Below, in pieces: positions 1 to 64,000 of a stretch of 64,000 nucleotides of DNA. Below the pieces are notes generated by a model, which had not been told where the DNA came from, searched no databases, and was given only the letters and a program-made list of their open reading frames with translations. The stretch comes from Vulcanimicrobiota bacterium. GTDB lineage: Bacteria > Vulcanimicrobiota > Vulcanimicrobiia > Vulcanimicrobiales > Vulcanimicrobiaceae. Numbering within the stretch: the first letter of the stretch is position 1; the number at the start of each line of letters is the position of its first letter. The stretch spans positions 9,600 through 73,599 of the forward strand of contig CAVZQG010000013.1 of the NCBI GenBank assembly GCA_963777365.1, in the 5' to 3' direction. The translations under genes and the position numbers were made by a program.

Positions 1-1661
1 GCGCGGGATATCGCGACGGGGTGCCGCACGCGTTGGCCTCGTTCTATCGCACGCATCACCACGCGGCCCCGCTTATTAGAGAAGGCGGCGTTCCGGTCGA
101 GATTCACCGGGCTCTGGGTCCGCCGCAGTTCTTCTCGATCGATCTAACGCAGCGCGGATTGGCCTCGCACCTGGTTTCGGCGCCGGTGCGCGGCATGCGC
201 GCGAACATCCTGGATATCCAAGCCGCCGCGCTGCACCTTGCCGTTCACGGCGTACCTTATGCGGCGCTTCGCGATCTGTACCTGCTCGCAGCGGCCCTGG
301 GGTCGATGAGTATGCCGCAGCGAGCAGCGCTGCGCGCTCAAGCGGATGCCGAACGCAAAGAACGTGTCCGTTTAGCCGCCGTGCTCTATCAAGCGGCTGC
401 GCTGGCTCGCGTACCGTGGCCTGCGCAAGACTGCGTCGTCCGCTGCGCCCAGTGGTCGGTACAGCGCGAACAGATTCCGGCATGGCAGCAATCGCGCTCG
501 CAGTGCGCGGATGCGGCGCTTTCTTGCGCGTCCGGCGCGCCGGCACGTTTTATCGCGCACGCGCTTCCGCCGCCGGCGGGGCAGCCCATGCCGCGTTTGG
601 TTTTGCTGCACCCTTTGCGCGTCGCCTCCCGGCTCGCCGTCGGCGCCGCACTGCTCGCGCGTTACGGCATGTGGGAACACATACGGCGGACAAGCCGGCA
701 GCATCTACGCGATCTGGTACGGTCGAATGAAGCATTCTACCGGCTCGTCAGTGCGGCGCGATGGCGGTATGGCCCGTGGCGCACACAGGCGTTGCCGCCG
801 CAAACCGCTATCGCGCTCGAGCGGTATCCGGAACTTCGCACCTTTGTGCGCGATATTCGACGCGCGGCACGACTGCGTTGGAGCGCCCGGGCGCGCCGTC
901 ACGCGTTTGCAAACGCACTGACCACGCTTGTGCGCAGTCCCTTTCTGCTAGCCTATGTGAACGGCGAGCTGGAGCGTGTCGCAAAAGGTGAGTCGCTGGG
1001 TCGCCTGAATGAGTACGAGCAACGTCTCACGCTTCTGCAACTGCCCGAGTACGTGTTAAGCGTATCGTTCATCAATGTGCGACGCGCCTCACGCGAGATC
1101 GCCTCGACCGCCTGCAATGCTTGCTTTGCGCCGCTGCACGGGGACGTGCGGCTGGCACGATACCGCGTACCGCAAGAACTGCGGCGCGGGCTCTTCAGCC
1201 GCAGCGCCAAGCTCGAAGCACTCGGTGAGATGAATCTATCCGCACGGCAAGCAACGGAGTTGACACGGGCGAGTCAAGCGTACGCTCTACGCTCGGATCA
1301 CCCTGATATCGTCGGAATCATGTTTGAGGAACGGGCTCGCGAAGCGCTGGTTTGGCGCTTCGATCCGGACTCGCTGTCCTGCGTCGGCGTTACGCCGAGC
1401 GACGTGAAGATCACTCGGCTCAAGGAAACGCTGCGGTTTATCGAATCGATGAACATTCGCGATGCGGCGCCGTACGTGCGATCGCTGGCAACGCACACGT
1501 CGCACTTTCTGCGCTGGGCGGCGATCTCGACCCTGTACCGTTTGGATCGGCCTGCCGCGATGCCGCTGCTGCGGCGTGCAAAGCGCGATCCACACCCGCA
1601 CGTGCGCCGTGCCGCCGCCGTCCTGCTGAATGAAAGGCCGTCCGATGGCGTTAACGCTTGA
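1..1661 (+). CDS. Nucleotidyltransferase-family protein (NTP_transf_5-like), 5'-truncated by the window edge, with C-terminal HEAT-like repeats
   Basis: The frame is open from base 3, with no stop before the listed start at 21. VEIHRAL and ILDIQAAALHLAVHG...LRDLYLL resemble the uncharacterised nucleotidyltransferase family. The C-terminus (DAAPYVRSLA...DPHPHVRRAAAVLL) looks like HEAT/PBS-lyase repeats. Confidence 0.5.
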   Translation, partial: AGYRDGVPHALASFYRTHHHAAPLIREGGVPVEIHRALGPPQFFSIDLTQRGLASHLVSAPVRGMRANILDIQAAALHLAVHGVPYAALRDLYLLAAALGSMSMPQRAALRAQADAERKERVRLAAVLYQAAALARVPWPAQDCVVRCAQWSVQREQIPAWQQSRSQCADAALSCASGAPARFIAHALPPPAGQPMPRLVLLHPLRVASRLAVGAALLARYGMWEHIRRTSRQHLRDLVRSNEAFYRLVSAARWRYGPWRTQALPPQTAIALERYPELRTFVRDIRRAARLRWSARARRHAFANALTTLVRSPFLLAYVNGELERVAKGESLGRLNEYEQRLTLLQLPEYVLSVSFINVRRASREIASTACNACFAPLHGDVRLARYRVPQELRRGLFSRSAKLEALGEMNLSARQATELTRASQAYALRSDHPDIVGIMFEERAREALVWRFDPDSLSCVGVTPSDVKITRLKETLRFIESMNIRDAAPYVRSLATHTSHFLRWAAISTLYRLDRPAAMPLLRRAKRDPHPHVRRAAAVLLNERPSDGVNA

Positions 1662-2424
1662 AGCACCCAGCCACGAGCAGATAACGCTCGAGCAATTCGT
1701 CGAATACGTCGAACGCAATGTCGACGTCGAGGATTTCGACCAGCTTTGCGGGCTGGCGCCCACCTTCGCAAGCCTGCTGAATAATCCTCATCTGATCACG
1801 AACGTCATCGCGCGAGAATTGCAGCGCTGGCGCGACTTTCAGGATGGCAACGCGTACGTCGGTACGACGCTTATGCTGGCTTCGTCACGCAAGTTCTTCA
1901 TCCGCGCAAACATGTGGGTGCCGGTTGGCGGGGACAACGGTACCTATGGCGTGACGCATGACCACAACTTCTCGTTCCTTACGGGCGGTTATGCGGGCGC
2001 GGGATACACGACCGAGATCTATCGCCTTGAAAACGGCTTTGCCGCAAAATCGCCGGGCGATCGGGTGGACCTGGAATTCCAGGAGCGCACGACGTTGCCG
2101 CGCGGAAAGATCATGGTCTACGACGCTGCGCGCGACGTCCATCGACAGAATCGGCCGCAGGAGTTTTCGATCAGCATCAATGTGATGGTGCCCAAGGAAA
2201 TACGACTGCGCCCGCAATTCTACTACGATCTCAAGCGAAGCACGGTCACCGGCTGCAGCGTATGCGGAGGAGGGCCGGTCGCTCGCGCTTTTCAAGCTCG
2301 CGCAATTCGTTGCGGACGAGCAAACCAAACTGTTGCTGGCCGACATCGGAGCGGGTTCGGCCAACCAACACGTGCGCACTGCCGCAAGGCAGGCGCTCGA
2401 AGCGCTCCCTACTCACTCATGTAA
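1630..2424 (+). CDS. Hypothetical protein with HDH motif (possible cupin-like metal-binding fold), one apparent frameshift
   Basis: 264-codon ORF containing GVTHDHNFSFLTGGYAG. Around 2240-2265 the sensible protein continues in another frame (...AAAYAEEGRSLALFKLAQFVADEQTKLLLADIGAGSANQHVRTAARQALEAL). The fold assignment is a guess. Confidence 0.4.
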   Translation: MKGRPMALTLEAPSHEQITLEQFVEYVERNVDVEDFDQLCGLAPTFASLLNNPHLITNVIARELQRWRDFQDGNAYVGTTLMLASSRKFFIRANMWVPVGGDNGTYGVTHDHNFSFLTGGYAGAGYTTEIYRLENGFAAKSPGDRVDLEFQERTTLPRGKIMVYDAARDVHRQNRPQEFSISINVMVPKEIRLRPQFYYDLKRSTVTGCSVCGGGPVARAFQARAIRCGRANQTVAGRHRSGFGQPTRAHCRKAGARSAPYSLM

Positions 2425-2681
2425 AGCAAGCAGTAAGGAGGTACACATTGGAGAACGCACCGTACGAGGCCCCCGAGGTCATCTCGTTCGTCCGCTTGGC
2501 CTGCAACCTCACGTGCGAGCGCATCCACATCATGCGTCCCATCGCACAAGCGCAACACCTTGGCTGCCGCCCGATTCAAAACATGAACCTTTCCGTGCAC
2601 GCGATCGTGCACGAGCACCTCGTCACCCGAATCCTGAAATTCAAGCGACTCAATAGCGAGCGCGTTTGCGGGCTTCTCCAT
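2409..2681 (-). CDS. PqqD-like / RiPP-recognition-element-like small protein (strand call ambiguous, see findings)
   Basis: About 90 aa from MEKPANAL. The motif GDEVLVHDRVHGKVHVLNRAAAKVLRLCDGTHDVDALAREVA matches the PqqD/lasso-B1 pattern (xLNxxAAxVxxLCDGxxxV). An antisense ORF with a strong Shine-Dalgarno (SD) sequence overlaps it completely. Confidence 0.5.
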   Translation of the reverse strand: MEKPANALAIESLEFQDSGDEVLVHDRVHGKVHVLNRAAAKVLRLCDGTHDVDALAREVAGQADERDDLGGLVRCVLQCVPPYCLLYMSE

Positions 2682-2814
2682 TAGAGCTGCGTCGTTTCGT
2701 TGCCTCGCATCGCCATTCCGCCCTTCGCGCACTTCAGGCTTTTTTCATGAGTCTACGGGCACTATTGCAATGCGGTTCGCCGCGGCGCGGCAACGCTGAG
2801 CTGCGATATGCCGC

Positions 2815-3607
2815 ATGCTTTTATTTTCTCCGGGATTAATCGATGTGCAAGAGCACCTGACCGATCGCGACCTTTTATGGAACGGCGAGCGCGGGGCCGG
2901 TGGAATCTCATGGATCGATCGCAGCCGGATGGGCCCGCTGCGAGGCGTGATCGATGCCGCCGACGAGAGCGGCCGGCGTAACGCGTACATGCACACCATC
3001 CACACGAGGGTTCTCGCTAGGGTATTGTCGCGCACTCCGGTCCTGCGGCGCGCGCTGGATTTCGGCTGCGGAACGGGCCGTTTTCTACAAACGATTTCGG
3101 AACATTGTCCGCAAGTGTATGCGATCGATAAGGAGCCCTCGATGGTTGCGGCTTCTCGCGAATACAGCGGCCGCTTTGCAGCGAAGATCGAGTGCTGCAG
3201 TCCGGAGCGGACGCCGTTTGCATCGAATTTCTTCGATTTTGTTCTTTGCGCGTTCGTCTTATGCGTGACGACCACCGAGCTGTTCGATACATCGCTTGCG
3301 GAGATCGCCCGCATTTGCAACCCCGGCGGATCGCTGCTGCTGATGGAGCAGGTCACGAGCCGGCGGGGGCTTACGCTTAGCCGCTATTGCTCGGCACTTC
3401 GAACGGCCGGATTTGAAGTTGTGCGGGCGTACCCGATCCGTTCCGGCGCATCGCGCTTTACGGCATTGGTTACGGCGCGGTCTTGGATTCCGGCTTCGCT
3501 TTTCTGCGGCGCTCGCGGCATTCGAGATCGCTCGAACCGCAAGCCACGTCCGGCCTCCCGGACCCACGTCGTATTCGGAGTACGCGATTCTGGCGCGACG
3601 GCGGTAG
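2815..3607 (+). CDS. Class I SAM-dependent methyltransferase (3' end uncertain, probable frameshift near 3470-3490)
   Basis: Motif I is RALDFGCGTGRF, post-I is VYAIDKEPSMV, and CNPGGSLLLMEQV follows. After about 3480 the listed frame becomes Arg-rich nonsense. The frame of ORF 3413..3607 ends plausibly (...YSEYAILARRR*). Confidence 0.6.
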
Positions 3608-3661
3608 GCTTAAGCGAAAAAACGCGGCATGGGATCGAGACCCGGCTGCGAAGGATCCCGT

Positions 3662-4217
3662 ATGAAAAGACTGTGGTTAGCCGCCGCAGCGGCGGCCTTA
3701 TTCCTACCCGGCGTCGCCGCCGCGGCCGGCAGTCCGGCCGGTGCCGCGACCAAGATCGTCGTTATCCACGCCGCGTCGATGCAGAGCACGCAAAGCCTGA
3801 GCGGCAGCTGCTTCGCAAGTTCGATCGCTTCCCGGCGTTCGGACGCCTATCGCTGCATGACGGGCAACAGCATTCACGATCCATGTTTTTCCGTTGACGC
3901 TAAAACGGTCGCCTGCCCGACGAATCCGGGCGCGGATTCCGGTGTACGTATCACCCTGACCAAGCCGCTTCCAACCGCCAATACCGGCAACGGACGTAGC
4001 GCCTGGATGATGCGTCTTGCCGGTGGAACGACCTGCAACATGGGAACCGGAACCGTCATTCCGGATTATCCGTTCTACTGCACCGGAAATCTGGTGTGCG
4101 CCGCACCCGCCGCAGGCGATGGGTACGCACGCGGTCTACGTGCAGTGCGGAAAGCCGAAGAACGCCATGAGCGTCATCGAAGCCGGACGCAAATTCGTCG
4201 CGATCATGTACGAATAG
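3662..4217 (+). CDS. Secreted Cys-rich hypothetical protein, one apparent frameshift (~4110-4125)
   Basis: Signal peptide MKRLWLAAAAAALFLPGVAAA and eight or more Cys. The C-terminal continuation lies in the frame of ORF 4017..4217 (...AVYVQCGKPKNAMSVIEAGRKFVAIMYE*). Confidence 0.45.
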
Positions 4218-4241
4218 CAGAATGCGTTAGGCGCGGCAAGC

Positions 4242-7200
4242 CTATGAAACGGAAAGCAGCTCGCGTCTGGATCCGGGCAAAATGATACCGGTGAGTTGAA
4301 GAGGATCGTACGTACCGATCTGCGCGATCTCCGGCTCGTCACCGGCGCGGCGCGATGCGCGCAGCGCCTCAATTGCCTCGGGAAGCGCAAATTGCTCGCC
4401 GACGAATCCGCTGACGAAGCGGCCGCCCCGAATCTCGCCGCGCGCCTCCAAACGCCGCAGCGCCTGTAACAGTTCACGCCACGGCGGCGCGAGGCTTTCC
4501 CGTGCGATCACATCTCGAAAGACGACACCCCAGCGCGCGAGCAAACGCCGCGCGAATCTCTCGGCATCGATGTGCTGCGTCATCGATGCGAGCTGCGTCC
4601 ATCGTCCGCTGGAGGATCGCGGACGAGCGCGTAAACCCTTCTCGCCCAGCCGGCGCTTTGCATCGATGAGCGAACGCAGCGCATCGAATCCGTCGGCGGT
4701 TATCAGGCCCGCCGCAACGAGTTGCCACAATGCTTCTTCCACTTCCGCCGGCAGACGTTTGGTCGCGCGTACGATATCGCCGAAAAATGGTGCGCCCCGG
4801 CGTTCGATTTCCGCAAGCACTTCGCGCGCGGCGTGCGAGAGCCCACTCGATCCGACGTCACTGCGCACGATGAGCTCCTCGGCGTCTTCTCGCCGGAAGA
4901 TCGAGATCGGCGCGAGTTTGGTGGGCCGGATGCGCCGCGTTTGCTCTTCCTGCTCGGTGTTCAGGGCCGGATGCGGCGCAAGACGCCCCCACATCACTTC
5001 GCCCGAGTAACAAAGTTTGTCGAGATATTCGGGCCGGTAGCCGGCGATACGGGCGGGGAAAATTTGGCTTTCCCAAGCCGCCGCCGGTATCTCGTACCCT
5101 TCGAGCTGACGAATGATCTGAAGCGTTCCGTCGACGCCGTGCAGGCGCGATGCGGGCGCAACGTGTTGCCAGCGCTGCAAGAAGCGATGGTACTGCGCGG
5201 CCGTTACGGGTTCGATCTCGCGTCGAAGCTGTCCGATAGTCCGCCGGTGAATTCGCGCGAGCACCCGGCGGTTGCACCATTCTTCGGTATCGGCCGCGGA
5301 ACCGGCCGCGCAGCAGCTGCCCTTGCGTTTCCAAGCGAATCAACGCCGTTTCGATCAGCGCATAATCCACGCCGAAGCGCTGCGCTAATTCGCCGGACGT
5401 AAGCGGTCCGCTCGATTCCAGCCAGCCTCGAAGGATCTCGGCGAACGCCTCTTCCTGACTTCCCGGCAGGTCGGTCTGCGGTACCGCAGCGATGTCAGGA
5501 TCGATGGTTGATTCCGGATATGCCAAGCGCGCGAGATCCAATCGTTCGGCGCTGGTCCAAAAGCGCATGTCACCGAATCGGAGCAGCGTTGCGCGCTTCT
5601 GTGCGGCAAGTTCGTCGAACCACTGACTCCACGCCGGCTCGGGCGGCAGCACGATCAGCGTTAAGAGCGCGTCGTGCAGCTCGTCGGCGTCACGCGCGAC
5701 CGGCCAGGACTCCTGCGCAACCTCGGCAATCACGGCCGCATCGAGAATCCCGGCACCGTCGAGGTCGTCGCGAATCGTGCGCCGCAGCTGGACCGCGCGC
5801 GTGCGCCGTTCTTCCAGCGGCGCGTCGTCCAAAAATGCGTACGGATTCGCGTTCAAAATCTCGTGACAGAACGGCGAGGGCTCCGGCGTGTCCACCGCGG
5901 CGGTGCGAATCGCGCCGCTTTCGACGCGCTGCAAAATCGCGATGAGTCCGTCCAAATCCATCGCTTCATGCAGACAGTTTCCAATCGTCTCGCGCACCAG
6001 TACGTGATCGGGAATGCGAATCGGACCGGTCAAATTTTCCGCGCAAGCCGCTTGGTCGGGAAAACAGGATGCGAGCAGATCGTCCGCCCGCATGCGCTGT
6101 AGCTGCGGCGGAACCTTGCGGCCATTGCGCATGCGCAGGATTGCAAGCGCGCGGGTTGCGTTCCAGCGCCAGCGAGCGGCGAACATCGGTGCGGCTAACA
6201 GGGCCTGGGTCAGCGTGTATTCGACGCTCGCCGTTTTCACGTATTCAAAGACGATTTCGAGCGGAAACGCGTGCTGATCGGTAAGCGAGAGCACGAGGCC
6301 GTTATCCGTGGCCGCAGCCTGGAGTTCGATGTTGAACGAGCGGCAGAATTTCTTGCGCAGCGCAAGTCCCCACGCACGATTTATGCGCGCGCCGAAGGGC
6401 GTATGCAGGATGAGCTGCATGCCGCCGCCCTCGTCGAAGAATCGCTCGGCGACGATCGTACGATCCGTCGGGACGACGCCCAGAATCTTCTTGCCCGCGC
6501 GCACGTACGCGACGGCCTGCTCGGCGCCGGCACGGTCCAGACCGCAAAGGCTCATCAGCAGGTCGTGTGCGGCCGCATCATCGCGTTCGTCGATGTCCGC
6601 GCGCAAAGCGGATACCTCGTGCGAGAGCTCGATCGTGCGTCCCGGCCCCTCACCATTCCAAAACGGAACCGTCGGCGCCGCCCCATGTGCGTCCTCGACG
6701 CGCACGGTGCCCGGCTCGACTCGCCGAATGCGCCACGAGTTCGTACCGAGCAAGAACACGTCGCCGGCTAAGCTTTCCACGGCGAAATCTTCGTCCAGCG
6801 TGCCGATGATTTGCCCTTCGGGCTCGGCTACCACGTTGTAGTTGGCGGTCTCGGGAATCGCGCCGCCCGACGTGATTGCGGCCATCCGGGCCCCGCGACG
6901 CGCGCGCACGCGTCCGTTGACGCGATCGAGATGCACGTATGCGCCGCTGCGGCCGCGCGAGTGCGCGACGCCGTCGGCGAGCATGGTCATGACGTCGTCG
7001 AAATCCTTGCGCTCGAGATCGCGGTACGGATACGCGCTGCGCATCAGCGCGTACAGCTCATCGACGTCCCACTCCTGGGTTGCGGTCGTCGCCACGATCT
7101 GCTGCGCGAGGATGTCGAGCGGCGCGGTCGGAATCGTGAGCGCGTCGATGCTCCCCGAGCGCAGCGCTCGCACCAGAGCCGCACATTCAATCAGTTCGTC

Positions 7201-8346
7201 GCGCGTTACTGCAAAAAGACGGCCTTCGGGTTTTGCTCCGACCCAGTGCCCGGAACGGCCGATACGCTGAAGCGCGACCGCAATCGATCGCGGCGATCCG
7301 AGTTGCACGACCAAATCGATCGTGCCGATATCGATGCCCAGTTCGAGCGAAGCCGTCGCGACAACCGCACGCAGCTCGCCGTTCTTCAGGCGATGCTCCG
7401 CCTCGAAACGCTTCTCTTTCGAAAGGCTGCCGTGATGCGGCATCACGATGCCCTCGCCCAACCGCTCGGTGAGCGCGAACGCAACACGTTCGCTCATCCG
7501 CCGCGTTCCAACGAAGATCAGCGTGGTGCGATGTGCACGGATGTGATCCGCTACGCGATCGTAGATCTCGCCCCACATCTCGGTACTTGCGACCGGCCCG
7601 AGCTCGTCACTCGGCACCTCCACCGCGATGCCCATCTCACGGCGGCTGCCGACATCGACGATCCGGGCCGCCGGACTCAGAAACCGCGAGACGTCCTCGA
7701 GCGGGCGCACCGTGGCGGACAGGCCGATGCGCTGCGGTTTACGTCCGCTGTGCGCCTGCACGAGATGCTCGAGCCGTGCGAGCGTCAAGGCAAGATGCGA
7801 TCCGCGCTTATCAGCCGCCATGGCATGAATCTCGTCGACGATGACCGTGGATACATGCGTGAACAGCGCGCGCGATTTCTCCGCGGTAAGCAGAATAAAT
7901 AGCGATTCGGGCGTGGTCACGAGCACGTGGGGCGGCCGGCGAAGCATCCGCGCACGTTCGGCTTGCGTCGTGTCGCCCGTGCGCACCGCCGTACGGATTG
8001 GCGAAAGCGGGATGTCGTGCGCAGCGGCCAGCGAGAGCATCTCGCCCAGCGGCGCCTCCAGGTTTTTTCGAACGTCGTTCGTGAGCGCCTTGAGCGGCGA
8101 GACGTACACGACGAGCGTTTGATCGGGCAGTTCACCTTCGCACGCCTGCCGCAGCAGCTCGTTCAAGCAGATCGAGAATGCGGCCAAGGTTTTTCCCGAG
8201 CCGGTCGGAGCGGAGATGAGAACATCGTGGCCGGCCGTGATGATCGGCCAGCCTTCAACTTGCGGCTGTGTCGGCGTCCAGGCGCGCGATCCGAACCACT
8301 CTTGAAGCAGCGGATGAAAACGATCAAGCACGGTCGCTCTATTCAA
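4242..8346 (-). CDS. lhr: Lhr-type large ATP-dependent DEAD/DEAH-box helicase, one frameshift (~5290-5305)
   Basis: N-terminus FHPLLQEWF...ISAPTGSGKTLAAF (Walker A), VIVDEIHAM (DExH box) and a long Lhr-like C-terminal extension. ORFs 4858..8346 and 4242..5264 join at ...ETQGQLLRGRF / AADTEEWCNRRVLARIHRR. Confidence 0.85.
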
Positions 8347-8380
8347 CCCCCGGCCGCGATAGTCGTTTGCGCCGGCGAGC

Positions 8381-8896
8381 CTACTTCGTCGCGGTCACCT
8401 GCGCGGGCGTCACGGCCGAGGCATGATTGCCCCAGGAAGCGCGCACGTACGTGATGACGGCGGCGATGTCCGGGTCGCTTAGCGTACCTTTCCATGCGGG
8501 CATCTGGCCGTTATACGTCGTGGACCCGACCATGATTTTGCCGCTCAGTCCGTCCTTAACGATATGGATGACCTTATCCGGCGGACCGGTGACGACCGCG
8601 TTGCCCGCAAGCGGTGGAAAGACGCCTGCTTGCCCCTTGCCGTTGGCTTGATGGCAGCTGGAGCAGTTGGTCGTGAAGACCTTCATGCCGTTTGCGCTGG
8701 CCATTGCCCCGCCGGCCATCGTGGCGCCCGACATCGCCGAGCTTTTGGCGGCGCTTGCAGCCGGCGATGCGCCCGGCGAGGAAGCCGTCGAGCTCGAGCT
8801 GCTTTTTCCGCCGGAACAGGCCGCCGCCGCAACGACGAGTATCGCGGCCGTGAGCAGGGCGGATACGGTTTTCTGCATGCCCCTTGTTCCTTTCAC
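8381..8896 (-). CDS. Monohaem c-type cytochrome, lipoprotein-type signal
   Basis: Lipobox-like signal LLTAAILVVAAAACSG, haem motif CSSCH, distal Met region GQMPAWKG, and a low-complexity Ser/Ala linker. Confidence 0.8.
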   Translation of the reverse strand: MKGTRGMQKTVSALLTAAILVVAAAACSGGKSSSSSTASSPGASPAASAAKSSAMSGATMAGGAMASANGMKVFTTNCSSCHQANGKGQAGVFPPLAGNAVVTGPPDKVIHIVKDGLSGKIMVGSTTYNGQMPAWKGTLSDPDIAAVITYVRASWGNHASAVTPAQVTATK

Positions 8897-8965
8897 AAAA
8901 ATGCCTATGCGTTGGGTTAATACTTCCTCCGCCTGTACGCGCCTCTAATGGAAGCGGGCGCCGGT

Positions 8966-9337
8966 TTATTGCCGGTTCCAGCGCGTACCGTCTTCGAAAT
9001 CGACCGTGTAGGCGCGGCATGAAACGACGCGTCCGGCCGGCGGCGACAGGAAATCGCGAGCGGTTGCGATCGCGAGCAGACGTTTGCCGGTACCCGCACG
9101 TATCGGAGATGCAAAGGTATAAAAGCCGGTATGCACGGCACGATCTTCTCCGGTGGTACGCACGATTGCTTCGACCCGCTCGACGTCGCGATCCGAATGA
9201 TTAAACGCGTGACTTTCAATGCGCGCATCGGTAACGTTGATTGGTGCAACCGAGCAATCCGCGAGGGACACCGGAGCGGGTCGCGCGCAAGCCGCCGGCA
9301 GTATTGCCAGAAAAACCGCAAATAGAGACATCCTCAC
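8966..9337 (-). CDS. Hypothetical lipoprotein
   Basis: Signal plus Cys (MSLFAVFLAILPAACA). 123 aa with ordinary composition and no recognised domain. Confidence 0.5.
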   Translation of the reverse strand: MRMSLFAVFLAILPAACARPAPVSLADCSVAPINVTDARIESHAFNHSDRDVERVEAIVRTTGEDRAVHTGFYTFASPIRAGTGKRLLAIATARDFLSPPAGRVVSCRAYTVDFEDGTRWNRQ

Positions 9338-9347
9338 AATACAATCA

Positions 9348-10625
9348 TTAAAGAATCTGCGTCTGACGGAGAGCTGACGGCTCGTTCGGCGCCACCGGCC
9401 GCGCGGACATCGCCCAGGCGAGCGCGACGAGCAGAAAGTTCGCCACGAGCGAGCTCCCGCCGTACGATATGAACGGCAGCGTGATGCCCGTGAGCGGAAA
9501 GAGTCCGATGACGCCGCCCACGATGATGAAGACTTGAAAGCCCAGCGTCGCGCTCAGGCCAACCGCCAGCAAACGCGTGTAGAGGTCGGGTTGCACGAGC
9601 GCGATATCGAGTATGCGCCGCACCAGCAGCAACAAGAGCGCAAGCACGATAACCGCGCCGATGAGTCCGAACTCTTCGCTGAGCGCGGCATAAATATAAT
9701 CGGTCCCCGCATCAGGTATGTATCCCGGATGGCCCAGGCGGTATCCGGTCCCAAAAATGCCGCCTGCCGCAAGCGAATAATAGCCTTGCGCCGCTTGATA
9801 ACCGGCCCCGAACGGGTCGGCGAATGGGTTGCGCCAAACGGCGATGCGCGCGCCTACGTACGTGTAGTGGCGCACCACCCATGCCGCGACGCCGCCAAAA
9901 ACTACCGAACTTCCGACGAGCAAATCCCATCTGCGCGTTGCGGCAAAGAGCAGCACCGAAAACGTCGCAAGCAGCAATGCCGCCATCCCGATGTCGCGCT
10001 GCAGAATGAGTATAGCCATCGAGAGGCCCCAGCCCAGAAAGAGCGGGCCTAAATACTTCAGGTTCGCGCGAATCGACCAAGGCCGCGCGCGAGCGATGAC
10101 GTCGGCTGTTTCGGCAAGGTACGCGGCCAAGAAAAACACGATGAACAGTTTAATGAGTTCAATCGGTTCGTACTGCACCGGTCCCAGACGAATCCATAAG
10201 CGCGCACCGTTCACTTCTTGACCGAATACGATCAGCAGAACGAACATGACAAACGACAAGAGGACCCACACGTACTTGAACTGAGCCATACGCCGGAAAA
10301 ACGCGATCGCGGGCGCCAGCACGATAACGAGCGCGAGCGAGATCAGCAGCCAGTACTGCTGTTTATGCGCCAGTTCCGGCGAGATGCGCGCAACGAGCAG
10401 CAGCCCGATCGCCGCCAGCACGATTGCGATTGCCGGCAGCACGTCGTCTCGCCGTGTGGCCGGCGGCGCGGTGAGTACCCACGTGATGCTCAGAGCAACG
10501 AGCAGCGCGAGCAGCCACGGCGGACCCATCGTGCCCGGCGGAGCGAACGAAAGCGCAAAAGCCGAGATGGCTAAGGCCATCGCGGTTGGAAGCAGGCGCC
10601 GAAGCACCGTTGCTATCTGATACAA
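9348..10625 (-). CDS. SEDS-family glycosyltransferase (FtsW/RodA/SpoVE)
   Basis: Polytopic membrane protein with the family signature ...TDYIYAALSEEFGLIGAVIV... and PFISYGGSS. It sits directly after the PP2C and FHA genes, as rodA does in actinobacterial clusters. Confidence 0.85.
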   Translation of the reverse strand: MYQIATVLRRLLPTAMALAISAFALSFAPPGTMGPPWLLALLVALSITWVLTAPPATRRDDVLPAIAIVLAAIGLLLVARISPELAHKQQYWLLISLALVIVLAPAIAFFRRMAQFKYVWVLLSFVMFVLLIVFGQEVNGARLWIRLGPVQYEPIELIKLFIVFFLAAYLAETADVIARARPWSIRANLKYLGPLFLGWGLSMAILILQRDIGMAALLLATFSVLLFAATRRWDLLVGSSVVFGGVAAWVVRHYTYVGARIAVWRNPFADPFGAGYQAAQGYYSLAAGGIFGTGYRLGHPGYIPDAGTDYIYAALSEEFGLIGAVIVLALLLLLVRRILDIALVQPDLYTRLLAVGLSATLGFQVFIIVGGVIGLFPLTGITLPFISYGGSSLVANFLLVALAWAMSARPVAPNEPSALRQTQIL

Positions 10626-11353
10626 AGCAATGCGTAAAACGCGATCGTTGCCAAGATTCCTGTCGCCACAACGGGCAACCTATGCGACTTCGGTGTGTGC
10701 GTTTGCTGCGATTGTATCGGCGGAGAATATCGTACAATGAGCAGCTGGTCTCCGCCCGATGCGCTTTGCGATCCGTAAACGAGCGATTGCGCCAATTGCC
10801 TGCGCTCGTCGGCTTCGCGAAGACGGCGCCCGGCAAGGACCAGCGCATCGCCTTCCGTCAATGAAAAACTGCAGATGGCGACCTCAACGCTCGGAGCGCA
10901 GACCATGGCACGCGTGAGAATCGGAACGCCGGGCACCTCGAATGCATCGTTTTTCGTAAGTGAGACGACGTATCCGTCGCGAGCCAAATACGCGGCGGTC
11001 GACCCCACGTGCGCGAGGTACGCCCGGTCCTGCACGAGCAGTACGCTGGTGACCGAACAGCTCGCGGTGACATAGTCTTCATGCGAAGCGGTGCGCGCAT
11101 GCATATCCTCGTTGACGCGCGCGAACGCCCCGATCAGACTGGAGCTCATGCCCTTTGGGCGATGTTCCGCCCGGCGCAGACGGTCGCCCCGCGCGCGCCG
11201 TTCGAATTCGCTGCGCAAGCGCGAGAGAACAGCCGGAGCCACCGGCCTGCCTTCGATCGTGCCGAATCCATTTGCGACGGCGAATAGATACGTGTCCGGC
11301 GCAAGCTGCTGCGTAAGACATGATCCGCGGTCGCCGCTGATTGCTACGTCCAT
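10613..11353 (-). CDS. PP2C-family Ser/Thr phosphatase with C-terminal membrane anchor
   Basis: FAVANGFG, YLAHVGSTAAYLARDG and GDALVLAGRRL, plus a C-terminal TM helix (LPVVATGILATIAFYALLCI). It overlaps both neighbours by a few nt. Confidence 0.75.
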   Translation of the reverse strand: MDVAISGDRGSCLTQQLAPDTYLFAVANGFGTIEGRPVAPAVLSRLRSEFERRARGDRLRRAEHRPKGMSSSLIGAFARVNEDMHARTASHEDYVTASCSVTSVLLVQDRAYLAHVGSTAAYLARDGYVVSLTKNDAFEVPGVPILTRAMVCAPSVEVAICSFSLTEGDALVLAGRRLREADERRQLAQSLVYGSQSASGGDQLLIVRYSPPIQSQQTHTPKSHRLPVVATGILATIAFYALLCIR

Positions 11354-11802
11354 TCCAGCGGTGCCGTTCCTAGTACCGTGAGCCGCGTGTTTCCCACATC
11401 GATATCATCCCCAGGTCTGACCTCTATGCCCTCACTTTTGAGGCGTTTTCCGTTCAAGAACGTGCCGTTGCTGCTGCCGAGATCGGTCAGATACACCACG
11501 CCGCGAGCAAACTCCAGCCTGGCGTGCCTGCGGCTGACCTCGGGGTCGAGCAATTCCACCTGTGCTTGGGAGGAGCGTCCGATGACGGCATCCGGCATCC
11601 CCTCTCCCAGCCGAACGGTGACTTCGCGAATGGTGCTCGAAAGACCCGGACTCTCGCGCACCCGAAGCTGAACCGCCAGCCGGCGCGGGGCCGGGGAGGC
11701 GGTCAGGATTTCGGGACGCAAGCGAGCGGCCAGCAGGCCGAAAAGGGCCAGCGCGCCCAGGATTTCCAGCGAGCCGATACGCAGGTGCGCAAACGGACTC
11801 AT
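11344..11802 (-). CDS. Membrane-anchored FHA-domain protein (FhaB/FipA-like)
   Basis: N-terminal TM helix. The C-terminal FHA signature is GRSSQAQVELLDPEVSRRHARLEF...VYLTDLGSSNGTFLNGKRL. Confidence 0.75.
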   Translation of the reverse strand: MSPFAHLRIGSLEILGALALFGLLAARLRPEILTASPAPRRLAVQLRVRESPGLSSTIREVTVRLGEGMPDAVIGRSSQAQVELLDPEVSRRHARLEFARGVVYLTDLGSSNGTFLNGKRLKSEGIEVRPGDDIDVGNTRLTVLGTAPLEWT

Positions 11803-12473
11803 CGGCCGGCTTCCACGCGCATCTCCGTCTTCCCGAAGGCTACGACGTCCCCGGACTGCAACTCGGCGCGCCGAACGCGTTCGCCGTTGACGAACGTTCC
11901 GTTGCTGGAGCCTTCGTCCGCGAGGACGAGGCGCCCGTCATTGACGTCCAGCAACGCGTGATTCCGTGAGACGCTCGGATCGACCAGAAAAATATCGCAT
12001 TGGCGGCTGCGGCCCACCCGCGTTGCCCCGGTGATGCGGTATCGCTCGCCCAAGGGCATGCCCTTGATGAGATGCAACGTGAACTCGACCGCTTTGTGCG
12101 CGCGTTCTCCGTTCTGTACGTCGATCTCGATCGCACCGGCGACTACATCGGGATCTTCATGCAAGACCACCCGCGGATCGTTCGATTCGAAACGAATTCC
12201 GACGCGCCCGGCAACATCGGCCAAGAGCGCGCTCCATTCGTCCTCCAGATAGCGCTTGTGCGCGGCCAGCCGTGCGTAGTCCGACGGATTGATATACACG
12301 GCGTAAGCACCGGGTGCGACCATCACGTTCTCGAGATTCTGCGTGCGCGCTTCCATCGTAGCGACCAGTTTACGCGCGATTTGAGCCGGTTCCACATCGC
12401 TCGGAAACATATTCGCAAACGCGCGCTCGATAAAAGCCGCGCACGTTTCCTCGATGCGGACGAACCAGCTCAC
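11799..12473 (-). CDS. FhaA-like protein (N-terminal DUF3662-like domain + C-terminal FHA)
   Basis: C-terminal FHA signature (RVGRSRQCDIFLVDPSVSRNHALL...LADEGSSNGTFVNGERV). The likely start is the GTG at 12473 (MSWFVRIEE...) rather than the listed 12506. Confidence 0.7.
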   Translation of the reverse strand: MSWFVRIEETCAAFIERAFANMFPSDVEPAQIARKLVATMEARTQNLENVMVAPGAYAVYINPSDYARLAAHKRYLEDEWSALLADVAGRVGIRFESNDPRVVLHEDPDVVAGAIEIDVQNGERAHKAVEFTLHLIKGMPLGERYRITGATRVGRSRQCDIFLVDPSVSRNHALLDVNDGRLVLADEGSSNGTFVNGERVRRAELQSGDVVAFGKTEMRVEAGR

Positions 12474-12480
12474 GAGATTG

Positions 12481-13815
12481 CTAGAGCCGGCGCTCCAAGC
12501 GCGCAAGGTAAAAACCGTCGCGCCCGGAGAGCCCAGGCGGAATCAGAACGTCGCCCAAGGGTGTTTCAAACTGCGAGAAACGAGCAGGTATCAAACCTCG
12601 CTGCAAGTTATGCGTGCCGACAAACCAATCGATCACACCGGTCGTTTCCCGGGGATCGGTGGAACAGACCGCGTAAACGATTGCTCCTCCTTCGTAGACA
12701 TGCGGCGCCAGCGCTTGCAGAAGCTCGCGCTGTGTGAGAGCGAGCCGTTCGCCGTCGTCGTGACGCTTACGCCAGCGCGCTTCGGGATGACGGCCGATGA
12801 CGCCGGTGCCCGAACACGGCGCATCCAGAAGAATCCGATCGAACTGCCGCTGTAAAATCGGTGCACTCGCATCGCCCACGATCGCGGCTAGGGGCAACTC
12901 CGCCTCTTGAGCGCGATGCTCGAGCGCCGCTACTTTGCGTGCGTCGCGTTCTATGCAGATGAGCGTCCCGTCTCCGCCTAGGCGAGCCGCGCTTTGTAGA
13001 GCTTTGCTTCCGCGGCCGCTGCAAACATCGGCGATGGCCTCGCCCGGCTGCGGATTGAGAACGTCCACGACTGCGGCCGACGACTCGCTCTGCACCCACC
13101 AGGCGCCGGCAGCCTCGCGTTCACCGCGGCGCGCAAGCGCTCCGTCGGAAACAAGAACGCAGTCCGCCGCGAGTTCCGAGAGACGCGCCTGCGCGTCGCG
13201 CTGCGAAAACCACGCGACAACGTCCTCTCGCGTCGTTTTCCCGCGGTTGACGGTAACGGCGGTTTGTGCGGGCGCATTGCACGCCTCGAGAATCGGCTCG
13301 AGCTCCCCGCTTCCGAACACCTCTCGCCATTGACGCACAAGCCACGTCGGATAGGAGAACGCCGTCGCGACATATTCGTCGTCGTCATCAAAGTCGGCGC
13401 GGGCGGGCGGCGCGGGTTTGTCGCGCAGGAAGCCGCGCAGGACCGCATTGACCAAGCCGGCCGTTCCGCGATGTCCATGCCGCTTGGCAATCCCGACCCA
13501 CTGGCTGACCGTTGCGTGCGGCTGTGATGCCGTATAGAGCGTCTCATAGACTGCCAAGCGCAGAACTTCGGCAATAACCGGCGGCAGCGCTTTCTGACGC
13601 GATCCGACATAAGGCCGAAGATACCAGTCGATGGTGCGACGCATTTTGATCGCACCAAACGCGAGATGCGTGGCGAATGCGCGATCGCGCTGCGGCAGAT
13701 CCGATTTTTCCAGCCGGTAATCGAGGGATTCTTGCGCGGTGCGCTCCGGCCCATGCGCTTCTGCACTTGGAAAGACGTCACGAACGACTTGAAGCGCAAT
13801 CTCGCGCGAGTTCAT
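12481..13815 (-). CDS. rsmB: 16S rRNA (cytosine-C5)-methyltransferase RsmB/Sun
   Basis: NusB-like N-terminus (MNSREIALQVV...) and a methyltransferase core (DVCSGRGSKA, LLDAPCSGTGVIGRHPEARW, YAVCS). The real start is the ATG at 13815, overlapping the fmt stop (ATGA). The upstream part of the listed ORF is fmt read out of frame. Confidence 0.85.
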   Translation of the reverse strand: MNSREIALQVVRDVFPSAEAHGPERTAQESLDYRLEKSDLPQRDRAFATHLAFGAIKMRRTIDWYLRPYVGSRQKALPPVIAEVLRLAVYETLYTASQPHATVSQWVGIAKRHGHRGTAGLVNAVLRGFLRDKPAPPARADFDDDDEYVATAFSYPTWLVRQWREVFGSGELEPILEACNAPAQTAVTVNRGKTTREDVVAWFSQRDAQARLSELAADCVLVSDGALARRGEREAAGAWWVQSESSAAVVDVLNPQPGEAIADVCSGRGSKALQSAARLGGDGTLICIERDARKVAALEHRAQEAELPLAAIVGDASAPILQRQFDRILLDAPCSGTGVIGRHPEARWRKRHDDGERLALTQRELLQALAPHVYEGGAIVYAVCSTDPRETTGVIDWFVGTHNLQRGLIPARFSQFETPLGDVLIPPGLSGRDGFYLARLERRL

Positions 13816-14724
13816 TGCGGCCTGCCCGCGAGACTTTGCGCGAAAGCCGCGCCGCTTTGCGCTCCGCGACTGGGTGCCACGAGTTCCACGACGTCCACCG
13901 TGCCGTCGCCGCACCGCACGCTCACGGCATCTGCTGCGATTCCGAGGATCGCTCCCGGCGGCAATGCTGCAATCGTCGCAGATCCCGCGCGCGCGCGCAA
14001 CAGGCTTGACGGGCACACCGGCGATTGTGGCGCGAGCCGCCGGCGCCGGAGCGAAAGCTCTGACGGTGTCGACAATCTTCGCGGCAGCCCCAGCCCCAAT
14101 CGATCTCGAGATCCTCTTTCCGTATGGGATGCGTGATCGAAGGCTCGCCCTGCTGCGGCACGTGCGTGATGTAGCCGCTGCGCGCAAGGTCGATCGCGTG
14201 CGAGAGCGCCTGCGCTCCAAAATGTGCCAAGCGTTCGTGCAGTTCGCCGTAACGTTCCCCGACCGCGATCGGCGTGCGTTCCTGAAGGACGATATCGCCG
14301 GTGTCCATTCCTGCGTCCATGAGCATGATCGTTACGCCGGTCTCCTTGCGCCCGTCGCGCAGTGCGCTTTGAATCGGGGTTGCCCCGCGATACTTGGGAA
14401 GCAAGCTGGGATGCACGTTGAGCGAACCGAGTCTTGGGAAGATTCGAGCACGTCCTGCGGCAGAATTCGACCGTATGAGGCGAGCACGAAAAGATCGTAC
14501 GCGCACTGTTTCTGCTCGCGCGCAAACTCGCGCAGCGAGAGCGGTTCAAACACGGGAACTCCAAGTTCGAGCGCAGCGTGCTTCACGGGCGTGGCCCGCA
14601 TCTTGTGGCCGCGCCCTGCGGGCCGGTCGGGCTGCGTTACAACAGCGGCCAGGTTCGTGCGGGCGGCAACGATGTGTAAACTCGGAACCGCAAAATCGCT
14701 GGTTCCAAAAAAAAGCGTCTTCAC
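13812..14724 (-). CDS. fmt: Methionyl-tRNA formyltransferase, at least 3 frameshifts (~14447, ~14090, ~14010)
   Basis: MKTLFFGTSDFAVPSL...VVTQPDRPAGRG...ASYGRILPQDVLE, then a second frame LGSLNVHPSLLPKYRGATPIQSAL...GVTIMLMDAGMDTGDI, then two more frame switches before the C-terminal domain. Confidence 0.8.
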
Positions 14725-14746
14725 GCCGGGATAGCGTCGTTCGGAT

Positions 14747-15277
14747 TCACGATGCGGCTTCGGCGATCTCTTCTTCTTCTTTGTTTTGCGGCAGACGCAC
14801 GTTCTTCGCCTTGTCGATGTAGAGCACGCCGTTCAAGTGATCGATTTCGTGCTGCAGCGCCTGCGCAAAAAGCCCTTTACCCTCCAAACGAACCTTATTT
14901 CCGTCGCGATCCAGACCGCTCACCGCGACGTGGTTGTACCGTGCGATCTCGCCGACGTATCCGGGAACCGACAAGCAGCCCTCGGTCATCTCGACTTCTT
15001 CTTCGGTCAGCTCCACCTTCGGATTGATCACGACGTAGCGGCCGCCCTCGGGGTGCTCGTCATCTTCGCCCACGTCCATAACAAAAAGACGCTTGGATAC
15101 ATTGACCTGCGGTGCCGCAAGGCCGACGCCGGGGGCCGCATACATCGTCTCAAACATGTCGTCGATGAGCTGCTGAAACAGCGGATCGGCGAGCTCCTTC
15201 GGTCCGACTCTTTTTGCTACTTTGCGTAGCGTCGGATGTCCGTCGGTGATGATCGTCCGGATGTAGGGCATGGCCAA
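14747..15277 (-). CDS. def: Peptide deformylase
   Basis: GVGLAAPQV, EGCLSVPG and QHEIDHLNG motifs. Intact. Confidence 0.9.
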   Translation of the reverse strand: MAMPYIRTIITDGHPTLRKVAKRVGPKELADPLFQQLIDDMFETMYAAPGVGLAAPQVNVSKRLFVMDVGEDDEHPEGGRYVVINPKVELTEEEVEMTEGCLSVPGYVGEIARYNHVAVSGLDRDGNKVRLEGKGLFAQALQHEIDHLNGVLYIDKAKNVRLPQNKEEEEIAEAAS

Positions 15278-15351
15278 CCTATTTTACCGCAGAGAGTCAA
15301 AACGCTTGCCCCTACCCGGAAAAGCCTGCTTGCCTGTCGAAAAAGTCACAC

Positions 15352-15910
15352 ATGGACCCGCCCCGTAGCGAACGCATCTGGCACGTGCGAAAGATCCGGC
15401 TAGGTGAGGACGACGGCGAGATGGACCGCCTGGTGGCCTCCGAAATGACGCCTGCAGAACGCATGGCTCGCGTCTGGGAACTTGTTGTTCGCTATGGGGA
15501 GATGACGGTGTCGATTATCGTAAACAGCGATTACAAAGATCTCATACGGGCATTCAACGCCGGCACGTTGAGTATCTGGTTGTGGGTGCGCACGCTCTTG
15601 CGTCGCATGGGCACCCGCGATACTCCGAGGATTTCGACGTCTGGGTGCGACCGGAGGAAAACGCTCAGCGTGTTTACGACGCGATTTTACGAGCTACGAC
15701 TTCATCTTTCAAGTCGCATTGCTCCGTGCGCATCGATATCATCACCACGATTAGCGGAGTAACCTGGGATCAGGCATGGCCCGGAGCATGCGTCCTCTAC
15801 GGCGATCTTCCGGTACGAGTTCTCGGCGGGAGCACTATCGCAAATAGCTCGCAAGCGGACGGCCAAAGGATCTTATTGACGTGCAGACGCTTGAAAGTGA
15901 TATGCGTTAA
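15352..15910 (+). pseudogene. Nucleotidyltransferase-fold protein of the toxin-like (AbiEii/DUF6036-like) type, at least 3 frame breaks
   Basis: The stitched product reads ...DYKDLIRAFNA-VEYLVVGAHALASHGHPRYSEDFDVWVRPEENAQRVYDAI...RIDIITTISGVTWDQAW...REH-LIANK-LASGRPKDLIDVQTLESDMR*. The breaks near 15840-15880 are single-base deletions. Confidence 0.45.
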
Positions 15911-16883
15911 GAGTCGCGTTCTCGCTCGGATTTAATCCTGCGGATAGCGAGCCGAGTTTTTTGTTAGCGCTGTTCGCCCACGTTAGCGTATCGCGCACGG
16001 TATCCATCAGGGGCCGAATGTTTAGCCCGCGGACGGCTGCCCGCGAAGAATCGGCGTTCGTGATGCTGCGATGCTCGGCTCCGGCGGGAATCCAGAGCGG
16101 CAGATCCGACCATGGATTGACCTGGTTCTCGTCTAAGAATCCGGCATCGGCCCACGTGAACGATGCGCCCGAATGTGCAACGCTCGCAGCGCTTTGCGTC
16201 AAATCGCCAAAATGCAGCGAGCCTCGAGGCGTGACAACGTTGTACGATCCGCCGGTTTGGTTTTCGATCGAATGAACCGCGAACGCGGCGAGATCGCGAG
16301 CGTCGATATACTGCAGCGGCTCATCGGGTGAAACGGGTGCAAGGACTTCGCCGCCTGATTCGACGCGCACGGGCCAGTACGTGAAGCGATCGGTCGGGTC
16401 ATACGGACCGGCGATGAGTCCGGGTCGCAAAATCGTCGCACGCGCCCGGAACGTGCTTTGAACGACGCTCTCGCACAAGGCCTTCAGCGCACCGTAATAC
16501 TGAAGATCGAGAACCGTGCGGTCGACTTCCTTTGGTAACGCCGCAAGCGGTGCGTCTTCGTCGGGACCGTCCGTGCGGGTGTGATCGTATACCGAGATCG
16601 TCGAGATGAAAAGATACCGCTGCGTGCGCTCCGAGAAGTAGCGCGTTGCCATCTCTACGACGTTCGGCGTATAGCCGCACGTGTCGATAACGGCATCCCA
16701 CCGGCGATCTCCTAAACGCGAAAGATCGCGCTCGCGATCGCCGTGTATCGTTTCTACCTCGCTTCGCGCCGAACCATCGGTGATGCCGCGATTGAAATGC
16801 GCCACCTGATGTCCGCGCGCGAGAAGCGAATCGGTAATATGCCGTCCGACAAACCGCGTCCCGCCGATGATGACGACGTTCAT
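15873..16883 (-). CDS. NAD-dependent epimerase/dehydratase (SDR) family protein
   Basis: Rossmann motif MNVVIIGGTRFVGRHI. SD GAAGGTG lies before the ATG at 16883. Intact. Confidence 0.75.
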   Translation of the reverse strand: MNVVIIGGTRFVGRHITDSLLARGHQVAHFNRGITDGSARSEVETIHGDRERDLSRLGDRRWDAVIDTCGYTPNVVEMATRYFSERTQRYLFISTISVYDHTRTDGPDEDAPLAALPKEVDRTVLDLQYYGALKALCESVVQSTFRARATILRPGLIAGPYDPTDRFTYWPVRVESGGEVLAPVSPDEPLQYIDARDLAAFAVHSIENQTGGSYNVVTPRGSLHFGDLTQSAASVAHSGASFTWADAGFLDENQVNPWSDLPLWIPAGAEHRSITNADSSRAAVRGLNIRPLMDTVRDTLTWANSANKKLGSLSAGLNPSENATLNAYHFQASARQ

Positions 16884-16895
16884 GGATCGCACCTT

Positions 16896-18331
16896 CTACA
16901 GGATGTAGCCGCTTAGGTCGGCATTCGTGACGACCTCCTGCAACTTCTCCCGCACGTAAGGGGCATCGATTGTGACCGTGCCGCCTTGCTCGGGTGCCTC
17001 GTAACTGACCTCGTCGAGCAGCCGCTCGAGCACCGTGTGAAGCCGTCGCGCACCGATATTCTCGCTTTGCTCATTGACCTGCATCGCGAACTGCGCGATC
17101 TGCTCGATGCCGTCAGGCTGAAAGTCCAGCGTTACGCCTTCGGTCGCAAGGAGCGCCTTGTATTGTTCGGTGAGCGCGTTCTTGGGCTGCGTGAGAATCG
17201 TTCGAAAATCCTGTGCGGTTAGCGAATCGAGCTCGACCCGGATCGGAAAGCGCCCTTGCAATTCAGGAATCAGATCCGACGGCTTGCTGATATGAAACGC
17301 GCCGGCCGCGATGAACAGCACGTGATCGGTTTTCAACGGTCCGTGCTTGGTGTTCACGGTACTGCCTTCAACGATCGGCAGAATATCGCGTTGCACGCCT
17401 TCGCGCGAGACGTCGGGGCCGCGGCCGCCTTCGCGTCCCGCGACTTTGTCGATCTCGTCGATAAAAATGATGCCGTGCTCGGCTGCGCGCCGCAATGCCT
17501 CGCGCTTAACGGCATCCATGTCGATCAGTTTGCTCGCCTCTTCCTGTTCAAAAATGCGTCGCGCTTCCTGAACCGTCACGCGCTTGTGCACTTTCTTTTT
17601 CGGAAAGATGCCGCCGAGCATTTCGCCCGAGATCGCCGCCTGCGCCGCTCTGATCGATGCCGCCCAGCATGCCGATCGGTACGCTTGGGGACTCTTCGAT
17701 GTCGAGCTCGACAAGACGAACGTCGTAAAACCCGCGCTCGACGTCGGCACGGGCTTGTTCGCGAACGCGCGCCGCGTCCGTGCTCGGCGGCGGCGGGCGC
17801 AGGCGCCGGCTGCGAGGGTTGTTGCTGCTGTCCAAAATTGCCGCCGAAGATCGAACCGAGCGTCGCGGCGAACGCATTTCCTTGTCCGGGCGGCGCGGGC
17901 GGGCGCGTTTCCGGGTGCAGCAGATCGACGACGCGTTCAACCGCCATTCGCGCGGCGGCGTCCTTCACTTCTTCACGGCGCTCGTCGGTGACCATCCGAA
18001 CCGCATGTTCGGCAAGATCGCGCACCATCGATTCCACGTCACGGCCGACGTAGCCGACCTCGGTGTACTTTGTCGCCTCCACCTTCACGAACGGAGCGCC
18101 GGCAAGCGCAGCCAACCGCCGGGCGATCTCGGTCTTGCCGACTCCGGTGGGACCGATCATCAGGATGTTCTTCGGGATAATCTCGCTGCGAAGATCATCG
18201 CCGACGCGTTCGCGCCGGTACCGGTTACGCATGGCAATGGCAACGGCGCGTTTCGCGTTGCCCTGCCCGACGATATATTTGTCGAGTTCCGCGGCAATCG
18301 CACGCGGCGTCAATTCGAGTGTGTTTTGCAT
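16896..18331 (-). CDS. hslU: ATP-dependent protease ATPase subunit HslU, 2 frameshifts (~17785, ~17643)
   Basis: [27 protein letters not shown]..., Walker [20 protein letters not shown], then [11 protein letters not shown] and a C-terminus ...[21 protein letters not shown]. Three frames must be joined to read it. Confidence 0.85.
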
Positions 18332-18858
18332 TATAACGTCTCGACCAAGATGCTCTGGTTGGTGTAGATGCAGATCTCGGCCGCAATCTCCAGCGCCTTG
18401 CGCGCGACATCATCGGCGCTCATCTGCGTGTTTCGCAGGAGCGCGGACGCCGCGGCCTGTGCGTACGGACCGCCGCTGCCTATCGCCGCGATACCCTCAT
18501 CCGGTTCAATGACGTCACCTGTCCCGCTCAGCACCAGCAAGTGTTCGCTGTTTCCGACGATCAGCAGCGCCTCAAGGCGGCGAAGCGCGCGGTCCTGGCG
18601 CCAATCCTTCGCAAGCTCGACGGCAGCTCGCATTATGTCTTTATATTCGTTAAATTTTCCTTCGAATTTTTCGAGCAGCGTGATGCCGTCCGCGGCCGAT
18701 CCGGCAAAACCGGCAATGACCTTGCCGCCCGCGATCCGGCGGACTTTGCGCGCCCCGTGCTTCATAATCGTCTTATCAAAGGTTACCTGGCCGTCGCCCG
18801 CGACGGCGAGTTTGCCGTCCCGGCGCACGGCTAGAATGGTCGTAGAGCGAATTCTCAT
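18331..18858 (-). CDS. hslV: ATP-dependent protease subunit HslV
   Basis: [21 protein letters not shown]... and [11 protein letters not shown]. Its stop overlaps the hslU start. Confidence 0.9.
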
Positions 18859-18891
18859 GCTGCTAGCCTCTTACCCCGCAGGGACTCACGA

Positions 18892-18905
18892 AGTTGCATG
18901 CAACT
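18892..18905. promoter_or_regulatory. 14-bp perfect palindrome AGTTGCATGCAACT in the hslV / SIMPL divergent intergenic region (candidate operator)
   Basis: Read directly from the sequence. It lies between divergent starts at 18858 (minus) and 18960 (plus). A few such palindromes are expected by chance in 64 kb. Confidence 0.2.
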
Positions 18906-18959
18906 GCCGTCATGGTCCTTTTTGGCCCGGCGTTTTTTGATGTTGCAGGAGGGGTGTCT

Positions 18960-19670
18960 ATGCACAAACCGGTCTTAACGATGATCTCGGCGATACTGCT
19001 GCTCGGGGCCAATCAATCACCGCCAATGCCCATAAGCGGCGCATCGCGAACGGCGCAACCGCCCGACGGTATCACCGTACGCGGCTCGGGGACCGCCAAC
19101 GCGCCGGCAAGCACGGCAACGCTCACACTCGACATCACCGCCAAGAATAATGCAATCGTGTTGAATGCGTCCTCGCTGCAGCCGATCGTCGATGCGTTCG
19201 TGCGCGCGGGCGTGCAGCAAAGCGATATTCGGCTTCCGATTTACCTCACGGGCAACAACCGCACGAACAATGCGAGCATCGTTGCGACGGTTCATCATCC
19301 GACCGTGACGATGCTGGAGAATGGGATCGCGACGCTCGGCAGCACGCTTGCTCCGACTCCGGATCTGATCCTGCGGGATGCGCAAGTGCGATTGATCGTT
19401 GACGACTGCTCGCAAGCCGACGCAAGACGCGCAGTCGGCGGCTCTGCGGCAAGCACGCGCAAATGCCCAGAGTATCGCGCGTCAGCTCGGATTGCATCTG
19501 GGCGCGGTATTGGCCGTCGATGCTGAGGGAGCGCAAGCCGACTCCGAGGGACGATGCAGTTGGGTGATACACGTTTGGTCCGTACCAAAATACGCCAGTT
19601 CACTTCGCCCAGCGATTACCTCACCGTAAAGGTGTTTTCGAGCGTGAGCGTGCGATACGCCATTCACTGA
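18960..19670 (+). CDS. SIMPL-domain (DUF541-like) secreted protein, 2 frameshifts (~19410, ~19600)
   Basis: SD GGAGGGG before the ATG at 18960, followed by a signal peptide. GITVRGSGTANAPASTATLTLDITAKNN..., then another frame ...AALRQARANAQSIARQLGLHLGAVLAVD..., then the end ...VKVFSSVSVRYAIH*. Confidence 0.6.
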
Positions 19671-19733
19671 CACGAATTCTGAGATTTAGCTGTGCAACTC
19701 GGGCGATGCCATGCGCGTTGTATTTAGTAGACC

Positions 19734-20137
19734 ATGATTATAAAATTGATTCGGAATGCAGCCCTAGCGACCGTCATGACGCTTGCAGGAGCGCCCGGAC
19801 TCTCGCTTGCCGCAACCGCCTACAACGGCAATCAAGCCGTCCACGCAAATTACAACACCACCATCGCGCCGATTGTCGGATTCGGGTATCCGTGGTCCGG
19901 AACGCTGCAATTGACGTTCAATCCGGACGGCATCATCAGCGGTTACTACCGTCCTGACGGGGACTGAGCTTCGTCCAGGTTACCGGCGGCCGTCAAGGCA
20001 ACGACGTTTGGATGGATATCGGACAGCGCGGCCGCCTGCACGTTACCGGCGCGCTGCAAAACGGCGCGATCGTCGGAACAGCATGGGACGATCGCTCCAG
20101 CCGTCAATACAAGTTCAACGCCAGCGTCTCGAAGTAA
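19734..20137 (+). CDS. Small secreted hypothetical protein, 1 frameshift (~19965)
   Basis: Signal MIIKLIRNAALATVMTLAGAPGLSLA. It continues after an in-frame TGA in another frame (FVQVTGGRQGNDVWMDIGQRGRLHVTGALQNGAIVGTAWDDRSSRQYKFNASVSK*). Confidence 0.45.
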
Positions 20138-20146
20138 CGCAACAAC

Positions 20147-20180
20147 GGTAAAGAAAAGCGGAAGCGGCCTAGCCGCTTCC
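20147..20180. terminator. Bidirectional rho-independent terminator
   Basis: 12-bp perfect stem AGCGGAAGCGGC / GCCGCTTCCGCT with a 3-nt loop. An A-run lies upstream and CTCTTTT downstream. It sits between convergent genes. Confidence 0.7.
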
Positions 20181-20205
20181 GCTCTCTTTTGTCATGTTCC
20201 GATTT

Positions 20206-21412
20206 TTATGGTGCGGTCGTTTGAAGGACCGCTGACATCGTCACGTCGGCTTGGCCGTTCGATCCCGTGATCGTCGGCTTTTGCTGTGTGTTGCCCGGTG
20301 GTCCGGCTTCGAACGCCGGATAGTCATATCCGACGGCCGAGACGAACACGTCATCGCCGCTCGTGAGCGATGGTGAAGCGCTCGAACCGGTCTGGCAGCC
20401 CGACCCTACGCATGGTCCAAGCGTTGCCGGAAGCGTGAATGCCTGCGCACCCGTTCCCGAAACGCGCACCGTGTAATACAATCCGGCTTCCACGTCGACG
20501 ATGAAGACTTCCGTCTCCGTCACGCCGCCGGGGATCGTCACGTGTCCCGTGCCGCCTCCGCCCGAGGGCGTGAAGTCGGTTACCGTAATCGGGCCGAGCG
20601 CCGCCGTCGAGTTGAGGTTTGCCGTCGCCTTATACGTCACTTGAGGCGCGTTTTTCGCCGCAACCAACACCGAGAGCGAGTATCCGCCGGACCTTGGCGG
20701 AAGTTCGAAGATGGTGAAGCCCGGCGAATATCCGGCAAAGCCCGACGGGAACGTGCCGTTATTGAAGAACGGCACCGCCGGCGGACCGACCAGATAATCG
20801 AAGGGCGGACTCGCCGCAAAAAACGGCAACGGCTGCGTTGGATCGAAGCCCGAAATACCCGCGATCAGCGAACTGGCGCCGAAGTACGACGGAACTCTCG
20901 AACCCGTTGCCGCCGGACGAGTTGGGATTGCCGGCATAGTACGCCGTCGGCAAGTTCGAACAGCGTCTGGTCGCAATTAAACGGCCCAAAGCCATACGAG
21001 AATACGCCGGTGAACGTCCCGAGCGTCGTATTGACCAAACCCGGCGTTGCTCAGCGGCACCTGCGGTGAACCGCTGATGTGATTGGTCCCGTCGTCGGTG
21101 TTCCCGGTACCGTACGCGCCGCCCATTCCGGGCGGAACGGTGAAACCCGCGGGGCCCGTCAACGTCGGCAAGTTCGCGAGCACTGCGCTCAGGCCGCTTG
21201 GTCTGGCGCAGCGTCGCAACAACGTTCAAACCGACCGTATTGTCCTGTCCTATTCGCGCCGTTCCTACCGCGAGTTGCAGCGACGTTCTATTGAGATTCG
21301 CTTGCGATGAACTCGGTATCTGTCCGGCTCCGCTGGTTGCGCAGCCGGCAAGCACCGCCGCGACGAGCGCTGACCCGACCAGAGCTGCAAGGGTTCTGAT
21401 TGTCTTGCTCAC
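20206..21412 (-). CDS. Hypothetical surface lipoprotein downstream of the TonB-dependent-receptor-like gene, at least 3 frame breaks
   Basis: Lipobox in MSKTIRTLAALVGSALVAAVLAGCA. A Gly/Pro/Thr-rich beta-type C-terminal part lies in ORF 20206..20976. The start is 1 nt after the upstream gene's stop. Confidence 0.5.
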
Positions 21413-21413
21413 G

Positions 21414-24400
21414 CTACAGCCTCGCTTGGATATAGAAGTAGAATGTGCGGCCTAATCCGCTCGGGATGTTCACCCAAACGCCGTTACCGTTCATGAACCA
21501 CCGTACTGCGGCCATGCCGACGGGTAATTGGTGTAGTTGACGCCGCTGGTCGAGAATCCGGTCAGCGGTCCGCTGATACCCGTTGCAAGCGGCTGATAAC
21601 GGCCGTTGAGCGTGTGCGCCCGCGAACGTTTCGTTGAAGATGTTTTCGACATCGAAACCGTACGTGAGATGTTGTGACGGCGGCGCGTACTCGACCGTGA
21701 GGTTGATGAAGCCTTGCGGCGGCGTGAGCTTTCCACCGGCGGAGCGAGTTTCCGATTCACCGCGGCTGGCCGCGATGTTCGGATTGAACACCGATCCCGG
21801 ATTCATCGGATCGACAAAGAACGCCGGACCCGCCGGTGCAGTTGCCGATGAGCGCGTTCGTGTTCGGCAGATTGAACGCCGTGCCGTTGACGAACGCGGA
21901 TGTCAGCGTGCCGACACCCGTCGGATACCCGATGTTGTACGTGTACCGCGGATTCACGCGCCAACCGGAATGCGTTTGGTACGTCAGCCCGAGCGTTGCC
22001 TGGAACGGTGAAAGGAACCCGACCCGATAGACGTTTCCGAGTGCAATCGACGCCGGCTGAATGCTCGGATAGAAATCCTCGGACGAACTGAGTGGAATAA
22101 CGCTCGAGAACTCGTTGATGTACGAGGCCGTGAGCTGCCCGCTCAGGCCGTACGCAACCTGCCGCGTAATGTTGAGATCGATACCCGTCGCCTGCTCTTT
22201 ACCGGCATTCGTCAGCAGCGGCGGTCCAAACTGGATCACGCCGTTGACGACCAACGGCTGCGCCGTTTTGGAATGGATCGGCGAGGATTCATTGGCAATC
22301 GTATCGTGCTGGTTGCGATACCACGGCGAGACGCTCACCGCCACACCATTCATGAACCCGCTGGTGAACTGGTGCGAAAACGTGAGCTGGTAGTTATCGG
22401 ACGTCGTCGGACGCGCCGGCTGATACGGGATGCCGTCGAAATTCTGGTTGATCCAGTACAGTTGCTCGCCGAAGTTGCGGCATGCGAACAGAGAACCCGG
22501 TCTGCCCGCAGTTGGTGGTAACACCGAGCGACGCCAAGCGGATTATACGGAGCAAGACTCGCCGAACGACGCGTGCTGTATACGCGCCTTGATCCACCTC
22601 ACCGAAGTCGACCGACGCGATCGGCACGAACTGCACGGCGCGGTTGTACGTGATGCGAACAGCAGTGTTTGCTCCGAGCTTATACGAGAGCCCTAAACGC
22701 GGCTGCCAGACTTGCGGTTTTACCGCGTTATCGGGGAAACTGAAGGTCGCCTTGGCGTTGCAGACCCAGTCGTCCGCTGCGTTGAAGGTCGTCGGCGGCG
22801 TCCAGGTAGCCGGCAAATACTGCGTCGTGCACGTAAACGGATCGATGCCCGGCTGCGGCAGACGATAGTCCGCCGCATCGAGCCGAATGCCGATCTGCGC
22901 GTTAATCCGATCGTTCGGCTGCCACTTGTCGCTCAAGTACACCGAATAATCTTGCCGGTTAACGGTCGAAACCTGGTCGAACATCGGGAAAGTTCGTCTG
23001 CGGCGCAGACGGATTGCCCGGATACGCGTATCCGCAGCCGCTCACTCCGAAGAATGCCTCGAGCGGGCATCCGTCAGGGATCGTTCGGCTTGATGAACGC
23101 ATACGGCAATACAAACTGATCGAGCGATCCCGATCGCCGCGACCGAATAGCCCGAACGCCTGCGACCTGATATGAATCGATCGGATGCAGGTGGCTCATA
23201 TCGGCACCCACCTCCAGCAAATGCTTATCGCTGAGCTGCTTTTGGAACGACGCGGTGATGCCGTTGGTCATTCCACCCTGGAGAAGATAGATGTCGTTGT
23301 CGAAAACTGCCTTCGCTGCCCGGACCGTCAAACGTGACGACGGAGTTGGTTCGATACGCCGTGATGTTCAGGAACGTCGAGGGATTGAAGTTGTTGGTAT
23401 ATTCCACCTTGAACGCTTGGTTGGGCTGCCAATACGTGAACGGAGCACGGCCCGAAGCGGACGGCAGCGTTGCCGTCTGCGATGGCTGACCCGGATAGAG
23501 CCCCGAGATTTCAGTGACTTGGTTAGTCGGTCATCCCATAGAAGCCGGACCTACGTTCCGGTATAGACCGGATCGCAGCTGTAGAAGCAAAAATTGTTTC
23601 CGCCGGCTCCCTGGTAGAAGTTATGCTGCGCGATGTCCACAAATGCTTGCAGCGACTGCGAGTTGTTCTGACCGAAGCGATAGACGAGGTTGTCGAGCGT
23701 TTCACGGTCCGACTTCATAGCGCGTGCTGTAGAACTCACCGATATGCGCGTATGGATAGACATTCTTGGCCGTACTGGAACGTCGCGTTCGAGTTTGCGG
23801 ACGAGATGTAGTTCGACCAGCGGCCGTCGGGCGTCGCCCAACTATAATCGAAGTTGAAACGGTGATCGAAGCCCGGGCCGCCAACCGCACCGCCGAATGT
23901 CGCATAAGCAGGATACGTTCCGCGCTTGGCAACGACGTTGAACGTACCGAACCCGCCGCCCGTTCCCTGATTGATGTCGCCGGCACCCGGTGTCAACTGA
24001 ACGAGACTCACTCCGGCTGTCGGGATCGCCAAACTATTGTTGAACTGGTTCGAATAGGCGTCGGTGTACGGAATACCTTCGAACTCGAAGCCTTCTTCAT
24101 ACTCGCGGCCGCCGTGAATAACGGGATAACCGGAGGAGTCCGCCATCGCACCCGGCAGCGAGATGAGCAGGTTCGTTTCGCTTGAGTTGAAGGTCGAACC
24201 CTGGAAGTTTTGGATCTGCGGCGCCCCAACCGTTACCGTATCGGTCGTCTGATTCGGCTGATACGCACTGGATGCCGCGTGCGATCGAACCGCTGCAATT
24301 GTCTTGAGCGATTTCGTCAACGTTTCGTTTATCGTCGTTACCTGATCCGCGAAAACGGAAACGCCCGGCGTCGAAACCGGTTCGTATCCCGTTACTTGAA

Positions 24401-24669
24401 ACGAAACGGTGTACGTATCGGCGAACACGCCGGTGATCGAATAAAATCCGTGCGAGTTTGTCGTACCGTGGTACGATCCCGACGGCGACGCTGCCGTTAC
24501 GCGAACGTCGGCGATCGGTTTGTTCGTCGCACCATCCATAACGGTAGCCGCTCAATACGCCCGCGGTGCTGGCTAGCGCAACACCCGCGGACGAGGCGAT
24601 GAAGATCCCTAGAAAGAGTAGGGTAAAAACGGCGCGCAGCGTATGCGCGTGCCGTCGCGAAATACCCAT
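21414..24669 (-). pseudogene. TonB-dependent-receptor-like outer-membrane protein with N-terminal carboxypeptidase-regulatory-like domain; reading frame broken about 10-12 times
   Basis: Signal MGISRRHAHTLRAVFTLLFLGIFIASSAGVALA. CarboxypepD_reg-like GATNKPIADVRVTAASPSGSYHGTTNSHGFYSITGV...TYTVSF. Plug-like ...LPGAMADSSGYPVIHGGREYEEGFEFEGIPYTD. Barrel fragments lie in about 10 different ORF pieces, ending ...GLGRTFYFYIQARL*. Confidence 0.65.
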
Positions 24670-24829
24670 AAGAATCGTCCCTCCACAGAACTGTATGGGT
24701 GAAATGCAACGCCGGCAGCGGCAGACAACGTTCTGACCGTGTTTCGGACGCCTCCACGCATCCGCCAACGGTGCTATGGAATTAGTTACCCACCAAATGT
24801 GAGCCACCTGTTGAGCGCGAAGTGCAAGG

Positions 24830-26185
24830 TCAGCGTGGCGACACAGCAGCCGGGCGGATATCCGCTAAGAATTGATCAAAGGCAGCGAGCGCCCGTTCGG
24901 CCATCGCCCGGCGACGTTCCCGCTTGCCCTTGGGCGGGGATTCCAAAGGAGGAAAGGGAGCCCAGGTGACGTTCGCCGGTTGAAAGTCGTCCGTCTGCGT
25001 GTTTTGCAGATGCGCAACGACCGCGCCGAACGCGCTTTCCGCCGGAAAATCGGCGGGCGGCAAGCCCAGGATGGCGCGCGCCGCGTGAATTCCGGTCATC
25101 GCTCCGCACGCCGCCGCCTCGACGTACCCTTCGGCTCCGGTAATCTGTCCGGCGAAGTACAGATGCTGCGTTCCGCGCAGACGCAGGTGCGAATCGAGTA
25201 AGCGGGGCGAATCGATAAACGTGTTGCGATGCATCACGCCCAGGCGCAGCCACTCGGCGTTCTCCAGTCCCGGCAGCTTTGCGAAGGCCTCTTTTTGCGA
25301 CGGCCACGTTAGGCGCGTTTGAAATCCGACCAGGTTGAACGCCGTTCCGGCAACATTTTCTTTTCGCAGTTGCACCACCGCATACGGCGTGGTTCCGGTG
25401 CGCGGATCGCGCAGTCCGACCGGCTTGAGCGGACCATACCGTAAAACGTCTTCCCCGCGATCCGCCATCTCCTCAATCGGTAAACAGCCCTCGAAGTATC
25501 GCGTCGTTTCAAACTCTTTTGCCTCATGACGCGGCAGAGTCCGCAGATCCTCGACGAGCTGCAAATACTGTTCTTTGGTCAGCGGAATATTGAGGTAGTC
25601 ATCGCCTTGTCCTTTGTCATACCGCGACTTCGCGTACATCGGCGTTTGGTCGATCGATTCCGCATCCACGATCGGCGAGGCTGCATCAAAGTAGTGCAGC
25701 CGCCTCTTTGCGACCGGCTGCGCATCCCGGCAAAGCACCTCGTCGACGGCGCGCAGCAGGTCTTCGCTCGGAAGCGGCCCGCAGGCAACGATGACCGGAC
25801 GATCGAGCGGTATCGCACGAACTTCTTCGCGATGCACGCGAATGCGCGGATGTGCGAGTATACGCCCCTCCACCGCCTGAGCGAACCGATCGCGATCGAC
25901 CGCGAGCGCGCCGCCCGCGGGAACGGCGGCTTCGCGCGCCGATGCGACGATGAGCGAATCCAATCGCGCGAGTTCCTCTTTGAGTAAACCCACCGCATTC
26001 TCGAGCGCCGCGCCGCGCAGCGAGTTGCTGCACACCAGCTCCGCGAGGTGTCCGGTTTTATGCGCGGGACCGCTGCGCTCGGGCCGCATCTCGTGCAGGT
26101 CGACGTCGACTCCGATCTGTGCCGCTTGCCATGCTGCCTCGCAGCCGGCAAGTCCGCCGCCGATGACCGTCAGCCGCTGCGTCAC
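24830..26185 (-). CDS. trmFO: Methylenetetrahydrofolate--tRNA-(uracil-5-)-methyltransferase TrmFO
   Basis: LTVIGGGLAGCEAAWQAA (FAD motif), LVCSNSLR and FAGQITGAEGYVEAAACG. The GTG start overlaps the topA stop (GTGA). Intact. Confidence 0.9.
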   Translation of the reverse strand: MTQRLTVIGGGLAGCEAAWQAAQIGVDVDLHEMRPERSGPAHKTGHLAELVCSNSLRGAALENAVGLLKEELARLDSLIVASAREAAVPAGGALAVDRDRFAQAVEGRILAHPRIRVHREEVRAIPLDRPVIVACGPLPSEDLLRAVDEVLCRDAQPVAKRRLHYFDAASPIVDAESIDQTPMYAKSRYDKGQGDDYLNIPLTKEQYLQLVEDLRTLPRHEAKEFETTRYFEGCLPIEEMADRGEDVLRYGPLKPVGLRDPRTGTTPYAVVQLRKENVAGTAFNLVGFQTRLTWPSQKEAFAKLPGLENAEWLRLGVMHRNTFIDSPRLLDSHLRLRGTQHLYFAGQITGAEGYVEAAACGAMTGIHAARAILGLPPADFPAESAFGAVVAHLQNTQTDDFQPANVTWAPFPPLESPPKGKRERRRAMAERALAAFDQFLADIRPAAVSPR

Positions 26186-28324
26186 GTGGATGAGGCGAGT
26201 TCGGGCTCGGCCTCCGCTGCGGGTGAGGCGATGCTGCTCACATCATGCTCTTTGTCGGCGCTGCATTCGAGGACGGTGATCCCGCCCCGGCGCGTTTTTG
26301 CCACGACGTACGAGCCGCACACCGGGCACGGTTGCGCCACCACGCGGTCCCACGAGACGAAATCGCACTTCGGATAGTTGGCGCAGCCGTAGAATATCCG
26401 GCCCTTCTTCGATTTGCGCTCCACGACCATGCCGCCGTCTTTGGGACACTTCGCTCCGGTGTCTTTCAGAATCGGGCGTGTCGTTTTGCATTCCGGATAT
26501 CCGGTACACGAGATGAACCGGCCGAAGCGCCCAGTCTTGATCACCATCGGCCGGCCGCAGTTCGGACAGATCTCGTCCGTCGGTTCGTCCTTGATCTCCA
26601 GACGCGGCAGTTTCTTTTCGGCTTCCTCGAGTTTGATCGCGAACGGGCCGTAGAACTCCGCGAGAATCTTCACCCAATCCTCGCCGCCGTCGGCGACCTT
26701 ATCGAGATCGCCCTCCATCTGCGCGGTGAAATTGAGGTCGACGATGTCGGGGAAATGCTCGGCCAGCAAATCGTTTACGGCGATGCCGATCTCGGTCGGT
26801 TTGAAGCGCCGTTCCGCTTGTATAACGTAGCCGCGCGCCTGAATGGTCTCGACAATCGTGCTGTAGGTCGACGGACGCCCGATGCGGTTATCTTCGAGCG
26901 CTTTGACCAAACTCGCCTCGGTGTAGCGCGCGGGCGGCTCGGTGAAGTGCTGCTTGGGCTCGAGTTTGTTCAGATCGAGCCGCTCGTCGCGTTCGAGTTT
27001 GGGAAGCCGTCCCTTTTCACCCTGTCCCGAGATCGCGGCGGAATCGTCATCGCGGCCTTCTTCATAGATCTTGGTAAAGCCGAGGAACTTCACAACGGTG
27101 CCGGTTGCCCGGAATGTGTAACCCGCGGCCTCGACGTCGACGGTCGTTTGGTCGAAGATCGCCGCGGACATTTGTGATGCGACAAAGCGATTCCAAATGA
27201 GCGTATACAAACGCAGCTCGTCGCGCTTGAGGACGTGCGCCATCCGCTCGGGGGTATGGTGGACCGAGGTCGGACGAATCGCCTCGTGCGCGTCCTGAGC
27301 ACCTTCGCGAACCTTGTGAGCCCGGCCGCTGTGATACGGCTGCCCAAAGGTTTCGGTGATGAATTCACGGGCGGCTTCGCGCGCCAGATCGGAGATGCGC
27401 GTGGAATCCGTGCGCATATAGGTAATCAGACCTACGGTGCCCTCGGCTCCGAGATCGACGCCTTCATACAGCGCTTGCGCGAGTTGCATCGTTCTGCGTA
27501 CCCGCAGCTTCAGTTTGCGCGAGGCCTCTTGTTGAAGTGTGGAGGTCGTGAACGGAGCGGCAGCATTGCGCCGCACCTCGCGCTGTTTGATCGAACCGAC
27601 GGAGTAGGCCGCGCCCTCCAGATCGCTCATGATCGCGATCGGCTTGCGCTTGATTCTCCACGGCGATCTTCTCGCCGCCGCGCATGACGAGATCCGCCGG
27701 GAATTTTAGCGAAGGTTCGCCCGCGCTGGAGAGCAGCGCGGTAATCGACCAGTACTCGCGTGGAACGAACGCGAGGATCTCTCGCTCGCGATCGACGATG
27801 AGACGTACCGCTACGGATTGCACGCGTCCAGCCGAAAGGCCGCCGCGAACTTTCGCCCACAGGAGCGGCGATATTTTGTAGCCGACTAAACGGTCGAGGA
27901 TACGGCGCGCCTGCTGCGCATTGACGCGATCGATATCGATCCGATGCGGCTCCTTGAGCGCGGCCAGGGCCGCTTCCTTGGTGATCTCGTGGAGTTCGAT
28001 TCGCTTGGGCTCTTCGAGTCTGAGGAGTTCGGCCAAGTGCCACGCGATGGCTTCGCCTTCACGATCGGGGTCGGTCGCCAGATAGACATCGCTCGCGCCC
28101 TTGACCGCAGATTTGAGCTCTTTGATGATCTCGCCCTTGCCCTTGATCGTCAGGTATCTGGGCGCGAATCCGTTGTCCACGTCCACGCCTAACGTGCTCT
28201 TAGGCAAGTCGCGCACGTGTCCCACCGACGCCTTGACGACGTACTTGGGCGGAAGAAACTTCTTGATCGTCCGCGCCTTGGTGGGGGACTCCACGATAAT
28301 CACGGGCTTCACCGGCTTTTTCAC
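26182..28324 (-). CDS. topA: DNA topoisomerase I, 1 frameshift (~27645)
   Basis: Toprim N-terminus [17 protein letters not shown]...[14 protein letters not shown], catalytic region ...TYMRTDSTR, and three C-terminal zinc ribbons (CPNCGRPMV..., CPKDGGMVV..., CPVCGSYVV). The start is assigned to the GTG at 28324. Confidence 0.9.
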
Positions 28325-28596
28325 GGGCCTTAGTATACCGCCGGGGTCAACCCCCCGGCAAACAGGAACGTGATTTGGGGACCCGCCACGAGAAGTTCGG
28401 GGCCGAGGCAAGCACCATTGATTTGGTCTCATTCTCGCGATGAAATCAATGCAGAACACCTGATATTTCGCAAAACGCAATTTGCTTTAAATGAAGAAAT
28501 TTGCAATTATCACGAAAATTACTTATGATTCGCACAAAGCGCTTTATTGCGCTGTCCACCATCTCAAGTTCGTCCTGGGGACGAAGGGAGGAATGA

Positions 28597-29040
28597 ATGG
28601 ATTCCGACATGATGCAAAACGGCGGAACGATGGGCGAAGACGCACCATTGCGCCGCGGACGCCGCAAAGGCGGCCGGAAAAAGAAAGCTGCTGGACGTAA
28701 AGCCGGCGCCGCACGTAAGGGCACGCGCAAAGCAGACTGTCCGCAAAGGCGGACGCAAGAAGGCTGCGGGCGGACGCAAGAAGACTGCCGGACGCAAAAA
28801 GGCCGGCGGGCGGAAGAAAGCCGCCGGACGCAAAAAAGCGGGCGGACGTAAAAAGGCCGCCGGACGCAAAAAAGCCGGCGGACGCAAAAAGGCCGGTGGA
28901 CGCAAGAAAGCCGCCGGACGCAAAAAAGCCGCCGGACGCAAAAAAACTGGCGGACGTAAAAAGGCCGGCGGACGCAAAAAGGCAGCGGGCCGTAAGAAAG
29001 CCGGCGGCCGTCGTAAGGGCGGACGCAAGAAAAAAGCCTA
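28597..29040 (+). CDS. Lys/Ala/Gly/Arg-rich histone-H1-like (Hc1/AlgP-like) basic protein, 1 frameshift (~28738)
   Basis: SD GGGAGG lies 5 nt before the ATG. After the break the frame reads (KKAAGR/KKAGGR) about 15 times and ends ...RRKGGRKKKA*. The N-terminal frame has the same composition. Confidence 0.6.
28755..29037 (+). repeat. Coding tandem repeat, 18-nt unit (GGACGCAAAAAAGCCGCC-like), about 15 copies
   Basis: GGACGCAA(A/G)AA(A/G)GC(C/T)G(G/C)C recurs with 18-nt periodicity. It generates mirror ORFs on both strands. Confidence 0.75.
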
Positions 29041-29066
29041 GCATCGATCGAAAACAGGGCGGCTCG

Positions 29067-29264
29067 TTACGCGGGCCGCTCTTGCTTATGCCGCTCGCAC
29101 GCATCCCATTCCCAGAGCGGATCGTCAAATGATCTTACAGCGCCGCAGCCGCAATCCCAACGTAAGACGTTGAGCGGTTTTCCGGGCTCGGTCGAGTGCG
29201 GCCGTACATTCTCTTCAGCCGGTTCTCCTAGTCTCTCGACCAGCTCATCCTTCGGATATATCAT
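29067..29264 (-). CDS. Small hypothetical Cys-containing protein (65 aa)
   Basis: The ORF has plausible composition (…WDCGCGAV…DACERH). Its ATG overlaps the divergent ocd-like ATG in a CATG, so one of the two starts is doubtful. Confidence 0.3.
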   Translation of the reverse strand: MIYPKDELVERLGEPAEENVRPHSTEPGKPLNVLRWDCGCGAVRSFDDPLWEWDACERHKQERPA

Positions 29265-30271
29265 GCGCCTACCTTATGCCACATCATTCCCGGTCTTAGT
29301 CGTCGGCGAGCGGGACGTCCACGACCTGCTGCCGATGCAGGACTGCATCCAGGTGATGCAGCGGACGTTCGAAACACTGGATAGCTCGGGGTACGTTCAG
29401 CCCGTACGCATTATCGCGTGGCAGCCCAGCGGAATCGGAGCGCTTGCGACTATGCCGGCCTGGCTTGGAAACCCCGCATCGCTCGGTGCGAAAGTCATTA
29501 CCGTCTTTCCGCAGAACCGGCAAGCGGGACTCGAATCGCACCAGGGTTTCGTCGCTTTGTTCGAATCCGGTCCACGGCGAACCGCGCGCGATTATCCACG
29601 CCGGATCCATAACCGCAATCAGGACTGCAGCCGTAAGCGCGGTCGCAACGCGCGTGCTCGCAAATCCGCAAGCAAGCCGGCTTGCGATTCTGGGGTCCGG
29701 TATGCAAGCCCGAACACATCTGGAAGCGATGCGTTTGGTTCGGCCGATCGGCGGCGTGCGCGTTTGGAGCCGGAACTTCGCGCACGCGCGATCGTTCGCG
29801 CAGGACGCGCAGTCGAGCGGCGGGATCGAGATTTCAACGTTTCAAACGGCCCGCGAGGCGGTCGAGGGCGCCGATATTATCTGCACGGTCACCGCGGCCA
29901 CGGCGCCGGTGCTCGAGGGCGCGTGGCTCAAACCGGGCGTGCACGTCAACGCCGTTGGTTCCTCGGTGCCGCCGTTCCGCGAACTGGATACCGAGGCGGT
30001 CGTCCGCGCGCGGCTGTTCGTGGACAGCAAAGAGAGCGCGCTGCGCGAGCCGGATGACATCCGAATCCCGCTTTCGCAGGGTTTGATAACGGAAAGCCAC
30101 ATCATTGGGGAGTTGGCGGAACTCGTCTCGAGCGCGTGCGCGGGCCGAACGGCCGCGAGCGACGTGACGCTCTTCAAATCGGTCGGCTTGGCGATTGAAG
30201 ATCTGGCGGCCGCTCAGGCGATCTACGAACGCGCAATTGCCCAGGGGCGAGGCGTCATCATCGAGTTGTGA
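29263..30271 (+). CDS. Ornithine cyclodeaminase / mu-crystallin family protein, 1 frameshift (~29570)
   Basis: MRLPYATSFPVLVVGERDVHDLLPMQDCIQVMQRTF..., then another frame GEPRAIIHAGSITAIRTAAVSAVATRVLA...LAILGSGMQARTHLEAM...VNAVGS. Confidence 0.8.
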
Positions 30272-30294
30272 CCACGGCGGTGCGCGGCCAAGAA

Positions 30295-30450
30295 TTAAGC
30301 TGGCGGAATGCCAAGATCCTGACGGAACGCATTGCTGAAGTGCGCCTGGTCGAAGAACCCGAGATCCAGCGCGATTGAACTCAGATCCGCGTCGCTCTCC
30401 AGCATCATTTGCAGTGCATACGTCGTAATGCACTGCAATACGCTTTTCAA
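30295..30450 (-). pseudogene. Remnant of an AraC-family regulator (only the last HTH helix region)
   Basis: ...YALQMMLESDADLSSIALDLGFFDQAHFSNAFRQDLGIPPA* matches the C-terminal AraC HTH. Nothing AraC-like lies upstream in the ORF. Confidence 0.5.
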
Positions 30451-30504
30451 TCTAGGACTAGCCACGCGGCAACAGTCAGATCTTACGGCGTATCTTTCGA
30501 CACT

Positions 30505-30696
30505 ATGAGGCCGCTCATCCGACCCGGCAAGCGCGTACAAATCGTTTCCGACCGGCCTCGTTACAACGGCCGGACCGGAACGATCACGAGCGTGAACATC
30601 GCATACACGGTTGCGCTTGACGAAATCGTGAATGACGAGCGGCAACCGGTTCTGGAGGTTCGCGCTCGCGAGGCTCAGGTTCGAGCGATCGATTAA
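30505..30696 (+). CDS. Small hypothetical protein (63 aa)
   Basis: MRPLIRPGKRVQIVSDRPRYNGRTGTITSVNIAYTVALDEIVNDERQPVLEVRAREAQVRAID* reads like a small beta-barrel protein. There is no obvious SD. Confidence 0.3.
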   Translation: MRPLIRPGKRVQIVSDRPRYNGRTGTITSVNIAYTVALDEIVNDERQPVLEVRAREAQVRAID

Positions 30697-30879
30697 CTCG
30701 CGCCGGCGAACGCCTTCGCTTGCACCTCGTGCAAACGGCCTGTCGCGACGTCAAAGACGAAGCCGCGCATCCATGCACGCGAGTACGGCGACGTGCTTTG
30801 ACGGGGGCATCGGCAACGGGCCGCGGAACTGCTGCGAGTAGCGCTGGTTGTTGCTCAGATACTCATCGGTGATGCTCAT
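30693..30879 (-). pseudogene. Beta-carbonic anhydrase (mycobacterial Rv1284/CanA type) with a large internal out-of-frame deletion
   Basis: The N-terminus MSITDEYLSNNQRYSQQFRGPLPMPPSKHVAVLACMDARL is joined directly, in another frame, to the family C-terminus RGFVFDVATGRLHEV.... The zinc-site and core region are missing. SD AGAAAGAGG lies before the ATG. Confidence 0.6.
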
Positions 30880-30904
30880 ACAAGCCTCTTTCTGAAGATC
30901 GAGA

Positions 30905-30934
30905 TAAAATAAAAAACCCTCGCTGCGGCGAGGG
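30905..30934 (-). terminator. Rho-independent terminator/attenuator upstream of the carbonic-anhydrase remnant
   Basis: Minus strand: CCCTCGC-cgca-GCGAGGG followed by TTTTTTATTTT. It ends about 25 nt before the SD-ATG at 30879. Confidence 0.6.
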
Positions 30935-31054
30935 CTCGATTATCAGGTAGATAACGACGTCTATCTACGCAAAAGCAAACTCGCCGCGGCCCCAGTGACC
31001 AGCACGACACCTACATCCGAAATTCGCCCGAACAGCGGCCATTTGCATTTGCAA

Positions 31055-31084
31055 ATCCTAGCACTTCGCTTTTCTCATAGTCAA
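31055..31084 (-). promoter_or_regulatory. Candidate sigma-70-type promoter (TTGACT - 18 nt - TAGGAT)
   Basis: Read on the minus strand. The predicted transcript would start near 31047 and run about 110-140 nt to the terminator at 30905-30934. Confidence 0.3.
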
Positions 31085-31479
31085 GGCGGCGGCTCCGGTT
31101 TGACAAAAGCCGTCTTCACACCCTCGCATCGTTGCATTGTCGTCTCGCATAACTTGTATTCTGACTGTGATGAAGGCAACACGCGAGAGGAAATGCACAC
31201 GGGTTGGCGTGGCAACTGCCGTCGCAACTCCGGCGCAGGCCTTTCCAGTCTGTAGAGACGATCCTGGCTGAACTCGCAGGTCTCCGGAAACCACCTCCCT
31301 CGCACTGAATATTCGAGAGTTGCATCTTCCGTTCGGCGCAATGATTTCGGTCCCGACCCAGATCAGCGTTCGACCCGGGAAAAGGACGTTCGAATGGCGC
31401 ATGGTTGTTCAGGCGGCGATCAACAACTTAAGAATATCCACGGTTCGAAGCCGTCCTCACGTTGATTCCCACGGCCCGT

Positions 31480-31640
31480 GCCGGTTCTCAGTCGAACTCG
31501 CCGGGACATACGGCGTGCCGTTCGGGCTTCTTGGCCGTGCAATCGATCACACGGGACTTCCTGGGGCGGCGCAATCGAGATTAAGGCGGCGCTTCGTCCG
31601 GGGCGCCGGAAATCGAGTAGCCGTGCTATCCCATGGCGCA
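31480..31640 (+). pseudogene. Remnant of a tandem paralogue of the following gene
   Basis: RFSVELAGTYGVPFGLLGRAIDHTGLPGAAQSRLRRRF resembles LHLQGQYEPPFGRVGKVFDFVVGRAVARHTMQHLLGEL of the 31661..32116 product. There is no intact N-terminus. Confidence 0.35.
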
Positions 31641-31660
31641 ACAAGTTTAAGGAGACTGCC

Positions 31661-32116
31661 GTGACACACACTGCCGCTACACGCTACGTAGATTGCCCGT
31701 TTTCAGCTACGGTCGAGTTTGTGGAAAAAGTGGTGGGACAACGGAACGGATTTTATATGATGCCTTCTCCGGCGCTTGGGGAGCGCGTTCGATTCGCGGC
31801 CGCAGACACACCGGATTTGAGCGACAGCGCGCGCAAGCACGACGCGCATCTCATCGCTTGGCGCCCCCAAAATCGCACCATGTTTCCCGACTTTTGCGGC
31901 GTATTAACGGTACGACCCGAGGGCCGAGGCGCGTTCCTGCATTTGCAGGGTCAATACGAGCCGCCTTTCGGACGTGTGGGCAAGGTCTTCGATTTTGTGG
32001 TAGGCCGCGCCGTGGCGCGCCATACCATGCAGCATCTTCTCGGTGAACTCGGCGATGACATCGAAGCGGAGTATCGTAAAGAACGGCAGCACTACAAGCC
32101 GGCTATCACGACGTAA
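31661..32116 (+). CDS. Hypothetical protein (possibly SRPBCC/START-like fold)
   Basis: SD AAGGAG lies 6 nt before the GTG at 31661. 151 aa. The fold guess is from general resemblance only. Confidence 0.5.
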   Translation: MTHTAATRYVDCPFSATVEFVEKVVGQRNGFYMMPSPALGERVRFAAADTPDLSDSARKHDAHLIAWRPQNRTMFPDFCGVLTVRPEGRGAFLHLQGQYEPPFGRVGKVFDFVVGRAVARHTMQHLLGELGDDIEAEYRKERQHYKPAITT

Positions 32117-32129
32117 TTGGAGTTAAGAC

Positions 32130-32590
32130 ATGTTCACACACATATTATGCTCCTCGATGGTTCTGATTTTCCGTGCAGGCGCTTAAGGTCGCTGCTAGGC
32201 TTGCCGCGGATCAAAAAGCCGACTTGACGATTTGCACCGTCGTCGATCCCGCGAAAGCCGCGGCCATGGCCTTCGGCGATCCTCTTAGCGGCGCTGCTTG
32301 CATCACTCGCTAGACGACGAGGCGAAAAGCATTGCTATCGATGCAATTAACTCGGTGAAAAGCGTGGCGAGGGCCCAGTCGGTGGAGCTTGAAGGGGAAG
32401 CTGTAGATGAGATCGTCCACTACGCCGACGCCAACGTGTGCAAGTCGCCCACTCGGGTTTGACACTCGCGTGCCTGGTCTGTACAAATATCGTCGTTATG
32501 CGATAGCGAGACAACATCCTGAAACGTTTGAATCCGGCGGCGCGGGAACGTTGCAACTTGTGGATCGCATCGCACAGCGGGAATTCAAAA
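32130..32590 (+). pseudogene. Universal stress protein (UspA family), multiply frame-broken and degraded at the 3' end
   Basis: The stitched product reads MFTHILVLLDGSDFSVQALKVAARLAADQKADLTICTVVDPAKAAAMAFGDP...AIDAINSVKSVARAQSVELEGEAVDEIVHYADANV.... The expected G-x2-G-x9-GS tail is not recoverable. Confidence 0.55.
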
Positions 32591-32624
32591 AGAGCCCTCG
32601 CGTGCGCGAGGGCTCTTCGTTTTT
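32591..32624 (+). terminator. Rho-independent terminator
   Basis: AGAGCCCTCGCG / CGCGAGGGCTCT 12-bp stem followed by TCGTTTTT. It abuts the 3' end of the tRNA on the other strand. Confidence 0.7.
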
Positions 32625-32625
32625 A

Positions 32626-32700
32626 TGGCTCCGGATGTTGGACTCGAACCAACGACCCGCTGATTAACAGTCAGCTGCTCTACCAACTGAGCTAATCCGG
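32626..32700 (-). tRNA. tRNA-Asn (anticodon GTT), CCA encoded
   Basis: Minus strand: TCCGGAT TA GCTC AGTTGGTA GAGC A GCTGA CTGTTAA TCAGC GGGTC GTTGG TTCGAGT CCAAC ATCCGGA G CCA. All four stems pair. The anticodon loop is CT-GTT-AA. Confidence 0.9.
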
Positions 32701-32777
32701 AACGGTCGCAAGCGACCCGCCGTAATTGGCCATCCCGGTCCCCGCTCCTTTGTGGGGTCCGCCTGAGGAATGCAAAA

Positions 32778-34007
32778 GTGGCGTCAACTTCAGCCGCGAT
32801 GCCGGGAATATTTGCCTCCCGCAGCTTCCGGCAGTACTATGCGGGCCAAGCCCTGAGCATGATCGGCGACGGCCTTCGCACGCTGGCGGTGCCGCTGCTC
32901 GTCTTTAAACTTACCGGCTCGGCGCTCTCGACCGGCGTCTCGTACATCTGCGAGGTCGCTCCGTACGCCGTGTTTGGGCTGGTCGGGGGCTCGCTTGCGG
33001 ATCGTCTGGATCGACGCACGCTCATGATTGGCACGGATGCAGTGCGCTGCGCGATCATGTGCTTGTTCGCGGTGTTCTTTGCAGTGCACGCGTTGACGAT
33101 TCCGATGATCTACGGCGGACTCGTGCTGATCTCGATCTGCGCTTCGATCTTTCTGGGCGGTCAAGCATCGAGCATTCCGTTCTTGCTAGGGCGCGAACAA
33201 GGCACGCGAGCGGTCGCCGCACTGAACGCCGCCGAGAACACTTCGAATTTGGTTACTCCGGTCATCGGCGGCGCTATTTTTAGCCTCTTTGGTCCGCTTC
33301 CGGCGCTTACCGTAAATGCTGCCACGTATCTGCTCTCGCAGCTCTCGCTGGCGCGTATTCCGACACTCGGGCCTGACGCAGCCGCCGGGATACCCTCGCT
33401 GCAGCATGTCGCCGGCGACGTGCGGCTCGGCTTTCGCCTGCTCTTTGCGGATCGCGGACTGCGTGCACAAACCTTTGGAAGCTGTGCACTCAATGCAATC
33501 GGCTTCGGCGGTTACTCCATTTTGATTCCATTCTTGAAACGCGGCTTTCACGCCACCGATCCGCAGGTTGGAATTTTTTTGGGCATCTCGGCCGTTGGGG
33601 CGATCTGCGGTTCGCTGTTCGCGGGACATTTTGCGAATCGCTGGCCGTTCGGGCGCGCGCTTTGCGTTGCACTCATACTGGACTCGGTGCTTTTCATCCC
33701 GGTCGTTCTCACGAAGAACATGTGGATTGCCGGCGTCTTCTGGGCGATTGCCAACGCGTTCGCAAACTTCGAGGTGGCGCAGATTATCGGTTTCCGGCTG
33801 CGAATCATTCCCGAAGAGCTCGTCGGTCGCGTCTTCGGTGTCGTACGGTTGTTCGTACTGTGCGGCATGGCGCCGGGGGTGCTGCTGTTCGGTTTCGTGG
33901 CCGACCGCTATTCGCCGCATCTCGCGATGACGGTCAGCGCGATCAGCTATTTGGCGATCGCCCTGATCGCCGTGGCTAGTCCGGCGATTCGCGAAGAGCG
34001 CCGCTAA
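32778..34007 (+). CDS. MFS transporter (EntS/MFS_3-like)
   Basis: 12-TM-type hydrophobic profile, including FRQYYAGQALSMIGDGL and LADRLDRR. Intact. Confidence 0.8.
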   Translation: MASTSAAMPGIFASRSFRQYYAGQALSMIGDGLRTLAVPLLVFKLTGSALSTGVSYICEVAPYAVFGLVGGSLADRLDRRTLMIGTDAVRCAIMCLFAVFFAVHALTIPMIYGGLVLISICASIFLGGQASSIPFLLGREQGTRAVAALNAAENTSNLVTPVIGGAIFSLFGPLPALTVNAATYLLSQLSLARIPTLGPDAAAGIPSLQHVAGDVRLGFRLLFADRGLRAQTFGSCALNAIGFGGYSILIPFLKRGFHATDPQVGIFLGISAVGAICGSLFAGHFANRWPFGRALCVALILDSVLFIPVVLTKNMWIAGVFWAIANAFANFEVAQIIGFRLRIIPEELVGRVFGVVRLFVLCGMAPGVLLFGFVADRYSPHLAMTVSAISYLAIALIAVASPAIREERR

Positions 34008-34011
34008 AAAA

Positions 34012-34044
34012 ACGAGGCACTCGATTCCGAGTGCCTCGCTTTTC
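34012..34044. terminator. Bidirectional rho-independent terminator
   Basis: CGAGGCACTCG-attc-CGAGTGCCTCG 11-bp stem, with A7 upstream and CTTTTCT downstream. It sits between convergent genes. Confidence 0.7.
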
Positions 34045-34063
34045 TGCCCTTGAACGAGCGAAT

Positions 34064-34654
34064 CTATGGATGACCCGCCTGGCGGCGAACCATCAGCGGC
34101 CGGGTGAGCGTCAATTGGAAGTTCGAACCTTGCTTCATCGTGATGTTGGCTTTCTTGTTGTAGCCGACGAGGAAGCCCGACGCCGCACCCACAGCTCCGC
34201 CGGCGTTCGAGTGGAAGATCGTTTTGCCCAGGATATTGCCGGCAATCATGCCGCCGATGGTCGTAAGCGCGACGTGGCCGCCGTTCTTGTTTTGGCTCTG
34301 CGGGCCGCCTTGCGTCATGACCGCATCAACGGGGTAGCTGGCGCCGTTCTGCAGCGTGATCGAATCCCACGCGAAATGCAGTTCGGGGTTGCGGCCCTGA
34401 CCGGCTTGCACGACTTTGACGACCGTCCCGTTGATAATTGCATTTGCGAACGTATCGTCATCATTCGGATACGGCGCGACGACCCGTCCCGTGAAATGCT
34501 CTCCGGCGTAGGCGTCTCCGGAGTCAATGGTATCCTGCATCTGCACGTTCAGGACTTGGCCCTGCTGCAGCGTCACCGTCTGCGCCAGTGCCGCCGCCGG
34601 CAGTGCGAACGCGAGAAGCATGGCCAGCGCCGGGATTCTGCTTCGAAAGTTCAT
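34064..34654 (-). CDS. Secreted hypothetical protein with Gly-rich C-terminal region
   Basis: SD AAGGAG before the ATG at 34654. Signal MNFRSRIPALAMLLAFALPAAALA, and a Gly-zipper-like GGMIAGNILGK...GGAVGAASGFLVG. Confidence 0.5.
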   Translation of the reverse strand: MNFRSRIPALAMLLAFALPAAALAQTVTLQQGQVLNVQMQDTIDSGDAYAGEHFTGRVVAPYPNDDDTFANAIINGTVVKVVQAGQGRNPELHFAWDSITLQNGASYPVDAVMTQGGPQSQNKNGGHVALTTIGGMIAGNILGKTIFHSNAGGAVGAASGFLVGYNKKANITMKQGSNFQLTLTRPLMVRRQAGHP

Positions 34655-34709
34655 GTAATCTCCTTTATGCTGGTCGGCGGGACGCGGTTCCCCACGACGT
34701 TTACCGATA

Positions 34710-34737
34710 GAACGTGAAAGCGGCCGCATGTGTTCGC
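34710..34737 (-). terminator. Hairpin after metK (weak T-tract)
   Basis: GCGGCCGCATG / CATGCGGCCGC 11-bp stem with a 6-nt loop. On the minus strand it is followed only by TTTCACGTT. Confidence 0.45.
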
Positions 34738-34774
34738 ATGCGGCCGCAACTTGGGCCGTTCGAGGTCAGAGACC

Positions 34775-36003
34775 TTACGGGGAAGCTGTAAAATCCGGGA
34801 CCTTCAGGGTACCCGCTCCGGCTGCCGACCGCAGCGCGTCGACCTTGTCCAAGCGCTCCCAGGGCAGGTCGAGATCCGGACGGCCGAAATGCCCGTACGC
34901 AGCCGTCTGCCGGTAGATCGGACGGCGAAGATCCAAATTATGGATGATCGCAGCCGGCCGCAGATCGAACGTCTTTTTGACGATCTCCGCTATCTGCTCT
35001 TCGGAAAGCCGTCCGGTTCCGAACGTTTCGACCAGGACGCTTACTGGGCGCGCAACGCCGATCGCATACGCGACTTGTACTTCGCAGCGGTCGGCCAGTC
35101 CGGCCGCAACGATGTTCTTTGCAACGTGTCGCGCAGCGTATGCAGCCGAGCGGTCTACCTTCGTTGGATCCTTTCCGGAGAACGCGCCGCCACCGTGACG
35201 CGCCATGCCGCCGTACGTATCCGCGATGATCTTGCGGCCGGTCAGTCCCGCATCCCCTTGGGTCCGCCGATCACAAAGCGTCCGGTCGGATTTACGTAGA
35301 TCCGCGTATTGGCATCACGCAGCGATGCTGGAATGACGTGATTGATCACCTTCTCGGTGATCTCCGTGCGGATCGTTTCGAGCGGAATATCGGGATCGTG
35401 CTGCGTCGAGATAACGACCGCGTCGACGCGCACGGGCTTGTCGCCTTCGTACTCAACGGTGACCTGGGACTTTCCGTCCGGACGCAGGTATGGGATATCG
35501 CCGTTCTTACGCAACGCCGAGAGCGTACGGGTGAGATTGTGCGCAAGCACGATCGGCAGCGGCATCAGCTCGTCGGTTTCGCGGCAGGCGTACCCGAACA
35601 TCATGCCCTGATCGCCCGCACCGATGCGCTCAAATAGATCGTCGGGGTGTTCGCCGGCTTTTGCCTCGAGCGACTTATCGACTCCCATTGCAATGTCGGG
35701 CGACTGCTCGTCGATGGAAACGCTCACACCGCACGTGTCATAGTCAAAACCAACGGCCGACTTCGTGTAGCCGATATCTTTGATGACCTCACGCACAATA
35801 CGCGGGATATCGATGTAGGTCGTCGTCGTGATCTCACCGGCAATGTGGATCTGACCGGTTATCGCAAACGTTTCGCATGCGACGCGCCCGTTTGGGTCGT
35901 CTTGGAGAATCGCGTCGAGAACGGCATCCGAAATCTGGTCGGCGACCTTGTCGGGATGACCCTCGGTCACCGATTCGCTGGTAAAGAGCCGGCGGTATGC
36001 CAT
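34775..36003 (-). CDS. metK: S-adenosylmethionine synthetase, 1 frameshift (~35245)
   Basis: [32 protein letters not shown] and ...[12 protein letters not shown], then a break, then [11 protein letters not shown]...[19 protein letters not shown]. The junction is consistent with CCCC read as CCC. Confidence 0.9.
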
Positions 36004-36005
36004 GG

Positions 36006-37388
<1,383 letters not shown>

Positions 37389-37391
37389 CTA

Positions 37392-37991
37392 ATGACCCAA
37401 TCCGTGGAGACGCTCGATGACTATCTGACAAAACTCGCATCGGCTGAGCCCGTGCCGGGCGGGGGCAGCGCGGCGCTCGTCGTCGGCGCCGCCGGATGCA
37501 GCCTGCTTGCGATGGTTGCGCGCATCTGCGCCGCACGTAAGAAGTACGAGGCCGTTCACGCGCTCGCGCAGCGGCTCGTCGACGAGGCTGACCGACTACG
37601 CGCGCACATGCTCTCTCTGCGAGAGCGCGACGAAGCAGCCTTTGAAGCGGTCGTCGCTGCGCGCGGCAATAAGGATGCGATGCAGCGAGCGCTGCACGAC
37701 GCGGCCGCCGCGCCGCTCGAAGGTGCGAAAGCATCGCAGCAAGCGCTGCACCTTGCATCCCAAGCGCTCGAATTGAACAATGCAAATCTGGTGAGCGATA
37801 TCGGATGCGCCGCCGAGTTTGCGCATGCGGCCTTAATTTCATGCGCGTATAACGTGCGCATCAATCACAAGTTTATGACGGATGAACCCACGATCGCGTC
37901 CCAGCGCGCGCAGCTCGAACGCCTGCAAGACGATTCGCTTCCACTCTTGGCCCACGTGCGTTCGACCCTTAACGCTACCCTCTCAACGTAA
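37392..37991 (+). CDS. Cyclodeaminase/cyclohydrolase family protein (FTCD C-terminal-like, FchA-like)
   Basis: LDDYLTKLASAEPVPGGGSAALVVGAAGCSLLAMVARI is the typical N-terminal signature. All-helical, 199 aa. Confidence 0.75.
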   Translation: MTQSVETLDDYLTKLASAEPVPGGGSAALVVGAAGCSLLAMVARICAARKKYEAVHALAQRLVDEADRLRAHMLSLRERDEAAFEAVVAARGNKDAMQRALHDAAAAPLEGAKASQQALHLASQALELNNANLVSDIGCAAEFAHAALISCAYNVRINHKFMTDEPTIASQRAQLERLQDDSLPLLAHVRSTLNATLST

Positions 37992-38034
37992 CCCCAGCGT
38001 CATCGCGAGCGAACCCATCATCATCGTGAGAGAC

Positions 38035-38859
38035 TTACGGTGATGGATCCGCTCGTGACAAGGCGAGTTCTAAAAAGGGACGGATGTCGGCTTCATCGAC
38101 TTCGGCGCCCACGCCGCGTTTGTGGTAGCGGATGTCGTGGAAATCGGAACCGGCAGTCATTACCAGATCGTAGCGCTTGGCCTGATCGCGAAAATACTGG
38201 ACCTGCATCGGCTCGTGCGTCGGGTAGAAAACCTCTAAGCCGCGCAGACCGTGGTCGACGAGTTCACCGATGATATCGTAGTCGCGCAAGCGCCCAGGAT
38301 GTGCGAGGACCGGGATGCCGCCCGAAGCGCAGATGACGTCGATCGCCTCATGCGGCGTGATGTGCGTGGAGGGTACGTAGCCCGGCTCACCACGGCGCAA
38401 AAATGAGCGGAAAGCGTGATTGATGTCGGACGCAATTCCCAGGCGCACCAGCGCCTTGCCGACGTGCGGGCGACCGAGCGAAGCATTTTCGTGTGCCTCG
38501 GCGTGCACGTGTTCGAGCGTAATCTCGTGACCGGCCTCGCGCAGTTGCCGAACGATGCGTTCGACTCGAGTGCGGCGGGCTTTGCGGTTTGCCTCCAGCA
38601 CCTCCGAAAGGGGCGAGGGTTGCAATGGAAGGCAGTAGCCAAGCACGTGCACTTCACCCTCGTCGTAGGTCGTGTTGATTTCGATGCCGGTGATGACTTT
38701 GGCGTTCTTCGGGGGCTCGAACTGCCCGTACGCGCTCAGCGAATCGTGATCGGTAATGGAAAAAATGCGAACGCCGCGCTCGTGCATGAAATCACAAAGC
38801 CCCTGAGGCGAGAGCGTCCCGTCGCTCTCGCAGGTATGTGAATGAAAATCGACGAGCAA
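38035..38859 (-). CDS. PHP-domain phosphoesterase (TrpH/YciV-like)
   Basis: MLVDFHSHTCESDGTLSP, ...ITDHDS..., ...AHPGR... and ...GSDFH. Confidence 0.75.
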   Translation of the reverse strand: MLVDFHSHTCESDGTLSPQGLCDFMHERGVRIFSITDHDSLSAYGQFEPPKNAKVITGIEINTTYDEGEVHVLGYCLPLQPSPLSEVLEANRKARRTRVERIVRQLREAGHEITLEHVHAEAHENASLGRPHVGKALVRLGIASDINHAFRSFLRRGEPGYVPSTHITPHEAIDVICASGGIPVLAHPGRLRDYDIIGELVDHGLRGLEVFYPTHEPMQVQYFRDQAKRYDLVMTAGSDFHDIRYHKRGVGAEVDEADIRPFLELALSRADPSP

Positions 38860-38862
38860 GGA

Positions 38863-39162
38863 CTAGGAGGCTATATGGCGTTCTACGGACAGCGAGATCC
38901 CGGTTCGTTCGTTACCGTTGATCTCGACATCTATAAAGGTAGGCACGCAGGTAAGATCGATCTGTCCCGACTTCAGATAGCTGCGGGCTATGGCCACCGC
39001 CTTAATCGCCTGATTGATGGCACCCGCGCCGACGGCTTGCAGTTCGGCATGCTCGCGCTCGCGCAAGACAGCGGCAAGTGCACCGGCAACGGAGTTCGGA
39101 TTGCTCTTCGCGGAGACTTTCAAGATGCTGGTGGTGACGTGCTTAGCCGGATCTTGTATCAT
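38863..39162 (-). CDS. spoVS: SpoVS-family protein
   Basis: ILKVSAKSNPNSVAGALAAVLRE...ELQAVGAGAINQAIKAVAIARSYL... is the SpoVS signature. Confidence 0.85.
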   Translation of the reverse strand: MIQDPAKHVTTSILKVSAKSNPNSVAGALAAVLREREHAELQAVGAGAINQAIKAVAIARSYLKSGQIDLTCVPTFIDVEINGNERTGISLSVERHIAS

Positions 39163-39947
39163 GCTATGCCTCGTTGAAAGATGCGCTTGATTTCCGTAGC
39201 GCGGCCGGACTCCACGTCTATTGTAACCACCGCCGCGCAGAATTGTTTGGTCCCTGTCTTCTGCACGGAGAAACGATCGGAGAAGCCCGACGTAAACCGG
39301 TCCAGTACCGGCCCGGCTTCCATCCCAATCACACCCTCGGTCGGGCCAGTCATGCCGACGTCGGTCAAATACGCGGTTCCGCCCGGCAAAATCTGCTCGT
39401 CTGCGGTTTGAACGTGTGTGTGAGTACCGTAGATGACTGAAGCGCGCCCGTCAAGATACCTACCCAAGGCAACTTTCTCGCTGGTCGCCTCCGCGTGGAC
39501 GTCCACGACGACAATCTTGGTCCGGCCCTCCAATTCTGCCACGGCATAGTCGACAGCTCGGAACGGATCGTCGACGGGCGGCATGAATGTGCGACCCATG
39601 ACGTTGAGCACGCCGACCGTGGTGCCGTTATGGGTCACATAGCCTAGTCCGCGGCCGGGTACGCCCGGGGGATAATTCACCGGCCGGATGACGCGGTCGG
39701 TCGCGTCCAGATACGATTTGAACTCGCGTTTGTCGAAGATATGGTTGCCGCTGGTGATGAAGTCGACGCCGGTTGCGAACATCTCCTCAGCGGTCTGCGC
39801 GGTCAAACCAAAACCGCCGGCGGCGTTCTCGCCGTTGGCGATGCAAACATCGACGTTATGTTGGTCGCGTGCAAGCCCCACGCATCGCTTGAGGACCTCT
39901 CGGCCGGGAGAGCCGACGACGTCGCCGATGAGGAGCAGGGTCAGTGT
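39159..39947 (-). CDS. ymdB: YmdB-like metallophosphoesterase (2',3'-cyclic-nucleotide 2'-phosphodiesterase family); no canonical start codon in frame
   Basis: The conserved N-terminus TLTLLLIGDVVGSPGREVLKRC... lies upstream of the listed GTG. Then VCIANGENAAGGFG, ITSGNHIFD and YGTHTHVQTADE. The frame contains only CTG/ATA candidates directly after the upstream gene's TAG. Confidence 0.75.
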   Translation of the reverse strand, partial: TLTLLLIGDVVGSPGREVLKRCVGLARDQHNVDVCIANGENAAGGFGLTAQTAEEMFATGVDFITSGNHIFDKREFKSYLDATDRVIRPVNYPPGVPGRGLGYVTHNGTTVGVLNVMGRTFMPPVDDPFRAVDYAVAELEGRTKIVVVDVHAEATSEKVALGRYLDGRASVIYGTHTHVQTADEQILPGGTAYLTDVGMTGPTEGVIGMEAGPVLDRFTSGFSDRFSVQKTGTKQFCAAVVTIDVESGRATEIKRIFQRGIA

Positions 39948-39952
39948 GCTAG

Positions 39953-40501
39953 CTATCGGCGGGCCGAAGCCTTGGCTTTCTTTTGAGATTTCAAGAAGTA
40001 GACCAGCACACGCTTTTCTTCGCGGAAGCCGACCAAATTCTTGGATTGAGCCGGATCGCGAAGCGCTTCGATGGCCGTCTCAACCATTTCTTCCTGCAGC
40101 GCCGGATCTTCGTCCGGGTGCTCGTCGGGAACCGCGTTGCGAACCAGCGCTCCGGCGAACCGTGCGGTAAACAGGCCCGTAAGCATAGCCAGCTCGTCCT
40201 TCGTGAACGTCTCGAGATCGCGAGTGACGTGTACGAAACTCATCGGCCGATCGGATTCGCAATCGACTTTGACTTGGCCGCGCTCACCCAGCAGCGCGAG
40301 AAATCCCTCGACATGCGACTCGATCTCCTCGAGCAGGACGCGCTGCGTGGCCTTGTCCAGGCGCTGCATGACCGCAAACGAGAACTGCACCGTCCCTTCA
40401 CCGGGCGTGCAGCGCATAGACGCGATCTCCGGATAGCGCACAAGCAGTGCGCACACCAGACTCACGGTATCGCTATTTTCGGCCGGCAAACGGGCACTCA
40501 T
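39953..40501 (-). CDS. Hypothetical protein (182 aa, Lys-rich tail)
   Basis: Intact ORF co-directional with ymdB-spoVS. No domain recognised. Confidence 0.5.
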   Translation of the reverse strand: MSARLPAENSDTVSLVCALLVRYPEIASMRCTPGEGTVQFSFAVMQRLDKATQRVLLEEIESHVEGFLALLGERGQVKVDCESDRPMSFVHVTRDLETFTKDELAMLTGLFTARFAGALVRNAVPDEHPDEDPALQEEMVETAIEALRDPAQSKNLVGFREEKRVLVYFLKSQKKAKASARR

Positions 40502-40850
40502 GACTTTCTCCCCAGATTACTTCCGCGGGGCGGGGTCGCGATTATTAGACGTGGGTGTAAGAGCACCCCTTTGACCTTCTGCCCCATTGAACACCGCGGC
40601 CCCATACGCCCGGGATGCGACTATCGGCCTATGGCTTTGCTCTTTGTTGACCAGGCAAGCATACCAGCGGCCTCTCGCCTCTCCGGCGGCCGGACGGTAA
40701 GATGACTAACAGTCGGTCTATCGGCGGACCTTAGTTCGATATGCGCATAAGGGCTTTTGTCCCTGTTGAAGCAGCCGTGCTGCCCTGGTTCATGAATGCT
40801 AACCCTCGTTACGATGAGCGTGTGATCTCGTAGCGAGGAATAGGGTTACA

Positions 40851-41875
40851 ATGCGCATTTCCCGGCTTTCTTCAGGCATAGCCATTACCATCGCACTCTC
40901 CATCTTGACGGCTTGCGGAGGAGGCGGAGGCGGCTCGACCCCAAACGTCCCGAATCCGACAAACCCGCCGGGTGGTGCCACCAGGACCGACTGCGACGCC
41001 GGCTCCGGTACAGACGAGTTCGTCTTCACCGGCGACCCCAAAGCCGACACCGACGCCGATAGCCACGCTCGCGCCGACGCCGACTCCGAGACCGACCCTT
41101 GCGCCGACACCCACGCCCACACCCATGCCGACGGCAACACCCACGCCGAGCGGCGGGGGCAACAGCAGTAAGTCGGTGGGCGTCGGAAACGGTCAGATCA
41201 ACGGTCAGAACCCGGCCTTTACGGGCGGCATTGGAACGGTTACCGGAACGGGCGACTATCCGGCCGGAGGCCACGGCCCGCTGGACTCGACCTTCGGCGC
41301 CGCGTCGATACCTTGTCTGGAAACCATGTACGGCGGGGCCCCGACCGGCCCGGGTATACACGTCCACGCGTTTCTCGGGATCATGTTCAACGGCAAACAG
41401 ATGGCGCTCCCAGCCGGGATTGGAATCGCCAATCCGGCCGCTCCCGGGAACCTTCGCCGGAATCAACAATTGGATTGACTTCGCAGTCGGCCCGGGCTGC
41501 TTCTATCAGATGCATGTGCACGATTTCAGCGGGCTGATCCACATTGAAGGTTTCACCGCGCCCCCCGGCGGCTTCAGGGGCACGCTATACACACTCGGAG
41601 ATTTTCTGGGGCTCTGGGGCGTTCCGGTCGATCAATTAAACGGCGTCGTCGGTCCGTTCATGGGTAATAGGCCGCTCACGATCTACACGTCGGGTCCGGT
41701 CGCGCGAGGCGGCCCCGGTACAGGCGGTTTCCTGGGTTCAAGCACCTACACGCTGTTCACGGGCGACATGAATTCGATCCCGCTCTACTCGCACGAGGCG
41801 ATCTGGATTCTCATCGGTACCGGAAACCCAACCGGCAACAAACTTCCGAACGTCGATTTCTTCACGGAGTACTAG
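40851..41875 (+). CDS. Lipoprotein with Pro/Thr-rich linker and a C-terminal HxH...HxHD domain of unknown function, 2 frameshifts (~40975, ~41450)
   Basis: Lipobox ALSILTACGGGGGG. A PT-rich linker lies in the frame of ORF 40972..41478. Domain: GGHGPLDS...IPC...GIHVHAFLGIMFNGKQMALPAGIG...CFYQMHVHDFSGLIHIEG...YTLGDFLGLWG. It is a paralogue of 49817..50578. Confidence 0.55.
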
Positions 41876-41904
41876 GGCCGCAGCGCTGGACGGAAATAAC
41901 CAGG

Positions 41905-41935
41905 TGAGGGGCGGGCATCCGCCCCTCATTTCTTG
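41905..41935 (+). terminator. Rho-independent terminator
   Basis: TGAGGGGCGG-gcat-CCGCCCCTCA 10-bp stem followed by TTTCTTG. Confidence 0.6.
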
Positions 41936-42487
41936 AAAAACCCCACTGTGAAACGGCCGCTTCCGCTCTGGCTTGCCGCCGTCGTTCCGTCCACGCTGGC
42001 GGGACACGGCTTCGCCTATGCGCTTGCCGGCCAAAGCGCCGCCGATGGACGACATGCGTGGCTGCTTCCCATGCTCGAATGTTCACTCGCACTGCTGATC
42101 GCCGTTTCGCTGATCCGGACGCACGAATCGCTCTTGAAGGCGCGCGTGCTCATGCATACGCCCGCGGAACGATCGGTTGCCGCGCTTTGGTGTCGACTCG
42201 CCTTCTCGCAAATCGCACTGTTCAGCGTCATCGAACAGCTCGAAGGTTCGCATATCAGCCTGACCGGAATCCTGGTTCAACTTTGCCTGGCTGCCGTTAT
42301 CGCCTGCGTTCTCGCGGCTTTTGCGCGGTTGATGATCGAATGCGCGCGCGGCACGCGCTTGGCCGGCATATACTTGCTGCGTTTGCGGCAAGGCGTCAAT
42401 TCGTTCGCTTCACGGCGCCCGGCGCCAATCGCGTATGCACTGGCCGTCCGCGCCGGAACCTCACGTTTCCAGCGCCCGCCTCCATAA
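41933..42487 (+). CDS. Four-TM membrane protein of unknown function (paralogue of 45732..46298)
   Basis: TM segments LWLAAVVPSTLAGHGFAYAL, WLLPMLECSLALLIAVSLI, LWCRLAFSQIALFSVIEQL and ILVQLCLAAVIACVLAAF, with conserved His residues. The start could also be the GTG at 41948. Confidence 0.5.
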   Translation: MKNPTVKRPLPLWLAAVVPSTLAGHGFAYALAGQSAADGRHAWLLPMLECSLALLIAVSLIRTHESLLKARVLMHTPAERSVAALWCRLAFSQIALFSVIEQLEGSHISLTGILVQLCLAAVIACVLAAFARLMIECARGTRLAGIYLLRLRQGVNSFASRRPAPIAYALAVRAGTSRFQRPPP

Positions 42488-42541
42488 GGACGACGCCTCG
42501 ATCCATTCTTCGACCGCGCTTTCCCGAATCGGAGGTTCCCC

Positions 42542-44306
42542 TTGCGTTTTCTCGTTGCAAGCGTTCGCGCATTGTGCGCGGCCGCGTTCGTGATACTAGC
42601 GATGCCGGCAGCAGGCTTTGGCTATCCCCGTCTTTGCCAACGGTCAGGGCATCTCGTGCGAGGTCTGCCACACGACCTTCCCCGGCATGACGCGATACGG
42701 CATGTCGGTGATGATGACGAATTTTCAGATCCTCAACCGGCATCTTCAGGACGGCGCTCTTCCCATCGCCGCGCGCATATACATTACCTCGCTCTTTGCC
42801 AACAAGGATCATCCCGGCTCGACGCAGGTCGATGATCTCTCGCTGCTGGGCGGCGGTTTTCTCGGAAAGAATTTCACCTGGTACGCCGAGCAGCACTTCA
42901 TCGATAGTGGCGTAATCGGCGATACGGAGCAGCTGTGGCTCTCGTGGAACGGTTTGCTGCACGGGACCAACTCGCTTCAAGTCGGGAAGTTCCATACGCC
43001 CTTCCCGTTCATGCCTGCGCACGCTTGGACTATCAGCGATTATCTGCTCGCCGATCAAACCACCGGCCAGAATGACTTCAACGAGGAAGATGCGCGCTGG
43101 GGCGTTGCCTTCAACGGCATGTCGAACGAGTTCATGTACAATTTTTCGTGGGTTACCGGGAGCGGGCCCACCGGCGATGCGCTCGACTACAATCCGACGA
43201 TAAATCCGCAAGCGCTCGATTTAAACGTCTCCTATGGCGGGATGATGATTCCGTGGTCGGTCGGAGTGGTCGGAATGCTCGGACATTCGCCCGTGCACGA
43301 CACGCAAACGAACGACTTCCTTTTTACCAACGCCTTCTCTCGCGAAGGCCTGTATTTGGCCTATCAGGACCCGGCCTGGCATTTTCAGACGATGTACTTT
43401 CACGGGTTCGACAATCAGCCGGACGTCGGCGAATTCAACGTGCCGCTGAACGGATTCTTTTTCGAAGTCGAACGCGATCTCGGATGGCGCAACCACATCG
43501 CCGTGCGGTACGACGTCGCTTCGAGCGATACGCTGAACCGGCAAGTCATCATCGATCTCTCGCACAATGTGTTGCCGAACCTTGCCCTCATCGGCGAGGC
43601 CGCGGGATATCCGCTGGCCCGCCCGGCATTCGCATTTCGCATTCAATATGCCGGACCTTATGAAACCGGGAACCGCTACTTGTCCAACTTACACGTTGTC
43701 TCGGCGAATAATCTCGGTGCGGTTGAACCCGCGAAGACCGTTGCCGTGGCGAACGTGGCTGCCTCGCCATCGCCGCAACCTGCCGCCGGTGATGCCAACG
43801 CGGGCGCCAAACTCGTTCAGGCCAACGGCTGCGCCGGCTGTCACGGTGCGAATCTCAAGGGCGGCGGCGTCGGGCCGGCGCTCTACGGCATCGAACACAA
43901 GCTCGCAAGCGCACAGATCGCCGATTTCATCAAAAATCCGCGGGCACCGATGCCGAACTTCGGTTTCAGCGATGCGCAAATCAGCGACATCATCGCCTAT
44001 CTGAGCGGTCTTGACGGCGGTGCGAATAGCCAGGCTCCGGTCGTAACGTTCGATCCGGCGACGCCGACCGACATCGCGACGATCACCGTGCGCTTCCCCG
44101 GAACTCCGCCCAAGGACGTGAGCGTTCTTCCGATCATGCAAATGGGCAAGAGCACCATGCAGACGCGTCTCGTACACCTCACGCCGTCTTCGAGCGACCC
44201 GAACACATTCACGGGAAAGGTCGTTTTCTCGATGGGCGGTCCCTGGACGGTCAAGGTTCAGTACGATGGAAACACCCTCGACGTGCCGCTGAACGTAGGG
44301 CAGTAG
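42542..44306 (+). CDS. Fusion protein: signal peptide + N-terminal CxxCH haem motif + about 350-aa beta-barrel-like region + class I cytochrome c domain + YtkA/FixH-like Ig-type domain (Cyc2-like fused cytochrome-porin architecture); 1 frame break in the signal peptide (~42615)
   Basis: SD GGAGG lies 6 nt before the TTG at 42542. Signal MRFLVASVRALCAAAFVILAMPAAG. CEVCH is at 42657-42671. The middle part is aromatic-rich with an alternating pattern and ends in an OMP-like last strand, RPAFAFRIQYAGPY. After the linker SPSPQPAAGD come CAGCH at 43830-43844 with a downstream PRAPMPNFG, and then ...MGGPWTVKVQYDGNTLDVPLNV. The barrel assignment is inferred, not computed. Confidence 0.6.
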
Positions 44307-45735
44307 TGCGCCGATCGCGATTCCTGCACAGCGGCTTTGGCGCGATGATTGCCGCGGCGTTGCCGCCGATGCCGGCATTCGCGCTTGGAAACGACGTGCT
44401 GGACTATACGCTGACGGCCACGCCTCTGCGTTTCTCACCGGTCGCCGGCGTTGAACTGGCGGGACTCGCATTCAACGGCACGATACCGGGCCCGGTGCTG
44501 CGCGTGCGTCACGGTCAACGTTTGCGCGCGAAGTTCGTGAATCAAAGCGGGGAACCGGCGACGATCCATTGGCACGGCATGATTCTGCCCAACAACATGG
44601 ACGGCGTCGAAGGCGTTACGCAAAAGGCGGTCCCGAGCGGGCGGGTCGTTCTTGTACGAGTACACGCCGGATCCGCCGGGCACGCGCTGGTATCACGATC
44701 ACATTAGCGACGGCTTTGCGCGGGGACTCTTCGGTCTGATCATCGTGGAAGATCCCAAAGACGAACCCGCGGATGCGGAGTTCGCGTTGGTGTTTCACGA
44801 CGTCCCCAAACTTGCGAGCATTCAGAGCTGCCATGGACGGCACGAGTCCCGCCCCAATGGTCGATCCGATCGGCTCACCTGAAATGACGGAGATGAAGCC
44901 GGACGACAAGATGGGCGACGAAGTTTCGTATCTCGCCCATTGCATCAACGGGCGTTCGTATCCCGATACGCAAAAGCTCGCGGTGAAGGTCGGCCAGCGC
45001 GTGCGGCTGCGCATTCTCAATGCCAATCCCACGCAGACGCGATACGTACGCCTAGCGGGACATCGACTAACCGTCACGCACAGCGATGGGAATCCATTAC
45101 CTCGCCCAATTGAGGTGGACGCACTGCGAATCGGCGTCGGCGAGCGGTACGACGCGTGGTTCGAGGTAAGCAAACCCGGCTCGTGGCTGCTGCAAGGCCT
45201 CGCGAGCGATCCGCTCGCTTATCAGCAGGCAGCGGTCGTCTTTACACCCGGACTGGAAGCCGCCTCGCCGATGAGCAGTCCGCAAACGCTCGACGGCGTT
45301 GATTTCTTTACGTATCAAAAAGCAGGCGCTGCCGGCAATGCGGCTATGTCACAAACGCGGCCTACGCGCTCATTTGATTTTAAGATTGCCGGTGGAGAAT
45401 GGGGCAGCAACAAATGGACGCTCAACGGCAAAACCTATCCCAATACGCAGAAACTTTACGTCGATCGAAACGATCTCGTTGAGGTGCACTTCAAGAACAC
45501 CACGGATATGGACCACCCGATGCACCTTCATGGCCACGTTCTGCAGCTCACCGAAGTAGACGGCGAGGGCTTGGCGGCTCCGCTTCTCAAGGACACGACC
45601 CTGGTCCGCGCCTACACCGGAACGGTCACCTGGCGTTTTCGCGCCGACTCGCCTGCCGGACGTTGGCTGTTGCACTGCCACAACGAGATACATATGATGG
45701 ACGGGATGATGACCGAGGTCGTATACCGCTCGTGA
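44306..45735 (+). CDS. Multicopper oxidase with twin-arginine signal, 2 frameshifts (~44640, ~44825)
   Basis: Tat motif MRRSRFLHSG. Copper ligand motifs HWHG, WYHDH, HPMHLHGH and HCHNEIHMMDGMM. The GTG start overlaps the upstream TAG by 1 nt. Confidence 0.85.
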
Positions 45736-46298
45736 ACCTAAAGGCGCGCGCCTTTGTTGCCGCAACGCTATTGGGATTGCCCGTAGCGCTGCTGGCGCAC
45801 GCGCTGGTTTTCGGCGGTCAACATGCGGCCGGCGGGGCGTCTCAACAGTTTAGTCGTCGGTTCGGCCTCGTTCGCGCTACTGCTGATCATCGCGCTGCAT
45901 TCACAGGAACTCGTTCAGGGCAGCGTACTGGCGGCGCGCTTGCGCGCGCAGCGGCCGGGCTTCGCGTCTCTGACGGTCTCCGGCAGCGTCTTGGTTCGCG
46001 ATCATCGAACTCAGCGAACGCAGCCACGCCATTCACATTGCTTGCGGTCGCAGCGGCGATCGTAATCGCATGCGTCGTAGTCCGCGCTGCCGTCAGCGCG
46101 ATCGCGCGTTCAATTGCCGCGGTCGCGGTCGTCCTCTCAGCGGTCGGCCGGCATATTGCCGCGCTCGTGCGAACTCGCGTTTTCCTGCGGCACGGTGCGC
46201 CGCTTCGCTGTCTGCTCGTTCGCGCATACACGGCGGCTGTTCTCACGCCCGCCGCCCGTCCTTTCCTAAACATTTCTCGAAACTTCTCGTTCGTTTAG
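45732..46298 (+). CDS. Membrane protein, paralogue of 41933..42487, at least 2 frame breaks
   Basis: The GTG overlaps the MCO stop (GTGA). VAATLLGLPVALLAHALVFGGQHAAGG... and ...AIIELSERSH... parallel AGHGFAYAL and SVIEQLEGSH of the upstream paralogue. A hydrophobic C-terminal part lies in another frame. Confidence 0.4.
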   Translation: MNLKARAFVAATLLGLPVALLAHALVFGGQHAAGGASQQFSRRFGLVRATADHRAAFTGTRSGQRTGGALARAAAGLRVSDGLRQRLGSRSSNSANAATPFTLLAVAAAIVIACVVVRAAVSAIARSIAAVAVVLSAVGRHIAALVRTRVFLRHGAPLRCLLVRAYTAAVLTPAARPFLNISRNFSFV

Positions 46299-46308
46299 GA
46301 AAGGTTCC

Positions 46309-48723
46309 ATGTCTAAAATTGTTGCGGCATTGCTTGCCGCTTTCATACTGTTTTGCGGCGTTGCCCGCAGCCGCCGCCACCGACGGACTCGTGCGCGGCA
46401 CCATTCTGGTAAACAATAAACCTGAGGCGGGCGTGAACGTCGCGCTGACCGGCGAGGGATCGCTGCTCACGACCAAAACCGACGCGCCGGCAATTACGTC
46501 TTCTCCACAAGTCCCGTTCGGCGACTACATGCTCTCCGCGTCGTATCCGCCGGCGTACCCGAAAAGAAGCTGCCGGTTACCGTCGCATCCGATCAGGTCC
46601 TGACCGTGAACTTCGCGCTCGGCGAGACTGAAAACGATTGCGAATCTCAGCTCGTACTGCGCACGGCGGCGCATCGGGCACACCCGTTCGCCGTCAACGT
46701 GCTGGGGCGGCAGCAAATCTCCGCGCTTGCCGGTGAACAACAGCCTGAATCAGCTCGTCACGACCGTACCGGGTATCGTGCGTTTCTCGTACAACGAGCC
46801 GGTCGCCCATGGTTTCCACGGCGTCACGTACGAAATCGACGGCGCGCCGATGCCGCTGGCAACCAGTTCGAACTTCGCCGAGATCATGGATCCGAAGAAC
46901 ATCGATTCGCTCGAAATCTTCACCGGCGCCATGCCGGCAGAGTACGGCGGCAGCCGGCAAGGCGCCGTCATCAATATCCAGTCGAGCCGTGCGTAGCGAT
47001 CTCACCGTTCCCTATCAAGGGTACGTCAGTTTGGGTGCGGGAAATTACGGCCAAGCAGTGGCGAGCTTCAACAACGAAGTCAAGACCGGCAAGACCGAAG
47101 TATTCTTCACCGCCAATACGCAGCACGGCGATCGCGGCCTCGACGCTCCGACCTACACGCAAATGCACGACAGCGCCTCGCGAGTCGGATCGAATTTCTG
47201 CGCACGATAACGAATTTCAGCAATCGCGAATCGCTCGCGTTTGACTTCTCCAATCAACTCGCGCAGTTCCAGATTCCGATCAACACCAACCCGAACGACG
47301 CGGCGGACCCAACCTTCGCCGTACCCGGTACCGACGACGTCCAGCGCGAGTACGATCGCCTCGCGAGTTTGAATTTCACGCTGACTTCGAAGGACGGGAA
47401 CGGCGTTTTCCAGATCATTCCCTGGGTTCGCTCGACGCGCATTGCGTACGACGGCGATTTGGAAAAGGACGTGCTTGGCTTGACCAATCTGGGCCCCGAC
47501 TCGAACGACCCGAGCCTGTTCGACTATCAGTCAGCCATCGGATTGAAGCAGGATCGAAAGGCCGATTACACCGGCATTCGGCTCTCGCAATTTCGCGCGA
47601 CCAAGCATCACGCGTTCAAGGTCGGCCTCGACGCAAGCCGCGAGATCTTCACCGGTGCCGAGACGTTCGCGTGCTACGATCCGTCATGCAACACCGTTGT
47701 CAACAGCTTCCCCTTCCGCCGCCCACGAACCTCACGTTTGTCGGCTCGAACCAGGATCAGGCCGGACGCAGATAGGTGCGTACGTTGAGGACAAATGGAC
47801 GCCGACGCAGCAGTTGTCGTTCAACTACGGTTTGCGGTACGATCATTCCACGGGTTACACCAGCGGCAATCAGATAAGTCCTCGAATCGGCGTCAACTAC
47901 GCGGCCGGACGACAAGAACGTGCGTTCACGTGTATTATGGACGGTTTTATGCCGCGCCGCAGCTCGAGGATGTTCGCGCGGACTGCGTCGTGCTTCAGGG
48001 TTGCCCGAGCACGCCGGTCTACGATCTGAAACCCGAAACCGATTCGTATTTTGAGATGGGCTTGGCGCACACGTTCTCGCCGACGCTTCGCGGCTACGTG
48101 AATGCGTGGCAGCGCAACGCCAGCAACGTTCTGGACACGACGCAACTGCTGAATACGCCGCTCTTTGCCGTCTTCAATAACTCGATCGGGCGCGCCGACG
48201 GCGTAGAATTGCGTCTGGAAGGGAACGTGACGCCGCGCGACTCCTGGTTCCTTTCGGGTTCGGTGGGTGTGTCGCAAGCCGCGGGCATCTCCGGTTCGAC
48301 GTTCCTATTCCCGCCCGGCTCGTCGGGCGGTACGACCAATGAACTCATCTCGCAACTCCAGCCGGAAGATCACGATCAAACTGTTGCAGCTCAACGCGCG
48401 CGTTCACGCACCGCTGGGGCACGAACCAGGCCTTTTACACGCAGCCTGCAAGGCGATGTACGGAACCGGCTATCCGGTCGCGTTCGAGGGCTTCGTCAAT
48501 GGGGCACCGGTCGCGTTCGAGCGGCCGTTTACCGACGCATTTGCTCGCGAATTGGTCGATCGGGAGAAACGCGGGGCGCAACGGCGATCGTTCGCTGGGC
48601 TTCGATCTGAATGTCCAGAACCTGCTCAACCATCAGTACATCATCAAGATCGCCAACGGGTTCAACACGACGCAAATCGCATCCGGCCGAAACATTCTGC
48701 TTCGTGTGACCGCTCCGTTCTAG
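46309..48723 (+). pseudogene. TonB-dependent-receptor-like outer-membrane protein with carboxypeptidase-regulatory-like N-domain; frame broken about 8 or more times
   Basis: Signal MSKIVAALLAAFILFCGVA. GLVRGTILVNNKPEAGVNVALTGEGSLLTTKTDA.... Plug region ...VPGIVRFSYNEPVAHGFHGVTYEIDGAPM...IDSLEIFTGAMPAEYGGSRQGAVINIQS. Barrel pieces lie in many frames, with a terminal ...GRNILLRVTAPF*. Confidence 0.65.
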
Positions 48724-48731
48724 ACGCTTGC

Positions 48732-48775
48732 TCCCATCCGGCGGCCCGGGCAGGGCGCCCAGCCGCCGGATGGGA
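48732..48775. other. Long intergenic stem-loop (14-bp perfect stem) without a T-tract
   Basis: TCCCATCCGGCGGC ... GCCGCCGGATGGGA with a 16-nt GC-rich loop that can add GGGC/GCCC pairs. It lies between the receptor-like gene and hldD. Confidence 0.6.
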
Positions 48776-48789
48776 ACCTAGCGCGCTGG

Positions 48790-49809
48790 ATGCATGATTT
48801 AACTCGTGGTCACGTCGTCGTTACCGGCGGCGCCGGCCTCATCGGCAGCGCTCTGGTCTGGGCGCTCAACCTGCGCGGCATCGACGATATCTACGTCGTC
48901 GACCGGCTCGATACGAGCGAGAAATGGAAGAACCTGGTCGCGCTTCGCTACCGCGACTACATCGACGCGGACGAATTCGAGCGGCGACTGCTGGAACGTC
49001 CATCGTTGTTTGCCGGGATACACACCGTGCTGCATATGGGCGCATGCTCCTCGACCACCGAGACGGATGCAGCCTACTTGATGCGAAACAACTACGAGTA
49101 CACCAAGCACGTTGCACACTGGGCCGCGGAGCAGGGCATTCGTTTCGTCTATGCCTCCTCGGCTGCGACCTACGGCGCGCTCGAACACGATCTGCGCGAC
49201 GATTCGGATATCGATGCGCTGCGTCCGCTCAACATGTACGCCTACTCCAAACAGCGGTTCGACGTATACGCGCGAGACCTGGGCCTGTTGGATCGCATAA
49301 CCGGCTTGAAGTATTTTAACGTTTTCGGACCCAACGAACACCACAAGGGCGAGATGCGCAGTTTGGTCGACAAGGCGTTCTACCAAATTCGCGAGAGCGG
49401 CAGTATCCGGCTGTTCAAGAGCCACCGCGCCGACTATCGCGACGGCGAACAGCAGCGCGATTTTCTCTACGTCAAGGATGCGGCCGCGATCACGCTTCAC
49501 CTCGCCGAGCATCAAGCAACGGGCATTTATAACGTCGGATCGGGGGTCGCCCACACCTGGCTGGATCTCGTGCGTCCGATCTTTCGCGCGATGGACGTTC
49601 CCGAGCGGATAGAGTTCATCGACATGCCGCTCACGCTGCGCGATAAATATCAGTATCACACCTGCGCGAACATCGAACGGCTGCGTGCGAGCGGATACGA
49701 TCGTCCGGTTACGCCGCTTCCCGAAGCGGTCGACGACTATGTTCGCAGCTACCTCATTCCCGGCCGGCGGCTCGATCCGCAGGCCGCAGCGCCCGCAGGA
49801 GTCAAGTGA
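48790..49809 (+). CDS. hldD: ADP-L-glycero-D-manno-heptose 6-epimerase
   Basis: VVVTGGAGLIGSALVWALN..., HMGACSSTTE, FVYASSAATYG, YAYSK and YFNVFGPNEHHKG are colinear with enterobacterial HldD/RfaD. Intact. Confidence 0.8.
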   Translation: MHDLTRGHVVVTGGAGLIGSALVWALNLRGIDDIYVVDRLDTSEKWKNLVALRYRDYIDADEFERRLLERPSLFAGIHTVLHMGACSSTTETDAAYLMRNNYEYTKHVAHWAAEQGIRFVYASSAATYGALEHDLRDDSDIDALRPLNMYAYSKQRFDVYARDLGLLDRITGLKYFNVFGPNEHHKGEMRSLVDKAFYQIRESGSIRLFKSHRADYRDGEQQRDFLYVKDAAAITLHLAEHQATGIYNVGSGVAHTWLDLVRPIFRAMDVPERIEFIDMPLTLRDKYQYHTCANIERLRASGYDRPVTPLPEAVDDYVRSYLIPGRRLDPQAAAPAGVK

Positions 49810-49816
49810 TCGCCCG

Positions 49817-50578
49817 ATGAGCCAATCTCGCGCCGACCGCCGTCGAACCAGTCGCGGAGGGGCGATGCCACCGCGCAAACGCGATCCCATGGTGCCGATC
49901 TACATCGCGTTTGCGGTACTCATCGCGCTGATTTTTCTCGGCTTCGGCATCGCGAATATGGTCACCAAACACTCACGTGACCAGGCCTCGGCTTTCGATT
50001 TGAGTACACCGACGCCGGGCCCGGCTCCGACATCGAAACCGATTCAAGTCAAGGATTTGCAGCCGATCGGAAAACCGACCGGTTTTCCGGTTGCCAATCT
50101 CCAAAAAGGCATTTTACCCGATACCAAAACGGGCGGACACGGCGATGCGGTTGACGGCATTCCCTGCCAAAGCATGGAAGTCGGCATCCTGCATATTCAT
50201 TCGCATCTGGCGCTTTTCAACGATGGCGTGCCCGTACAAATACCGGCGTTTATCGGCATGTCGCCGAGCCTTGGCGGCGGATGCTTATATTGGCTGCATA
50301 CGCACGGGCCCGACGGCATCATCCACGTCGAAGCCGGCGACGTCAGCGCACCGAGCGGCGGTCCGTTTACGCTGGGGATGTTCTTCGACATCTGGGGACA
50401 GCCGCTCAAACGCGACCAAATCGGTCCGTTCAAAGGTGACGTTACCGCATATGTCAACGGCGTACCGTACACCGGCGACTTGGCCGCCATTCCGCTTCGC
50501 GCTCACCAGATTATTACGCTCGAAGTAGGCAAGCCGATCGTTGCGCCGCCAAATTATAAACTACCGCCCAACGACTAG
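49817..50578 (+). CDS. Membrane-anchored secreted protein with HxH...HTHG domain (paralogue of 40851..41875)
   Basis: N-terminal TM helix VPIYIAFAVLIALIFLGFGIA. Domain: GGHGDAVDGIPC...GILHIHSHLALFNDGVPVQIPAFIG...CLYWLHTHGPDGIIHVEA...FTLGMFFDIWG. Intact. Confidence 0.6.
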   Translation: MSQSRADRRRTSRGGAMPPRKRDPMVPIYIAFAVLIALIFLGFGIANMVTKHSRDQASAFDLSTPTPGPAPTSKPIQVKDLQPIGKPTGFPVANLQKGILPDTKTGGHGDAVDGIPCQSMEVGILHIHSHLALFNDGVPVQIPAFIGMSPSLGGGCLYWLHTHGPDGIIHVEAGDVSAPSGGPFTLGMFFDIWGQPLKRDQIGPFKGDVTAYVNGVPYTGDLAAIPLRAHQIITLEVGKPIVAPPNYKLPPND

Positions 50579-50612
50579 TTAGGTCGCTCGATTCGCGGGG
50601 TAACAGCGGTGC

Positions 50613-51092
50613 ATGGCACGAGCGACGTGGAAGCCGCACGAAAAACACGGCACCTTAACTGAACGCGGCGATTTGCCCGACAGCGTATTTGCATTTCCCA
50701 AGGAGCGCGCAGAACCAATGACCGACGCCTCCCATGTTCGAAACGCGATTGCACGATTCGATCAAGTGCGCGGCGTTTCGGACGAAGAGCGCGACGTAGC
50801 GTTTGCAAATATCAAAAAAGCCGCTAAGCACTACGGCATAGATATCTCGGAAACGAGCTGGAGCGAACTCGGGCGGCGTCCGGCGACCGGCAGGCCGCGT
50901 ACGGCACGCAAAAAATCTGCAAAAAAGGCCGCACAAACCCGAGCGCGCCGCGGAACAGGTCAAAAAAAGACCGCCGCTCGCAAGCGCGGCGCGAAACGCG
51001 CGGCGGCAACTCGCAAGAAGGCCGGCGCTGCCAAGAAAACCACCCGCAAAAAAGCAACCAGCCGCAAGAGCACGCGTAAGAAACGTCGTTAA
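50613..51092 (+). CDS. Hypothetical protein: about 85-aa globular N-domain + Lys/Arg/Ala-rich basic tail
   Basis: ...FAFPKERAEPMTDASHVRNAIARFDQVRGVSDEERDVAFANIKKAAKHYGI..., then a KKSAKKAAQTRARRG...TRKKATSRKSTRKKRR tail. Confidence 0.55.
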   Translation: MARATWKPHEKHGTLTERGDLPDSVFAFPKERAEPMTDASHVRNAIARFDQVRGVSDEERDVAFANIKKAAKHYGIDISETSWSELGRRPATGRPRTARKKSAKKAAQTRARRGTGQKKTAARKRGAKRAAATRKKAGAAKKTTRKKATSRKSTRKKRR

Positions 51093-51142
51093 AGGCTCCC
51101 GGCGGCGTTATTGCCGCCGCCTCGCTTATCGCGATTGCGTTC

Positions 51143-52298
51143 ATGGGCAGCACGCTCATGACTCCGCTTTACGCGCTCTACCGGCGCGAATTCGGATTCT
51201 CTGAAATCACGCTGACGCTGGTCTACTCGATCTACGTCGTCGGGAATGTAACGGCGCTGCTGCTGTTCGGCCGCGTGTCCGATCGGATTGGCCGCAAACG
51301 TATCGGGCTTCCCGCGCTCGCACTCGCGGGGGTGAGCGCCGTTCTTTTCCTATTCGCGGCAAACACGGCATGGCTTTTCGTCGCACGGACCCTTAGCGGC
51401 TTCGCCGTGGGGATCGCCTCGGGAACCGGAACCGCTTGGCTCGCCGAACTCTACGGCAGCGAAAAACGTTCGCTTGCAACGCTCGCGGCGGCTTGCGCAA
51501 ACTTTGCGGGCGTTGCCGTAGGTCCGCTGCTCGCCGGGCCGCTCGCCCAGTACGCGCCGTGGCCTCTTGCGCTCTCGTTCATCGTCTATCTCGTGTTGGC
51601 GGCGATCGCGGCTTTTCTTCTCTCGCGCGCGCCCGAGACCGTCGAGCAAGAATGCACGATCCGCCAGGCCCTGACGGTACGGCCGCGGATCGGCGTGCCG
51701 CGCGAGCTATGGGGAAGTTTCATCGCTCCGGCGATAAATGTCTTCGGCACATTCGCATTGGTCGGCTTTTACGCCGCGCTGATCCCAAGCATTCTGATGC
51801 AGGACCTACATCAGAAAAATCTAGCAGTCGGCGGCGCGGTCGTCTTCGAACTGTTTGCCGTCTCGACCGTTACAATTCTGGTTACCCGCGCTATAAAAAG
51901 CGAACGCGCAATGTTCAGCGGCCTGGCACTTCTGCTGCCGGGACTTGGACTTTTAGTTCTCGCACAGGAGACTCAAATCGATGCCGCTGCTTCTTTTGGC
52001 GACCGCCATCGGCGGGACTGCAGCCGGCCTGGGCTACCGCGGAAGCTTGCAAGTCATCAACGACATCGCACCCGAAGATAAACGCGCGGAGGTCGTGTCT
52101 TCCTACTATGTCGCAGGGTTTGTCGGAAACTCACTACCGGTAATCGGTGTCGGGCTGTTAACCGCGGTCTCCAGCGCCGCGACGGCCAGCATTACATTTG
52201 CCGCCACGATTGCCGTCTTCTCGGTCGCCGCTATCGTAGTCGGCACAAAGCACCATGCACGGCAGGAGCACAATCGCCCCAGCCGCGCGGCGACATAG
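51143..52298 (+). CDS. MFS transporter, 1 frameshift (~51980); N-terminus probably incomplete
   Basis: LLFGRVSDRIGRKR motif and multiple TM segments. The frame is open back to 51092 without a start codon. The C-terminal part lies in ORF 51981..52298. Confidence 0.7.
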
Positions 52299-52302
52299 TA
52301 CT

Positions 52303-52604
52303 TTAGACCGGCGGTCCCACGGTGGAGGGTGGATTCGACGGGCGTTCATGCAGGAGCGACATCGACGCGTAAGCACCGATCCACGACCCCATTGCGGCAA
52401 ACAGCACGTAAACCCAATCTTTTGTGTAACTGATAACCGCAAAGGACGAGATCAGATACCAAACGCTGCTCCACGTTGCGGCGGGTAGGCGCCGCCGCCG
52501 GGCAACGGCCGCGGAGAACATCACATACACCGCATCCGTCGCGGCCGTACTCGCAACAACGCCTAAAGCCAGCAGAGGCGCAATGTGCCTGAAGTGTTCG
52601 AACA
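52303..52604 (-). CDS. Small membrane protein (about 100 aa)
   Basis: The hydrophobic ORF from MFEHFRHIAPLLALGVVAS... has three predicted TM stretches. It lies downstream of the TlpA-like gene. Confidence 0.4.
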
Positions 52605-52615
52605 TCGGATCCTCT

Positions 52616-53179
52616 CTACATAGCGCTATGAATGGCGCGATCCAACTCGGCGTAAGATGTTTCGCCGCTGGTGATATAACTGATCGTTTTATTCTTGTCG
52701 ATGACGACAAGCGTCGGAAAGCCGCCTTGCAGGTAGCGGTGCGCGACGTCGAGCGAACCGTCGTAGGCGAGCGGATATTGTGCGTGCATCTGTGAGGCGA
52801 AGTTGAGCACGTCCTGCTCGCTCGCGGGCGATTGCCCATCCATTCCGGTGTTACTGCCGGAGACGCCCACGAAATCTACTTGTCCCTTATATTTGGAGTA
52901 GAGCTGATCGATCACGGCCGTTTCACGCTGGCAGTGCGGACACCACGTCGCGAACACTTCCAGGAATACCGGTTTGTTCGTCTTTGAAAGGTCGAAGTAG
53001 CCCTTGTCGGTCGCCGCGGTAAACGGCGGTGCCTTCTCTCCCCGCTGCGCCGTTGCGATCACCGGAGATTGCGTTGCGCTGCTTTTCACGCCCCCCGTAT
53101 ACGCGTAACGAACGGCTACGACAATACCGACGATAACCACCAGGACGGTAGCCCAGATCCAGATGCGACGATTGTTCAT
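52616..53179 (-). CDS. TlpA/ResA-like membrane-anchored thioredoxin-fold thiol:disulfide oxidoreductase
   Basis: N-terminal TM helix, active site FATWCPHCQRE, and a thioredoxin-fold tail ...GFPTLVVIDKN. Confidence 0.8.
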   Translation of the reverse strand: MNNRRIWIWATVLVVIVGIVVAVRYAYTGGVKSSATQSPVIATAQRGEKAPPFTAATDKGYFDLSKTNKPVFLEVFATWCPHCQRETAVIDQLYSKYKGQVDFVGVSGSNTGMDGQSPASEQDVLNFASQMHAQYPLAYDGSLDVAHRYLQGGFPTLVVIDKNKTISYITSGETSYAELDRAIHSAM

Positions 53180-53622
53180 GCGTTCCTCATACGGCCGTCG
53201 AGCGAAAACGAACCCGGTGCGCGCCACGCCACGATCAAGCAGACCGCCGCCAGCGAAAGATCGATGAAAACATGCGGCCAGTCCGCCTTTGCCTGATCCT
53301 GCGGACCGAAGCATCCACAGTTCGCCGGAATATTGCGTAAGACTGCAGAGGCAATCGCCGCCGAATAGATTGCCAGCAGCGCTCCCGCGAGAATTGCCGC
53401 ACCGCGCGTGAACAGGCCCGCAATGAGATAGAGACCCACGCCGATTTCCAAGAAGGGCAGCAACACGGCCAGAGGTGCGATAACCGTCGCGGGGATAAGG
53501 CGAAAGCCCGCGATAGCCGCGGCCAAATCGTTGAAATGCCCGACCTTTGTCGCGCCCGCCACGACGAACAGCGCACCGATCAGGACGCGAACGGCAAAAG
53601 TCACGGCTTGACCTATGGCCAT
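53176..53622 (-). CDS. MauE/DoxX-like membrane protein
   Basis: Four TM helices and a CGCFG motif (NIPANCGCFGPQ) typical of MauE-like proteins. Its stop overlaps the TlpA-like start (ATGA). Confidence 0.6.
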   Translation of the reverse strand: MAIGQAVTFAVRVLIGALFVVAGATKVGHFNDLAAAIAGFRLIPATVIAPLAVLLPFLEIGVGLYLIAGLFTRGAAILAGALLAIYSAAIASAVLRNIPANCGCFGPQDQAKADWPHVFIDLSLAAVCLIVAWRAPGSFSLDGRMRNA

Positions 53623-53640
53623 GCGCCTATGGTAGGTCTG

Positions 53641-54200
53641 ATGGGTCGATTTCTCCCCCTCGCTGCGATGGTATGCCTGGTTCTTGGCGCGTGCGCGCCG
53701 CCCGCGCCCCTGCACGGCACGGTGCTCTCGCCGCCGAAAGCCGCGCGCCGCTTCTCGCTCGTCGATCAAAACGGCACGCGATACGTGCTTGCGCAAGAGC
53801 AGAATCGATTTACAGCGCTGTATTTCGGCTTTACGCACTGCAAAGATATTTGTCCGCAAACGCTTGCAATGCTCGGCAAGGCACGCGCCCGAGCCGGGTT
53901 AACGCCCGCACAGCTTCAGATCGTTATGGTAAGCGTCGATCCGGCGCGCGATACGGCCGGCCGCGATGCGCGCGTTCTTCGCGAAGGTCGGGGTGCAAGC
54001 GGTCGGGCTACACGCGCCCGCGGCGCAGATGGTGCCGGTCTACCGCGCCTACGGTGTTGCCGTGCGAGACCAAGCTTCACGATATCGGCCACACCGACGT
54101 TATCTACATCCTCGACAAACAAGGACGCACGCGTGAAATACTCTCGCCGCAAACGCCGGTTGACGCCGTTGCGCAAGACCTGCGGGCGCTAGTAGAGTAA
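53641..54200 (+). CDS. SCO1/SenC copper chaperone, 2 frameshifts (~53960, ~54070)
   Basis: Lipoprotein-like MGRFLPLAAMVCLVLGAC. FGFTHCKDICP (CxxxCP), ...VSVDPARDT, then other frames ...VPVYRAYGV... and HDIGHTDVIYILDKQGR. Confidence 0.75.
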
Positions 54201-54209
54201 GAAATCGAG

Positions 54210-55206
54210 ATGCGATCCCTTCGCTCGGCATGTGCGGCACTTGCGCTGCTCGCTGTCGGCAGCCGTCCCAGCCCTTGCCCTCTCCGCGGTCATTCCGATT
54301 CACGGTACGGCGCTTAGCACCGGGCACCGAGGGACGCTCATCGTTCGCACCGACGCCGTGACGGGAATGGTCCCCGCGCAAACGCGTGCTTTCGACGTCG
54401 AGCCGAAACTGCTGTTGCCGCCGGGAACCGGCATAGATGCATTTCTCGATCGTTCTCGCGAGCCGTGGCGATTATACGATGCAAGCGTAGCGGCCAAGTT
54501 CGTACCGGGCCTCCCCGAGAGCGGGAAGGTGTTTCCAATCGACTACGGATCGCAGCTGCCGCACACGCAACTCGTCGATCAGCGCGGACAGCTCGTCGAT
54601 CTCGCGTCCGACTTTCACGGCAAAGTCGTCTTGATCAGTTTTATCTTCACACGCTGTCCCGACAAGGACGAGTGCCCGGCAGTGAGCGCAAAGTTCGCGG
54701 CTCTGCAGCAGCAGTTGGATCCCGGCCGCTTTCACTTGGTGGAAATAACACTCGATCCGGTCTACGACTCGCCTTGGGTGATGCAGCGATACGCCGCGCA
54801 GTTCGGCGCAAAACCCGGGTCGTGGTCGATTTTGACCGGGCAGCAGCACGAGATTCAACACTTGCTGAACCGGTTCGGCATCTCGTCACTGCGCGTGAGC
54901 GATGCAGCCTTCATTCACAATGACAAGGTGTTTATCACCACGCCCGACGGAAAAATAGCGGACATCGTGCAAACCGTCGGCTTTTCTCCCGACGCACTTG
55001 CCGCACAGGCTGCGCATCTTGCGGGGATGGCTTCCAGCCCGTTTGGACGCTGGAAGCTCGCGATTATCGCGGGCGCCGTTGCGCTTTGCGGAGGCAGTCA
55101 ATTCGCCGGTGTGGTGTTGCTGGAGACGGTTCTCTTCTTGATAATCGCCGTTCTTTCGTTCGTCACGCTCGGCTGGATCGCGCGCAAAATATGGAAACGC
55201 GCGTAG
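54210..55206 (+). CDS. SCO-family protein with extra N-terminal domain and C-terminal TM segments, probable frame break in the signal peptide (~54255)
   Basis: MRSLRSACAALALLAVG... (ATG at 54210), then the listed frame. FIFTRCPDKDECP..., ITLDPVYDSP and IHNDKVFITTPDGK. Two C-terminal TM helices. Confidence 0.65.
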
Positions 55207-55215
55207 CCGTACGAG

Positions 55216-56118
55216 TTACGATGCCGCGGCAATTCGCGTTAATGCGTACGCGATGGCTGCCGAACTCTCGTCAGCCGTACCAGGTGTGAGCCGGTAGCAT
55301 TTCACGTCTCGAAGCGTAACGATGGCGCGGGCGACGCGGTCGACCATATCGCCTCGTGTATCGAACCATCGCGATATCGAGGGCAACGCGGCGGCCGTAT
55401 CGATGGCTTCGAGAGCCGCGCAGTGCCCGGGAGCGCCGAGTACAAAGAGCGCCCGCAGCGGACGCGGCGCTGCGACTGCGGTAGATCCGAAAAACGTTTT
55501 GAGCGAGAGTTCCGGGATGACGCGCAGGGCGTCGCCCGCGCGATCGCCGTCGTTGTCGGAGAGCAGCAGGCGCGCACCGGCGGCGCGCACGGAGCATCGG
55601 CGCAAGAACGGATGCACGACGTTCTCGCACAGGATCGCGCGTTCGTCGGAGTATATCCGCATGCCGCGGCGTGCACATGCGAGCAGCGTGCCGGCTTTGC
55701 CTCGGCTGGAGTTGCCGGCGATCGCCGCCGCAATGCCGCCGTATTCGACGGCTGCGGCGTGCATCGAGGCCAGTCGCTGATCGAATCGCACCAGCGCGGA
55801 GATAACGACGGTGTCGGCGAGAAAGACGACGGCATCCGCCGGAAGAGCGCCTTGCGACCAGCGCCACGACGGCGCGTGCGCGCACCAGAATGCGTACCCT
55901 CCGCGCACCGTTGCCACGTAATAGCGAAAATTCGGTTCGCGCTTTGCGGGATGGTCGGCATACCGCAGCGCAAATAGGCGCGCTACATCGGGAACGTCCG
56001 TGCAAAGTTCCACGGCGACGCCCGCAATTTGACATCTCGCCGTATGCACGCAGTGGCGTTCGAGCGCGGCGTTCGCCTCGCCGGATCGGGTAAGCTGTTC
56101 CGCGCGTATTACGCGCAT
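55216..56118 (-). CDS. HPr-kinase-C-terminal-like P-loop protein (HprK-related kinase)
   Basis: GGIAAAIAGNSSRGKAGTLLACARRGMRIYSDERAIL fits the HprK C-domain pattern G-x-S-x-x-GK-[SA]...RG....[SD]DE. About 110 aa of unknown N-domain. Confidence 0.6.
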   Translation of the reverse strand: MRVIRAEQLTRSGEANAALERHCVHTARCQIAGVAVELCTDVPDVARLFALRYADHPAKREPNFRYYVATVRGGYAFWCAHAPSWRWSQGALPADAVVFLADTVVISALVRFDQRLASMHAAAVEYGGIAAAIAGNSSRGKAGTLLACARRGMRIYSDERAILCENVVHPFLRRCSVRAAGARLLLSDNDGDRAGDALRVIPELSLKTFFGSTAVAAPRPLRALFVLGAPGHCAALEAIDTAAALPSISRWFDTRGDMVDRVARAIVTLRDVKCYRLTPGTADESSAAIAYALTRIAAAS

Positions 56119-57003
56119 GTCTGCACCTCGCGCAGGAATTCTCCGGCTGAGCGCTGCGGATCGGCAAGCGATATCTCATACTGCGGCACGCCGCGCATCG
56201 CGCGTCGCAAACCGGAGACCTGCGCGAGCTGAGACGGGCGCACGTAGGCCCGCTGCATGAGTGCGGGGAGCGACTGATTGAGTTCGACGCGGCGAATTGC
56301 GAAATCAGCCGAACGATCGCGAATGATGCACACCGCACCCAAACGGTGCGCCCGATCGCTGGGGGCAACGCCGCCCAGTTGATCGGCTCGGAGTGCGTAC
56401 CACATCCGGCCGCGTTCGGTTTCGAGCACGTGATCGGCCGCGGTGATGCTCGCGCGCATCTCATCGGAGGGCAGAAATGCCAAGGCAGGTTCGCGCAGCG
56501 CGGGCTTTCGCGCCAATGCGCAGACCGTCTTGGGCCGCAGTTCGAGCAGCAGCGGTCTCATCACCTAAAAAGCGGGCACCTTGCCATGCCAGATGCAGGG
56601 CAAACAGCGTTTTGCCGATTGCGGTGGGTCCCAAAATCAAGACGGCGGATCCGCCGATTTCCACCAGCGCGCCATAGAGCGCGATGCTCTCCGGATGAGC
56701 GACCGCGAAGCGGGCAAAGAGTTCCTTTGCCGCGTAGTACGCTGAAAGGAGCTCGCACGAGCTGCCCAAGTCTCCAATCGGGAGCGCGCGACGGTCGAAA
56801 CGCACGTGCAAGCGACCGTCACCAAGCCGCCGGACTGCGGCGGTATGATGCACGCCGCGCCCATCGGAGACGCGAGCATCCGCGTACGTCGTCTCCAAGA
56901 TGTGCGTGAAGGACTCGTCCTGGGCGGCCACGGCTAGGACGCGGCCGGCCATGGAGAATGCGGCACGCGCGAGCGGACGCGGCGCCGCAGCTATTGCTGC
57001 CAT
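56109..57003 (-). CDS. Second HPr-kinase-like P-loop protein, 1 frameshift (~56560); start uncertain
   Basis: GGSAVLILGPTAIGKTLFALHLAWQGARFLGDE lies in ORF 56461..57003. The continuation ...RPLLLELRPKTVCAL... lies in ORF 56109..56564. A GAGGAGG SD precedes an out-of-frame ATG 25 nt upstream of the listed start. Confidence 0.55.
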
Positions 57004-57215
57004 CGGCCTTGCCCAACTCCCAAACGCATTCGGTTCCTCCTCACCGCTCCCGGAGCACTATCGTAATCGCCGCAGCCTGCCGCGCGCGACGGTATACCAG
57101 TCCTGCGTTGGGGACGGTAGGGCTAGGCCGAGTCAGGCCCTTCGGTCCTGGCACATATTAGGGTAGGGCGGCAATAAGGAAACCCAGCGTCTTTTAAGAA
57201 AATGCAGAATCCTTA

Positions 57216-57779
57216 ATGGGAGTGCCGCGGAAGCCAATCGAGCCGCCCACGCCGGAGCAGGCTGCCTTTCTCGAGCAGGCGATCGAGCAGCACGGCAAGG
57301 CAACCTACAATTTCGCCCTTCGCCTCACGCACAATGAAGCGGACGCCCGCGACCTGACCCAGGAAGCGTTTATCCGCGTCTACCGGGCCTGGCGCAGCTT
57401 CCAGCCGGGAACCTCGTTTCTGTCCTGGATCTATCGCATCGTAACAAATCTGTACCGGGATGAACTTCGGCGCAAGAAGGGACGTTACCAAGAGGAGATC
57501 CCGGAGGACAACGCCCCGGTGGCCGGCCACCCCGAGCGGCCTCTGTCGGTTTCACCGATTGAAGACTATGTGGAGGGGCAACTCAGCGAGACGCTCGCGC
57601 GGTCGCTGCAGCAGCTCTCTCCAGAACAGCGCCAGGTGATCGTCCTGGCCGACATAGAGGAGTACAGTTACCAGGAGATCGCGGAGATTATGGCTTGTTC
57701 GATAGGAACGGTCCGCTCCCGGCTCCACCGCGCGCGAGCGTTGCTACGCCGTTTAGTACAGAGACAACAACACTCATGA
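57216..57779 (+). CDS. ECF-type sigma-70 family RNA polymerase sigma factor
   Basis: Region 2 is DLTQEAFIRVYRAW...FLSWIYRIVTNLYRDELRR. Region 4 is LSPEQRQVIVLADIEEYSYQEIAEIMACSIGTVRSRLHRAR. Confidence 0.85.
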   Translation: MGVPRKPIEPPTPEQAAFLEQAIEQHGKATYNFALRLTHNEADARDLTQEAFIRVYRAWRSFQPGTSFLSWIYRIVTNLYRDELRRKKGRYQEEIPEDNAPVAGHPERPLSVSPIEDYVEGQLSETLARSLQQLSPEQRQVIVLADIEEYSYQEIAEIMACSIGTVRSRLHRARALLRRLVQRQQHS

Positions 57780-58303
57780 GTCAGCATCTGAAAACCGAAA
57801 CCCTCATCGACTACATGCACGGAGCACTCTCGCCGCAAGAAGATGCGGCGGTTCACGCGCACATGGAAGCGTGCGAAGCGTGCCGCAGCGAATTCGACGC
57901 GGAAGCGGCGATTTCAGAGATGCTGCGCAGCTACGCCGCGAGCGAAGAACGCGAATTCCCGGCCACGTTGAAGGCACAGATTTGGAGCCGTATCCGGGAA
58001 GCTCGGCCCTCGCCCTGGAGCAGCCTGATCGAACGCCTGCGCCCTGCCGTGACGTTGCCGATCGCCGCGGCGCTTGCGCTTGCAGCGTATTTCGGAACGA
58101 CCTACATGAGCCCGCACGGGTCTCCGTCGATCGAAGCCGCGTACTATTTACAGGATCATGCGGCACTCAACAGCACGATACCCTTCAGCGATCGCACATC
58201 CATCAATCCGGTCGATCTGGACAACGGGACAGCGGTCGATACCTCACAGCAGACAGCCGTCAACGTAGAAGCCGATTCATACACGGCGGATGCAAATCCG
58301 TAA
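57776..58303 (+). CDS. Anti-sigma factor (zf-HC2 type) with one TM helix
   Basis: The ATG overlaps the sigma stop (ATGA). H-x3-C-x2-C motif HAHMEACEAC. TM helix AVTLPIAAALALAAYFG. Confidence 0.7.
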   Translation: MSQHLKTETLIDYMHGALSPQEDAAVHAHMEACEACRSEFDAEAAISEMLRSYAASEEREFPATLKAQIWSRIREARPSPWSSLIERLRPAVTLPIAAALALAAYFGTTYMSPHGSPSIEAAYYLQDHAALNSTIPFSDRTSINPVDLDNGTAVDTSQQTAVNVEADSYTADANP

Positions 58304-59327
58304 GTTGCGCCGCACCGCGTTCACGGTCCTAGCCGCCGCGCTGCTGTGCACCGCGGTCTTTCGTCCTGCGCAGGCGCAGGATGCCACGCAGCTGCTGCGC
58401 GACGCGGTCTCGGCATACGACAAGTATTCATATATCGGTCAAGTGCAGAATGTCGATTTCGGCACGAGCCGCGCGATGGCGGTGCTTTTCGGAATCGAGC
58501 ACCGTGCACCCGACCTTACGCGGCGCTGGTACCTGGCGCCCGAATCGCTCTACGGCGAGTCGATCATCAGTAAAGGCGACACCAGTTACGACGTCGATCC
58601 GCACAACAATCGCATCATCGTTCTCAAGGACGATGCCATAGACGACCAGGTCGCCGACGATGACAACTTCGGACTATTGATGCACAACTACCGTGCCGTC
58701 ATGGGACCCGACGACAACGTCGCGGGGCGTCGCGCGTATTCCGTGCTCTTGATAAACAAATATAACGGGACGACCGTTATGCGGATATCCGTCGATGCGC
58801 AAACCAAGCTCGTCCTGCAAAAGGAGCGCTACTCGGCGAGCGGTTCGGTTTCACATCAGATGCATTTCGAGAGCATTCGATACACGCAGGCTCTTCCCGA
58901 CGACCTTTTCGCCGTTCCCACGTCCGGCTATGCTCGCATCAGCGGGCCGAGCCACGGATTCCCGTCGGCGGATCTGCAGGCGGTCGTGCGAACCGCCGGG
59001 TTCCAAGCGCGAGGGCCGAAATATCTGCCTGAGGGTTTCCTGCCGATTGCCGGCGACGTGAGCGACATCAAGGGTGTGCGAACGCTGCATCTTCTTTATT
59101 CGGATGGTCTGCGAACCGTGTCCCTTTTTGAAAATGCTCGCGGCTCGGCGGTGGACATGAGCAAATACACGGTGCATCAAACGAACGTACGCTCTATCGG
59201 GGCCCAGTATGTCGTCGACGGACCGACAACGCTGCTGGCATGGGCGCAAGACAATCTGCATCTCGCACTGGTCGGTGAACTCTCGCGCGACGAACTCGTT
59301 CGAATCGCCGCGTCCGTGGCACCCTAA
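58290..59327 (+). CDS. Secreted RseB/MucB-like (LolA-fold-like) protein
   Basis: Signal MQIRKLRRTAFTVLAAALLCTAVFRPAQA. Its position after the sigma/anti-sigma pair and general resemblance to RseB-type regulators support the call. The assignment is tentative. Confidence 0.5.
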   Translation: MQIRKLRRTAFTVLAAALLCTAVFRPAQAQDATQLLRDAVSAYDKYSYIGQVQNVDFGTSRAMAVLFGIEHRAPDLTRRWYLAPESLYGESIISKGDTSYDVDPHNNRIIVLKDDAIDDQVADDDNFGLLMHNYRAVMGPDDNVAGRRAYSVLLINKYNGTTVMRISVDAQTKLVLQKERYSASGSVSHQMHFESIRYTQALPDDLFAVPTSGYARISGPSHGFPSADLQAVVRTAGFQARGPKYLPEGFLPIAGDVSDIKGVRTLHLLYSDGLRTVSLFENARGSAVDMSKYTVHQTNVRSIGAQYVVDGPTTLLAWAQDNLHLALVGELSRDELVRIAASVAP

Positions 59328-60337
59328 CTCAGCAGCGACTCAATTCGCGAGAGCATGATCTGCTGCGGCTGCGGCAGCGCTCGTATCTGCGCGCCGCTGC
59401 CCGATCCGGTTCCCGCGTCGTGCGCATCGACGATCGCACCCACCGAAGCGGCTAGGGTACGCGTATCGTATCCGCCTTCAAGGATGTATGCCACTCGCCC
59501 GTTGCAATAGGTTTGCGCAACGTCATTGATAATACCGGCGAGCCGCGCGGCGGCGGAGAGATCAACGCCCAGATCCCCGACCGGATCGCCCGCAACATAG
59601 TCGAACCCGGCGCTTACGATCAGGATATCAGGACGTACGCGCGCAGCCACACGCGGCAGCAGCGTTTCCCAAGCGGCAACGAATGCTTCGGTGCCGAGAT
59701 CGTGCGGCGGAAGCGGCAGATTTACGATAGCGTCGCCGCGGTCGAGCGCATAGTTTTCATCGGGACCACCGCTTCCCGGATACGCGGGGTAGCCGTGGGT
59801 GGAGACGTACGAGAGGCCGTGGCCGCTTACGGCTTGCGTGCCGTTCCCATGATGGTAGTCGAAGTCGACGATCAGCGCGCGCGCACCCGTTTGAGCCTGC
59901 ATTGCACGCGCGGCGATCGCCGCATTGTTGAACACGCAAAAGCCCATTCCGCGCGTCGATTCGGCGTGATGGCCGGGCGGGCGTACGAGTGCGAAGACCG
60001 CCGCGTTGTGCTCGGTCGCGGCTTGCGCCGCTGCCACGGCGCCGCCGGCCGCACGCCGCGCAACCGCGGGTGAGCGCTCGTCGACAACCGTATCTCCCGT
60101 GGAAATATAACCCGCGTGCCCGCGCATCGATGCCGACTCGCGATCGATCAGATCGATGTATGCGCCGCCGTGAACGCGTTCGATCTCTTCGCGCGTTGCG
60201 TCCCGCGCGGGGAGCGCATGCGTTAAATCGCCGCGCTCTCGCAGAAACGCAGCGACCACCTCTACGCGATCGGAGGATTCCGGATGAGGAATTCCGCGCA
60301 GGTGGTCGCCGTAGAGCTCATCGTATACGATCAGCAT
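59324..60337 (-). CDS. Histone deacetylase-family (AcuC/acetylpolyamine amidohydrolase-like) protein
   Basis: RPPGHHA, GFCVFNNAA, DFDYHHGNGTQ, SAGFDYVAGDP and LEGGY. Confidence 0.85.
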   Translation of the reverse strand: MLIVYDELYGDHLRGIPHPESSDRVEVVAAFLRERGDLTHALPARDATREEIERVHGGAYIDLIDRESASMRGHAGYISTGDTVVDERSPAVARRAAGGAVAAAQAATEHNAAVFALVRPPGHHAESTRGMGFCVFNNAAIAARAMQAQTGARALIVDFDYHHGNGTQAVSGHGLSYVSTHGYPAYPGSGGPDENYALDRGDAIVNLPLPPHDLGTEAFVAAWETLLPRVAARVRPDILIVSAGFDYVAGDPVGDLGVDLSAAARLAGIINDVAQTYCNGRVAYILEGGYDTRTLAASVGAIVDAHDAGTGSGSGAQIRALPQPQQIMLSRIESLLS

Positions 60338-61880
60338 CGAGCCGCAAAGCCGCTACGAGTGCTTGGACCTTCTTCGTGTCGCTCGACTTCGTGCTGAGCA
60401 TCGCTATCTGGGCCTGAATCTGCTTGTACGTCTTGGTACCCGGACGCATCAGCTTGAGCAGCCGCTTATAGGAATCAACCGCTTTGGGCTTCTGATTCGT
60501 ATGCGCGTATGAAGAACCCGCCATGTAGAGCAGCTGCGGATTATGGTCCATGAACTGCTTGACGTTACTGTTCAGAACGTCGAAAATCTGGGCGGCTTCC
60601 TTGAAGTTCTTCAAGCTGTAGTCGGAACCGGCGATGCAGCCGAGCGTATCGGGGTTGCGGCTCATTTCGAACGACTTGCCGCACGCCTCGCGAGCGTGCG
60701 CATAGTCGTGCACGCCGACGTACGCCTGCCCCAATATCGCAAGCGTTTGAGCGCTCGGAGCGACCTGGCTGAGCTGTTTCAGATAGGAGATTGCATCGGT
60801 GGTACGCCCTTGCGCCTGCTTCAGATTCGCCATATCGTAGAGCGCGCTCACGTCGTTGTGATCGCCTTTGAGCGCAGCCAGGAATTCCTGTTCGGCCCGG
60901 CGTTGGTCATGCTGCGCGAGATAGTATTCACCGAAGGCCGTATGCAGCGAGTACATCGTCGGATACTGCGCAATGGCCGCATTGAACGTTGCTTGCGCTT
61001 GCGACTGCTGACGCGCGCCCGCGTACATCAGCGCCTTGCGAACCATGACCCCGGCCTTGTCGGTATCGCTGTCGGCCGCCGCGACCGCGTCGTCGTACGC
61101 AGCAGCGGCCTTCGGGATGTCGTTCTGCTTCGCGAAAAGCTCGGCGCGGAAGACGAGCACCTGAACGTTCTTCGGATCGGCCTGAATGGCGCGGTCGATG
61201 ACGGCCAATGCGTTCGGAATCGTGTTTTGCGCGACCCACGTCTGCGCTTCTTGCATCAGCGGGCTGACGTCTTTCGGATCGAGCGAGTACGCCTTTTCGA
61301 ACTGTGCGCGAGCCTGATCCCATTTTTGTTCGGCGGCCAGCACGCCCGCGAGCGTATCGTAGGCTTTGGGATCGCTCGCGTTAAACGTCACCGCGCGATT
61401 TGCGACACGGTCGGCGTCCGGTAAACGTCCCGCTTTCACGTACAGATCGGCAAGCGTTGCAAGCACGGCCAGATTCGTCGGTTCCAGATTCGAGGCGGCT
61501 TCGAGATCGCTTATCGCAGCTGCGCCGTTTCCAAGCGCTGCCTGCACCGAACCGTCCAGAAAGTACACCTGCGCGGTTTTGGTGCCGAGCTGGAGCAACC
61601 GCTGCGTGAGCGGTGCCGCGGCCTCGGGGTGATTGATGGAGAGAAACTGTCCCGCAAGTTCAGCCAACGCTTGCGTGTCGTTCGGATTGTCCTTGAGCTT
61701 TTGCTCGAGACGAGGTATCGCAATGTTCGGCGGCTCGGGCGTTGCGGTCGGCAACGGCGCGGCCGAGGCGGAGGGAGTGGGCGTCGGCTTTGCTTTTGCA
61801 GCGCTCGCCGTGCTGGGCACGAGCGCGACGGCAGAGCAGAACGCTGCGAGGAAGAACGCGGGCAACAGGATACGTTTCAA
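60318..61880 (-). CDS. Secreted TPR-repeat protein
   Basis: Signal peptide, a Pro/Thr/Ala linker, then about 12 TPR-like A-x-x-x-Y/A-L-x-x-x-P repeats. Confidence 0.75.
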   Translation of the reverse strand: MKRILLPAFFLAAFCSAVALVPSTASAAKAKPTPTPSASAAPLPTATPEPPNIAIPRLEQKLKDNPNDTQALAELAGQFLSINHPEAAAPLTQRLLQLGTKTAQVYFLDGSVQAALGNGAAAISDLEAASNLEPTNLAVLATLADLYVKAGRLPDADRVANRAVTFNASDPKAYDTLAGVLAAEQKWDQARAQFEKAYSLDPKDVSPLMQEAQTWVAQNTIPNALAVIDRAIQADPKNVQVLVFRAELFAKQNDIPKAAAAYDDAVAAADSDTDKAGVMVRKALMYAGARQQSQAQATFNAAIAQYPTMYSLHTAFGEYYLAQHDQRRAEQEFLAALKGDHNDVSALYDMANLKQAQGRTTDAISYLKQLSQVAPSAQTLAILGQAYVGVHDYAHAREACGKSFEMSRNPDTLGCIAGSDYSLKNFKEAAQIFDVLNSNVKQFMDHNPQLLYMAGSSYAHTNQKPKAVDSYKRLLKLMRPGTKTYKQIQAQIAMLSTKSSDTKKVQALVAALRLDADRIR

Positions 61881-61935
61881 AGAATTGTCCTTATCGAGTG
61901 GCTTCGGTCATAGAACGAGCGAGAGCGGGCAATTG

Positions 61936-62919
61936 TCACGCATGCGCTTTGGCCCCCTGGACCATCTGCGTGAGTTCCGGGATGATTTTGAAGAGGTCGC
62001 CGACGACGAGCAGGTCGGCAAACTCACCGATCGGCACGCTCGCATCGCGATTTATCGCCACAATCGTGGCGGCGGACTGCATGCCGACCTTATGCTGGAT
62101 TGCGCCCGAGATACCCACCGCAATATACAACTGTGGGCTTACTACCTTGCCCGTCTGTCCGATTTGCAGACTATACGGCACCCACCCCGCGTCGGCTGCC
62201 GCGCGCGAAGCGCCAACTGCGCCACCTAAGGCGTCCGCCAATGGCTTGAGCAGCGTCGTAAAGGGGTCCGGACCGCCCAGACCGCGTCCGCCGCTGATAA
62301 CGACCGGCGCTTCCTCCAGTCCCATCTCGCCTGAAGCCTCTTCGACCTCGGTCTCGATCTTCATAGGATACGACTTACCGGCGGGTTTCTCTAAGGGGGC
62401 AACTTGCGCAGAGCCGCTTGCCGGCTGTGCATCAAAGGCGTTGGGTCGAACGGTTGCCACGCCGTACTCGTCGCTCCTGAAACCGCTCGAGACCACGGCT
62501 GAACCTTGCAGCTTCGGCCCGACGCTGACGGCTTTTCCGTTCTCGAGTCTGAAGCCGGTGACATCGGAGTTCAGGCCGGCTTGCAAGCGCGCAGCGATGC
62601 GCCCCGCGATGTCGCGGCCCTGCATCGTGTTGGGCACGAGGAAGAGCGCCGGCCCCGTGCTTCGGGCGACCGACTCGAGATAGTCGACGATCGGATCCAG
62701 CAAGTATGTATCCACGTCCGGATCTTCGCTCACGTGGATGACGTCGAGCGGATAATTTGTGAGCTGCTCGGCAAGTGCGGCGGAACCCGCACCCAAGACG
62801 ACTGCGTGCGCTTTTCCGCCGAGCGCATCCGCGATTTTTCGCGCCTCGGTTGCAAGTTCGAAGGTGACCTTGCGCGTATGGCCGCCGCGGTGTTCTACAT
62901 AAACGATGACGTGCTGCAT
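61936..62919 (-). CDS. etfA: Electron transfer flavoprotein alpha subunit
   Basis: ...SGGRGLG..., GASRAAADAGW and QIGQTGKVVSPQLYIAVGISGAIQHKVGM. Confidence 0.9.
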   Translation of the reverse strand: MQHVIVYVEHRGGHTRKVTFELATEARKIADALGGKAHAVVLGAGSAALAEQLTNYPLDVIHVSEDPDVDTYLLDPIVDYLESVARSTGPALFLVPNTMQGRDIAGRIAARLQAGLNSDVTGFRLENGKAVSVGPKLQGSAVVSSGFRSDEYGVATVRPNAFDAQPASGSAQVAPLEKPAGKSYPMKIETEVEEASGEMGLEEAPVVISGGRGLGGPDPFTTLLKPLADALGGAVGASRAAADAGWVPYSLQIGQTGKVVSPQLYIAVGISGAIQHKVGMQSAATIVAINRDASVPIGEFADLLVVGDLFKIIPELTQMVQGAKAHA

Positions 62920-63710
62920 CAGATGAGCTTCTTCTCTCGCAGAAAATCAAAGATGGCTTTGGCGCCGCTCTGTCCGTCGGCGGCTTCGACCACGCGCGCC
63001 TTCTCACGCGGTTTGGGAGCCGCGACGTCGAGCACTTCGGTCTTTGCGCCGTCGCTGCCGACCGCGCGATCCAATCCCAGGTCCGCCAGCGACATCGCCG
63101 TAATCGGCTTTTTCTTGGCGCCCATAATGCCTTTGAGCGAGGCATATCGAGGCTCTCCGACGGCCATCGTTACCGTAATGAGCGCGGGGAGCGGACCGGT
63201 GACGACTTGATAGCCGCTGTCGGTCTCGCGCTGCGCTTTGATCTTGCCCTCGCCGACTTCGTCGATCTTGCGCACGTTCGTGAGCCCGGGCACGGCCAGA
63301 TATTCGGCCATGGCGGTTGGTACGCCGCCGGTGTTGCCGTCGTCGGCCAGGCCGCCGCAGATTAGCAGATCGAAGCCGATCTTTTTAAGCGCTTGAGCCA
63401 TCGCGTAGGACGTGCCCCATACGTCGCTGCCTTCCAAGCCTGCATCGGTGAGCATCACCGCATCATCGGCACCCATTGCGAGCGCTTTTCGCACGGTTTC
63501 CTTGCCGCTCTCCGGCGCCATCGTGAAGATGGTGACGGTCGTGTCGGCGCCGAGCTTCTCTTTAAGCTGCAGGGCGGCTTCGATCGCATATTCATCAAAC
63601 GGATTGAGCACCGTTTCGAGTCCGGCGCGCACGAGACGTTTGGTTTCGGGGTCGATGCGCTTGACGGCATTCGTATCCGGAACCAGCTTAACGGTCACCA
63701 CGATCTTCAC
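62919..63710 (-). CDS. etfB: Electron transfer flavoprotein beta subunit
   Basis: GTG at 63710 preceded by GGAGG. VKIVVTVKLVPDT...NPFDEYAIEAALQLKE... and DLLICGGLADDGNTGGV. The longer listed ORF extends upstream out of context. Confidence 0.9.
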   Translation of the reverse strand: MKIVVTVKLVPDTNAVKRIDPETKRLVRAGLETVLNPFDEYAIEAALQLKEKLGADTTVTIFTMAPESGKETVRKALAMGADDAVMLTDAGLEGSDVWGTSYAMAQALKKIGFDLLICGGLADDGNTGGVPTAMAEYLAVPGLTNVRKIDEVGEGKIKAQRETDSGYQVVTGPLPALITVTMAVGEPRYASLKGIMGAKKKPITAMSLADLGLDRAVGSDGAKTEVLDVAAPKPREKARVVEAADGQSGAKAIFDFLREKKLI

Positions 63711-64000
63711 GTGGGCAAGACCTCCGGGAACAATTGGGGGATTAAACAACATGCGCCCCGCAAACGCAGGCATGCATTTGAGGGCGCAGGACAACCCGGG
63801 TTGATTGTGGACATGGCGGGCCTCATCCTTTTCGCAGCGATCCTGGCCGGCGCCGGCCTCGCCCGCGCCTTCACCCACACCGAATGCTTGTGGGGCAGGC
63901 AACCATACGAACCTTCTCGCGACCGAAAACCGGCCGACCATCGGATTCAGCTCCTGCGCCGTCAAACGTGGCGAGGTTCTTGCGGAGATCGGATACTCGA

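Follow-up and report, generated by a model that had tools for sequence, protein, structure and literature searches.

Cyc2 is a fused cytochrome-porin, and Fe(II) oxidation is the sole activity that has been demonstrated for it. Cyc2-like genes have been reported earlier from Eremiobacterota in FeGenie-style surveys. Mn oxidation and the OmpB system both offer known cases of clusters that join a multicopper oxidase to a protein with a cytochrome c domain, and in P. aeruginosa a PcoA-type oxidase serves iron acquisition as a ferroxidase (summarised in PMC5566968). For the fused two-haem architecture presented below, and for its combination with a multicopper oxidase, we found no description in the literature. 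The preliminary description had not recognised the locus as a described system; this holds in part, for the fusion and its pairing but not for the Cyc2-like genes of the phylum.

The window, a stretch of 64,000 nucleotides, derives from the metagenome-assembled genome of a soil bacterium of the Eremiobacterota (Baltobacteraceae-like). As had been claimed, it contains at 41.9-48.7 kb five coding regions that all run in one direction (+), with the following features:

41905-41928, + strand: GC-rich hairpin with a stem of 10 bp and a loop of 4 nt, then TTTCTT
41948-42487, + strand: membrane protein A, about 180 aa, helical, with about four hydrophobic segments
42542-44306, + strand: Cyc2-superfamily fused cytochrome-porin, extended at its C-terminus
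42621-42716, + strand: Cyc2-like cytochrome motif AIPVFANGQGISCEVCHTTFPGM, then the Met cluster GMTRYGMSVMM
42657-42671, + strand: CxxCH of haem 1
42993-43022, + strand: invariant HTPFPFMPAH in the long loop that follows strand 5
43792-44012, + strand: class-I cytochrome c domain (Pfam Cytochrome_CBB3, Cytochrom_C)
43830-43844, + strand: haem-2 motif CAGCH
43947-43961, + strand: distal-Met motif PMPNF
44025-44303, + strand: C-terminal Ig-like beta-sandwich domain with a weak YtkA-like Pfam match
44133-44147 and 44226-44246, + strand: invariant Met in IMQMG and in FSMGGPW
44306-45735, + strand: Tat-type three-domain multicopper oxidase with the motifs HWHG, HDH, HPMHLHG and HCHNEIHMMDGM
about 44800-44925, + strand: conserved Met-containing insert in the oxidase
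45732-46269, + strand: membrane protein B, paralogue of A, with the frame-corrected C-terminus RLFSRPPPVLS
46309-48723, + strand: receptor with signal peptide, CarboxypepD_reg-like domain, Plug, 22-strand-type barrel and terminal Phe
48732-48775, + strand: hairpin with a perfect 14-bp stem and no T-tract, lying past the receptor stop and ahead of the epimerase gene, which starts at 48790

The boundaries largely agree with the preliminary description. The terminator expected upstream corresponds to the first hairpin and its TTTCTT, 20 nt ahead of the first start codon of the cluster; it is a terminator-like element of the upstream His-rich lipoprotein gene, and comparable hairpins lie 24-38 nt 5' of the first gene in three related loci (L004, L005, L019). 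The downstream hairpin likewise has the 14-bp stem that had been claimed, begins 9 nt past the receptor stop and has no T-run. Both proposed overlaps exist, namely that of the fusion TAG (44304-44306) with the oxidase GTG (44306) and that of the oxidase TGA with the GTG at 45732 (GTGA). The cluster start had been placed at TTG 41933, but GTG 41948 is the more likely start of membrane gene A, as it yields the VKRPLPLW with which the orthologues begin. The receptor ATG at 46309 has its own Shine-Dalgarno sequence (AGGAAAGG), as stated, whereas the stated 10-nt distance to membrane gene B has to be revised to 39 nt, because the frame-corrected gene B stops at 46269 and not at 46298.

The gene order reflects more than chance, since dozens of related genomes show the same order with the genes unbroken. 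The core consists of membrane protein A, the fusion protein and the oxidase; membrane protein B and the receptor are an accessory pair, which most relatives either lack or carry at a different place and which only 12 of 28 possess, so that the block is conserved as had been supposed, but not as one indivisible unit. Among orthologous loci with room for an oxidase gene, the oxidase stands directly 3' of the fusion gene in all but one (44 of 45), and the two stay together even if the genes around them differ or the receptor pair has shifted upstream (L029, L032, L053). No oxidase neighbour was found beside stand-alone paralogues or distant cytochrome-porin-cytochrome c fusions, which makes the pairing specific to this orthologue group.

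The fusion protein comprises, in this order, a signal peptide, haem 1, a 16-strand barrel, a linker, the cytochrome c domain with haem 2, and the Ig-like domain. Pfam, AlphaFold2 and Foldseek together uphold the earlier proposal of an N-terminal haem joined to an outer-membrane-type barrel and a periplasmic cytochrome c. The structural check suggested for the barrel gave a predicted porin-like fold: the AlphaFold2 model displays 16 long antiparallel strands, and Foldseek aligns it with the 16-strand porins OmpU, OmpT, OmpF and PorB (E about 1e-10 to 1e-11, target-normalised TM-scores of 0.6-0.72). The haem-1 region of the model is weak, with pLDDT below 50 for residues 23-71. In porins, an even-stranded barrel puts both termini in the periplasm, and on this model the cytochrome c and Ig-like domains would be periplasmic. 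We infer that the fusion protein resides in the outer membrane; a cultured relative possesses a Gram-negative envelope with such a membrane. The loop with HTPFPFMPAH is the best-conserved part of the barrel and sits where porin loop L3 does. This motif and the GMTRYGMMVMM after haem 1 characterise the orthologue group and have no counterpart in paralogues or canonical Cyc2-like proteins; together with the extra Ig-like domain, such Met/His motifs occur only in the oxidase-linked group. Relatives have linkers rich in MxxM, as well as MAGMPGM-type repeats. The structural matches of the Ig-like domain are generic Ig folds, with none to CopC, CusF or PCuAC, so that a Met "site" in this domain would be conjectural.

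The N-terminal motif and a profile search assign the fusion protein to the Cyc2 fused cytochrome-porin superfamily, a comparison that had been drawn before. Its AIPVFANGQ-xxx-CxxCH-xxx-PGM retains the spacing of the published Cyc2 consensus AxPxFAR[QK][TY]…CxxCH…PxL, but lacks the diagnostic FAR[QK][TY], with NGQ in place of R[QK][TY]; published Cyc2 filters would reject it. A profile built on the first 381 positions retrieved 403 cluster representatives, including proteins of 380-445 aa that carry the canonical Cyc2 motif and align over most of their length; P0157 (AIPAFARQT…CTACHTTYPRL) was recovered with E 1e-19. A paralogue with 30% identity, from a published genome, lies on contig k99_46640, which figures in a published tree of Cyc2-like proteins. 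The proposal of a CopB that acquired cytochromes was rejected, as Pfam gives no CopB (PF05275) signal in the fusion protein and the barrel is of the Cyc2 type.

The multicopper oxidase has three cupredoxin domains, all four copper motifs and the axial Met, and its N-terminus reads RR…FL, with the canonical RRxFL in several orthologues, in line with the claimed Tat-exported, four-motif enzyme. Its best family scores are to CopA (TIGR01480) and CueO, both far under the cut-offs (183 against 479 bits and 118 against 525 bits, respectively). The nearest solved relatives are a bacterial laccase, Tth-MCO and CueO, the nearest being annotated as laccase. The last gene does encode the TonB-dependent receptor that had been surmised; it showed no similarity to copper-type TonB receptors (it is not OprC/NosA-like) and scored best as siderophore-type. 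Membrane proteins A and B had been described as paralogues, a relationship that profile-profile comparison supports (hhalign 99.5%) but BLASTP does not detect. Hallmarks of the family of A are a His in TM1 that never varies, the motif ExxE(G)xH, and RFQRPPP at the C-terminus; A has no match in Pfam or NCBIfam, and the A/B family is unannotated and was found in this lineage only.

As deposited, membrane gene A is the only one of the five that reads through intact; the other four are interrupted by about 26 single-base indels, almost all of them insertions. In the fusion gene one extra base near 42611-42619 throws the signal peptide (from TTG 42542) out of frame, the oxidase gene contains two single-base insertions (about 44637-44645 and 44826), gene B about four, and the receptor gene at least eight frame changes, or up to 19 indel events in a frameshift-aware alignment. 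Because relatives carry unbroken versions of these genes, the breaks are most likely sequencing or assembly errors. It is very unlikely, and the least probable of all readings considered here, that they are real mutations in a decaying pseudogene array of this organism. Decay would be in keeping with some 26 indels within the 6.2 kb of the cluster, most numerous in the accessory receptor, next to epimerase, YmdB, AdoHcyase and SCO genes free of breaks. However, +1 insertions account for about 24 of the 26, while natural bacterial gene decay is biased towards deletions; large deletions are absent, and amino-acid identity to orthologues is normal. In addition, a related contig of 89.5% identity (L073) does not have the extra bases at these positions and carries indels of its own in other genes, including YmdB and AdoHcyase, metagenome-assembled genomes of relatives built from long reads (L053, L055) are fragmented in the same way, and the SAM synthetase and upstream lipoprotein genes of the window are frameshifted as well.

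The reading that we favour, with a confidence that stops just short of even, is an electron chain from the outer membrane to the periplasm that runs from haem 1 through haem 2 and the oxidase to O2 and oxidises a reduced metal. Haem 1 would oxidise the metal ion at the pore or within it, and the electron would pass to the tethered cytochrome c domain and then to the oxidase's blue (T1) copper; the oxidase, Tat-exported and translationally coupled to the porin gene, would reduce O2 to water in the periplasm. Transfer from haem c to T1 copper and O2 is downhill at typical potentials, and cytochrome-c-fused copper nitrite reductases provide a precedent for its first step. We infer this direction of flow, with the oxidase as acceptor, from the adjacency of the genes; CueO-type oxidases need no protein electron donor, and the oxidase might thus act independently of the fusion. 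Membrane protein A may serve as an inner-membrane partner, possibly binding metal at its periplasmic face, and membrane protein B with the receptor would be an optional add-on.

A rather unlikely alternative, yet the strongest of those weighed, is a copper-homeostasis pair without an electron wire between its proteins. The oxidase would be a CueO/PcoA-like cuprous oxidase acting directly on periplasmic Cu(I), the barrel a copper-selective outer-membrane channel analogous in function to PcoB/CopB, and the Ig-like domain a PcoC/CusF-like Cu(I) carrier, the haems being ancillary or sensing. CopA and CueO as top oxidase families point this way, as do the Met-containing insert, the group-specific Met/His motifs and invariant Met of the fusion protein, the MAGMPGM-type repeats, a permease resembling the SO_0444 Cu/Zn efflux family that is operonic in one clade, and a phylum-wide, habitat-independent spread that fits a housekeeping role. 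Two strictly conserved haems, however, are hard to see as ancillary, the barrel descends from Cyc2-type cytochrome-porins and lacks the CopB signal, the Ig-like domain does not resemble known copper carriers, the oxidase scores are under both cut-offs, and the receptor is not of the OprC/NosA kind. The copper/haem neighbourhood that had been pointed out does contain a TlpA-like redoxin, MauE and two SCO1/SenC genes, whose proximity would favour the copper pair, but they do not belong to the operon: an unrelated LPS-heptose epimerase gene separates them from the cluster, and the 20-kb neighbourhood (SAM synthetase, AdoHcyase, SpoVS, YmdB, epimerase, SCO) is syntenic throughout the phylum.

Oxidase-dependent iron acquisition in the manner of Fet3p-Ftr1p or FtrABCD is improbable. 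Fe(II) would enter through the cytochrome-porin and be oxidised by the oxidase as ferroxidase, and Fe(III) would be passed to the ExxE membrane protein and, where a TonB-dependent receptor is present, imported through it. The invariant ExxE of A and B, their His residues predicted to face the periplasm, the siderophore-type score of the optional receptor, the known substrate of Cyc2, the P. aeruginosa precedent (PMC5566968) and the origin of many genomes in acidic peat and soil, habitats in which Fe(II) persists, are consistent with it; against it, A and B (about four TM segments, one ExxE) match no known family and are not Ftr1/EfeU homologues, most genomes lack the receptor, we found no Fur box or evidence of iron regulation, and Met-rich motifs are atypical of iron sites. 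Less probable again is a conserved but coincidental synteny, in which the Cyc2-like protein feeds soluble carriers and the respiratory chain by the classical Cyc2 route and the oxidase, possibly laccase-like and oxidising Mn(II) or phenols, works alone. The phylum-wide synteny makes adjacency by itself weak evidence, and the laccase annotation and the known oxidase-cytochrome c clusters lend this some credit. The stop/start overlap, the 40-60-nt gaps in every relative, the persistence of the pair in altered surroundings and the confinement of the Ig-like domain and Met/His motifs to the oxidase-linked group argue otherwise.

Within the electron chain that we favour, Cu(I) would be the leading candidate substrate, though below an even chance; Fe(II) would come close behind, and Mn(II) or another substrate would take the remainder. 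Hints of Cu(I) are the motifs GMTRYGMMVMM and HTPFPFMPAH, the Met-containing insert of the oxidase, the invariant Met residues of the Ig-like domain, the MxxM-rich linkers and the SO_0444-like permease. Fe(II) is suggested by the demonstrated activity of Cyc2, the ExxE motif and the siderophore-type receptor, but the module also turns up in genomes of oxic Antarctic soils, which are poor in Fe(II), and this weakens the case. As periplasmic O2 reduction conserves no energy, the favoured reading has to presuppose a physiological benefit. The module would thus represent a compact metal:O2 oxidoreductase that spans the outer membrane and periplasm, and its role may lie in detoxification or metal handling rather than in energy conservation.

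As proposed in the preliminary description, the cluster comprises five co-directional coding regions flanked by hairpins; the upstream one (41905-41928) has a 10-bp stem followed by TTTCTT, and the downstream one (48732-48775) has a perfect 14-bp stem and lacks a T-run. Both overlapping junctions could be confirmed (TAG/GTG at 44306, GTGA at 45732), and the receptor gene possesses its own ribosome-binding site, AGGAAAGG, ahead of the ATG at 46309. The end assigned to the second membrane gene (46298) shifts to 46269 upon frame correction. A sigma-70 promoter scan found no promoter-like site upstream of the cluster, and a search of its upstream regions against Rfam for a metal riboswitch gave no match.

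Many reading frames are broken in the deposited assembly. Alignment of intact orthologues by tblastn reveals 2 frame switches in the oxidase and at least 8 in the receptor, while frameshift-aware protein-to-DNA alignment assigns about 2 indel events to the oxidase, about 4 to the second membrane gene and up to 19 to the receptor; of the 26 events, about 24 are single-base insertions. One extra base near 42611-42619 cuts off the signal peptide of the fusion gene (TTG 42542, with GGAGG ahead); the deposited 539-aa protein begins after the haem motif and lacks both this motif and the signal peptide. Elsewhere in the window, a SAM synthetase gene falls into two reading frames, with the break near 35254-35260. 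The indels involve one base each, are nearly all insertions and are not limited to homopolymers; they occur in the following regions:

34790-36003, minus strand: indel-bearing region
40851-41875: indel-bearing region
42611-48520: indel-bearing region

Real pseudogenisation is the rival explanation for so many broken frames. We read them as probable assembly errors, because the insertion bias runs opposite to that of natural gene decay and because L073, a contig of a close relative (89.5% DNA identity), lacks the extra bases at the same sites and has indels of its own in other genes. The same reading is favoured by related long-read metagenome-assembled genomes, which show comparable fragmentation (L053, L055), and by the breakage of the SAM synthetase and of the lipoprotein gene upstream of the cluster. 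Stop-codon reassignment and programmed frameshifting were also considered and rejected, since the breaks are scattered +1 insertions missing in the close relative. On this reading, the deposited assembly contains approximately 0.5-1% insertion errors in places, and gene calls from it are truncated and unreliable.

The open reading frame of the fusion gene (42618-44306) encodes 562 aa and is 100% identical to an NCBI protein encoded on a 78-kb contig; its best 120 homologues share 59-80% identity and belong to Candidatus Baltobacteraceae, Vulcanimicrobiaceae, Rubrimentiphilum and Tyrphobacter, which places the window in a metagenome-assembled genome of Eremiobacterota (Vulcanimicrobiota). The layout of the family was read from an alignment of 33 members. 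All aligned orthologues begin with a hydrophobic leader ending in AxA before IPVFANGQG, followed by the invariant stretch around haem 1, the N-terminal CxxCH (IPVFANGQG-xS-CxxCH-TTFPGMTxYGMMxMM). In the window this motif is found at:

42657-42671: haem-1 motif CEVCH, invariant in the 33 sequences

Next come about 320 residues with many conserved aromatics, an Ala/Pro linker, a cytochrome c domain (CxGCHG … PMPxFGF; Pfam Cytochrome_CBB3, 2e-12) that carries haem 2, and a C-terminal domain of 90 residues. AlphaFold2 predicts 16 long antiparallel strands (mean pLDDT 70, barrel 70-88), and Foldseek against the PDB retrieves the 16-strand porins OmpU, OmpT, OmpF, PorB and OmpC (E 6e-11 to 1e-9; target-normalised TM-score 0.6-0.72), which bears out the outer-membrane-type barrel that had been claimed. 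As the predicted strand number is even, both termini would be periplasmic, and so would the second haem and the C-terminal domains. Comparable C-terminal periplasmic domains are known from OmpA-like proteins. In the one member of the phylum that has been cultured, the envelope is of the typical Gram-negative kind, with LPS in its outer membrane, and outer-membrane barrels and TonB-dependent receptors are therefore to be expected. Modelled alone, the C-terminal domain forms an Ig-like sandwich (pLDDT 93); Foldseek returned generic Ig folds only (PD-1, filamin) and no CopC, CusF or PCuAC, and a PDB sequence search with this domain found no match. We conjecture that its invariant Met residues (IMQMG, FSMGGPW) could form a Cu(I) site or make it a copper carrier. 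The Pfam scan (E up to 0.01) detects only cytochrome c and YtkA-like families in the fusion protein; since the CopB signal PF05275 is missing, the suggested descent from CopB does not hold.

Keffer et al. (2021; PMC8406198) define Cyc2 by its signal peptide, a single CxxCH and a porin of 16 strands, together with two motifs that flank the haem site: AxPxFAR[Q/K][T/Y], which lies upstream and served as a filter, and PxL, which follows CxxCH four residues downstream. The fusion family displays A-I-P-V-F-A-N-G-Q, three residues, CxxCH, three residues and P-G-M; both thus have A, P, F, A and P at identical spacing. The upstream motif matches over its first six positions and then has N-G-Q in place of R[QK][TY], and at the PxL position Pro is kept and Leu exchanged for Met. 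A profile of the N-terminal 381 positions of the family, searched against 1.8 billion cluster representatives, yielded 403 matches at E up to 1e-3. Many of these are proteins of 370-450 aa with the canonical Cyc2 motif and a barrel end with terminal Phe; P0157 (AIPAFARQT-KMS-CTACH-TTY-PRL) and the likewise canonical P0242, P0256 and P0168 align over most of their length, and canonical-motif proteins were recovered at E 1e-19 to 1e-7. Moreover, Eremiobacterota possess stand-alone paralogues with about 30% identity and the same cytochrome-porin-cytochrome c layout, some with MAGMPGM repeats; one is encoded on contig k99_46640 of 'MAG 15', a contig name that appears in the Cyc2-like tree of an acid-mine-drainage study. 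Judged by motif spacing, profile matches and this published tree, the fusion protein belongs to the Cyc2 superfamily, of which it is a divergent and extended representative. The earlier comparison with Cyc2 thus stands at the level of the superfamily, but the diagnostic R[QK][TY] is missing.

Eremiobacterota have one or more of the stand-alone paralogues (L056-L071, e.g. L071:7950-9635 and L064:7860-9602; protein P0124), and several of these contain periplasmic Met-rich repeats (MAGMPGMAGMPGM; SMPGMNMGSMAGMNMG). Five of their neighbourhoods contain unrelated housekeeping genes and no recurring partner, and no oxidase neighbour was seen in the neighbourhoods checked. Nor was an oxidase seen beside distant cytochrome-porin-cytochrome c fusions on short contigs (P0124, P0193, P0133).

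The partner of the fusion protein in the cluster is, as claimed, a four-motif multicopper oxidase. Upon frame correction it shows three cupredoxin domains (Pfam Cu-oxidase_3, Cu-oxidase and Cu-oxidase_2), all four copper-ligand motifs (HWHG, HDH, HPMHLHG and HCHNEIHMMDGM) and the axial Met. Its orthologues comprise 460-475 aa and start with MRRxxFL…AxA; in this candidate twin-arginine (Tat) signal RR and F/L are conserved, several orthologues having the canonical RRxFL and the window and others RRxxFL. The best NCBIfam model is CopA (TIGR01480; 183 bits vs a cut-off of 479), followed by CueO (NF008205; 118 bits vs 525), and among solved structures its closest matches are a metagenomic laccase (4f7k), Tth-MCO and CueO. 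Six conserved Met lie within about 45 residues between domains 1 and 2 (…APMVDP…PEM..M.PDDKMGDE), a segment that might correspond to the Met-rich Cu(I) region of CueO or PcoA, and the blue copper (T1) site contains an HMMDGMM motif.

A conservation scan of one genome per GTDB species recovered about 50 orthologous loci, all from Eremiobacterota/Vulcanimicrobiota except one bin labelled Dormibacterota. The oxidase directly follows the fusion gene on its 3' side in 44 of the 45 loci with enough sequence, and a small membrane gene is found directly 5' in at least 33 of 51. Among the 28 loci with full coverage only 12 have the receptor, which always has a small membrane gene in front and sometimes lies upstream of the fusion gene (L029, L032, L053). 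What relatives retain of the proposed five-gene block is chiefly the fusion-oxidase pair with the membrane gene ahead of it, but not generally the receptor. In one clade, a permease gene follows the oxidase or the receptor by 10-12 nt:

L002:16055-17167, L012:11185-12279 and similar loci: ArsP_1-family permease, missing from the window

In NCBIfam it matches the SO_0444 Cu/Zn efflux family best, although far below cut-off, which hints at a role of the cluster in handling copper or zinc.

The two small membrane proteins of the window show no significant similarity in pairwise BLASTP, but a profile-profile comparison of 32 upstream-type with 17 downstream-type sequences gives 99.5% probability (E 1.6e-22), and their proposed paralogy holds at this level; in L007 and L011 a downstream-type copy occupies the upstream slot. 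In the joint alignment, the first hydrophobic segment contains a His that never varies; E-x-x-E is likewise invariant and in most cases precedes G/S-x-H, and the C-terminus has F-x-R-P-P-P. Hydropathy indicates three to four transmembrane segments, and by the positive-inside rule the His and Glu would face the periplasm. These proteins match no Pfam or NCBIfam family; the 43 database clusters of the family are all unnamed, restricted to this lineage and offer no functional lead. The last gene, described as TonB-receptor-like, proves to encode a TonB-dependent receptor; its fragments match Plug (1.7e-7) and TonB_dep_Rec_b-barrel (2.6e-5) in Pfam, intact orthologues of about 770 aa have CarboxypepD_reg-like, Plug and TonB-dependent barrel domains, and the frame-corrected protein ends in …LLRVTAPF. 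Among NCBIfam models (E up to 0.01) only siderophore, haem and generic receptors match, far below cut-offs and with the siderophore type best; copper-receptor models (OprC/NosA type) gave no match.

Two His-rich paralogues flank the cluster:

40851-41875: His-rich extracytoplasmic protein with a lipoprotein signal and at least 2 frameshifts
49889-50578: His-rich extracytoplasmic paralogue with an N-terminal transmembrane anchor

Their motifs are C…HIHSH…C.YW.HTH…G.IHVE and MHVHD…IHIE. As a copy lies directly upstream of the cluster in many relatives, these proteins may belong to the same system. Neither they nor the product of a divergent 182-aa gene (hyp182) match a Pfam or NCBIfam family. 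The 5' end of the 182-aa gene adjoins a conserved noncoding element of about 50 nt (window ~40529-40577; also L003:1300-1360, L028, L030, L027, L009 and others), with the consensus GGGGGGGTCGCGTCTATTAGACG…GAGC.CCCCTTGTGCTTTCACGAC and the palindrome GCGTCTA-T-TAGACGC within. The element has no Rfam match and remains with the 182-aa gene where another gene separates the latter from the metal cluster, and could serve as an operator or promoter. The SCO and TlpA-MauE genes invoked for a copper/haem neighbourhood do lie nearby, but an ADP-heptose-epimerase-like gene separates them from the cluster, and we treat the SCO1/SenC and TlpA/MauE genes as suggestive context, not as operon members. The MauE-like (53176-53859) and TlpA-like redoxin (52616-53314) open reading frames on the minus strand overlap by about 140 nt in different frames and could represent one MauE-thioredoxin fusion gene that a further assembly indel has broken. 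Genes for a DUF6582 protein and an MFS transporter (50613-52081) lie between the His-rich gene and the redoxin/SCO genes, and are missing at the corresponding position in L001 and L002.

The simplest reading of three closely linked extracytoplasmic redox components would be a single electron chain. The outer-membrane haem would pass electrons to the tethered periplasmic haem, and this in turn to the blue-copper oxidase, which would reduce O2; the logic of the rus pathway (Cyc2, Cyc1, rusticyanin, oxidase) would thereby be packed into two polypeptides. Since O2 would be reduced in the periplasm, such a module would protect the cell or process metals, not conserve energy. Transfer from haem c to T1 copper has a precedent in cytochrome c-fused copper nitrite reductases such as RpNiR of Ralstonia pickettii, in which a tethered class-I cytochrome c donates to the T1 copper. 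There the tether lies within one polypeptide and the substrate is nitrite, whereas here the cytochrome sits on the porin and the acceptor would be a separate three-domain oxidase.

As for the substrate, copper is favoured by the CopA/CueO affinity and Met-containing insert of the oxidase, and by Met/His motifs confined to the oxidase-linked orthologue group, which has GMTRYGMMVMM beside haem 1 and HTPFPFMPAH in an L3-like loop where the paralogues have PHLNSYGRYVLM and TPIFAPW. The MxxM repeats of relatives, the Cu/Zn-efflux-like permease of one clade and a habitat-independent distribution, which suits a housekeeping role, point the same way. Iron is favoured because Fe(II) oxidation is the sole demonstrated activity of Cyc2, because the membrane proteins carry an ExxE motif and the receptor scores best as siderophore-type, and because many of the genomes come from acidic peat or soil. 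Ferroxidase-dependent iron uptake is a rival reading. Another rival is a copper pair in which the electron wire is absent. The cluster resembles PcoA/PcoB (CopA/CopB) in that an outer-membrane barrel gene adjoins that of a putatively Tat-type periplasmic multicopper oxidase, in its possibly comparable Met-rich features and in CopA being the best-scoring family of the oxidase. The barrel differs from PcoB, for which 10-12 strands are predicted, in having 16 strands, in carrying haems and in showing no homology to CopB. The barrel gene precedes that of the oxidase, which at about 460 aa is short and scores below the family cut-off, and the cluster lacks pcoC/pcoD genes and regulators. PcoAB has itself been proposed, on bioinformatic grounds only, as a 'porin-periplasmic MCO' module for Fe(II) oxidation (He et al., 2017; PMC5566968). 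Finally, the genes could have independent functions within conserved synteny, which is favoured by the whole 20-kb neighbourhood being syntenic across the phylum.

If the single electron chain is taken as the working model, it compares with the rus chain of A. ferrooxidans (Cyc2, Cyc1, rusticyanin and aa3 oxidase), which likewise combines an outer-membrane haem, a periplasmic haem c, blue copper and O2 reduction (PMC10654088). In the cluster, porin and periplasmic haem are joined in one polypeptide, and one multicopper oxidase would provide both the blue copper and the O2-reducing centre; an inner-membrane proton-pumping oxidase is lacking, hence energy conservation is not obvious. With Cyc2 of A. 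ferrooxidans and Cyc2PV-1 of Mariprofundus the fusion protein shares the signal peptide, a CxxCH near the mature N-terminus, a predicted 16-strand porin-like barrel, A-x-P-x-F-A … CxxCH-xxx-P at identical spacing and profile-detectable homology to canonical-motif proteins. In contrast to Cyc2 (about 400-450 aa), it has about 590 aa and two haems, a Met cluster after haem 1, a His/Met motif in the L3-like loop and a barrel that is not C-terminal, being followed by the linker, second haem domain and Ig-like domain; it is also nearly always paired with a multicopper oxidase. By gene linkage, a multicopper oxidase with a haem c protein and SCO1/SenC nearby recalls MofA/MofB/MofC and the Geobacter OmpB clusters, whose oxidases are large and surface-exposed or secreted and whose haem protein is separate and not a porin. 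MtoAB, PioAB and MtrAB also differ, as they have a separate periplasmic cytochrome of about 10 CxxCH inside a 26-28-strand porin; the cluster has only two CxxCH, both on the polypeptide of the 16-strand porin.

Cyc2-like genes of Eremiobacterota have already been noted in FeGenie-type surveys, which labelled these bacteria putative iron oxidisers. The preliminary view that this is not a described system is therefore too broad for the Cyc2-like genes, but it appears to stand for their pairing and architecture. Literature searches for an Eremiobacterota multicopper oxidase or Cyc2-oxidase operon returned nothing relevant, and no multicopper oxidase is named in the supplements on V. alpinus. Seemingly new, in that we found no description of them, are the combination of two haems with an Ig-like domain, the near-obligate pairing with an oxidase and the His/ExxE/RPPP membrane family.

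We tentatively advance, as a possibility that we consider rather unlikely, that the cluster encodes a self-contained, phylum-wide metal:O2 oxidoreductase of the outer membrane and periplasm, in which a two-haem porin is wired to a laccase-like periplasmic cytochrome c oxidase. This would represent a novel kind of pathway for extracellular electron uptake or metal detoxification, in which Cyc2 chemistry might have been turned from Fe(II) to Cu(I), accompanied by a new family of His/ExxE/RPPP inner-membrane partner proteins. As an object of study, the module offers two proteins with which to follow how electrons might pass from a haem in the outer membrane to a copper enzyme that reduces O2 in the periplasm. 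Altogether, the sequence evidence may be of interest for work on metal oxidation as well as for metagenome annotation, and it defines, for a soil phylum that is dominant yet barely cultured, an uncharacterised membrane-protein family together with a pair of His-rich extracytoplasmic paralogues. Cyc2 is the main genetic marker for calling iron oxidisers in metagenomes; if this Cyc2-derived protein works with a multicopper oxidase, and possibly on copper instead of iron, the known chemistry of fused cytochrome-porins would broaden and such calls would need to be re-examined.

Follow-up and report, generated by a model that had tools for sequence, protein, structure and literature searches.

The 64,000-nucleotide stretch of DNA analysed here (the window) encodes a single polypeptide in which a Cyc2-like haem-porin is continued by a cytochrome c and a YtkA-like domain, and this fusion sits in a conserved gene module made up of a small membrane protein, the haem-porin, the cytochrome c–YtkA part and a multicopper oxidase (Table 1). 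We suggest, with confidence and doubt evenly balanced, that the fusion takes up electrons at the outer membrane, as a conduit to which a periplasmic cytochrome and a copper domain of its own are tethered, and that it feeds the oxidase. No genetic marker of microbial iron oxidation is in wider use than Cyc2, yet to our knowledge it is not established in most organisms what accepts its electrons in the periplasm, and the meaning of its divergent homologues is uncertain.

Table 1. Positions in the window of the fusion gene, its parts and the neighbouring genes.
Feature	Position	Strand	Basis or remark
Small membrane protein, 184 aa, no assigned family	41933..42487	+	ORF; about 4 hydrophobic helices, ends RFQRPPP
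GGAGG ribosome-binding site (42531–42535) and signal peptide from TTG 42542	42531..42616	+	Sequence, three-frame translation
Approximate site of 1-nt indel (one extra base)	42600..42620	+	Three-frame translation; 1765 nt count
Main ORF, essentially the four-part mature protein	42618..44306	+	562 aa from TTG; stop TAG 44304–44306
Cyc2-type N-terminal haem segment AIPVFANGQGISCEVCHTTFPGM, haem 1 site CEVCH at 42657–42671	42621..42689	+	Invariant in family
Predicted 16-strand outer-membrane beta-barrel (residues ~50–348), last strand RPAFAFRIQYAGPY	42765..43661	+	AlphaFold2, Foldseek, hhalign
Flexible A/P/S/V-rich linker (residues 349–389)	43662..43784	+	Low pLDDT, gappy alignment columns
Class I cytochrome c domain, haem 2 site CAGCH at 43830–43844	43785..44012	+	PF13442, PF00034
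YtkA-like Ig-type beta-sandwich	44013..44303	+	AlphaFold2, PF13115
Three-domain multicopper oxidase, twin-arginine signal (MRRSRFL)	44306..45735	+	Pfam; frames broken by indels (three)
Second small membrane protein, paralogue of 41933–42487, frameshifted	45741..46298	+	tblastn with the L001 175-aa protein; alignment
TonB-dependent receptor (CarboxypepD_reg, Plug and barrel)	46316..48720	+	Frequent, not constant neighbour

Reading frame and signal peptide of the fusion

Translation of the main ORF places the haem segment, barrel, cytochrome c and YtkA-like domain in one open frame, with CEVCH at residues 14–18, the final strand of the barrel at residues 335–348, CAGCH at residues 405–409, PRAPMPNFG at residues 441–449 and the C-terminal beta-sandwich at residues 466–562. 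The 562-aa protein has four cysteines, all of them inside the two CxxCH motifs. Both of these motifs and AxPVFANGQG are invariant in all 113 full-length homologues, a recurrence far beyond chance, and the same protein is present in the databases as P0001 (100% identity to the window ORF), where it is annotated from an internal Met. A sequence-only reading of this DNA had described a four-part polypeptide headed by a signal peptide and, close behind it, a CxxCH. The CxxCH is where it was expected, in every full-length homologue as well as in the window, and the four parts are indeed continuous, whereas the signal peptide belongs to a different frame from the haem segment, which that reading had missed.

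The signal peptide (MRFLVASVRALCAAAFVILAMPAAG) begins at TTG 42542, and the distance from there to the end of the ORF at 44306 is 1765 nt, which is not divisible by 3, and the haem frame is interrupted by stop codons upstream of 42600. Removing, for example, one T from TTT 42617–42619 restores ...MPAAGLA–IPVFANGQG, and homologues carry an equivalent signal peptide in frame which ends in AxA ahead of IPVFANGQG. The indel is probably an assembly error and not biology because metK, the multicopper oxidase gene (in three frames), SCO1, the TonB receptor gene and one neighbouring gene within the window are frameshifted too. A programmed frameshift was considered and ruled out, as the homologues are in frame and the breaks in the window extend to unrelated genes. 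It is also very improbable that the gene is dead in this genome, with the frameshift blocking export: such a pseudogene would account for a signal peptide and mature protein in different frames and for the broken oxidase gene downstream, but essential metK and several unrelated genes have frame changes of this kind too, the other 562 codons are uninterrupted, with 73–80% identity to intact homologues and every invariant residue retained, and long-read metagenome bins of the same phylum have similar frame breaks (L045, L064).

Relationship to Cyc2

The N-terminal haem motif of the ORF (AIPVFANGQGISCEVCH) is of the Cyc2 type and has the same spacing as the canonical AxPxFAR[QK][TY]xxxCxxCHxxxPxL. 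When set against the features by which Cyc2 is recognised (Keffer et al. 2021, PMC8406198), the family resembles Acidithiobacillus ferrooxidans Cyc2 and Mariprofundus ferrooxydans Cyc2PV-1 in having a signal peptide (in frame in homologues and one base out of frame in the window copy), a CxxCH no more than about 15 residues from the mature N-terminus with AxPxFA at the identical spacing from it, a proline four residues past it, and a predicted 16-strand porin resembling OprP/OmpF in a protein of 562 aa, at least 365 aa being asked of a Cyc2. It differs in the remainder of the motif, as AIPVFA matches AXPXFA but NGQ replaces R[QK][TY] in 113 of 113 full-length homologues, and PGM is found in place of PXL (P22 and M24 are invariant). 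It also differs in having a second CXXCH (CAGCH, in the added domain) besides the invariant CEVCH, where Cyc2 has a single one, a 215-residue extension behind the barrel comprising linker, cytochrome c and YtkA-like domain, which we infer to be periplasmic, and a multicopper oxidase as genomic partner in place of Cyc1, rusticyanin or a haem-copper oxidase. The family, which occurs in the Eremiobacterota and Dormibacterota, is known from sequence alone.

Homology to proteins with the canonical motif was found by hmmsearch (E 1e-15 to 1e-4 to 20 representatives) and by hhalign, in which the barrel module aligned with canonical-motif Cyc2-like proteins at 99.96% (E 8.9e-39, 323 columns), and on this profile evidence the barrel module is a clear Cyc2 homologue. 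A profile of the N-terminal module retrieved 173 cluster representatives from among 1.84 billion proteins, 20 of which (383–455 aa in length) contain the exact published motif. The source names that we checked for remote relatives were only 'hypothetical', 'mono/diheme cytochrome c' or 'cytochrome c oxidase subunit 2', with none labelled Cyc2. As the strict signature is replaced by NGQ and PGM, iron-oxidase function cannot simply be transferred from Cyc2 to this family by sequence likeness, and functions are considered uncertain even within Cyc2 in the case of cluster 3 (PMC8406198).

The sequence-only reading was not aware of any Cyc2 extended beyond haem and barrel. The databases do hold relatives extended by a cytochrome c or a cupredoxin, but none appears to have been described, as our literature search found no Cyc2-type porin with a C-terminal cytochrome, cupredoxin or YtkA extension, or with a multicopper oxidase partner. 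'Cyc2-like' genes have been reported in Eremiobacterota bins with their architecture undescribed (PMC8357290, PMC13594681).

Structure of the barrel and of the C-terminal domains

AlphaFold2 modelling with 105 homologues predicts 16 beta strands for residues 50–346 with pLDDT values of ~85–95, the model being poor in the haem 1 segment (pLDDT ~40). Foldseek comparison of the model with the PDB returned 16-strand general porins exclusively (OmpU, OmpF, OmpC, PorB and OprP, with E 3e-11 to 5e-8 and TM 0.55–0.69 normalised to the target), and OprP is a structural match that has been reported for Cyc2 also (PMC8406198). The region of residues ~40–390, which the sequence-only reading had taken to include a barrel, is therefore confidently predicted to contain a 16-strand porin and not a soluble fold. 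An LPS outer membrane is present in the one member of the phylum that is in culture (PMC9758169), and the TonB-dependent receptor near the module is evidence for an outer membrane in the organism studied here. OmpA, too, is built from a barrel whose last-strand signal lies internally and a periplasmic domain tethered behind it, but there the barrel has 8 strands, the domain binds peptidoglycan and there are no redox cofactors.

The barrel is followed by an A/P/S-rich stretch, in agreement with the Pro/Ser linker recognised earlier, in which pLDDT falls below 50 at residues 365–389; it varies in length among homologues and, in the alignment with a separate protein found in the Dormibacterota (see below), falls opposite the last part of that protein's signal peptide. 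The class I cytochrome c domain read from the sequence was confirmed by matches over residues 392–465 to PF13442 (E 2.2e-12, 47.6 bits against a cutoff of 27) and PF00034 (E 1.9e-10, 42.3 bits against a cutoff of 21.3), as well as by its CXXCH and distal Met. C405, C408, H409 and P–M445–P are invariant in the family, and the Met of PRAPMPNFG (43938–43964) is the probable haem 2 ligand.

The last domain had been likened to YtkA/FixH-type Ig folds, and this has held for the fold and for the family but less well for the window copy itself. Modelled alone (pLDDT 90.5), the domain is predicted to form an Ig-like beta-sandwich of seven strands, and PF13115 is matched at E up to 1 by 37 of 41 family members (the best at 5.2e-6) and FixH by 10, whereas the window domain scores 22.3 bits against the PF13115 gathering cutoff of 25.9, and the YtkA match in a search with the whole window protein is weak (E 0.0034, below the cutoff). 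Like YtkA-type proteins and the copper protein CrdA, it would be a small Ig-like beta-sandwich outside the cytoplasm, and a weak likeness to CrdA in both sequence and structure aligns the Met-rich loop and SMxGxW, though this is not significant alone (E 0.26; Foldseek E 0.012); unlike YtkA-type proteins it follows a porin and a cytochrome c in one polypeptide, and individual copies score near or below the Pfam cutoff. Beyond this YtkA/CrdA resemblance, Foldseek returned generic Ig/filamin folds without a specific assignment, and a PDB sequence search with a profile of the domain gave nothing significant. Copper binding is probable, to judge from three Met residues, M507 (44136–44138), M509 (44142–44144) and M539 (44232–44234), because they are invariant and align with the Met cluster of CrdA.

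Multicopper oxidase and other neighbouring genes

The first gene of the conserved module encodes the 184-aa small membrane protein, with orthologues immediately upstream of the fusion in other genomes (L002, L006, L007, L008 and L009) and 37% identity to the Dormibacterota copy, E..EG.H and the C-terminal RPPP being conserved. Its paralogue downstream of the oxidase gene is found in some genomes only, including an uncalled copy in L002. Neither the small membrane proteins nor two paralogous secreted proteins have an NCBIfam or Pfam match. In several genomes two SCO1/SenC genes are found a few genes from the module, and the TonB receptor gene is absent beside the module in L007 and L008; an obligate place in the module was considered for the receptor and for SCO1 and rejected, since these two genomes lack one or both. 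A scan for promoters and terminators found no more sites than in shuffled sequence, save for one strong hairpin at 41905–41928.

The GTG start of the oxidase gene shares 1 nt with the stop codon of the fusion. Intact orthologues are 460–480 aa long, and both these and the window fragments match the Pfam families Cu-oxidase_3, Cu-oxidase and Cu-oxidase_2; with the copper-ligand motifs HWHG, HPMHLHGH and HCHNEIHMMDGM, and PDB matches to laccase and MCO, the protein is a three-domain multicopper oxidase. Among NCBIfam models it matches copper_res_A best (E 1e-54), and a Met-rich loop is conserved in it; these two features, the nearby SCO1 genes and the alignment of the three invariant Met with the CrdA cluster would all suit a role in Pco/Cop-like copper homeostasis. 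The haems would then adjust the redox state of copper (Cu(I) oxidation, or Cu(II) reduction for capture) and would not harvest electrons from iron, with the porin as a PcoB-like channel, the YtkA-like domain as a PcoC/CrdA-like Cu(I) carrier, the oxidase as a PcoA/CueO-like cuprous oxidase and the small membrane protein as the PcoD-like component of the inner membrane. YtkA domains function in copper trafficking, and YtkA/CtaK domains work with Sco in copper delivery in Bacillus subtilis (PMC13344008); the Baltobacteraceae are dominant in some samples of Cu/Ni mine tailings (PMC13594681); and the cytochrome c–YtkA part and oxidase survive without the porin in some species (see below).

We consider this copper reading rather unlikely. 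PcoAB(C)/CopAB(C) also combine an outer-membrane barrel gene with that of an adjoining Tat-exported multicopper oxidase and have a Met-rich, putatively copper-binding Ig-like module, and this porin–MCO pair has itself been proposed to oxidise Fe(II) (He et al. 2017, PMC5566968). However, neither the CopB/PcoB nor the CopC family gives a Pfam match at E up to 1, and the oxidase reaches 186 bits on TIGR01480, the cutoff for that subfamily being 479. The barrel is homologous to Cyc2, falls outside the PcoB/CopB family and has 16 predicted strands compared with the 10–12 predicted for PcoB, the Ig-like module is YtkA-like and not CopC, the gene order is reversed and a cytochrome c is present. Haem is absent from known Pco/Cop systems, yet both haem sites, one of them in the barrel module, are invariant here; L008 has neither SCO1 nor the TonB receptor beside its module, and the CrdA alignment is not significant by itself at the E values given above.

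Distribution and natural variants

More than 110 protein clusters, drawn from NCBI, JGI, ENA and Logan assemblies and all from the Eremiobacterota (59–80% identical), retain both CxxCH motifs. Of 54 species-level loci, 41 encode the fused protein, three encode it as two adjacent genes and seven are without the barrel. An assembly-induced fusion of separate genes, which the sequence-only reading had named as a possible flaw, is ruled out by the recurrence of the fusion across the clusters, the four data sources and the 41 species-level genomes. The seven barrel-less species have kept the cytochrome c–YtkA part and the oxidase (two with remnants of the haem-porin N-terminus), and the oxidase is therefore the constant partner of the cytochrome. 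The Dormibacterota have the same four genes, with the cytochrome c–YtkA part as a separate 202-aa secreted protein (54% identical to the C-terminal part of the window protein), whose gene lies between those of a haem-porin with the barrel only and of the orthologous oxidase (62%). The survey for C-terminal domains encoded separately beside Cyc2-like genes, as proposed from the sequence, thus found such an arrangement.

Paralogous haem-porins of the same phylum have one or two cytochromes c at the position equivalent to that of the cytochrome c in the fusion, and another has a CuA-type cupredoxin there and is encoded beside COX1/COX2 and two small cupredoxins. The latter closely mirrors the Acidithiobacillus rus operon (Cyc2–Cyc1–rusticyanin–aa3 oxidase), which the window module also resembles in that a haem-porin, periplasmic carriers and a copper-containing O2 reductase are encoded together, and from which it differs in that the first carrier is covalently fused to the porin and the last enzyme, a soluble multicopper oxidase, pumps no protons. 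The paralogue beside COX1/COX2 would also fit a link to general respiration, in which the tethered cytochrome c connects the haem-porin to a haem-copper oxidase or bc1 complex and the adjacent multicopper oxidase is unrelated or shares only the copper supply, as would the cbb3- or aa3-type oxidases that terminate canonical Cyc2 pathways and the relatives with a C-terminal cytochrome c in L005 and L010, where a multicopper oxidase is not adjacent. This seems improbable to us, because the oxidase gene abuts or overlaps the cytochrome c–YtkA coding region in 49 of 50 species-level loci from two phyla (gaps of -14 to +25 nt), their pairing outlasts both gene fission and loss of the barrel, and the conserved neighbourhood is without haem-copper oxidase genes. 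MofA–MofC/OmpB clusters (PMC5566968), compared by description only, likewise pair a multicopper oxidase with a c-type cytochrome and copper-chaperone functions (with a SCO1 gene in Geobacter), but those oxidases are large and extracellular or on the outer surface, and the cytochrome partner is not fused to a porin.

Proposed function

In the electron-uptake conduit that we favour, a Cyc2-type haem segment would sit at the mouth of, or inside, the 16-strand porin, and a flexible tether would leave the barrel on the periplasmic side, bearing the class I cytochrome c and Met-rich YtkA-like domain, with the fusion gene translationally coupled to that of the Tat-exported oxidase. The even-stranded topology of the porin, the Sec signal peptide of the split version and the Tat signal of the oxidase point to a periplasmic location for the C-terminal domains. 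A reduced species outside the cell or within the pore would pass an electron to haem 1; the likeliest donor may be Fe(II) by analogy with Cyc2, and Cu(I) or Mn(II) are possible substrates. The electron would move from haem 1 to the tethered cytochrome c and from there to the type 1 copper of the oxidase, where O2 would be reduced to water in the periplasm, and the YtkA-like domain may bind Cu(I) through its three invariant Met and either supply copper to the oxidase or dock on it. That electrons flow toward the oxidase is something we infer from gene linkage only. The overall interpretation reached from the sequence, in which a haem-porin carries two periplasmic domains placed to exchange electrons with the oxidase, came through the checks on the barrel, on the CxxCH of homologues and on the fusion, none of which spoke against it.

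Other considerations weigh against such a conduit. A periplasmic O2-reducing oxidase conserves little or no energy, candidate purposes for it being detoxification, iron acquisition or oxygen scavenging. The departure from the strict Cyc2 signature, the out-of-frame signal peptide of the window copy and the low pLDDT of the haem 1 segment count on the same side. Multicopper oxidases can oxidise Fe(II) or Cu(I) directly without a cytochrome, and the CopA-subfamily best match of the oxidase, its Met-rich loop and the nearby SCO1 suggest the handling of copper rather than iron.

Significance for the Eremiobacterota and Dormibacterota

More tentatively, and with our doubts here somewhat the stronger, we propose that this is a previously undescribed trans-envelope redox module common to the Eremiobacterota and Dormibacterota, in which a soluble multicopper oxidase, and not a haem-copper oxidase, would use electrons drawn in at the outer membrane to reduce O2, and that the fusion reveals the direct periplasmic partner of a Cyc2-type porin to be a class I cytochrome c (a cupredoxin in paralogues). 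A haem-porin fused to such a carrier is genetic evidence for the next step in the chain and, if the proposal is true, the natural fusion would act as a Rosetta stone which answers, for this clade, the question of who takes electrons from Cyc2. A multicopper oxidase as near-obligate partner suggests that the electron sink is not that of the textbook pathway, and the fused, split and barrel-less versions found in nature are ready-made experimental constructs. Marker surveys may mis-score these phyla because the family fails the strict motif screen behind the Cyc2 reference tree, which would discard it. Acidic soils, peat and mine wastes harbour the host organisms in abundance, and in one study they were dominant in copper/nickel tailings, so that the module may matter for iron and copper cycling in these environments, and it points to a previously undescribed route from extracellular electrons to oxygen in two little-known soil phyla.

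Architecture of the fusion and the frame of its gene

A sequence-only reading had placed a four-part polypeptide at 42542–44306, and its four-part architecture stands, but it had overlooked a frameshift between the signal peptide at 42542 and the remainder, so that the 1765-nt span occupies two frames. A TTG at 42542, with GGAGG upstream, opens a good signal peptide (MRFLVASVRALCAAAFVILAMPAAG) in a different frame from the haem segment, which has stop codons just 5' of 42600 in its own frame; the two are one surplus base apart, somewhere in ~42600–42620. We read this base as a probable assembly error because the signal peptide and haem motif share a single frame in the homologues and because other genes of the window are also broken: metK changes frame near 35255 (35255–35260) within otherwise conserved coding sequence, the downstream multicopper oxidase requires three frames with breaks at 44635–44831, and SCO1 (53955–54081), an unknown neighbouring gene (~41450) and a TonB receptor (~48400–48460) are interrupted. 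Single-base indels are frequent in this assembly, affecting even the essential metK, and ORF-based annotation of the window is therefore unreliable. The identical public protein P0001 (539 aa) is annotated from an internal Met, and so the first haem site is missing from the annotation. The four cysteines of the fusion protein all lie within its two CxxCH motifs.

Coordinates of the fusion, its neighbours and related loci (residue numbers refer to the fusion ORF of the window; L-numbers are homologous loci in other genomes)
Feature	Location	Strand	Details
Fusion, main ORF	window 42618–44306	+	562 codons, TAG stop
Fusion, N-terminal haem segment	residues 2–24		AIPVFANGQGISCEVCHTTFPGM
Fusion, barrel region	terminal RPAFAFRIQYAGPY at residues 335–348		Gly-, Asn-, Asp- and aromatic-rich, ~300 residues
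Fusion, linker	residues 349–389		Ala/Pro/Ser/Val-rich
Fusion, cytochrome c domain	residues 405–409; 441–449		CAGCH; PRAPMPNFG
Fusion, last domain	C-terminal		97 residues
Small membrane protein paralogues	window 41933–42487; ~45741–46298	+; +	flank the fusion–oxidase pair
Secreted/anchored paralogues	window 41099–41875; 49685–50578	+; +	~30% identical
GC-rich hairpin	window 41905–41928		TGAGGGGCGG atgc CCGCCCCTCA, perfect 10 bp
Further ORF with class I cytochrome c haem site	window 8384–8944	−	...FTTNCSSCHQANGKGQ; unrelated to the fusion
Oxidase Met-rich loop	L001:10140–10240; L009 equivalent; window ~44790–44900		shared by orthologues
In-frame stop between barrel and cytochrome c–YtkA genes	L009:8204–8212		Dormibacterota
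Barrel-less loci	L016, L018, L020, L028, L037, L042, L061		seven species; cytochrome c–YtkA and oxidase kept
Cupredoxin-fused haem-porin	L004:6635–8954		Baltobacteraceae bin; between two small cupredoxin genes, beside COX1/COX2

The haem-porin module is Cyc2-like

The putative porin of the sequence-only reading is a predicted 16-strand barrel in the AlphaFold2 model (alignment of 105 homologues), spanning residues 50–346 with pLDDT mostly 80–95; the N-terminal 45 residues, the linker and some of the cytochrome domain (modelled without haem) are of low confidence. Foldseek matches in the PDB were to 16-strand general porins only (OmpU, Omp36, OmpF, OmpC, PorB and OprP; E 3e-11 to 5e-8, TM 0.55–0.69 on the target), and the Cyc2 fold has been reported as OprP/OprO (PMC8406198). 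An outer membrane in the host organism is plausible because a TonB-dependent receptor is encoded three genes 3' of the fusion and an outer membrane with LPS is present in the phylum's sole cultured member (PMC9758169).

No Pfam or NCBIfam model matched the first 390 residues. A profile of the N-terminal module found 173 proteins at E ≤0.001 among 1.84 billion cluster representatives, most of them of 370–450 aa in which xxPxFAxxxxxxCxxCH comes after a signal peptide and the last residue is aromatic, and 20 carrying the exact published Cyc2 consensus, AxPxFAR[Q/K][T/Y]xxxCxxCHxxxPxL. Profile–profile comparison aligned the window family with these 20 canonical proteins at 99.96% probability (E 8.9e-39) over 323 columns covering the haem segment and nearly the entire barrel, and from this match the module is judged a homologue of the fused cytochrome-porins. 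While it shares homology and a predicted 16-strand, OprP-matching fold with Cyc2, the family fails the strict signature, having an invariant NGQ for R[Q/K][T/Y] and PGM for PXL, and would have been dropped by the published screen behind the Cyc2 tree; on these motifs we name the module Cyc2-like rather than Cyc2.

The cytochrome c and YtkA-like domains

The class I cytochrome c domain named in the sequence-only reading exceeds both Pfam cutoffs, and its haem site and P-M-P motif are invariant. As for the proposed YtkA/FixH-like Ig fold, the last domain modelled by itself is a seven-strand sandwich (pLDDT 90.5); 37 of 41 family members match Pfam YtkA (best E 5e-6) and 10 match FixH, with the window's own copy, at 22.3 bits, slightly below the 25.9-bit YtkA cutoff. 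Foldseek returned generic Ig and filamin folds as well as the Helicobacter copper-resistance protein CrdA (TM 0.60–0.68). CrdA also came up, as the sole named copper protein, when PDB sequences were searched by profile, at a non-significant E of 0.26; this non-significant alignment pairs the family's IMQMG loop with the CrdA Met-rich loop and FSMGGPW with LSMNGTW. The three methionines M507, M509 and M539 do not vary within the family and are shared by the Dormibacterota orthologue. Similar Met clusters are the Cu(I) sites of CopC, PcoC and CrdA (PMC9182242), and YtkA domains (those of CtaK and the YcnJ C-terminus) take part, together with Sco, in supplying copper to cytochrome oxidase (PMC13344008). 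We infer that the domain may bind copper.

Distribution and gene order of the family

Homologues of the fusion form at least 120 clusters (59–80% identity) in a search among 5.8 billion proteins, nearly all of 565–614 aa, and the clusters bearing a source name are all labelled Eremiobacterota (Baltobacteraceae, Vulcanimicrobiaceae, Rubrimentiphilum and Tyrphobacter). Gene-by-gene comparison of six genomes found a constant unit of small membrane protein, fusion and three-domain multicopper oxidase with a twin-arginine signal, in which stop and start codons frequently overlap (TAGTG between fusion and oxidase in the window). Genes often found nearby encode the TonB receptor, an epimerase, another unknown secreted protein and two SCO1 proteins; L007 and L008 each lack at least one of them.

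In both small membrane proteins of the window, E..EG.H is conserved within a hydrophobic helix and RF(Q/K)RPPP lies at the C-terminus, and this family also has an orthologue in Dormibacterota. The secreted/anchored paralogues, one just 5' of the module and the other beside the SCO1 genes, share C...HxHxHL...GGC.YW(I/L)HTHD.SGIIH.E and have no Pfam or NCBIfam match; they may bind metal. The hairpin lies between the upstream gene end (41875) and the small membrane protein gene start (41933), and may be a terminator marking where the module's transcription unit begins.

Scanning species-representative genomes with the cytochrome c–YtkA part as query recovered 54 loci of the family and seven unrelated cytochromes. 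The fused form accounts for 41 of the 54; in three a lone in-frame stop codon separates the barrel and cytochrome parts, seven lack a barrel within 4 kb upstream, two are frameshifted long-read bins and one, starting at a contig end, was assigned no class. The oxidase begins at −14 to +25 nt after cytochrome c–YtkA in 49 of the 50 loci with enough downstream sequence, and the barrel-less loci keep the pair; cytochrome c–YtkA and the oxidase are therefore an inseparable pair, with the haem-porin as a usual third partner that can be lost.

The split form is described from the Dormibacterota locus L009, in which the small membrane protein of the window recurs (37% identity) ahead of a barrel-only haem-porin (401 aa), a 202-aa protein that carries a signal peptide of its own and is 54% identical to the last 190 residues of the window protein, and lastly the oxidase (62% identity to that of Eremiobacterota). 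As the signal-peptide end of the 202-aa protein lines up with the Ala/Val-rich linker in the fused form, we tentatively suggest that the fusion arose by stop-codon loss. Among the barrel-less loci, L018 keeps the family signal peptide and PVFA, and L016 the signal peptide and HATFPGMTPY, each a remnant of the haem segment joined straight to the linker (~3800–4000 in both); an in-frame loss of ~345 codons seems to have taken out the porin and the first haem site.

Other barrel relatives carry one C-terminal cytochrome c (P0139, P0149, P0151 and P0204), two (P0124 and P0134) or a cupredoxin with a CuA-type C-x3-C-x3-H-x2-M (P0138), and hence the attachment of a soluble electron carrier on the probable periplasmic side of such a Cyc2-like barrel is a recurring design in this clade. 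The L004 arrangement of cupredoxin-fused haem-porin, small cupredoxins and COX1/COX2 recalls the rus operon of Acidithiobacillus. No multicopper oxidase adjoins two of the cytochrome-extended paralogues.

Possible role

The most economical reading is an electron conduit from haem-porin to oxidase, to which we give about an even chance. A reduced donor, extracellular or within the pore, would give an electron to haem 1 of the porin, which would pass it to the tethered cytochrome c, from which the type 1 copper of the oxidase would take it for O2 reduction; the YtkA-like domain would handle Cu(I), either loading the Tat-exported oxidase or serving as a docking or mediator site. By analogy with Cyc2, Fe(II) would be the first candidate donor, and bin-level surveys already count Eremiobacterota among Cyc2 carriers (PMC8357290, PMC13594681).

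Oxidase orthologues also conserve a Met-rich loop between cupredoxin domains 1 and 2 (AMMGTSTAPM.DP.GSPEL..M.P.DKMGDE), which could possibly bind Cu(I). This loop, the SCO1 genes nearby, the persistence of the module without the porin and an oxidase nearest the CopA subfamily, though far under its cutoff, would suit a primarily copper-centred role akin to Pco/Cop handling systems. Those systems have no haem, whereas both haem sites of the fusion are invariant, and CopB and CopC signatures are absent; we consider this main alternative less likely than the conduit, with which it is partly compatible.

The interpretation put forward in the sequence-only reading is supported. The Cyc2-like porin, class I cytochrome c, YtkA-like domain and multicopper oxidase are each of known kinds; we found no description in the literature of the four parts in one polypeptide, of the near-obligate pairing with a multicopper oxidase, or of fused, split and barrel-less versions occurring in a series over two phyla. 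The fusion family provides genetic evidence for a periplasmic partner of a Cyc2-type porin.
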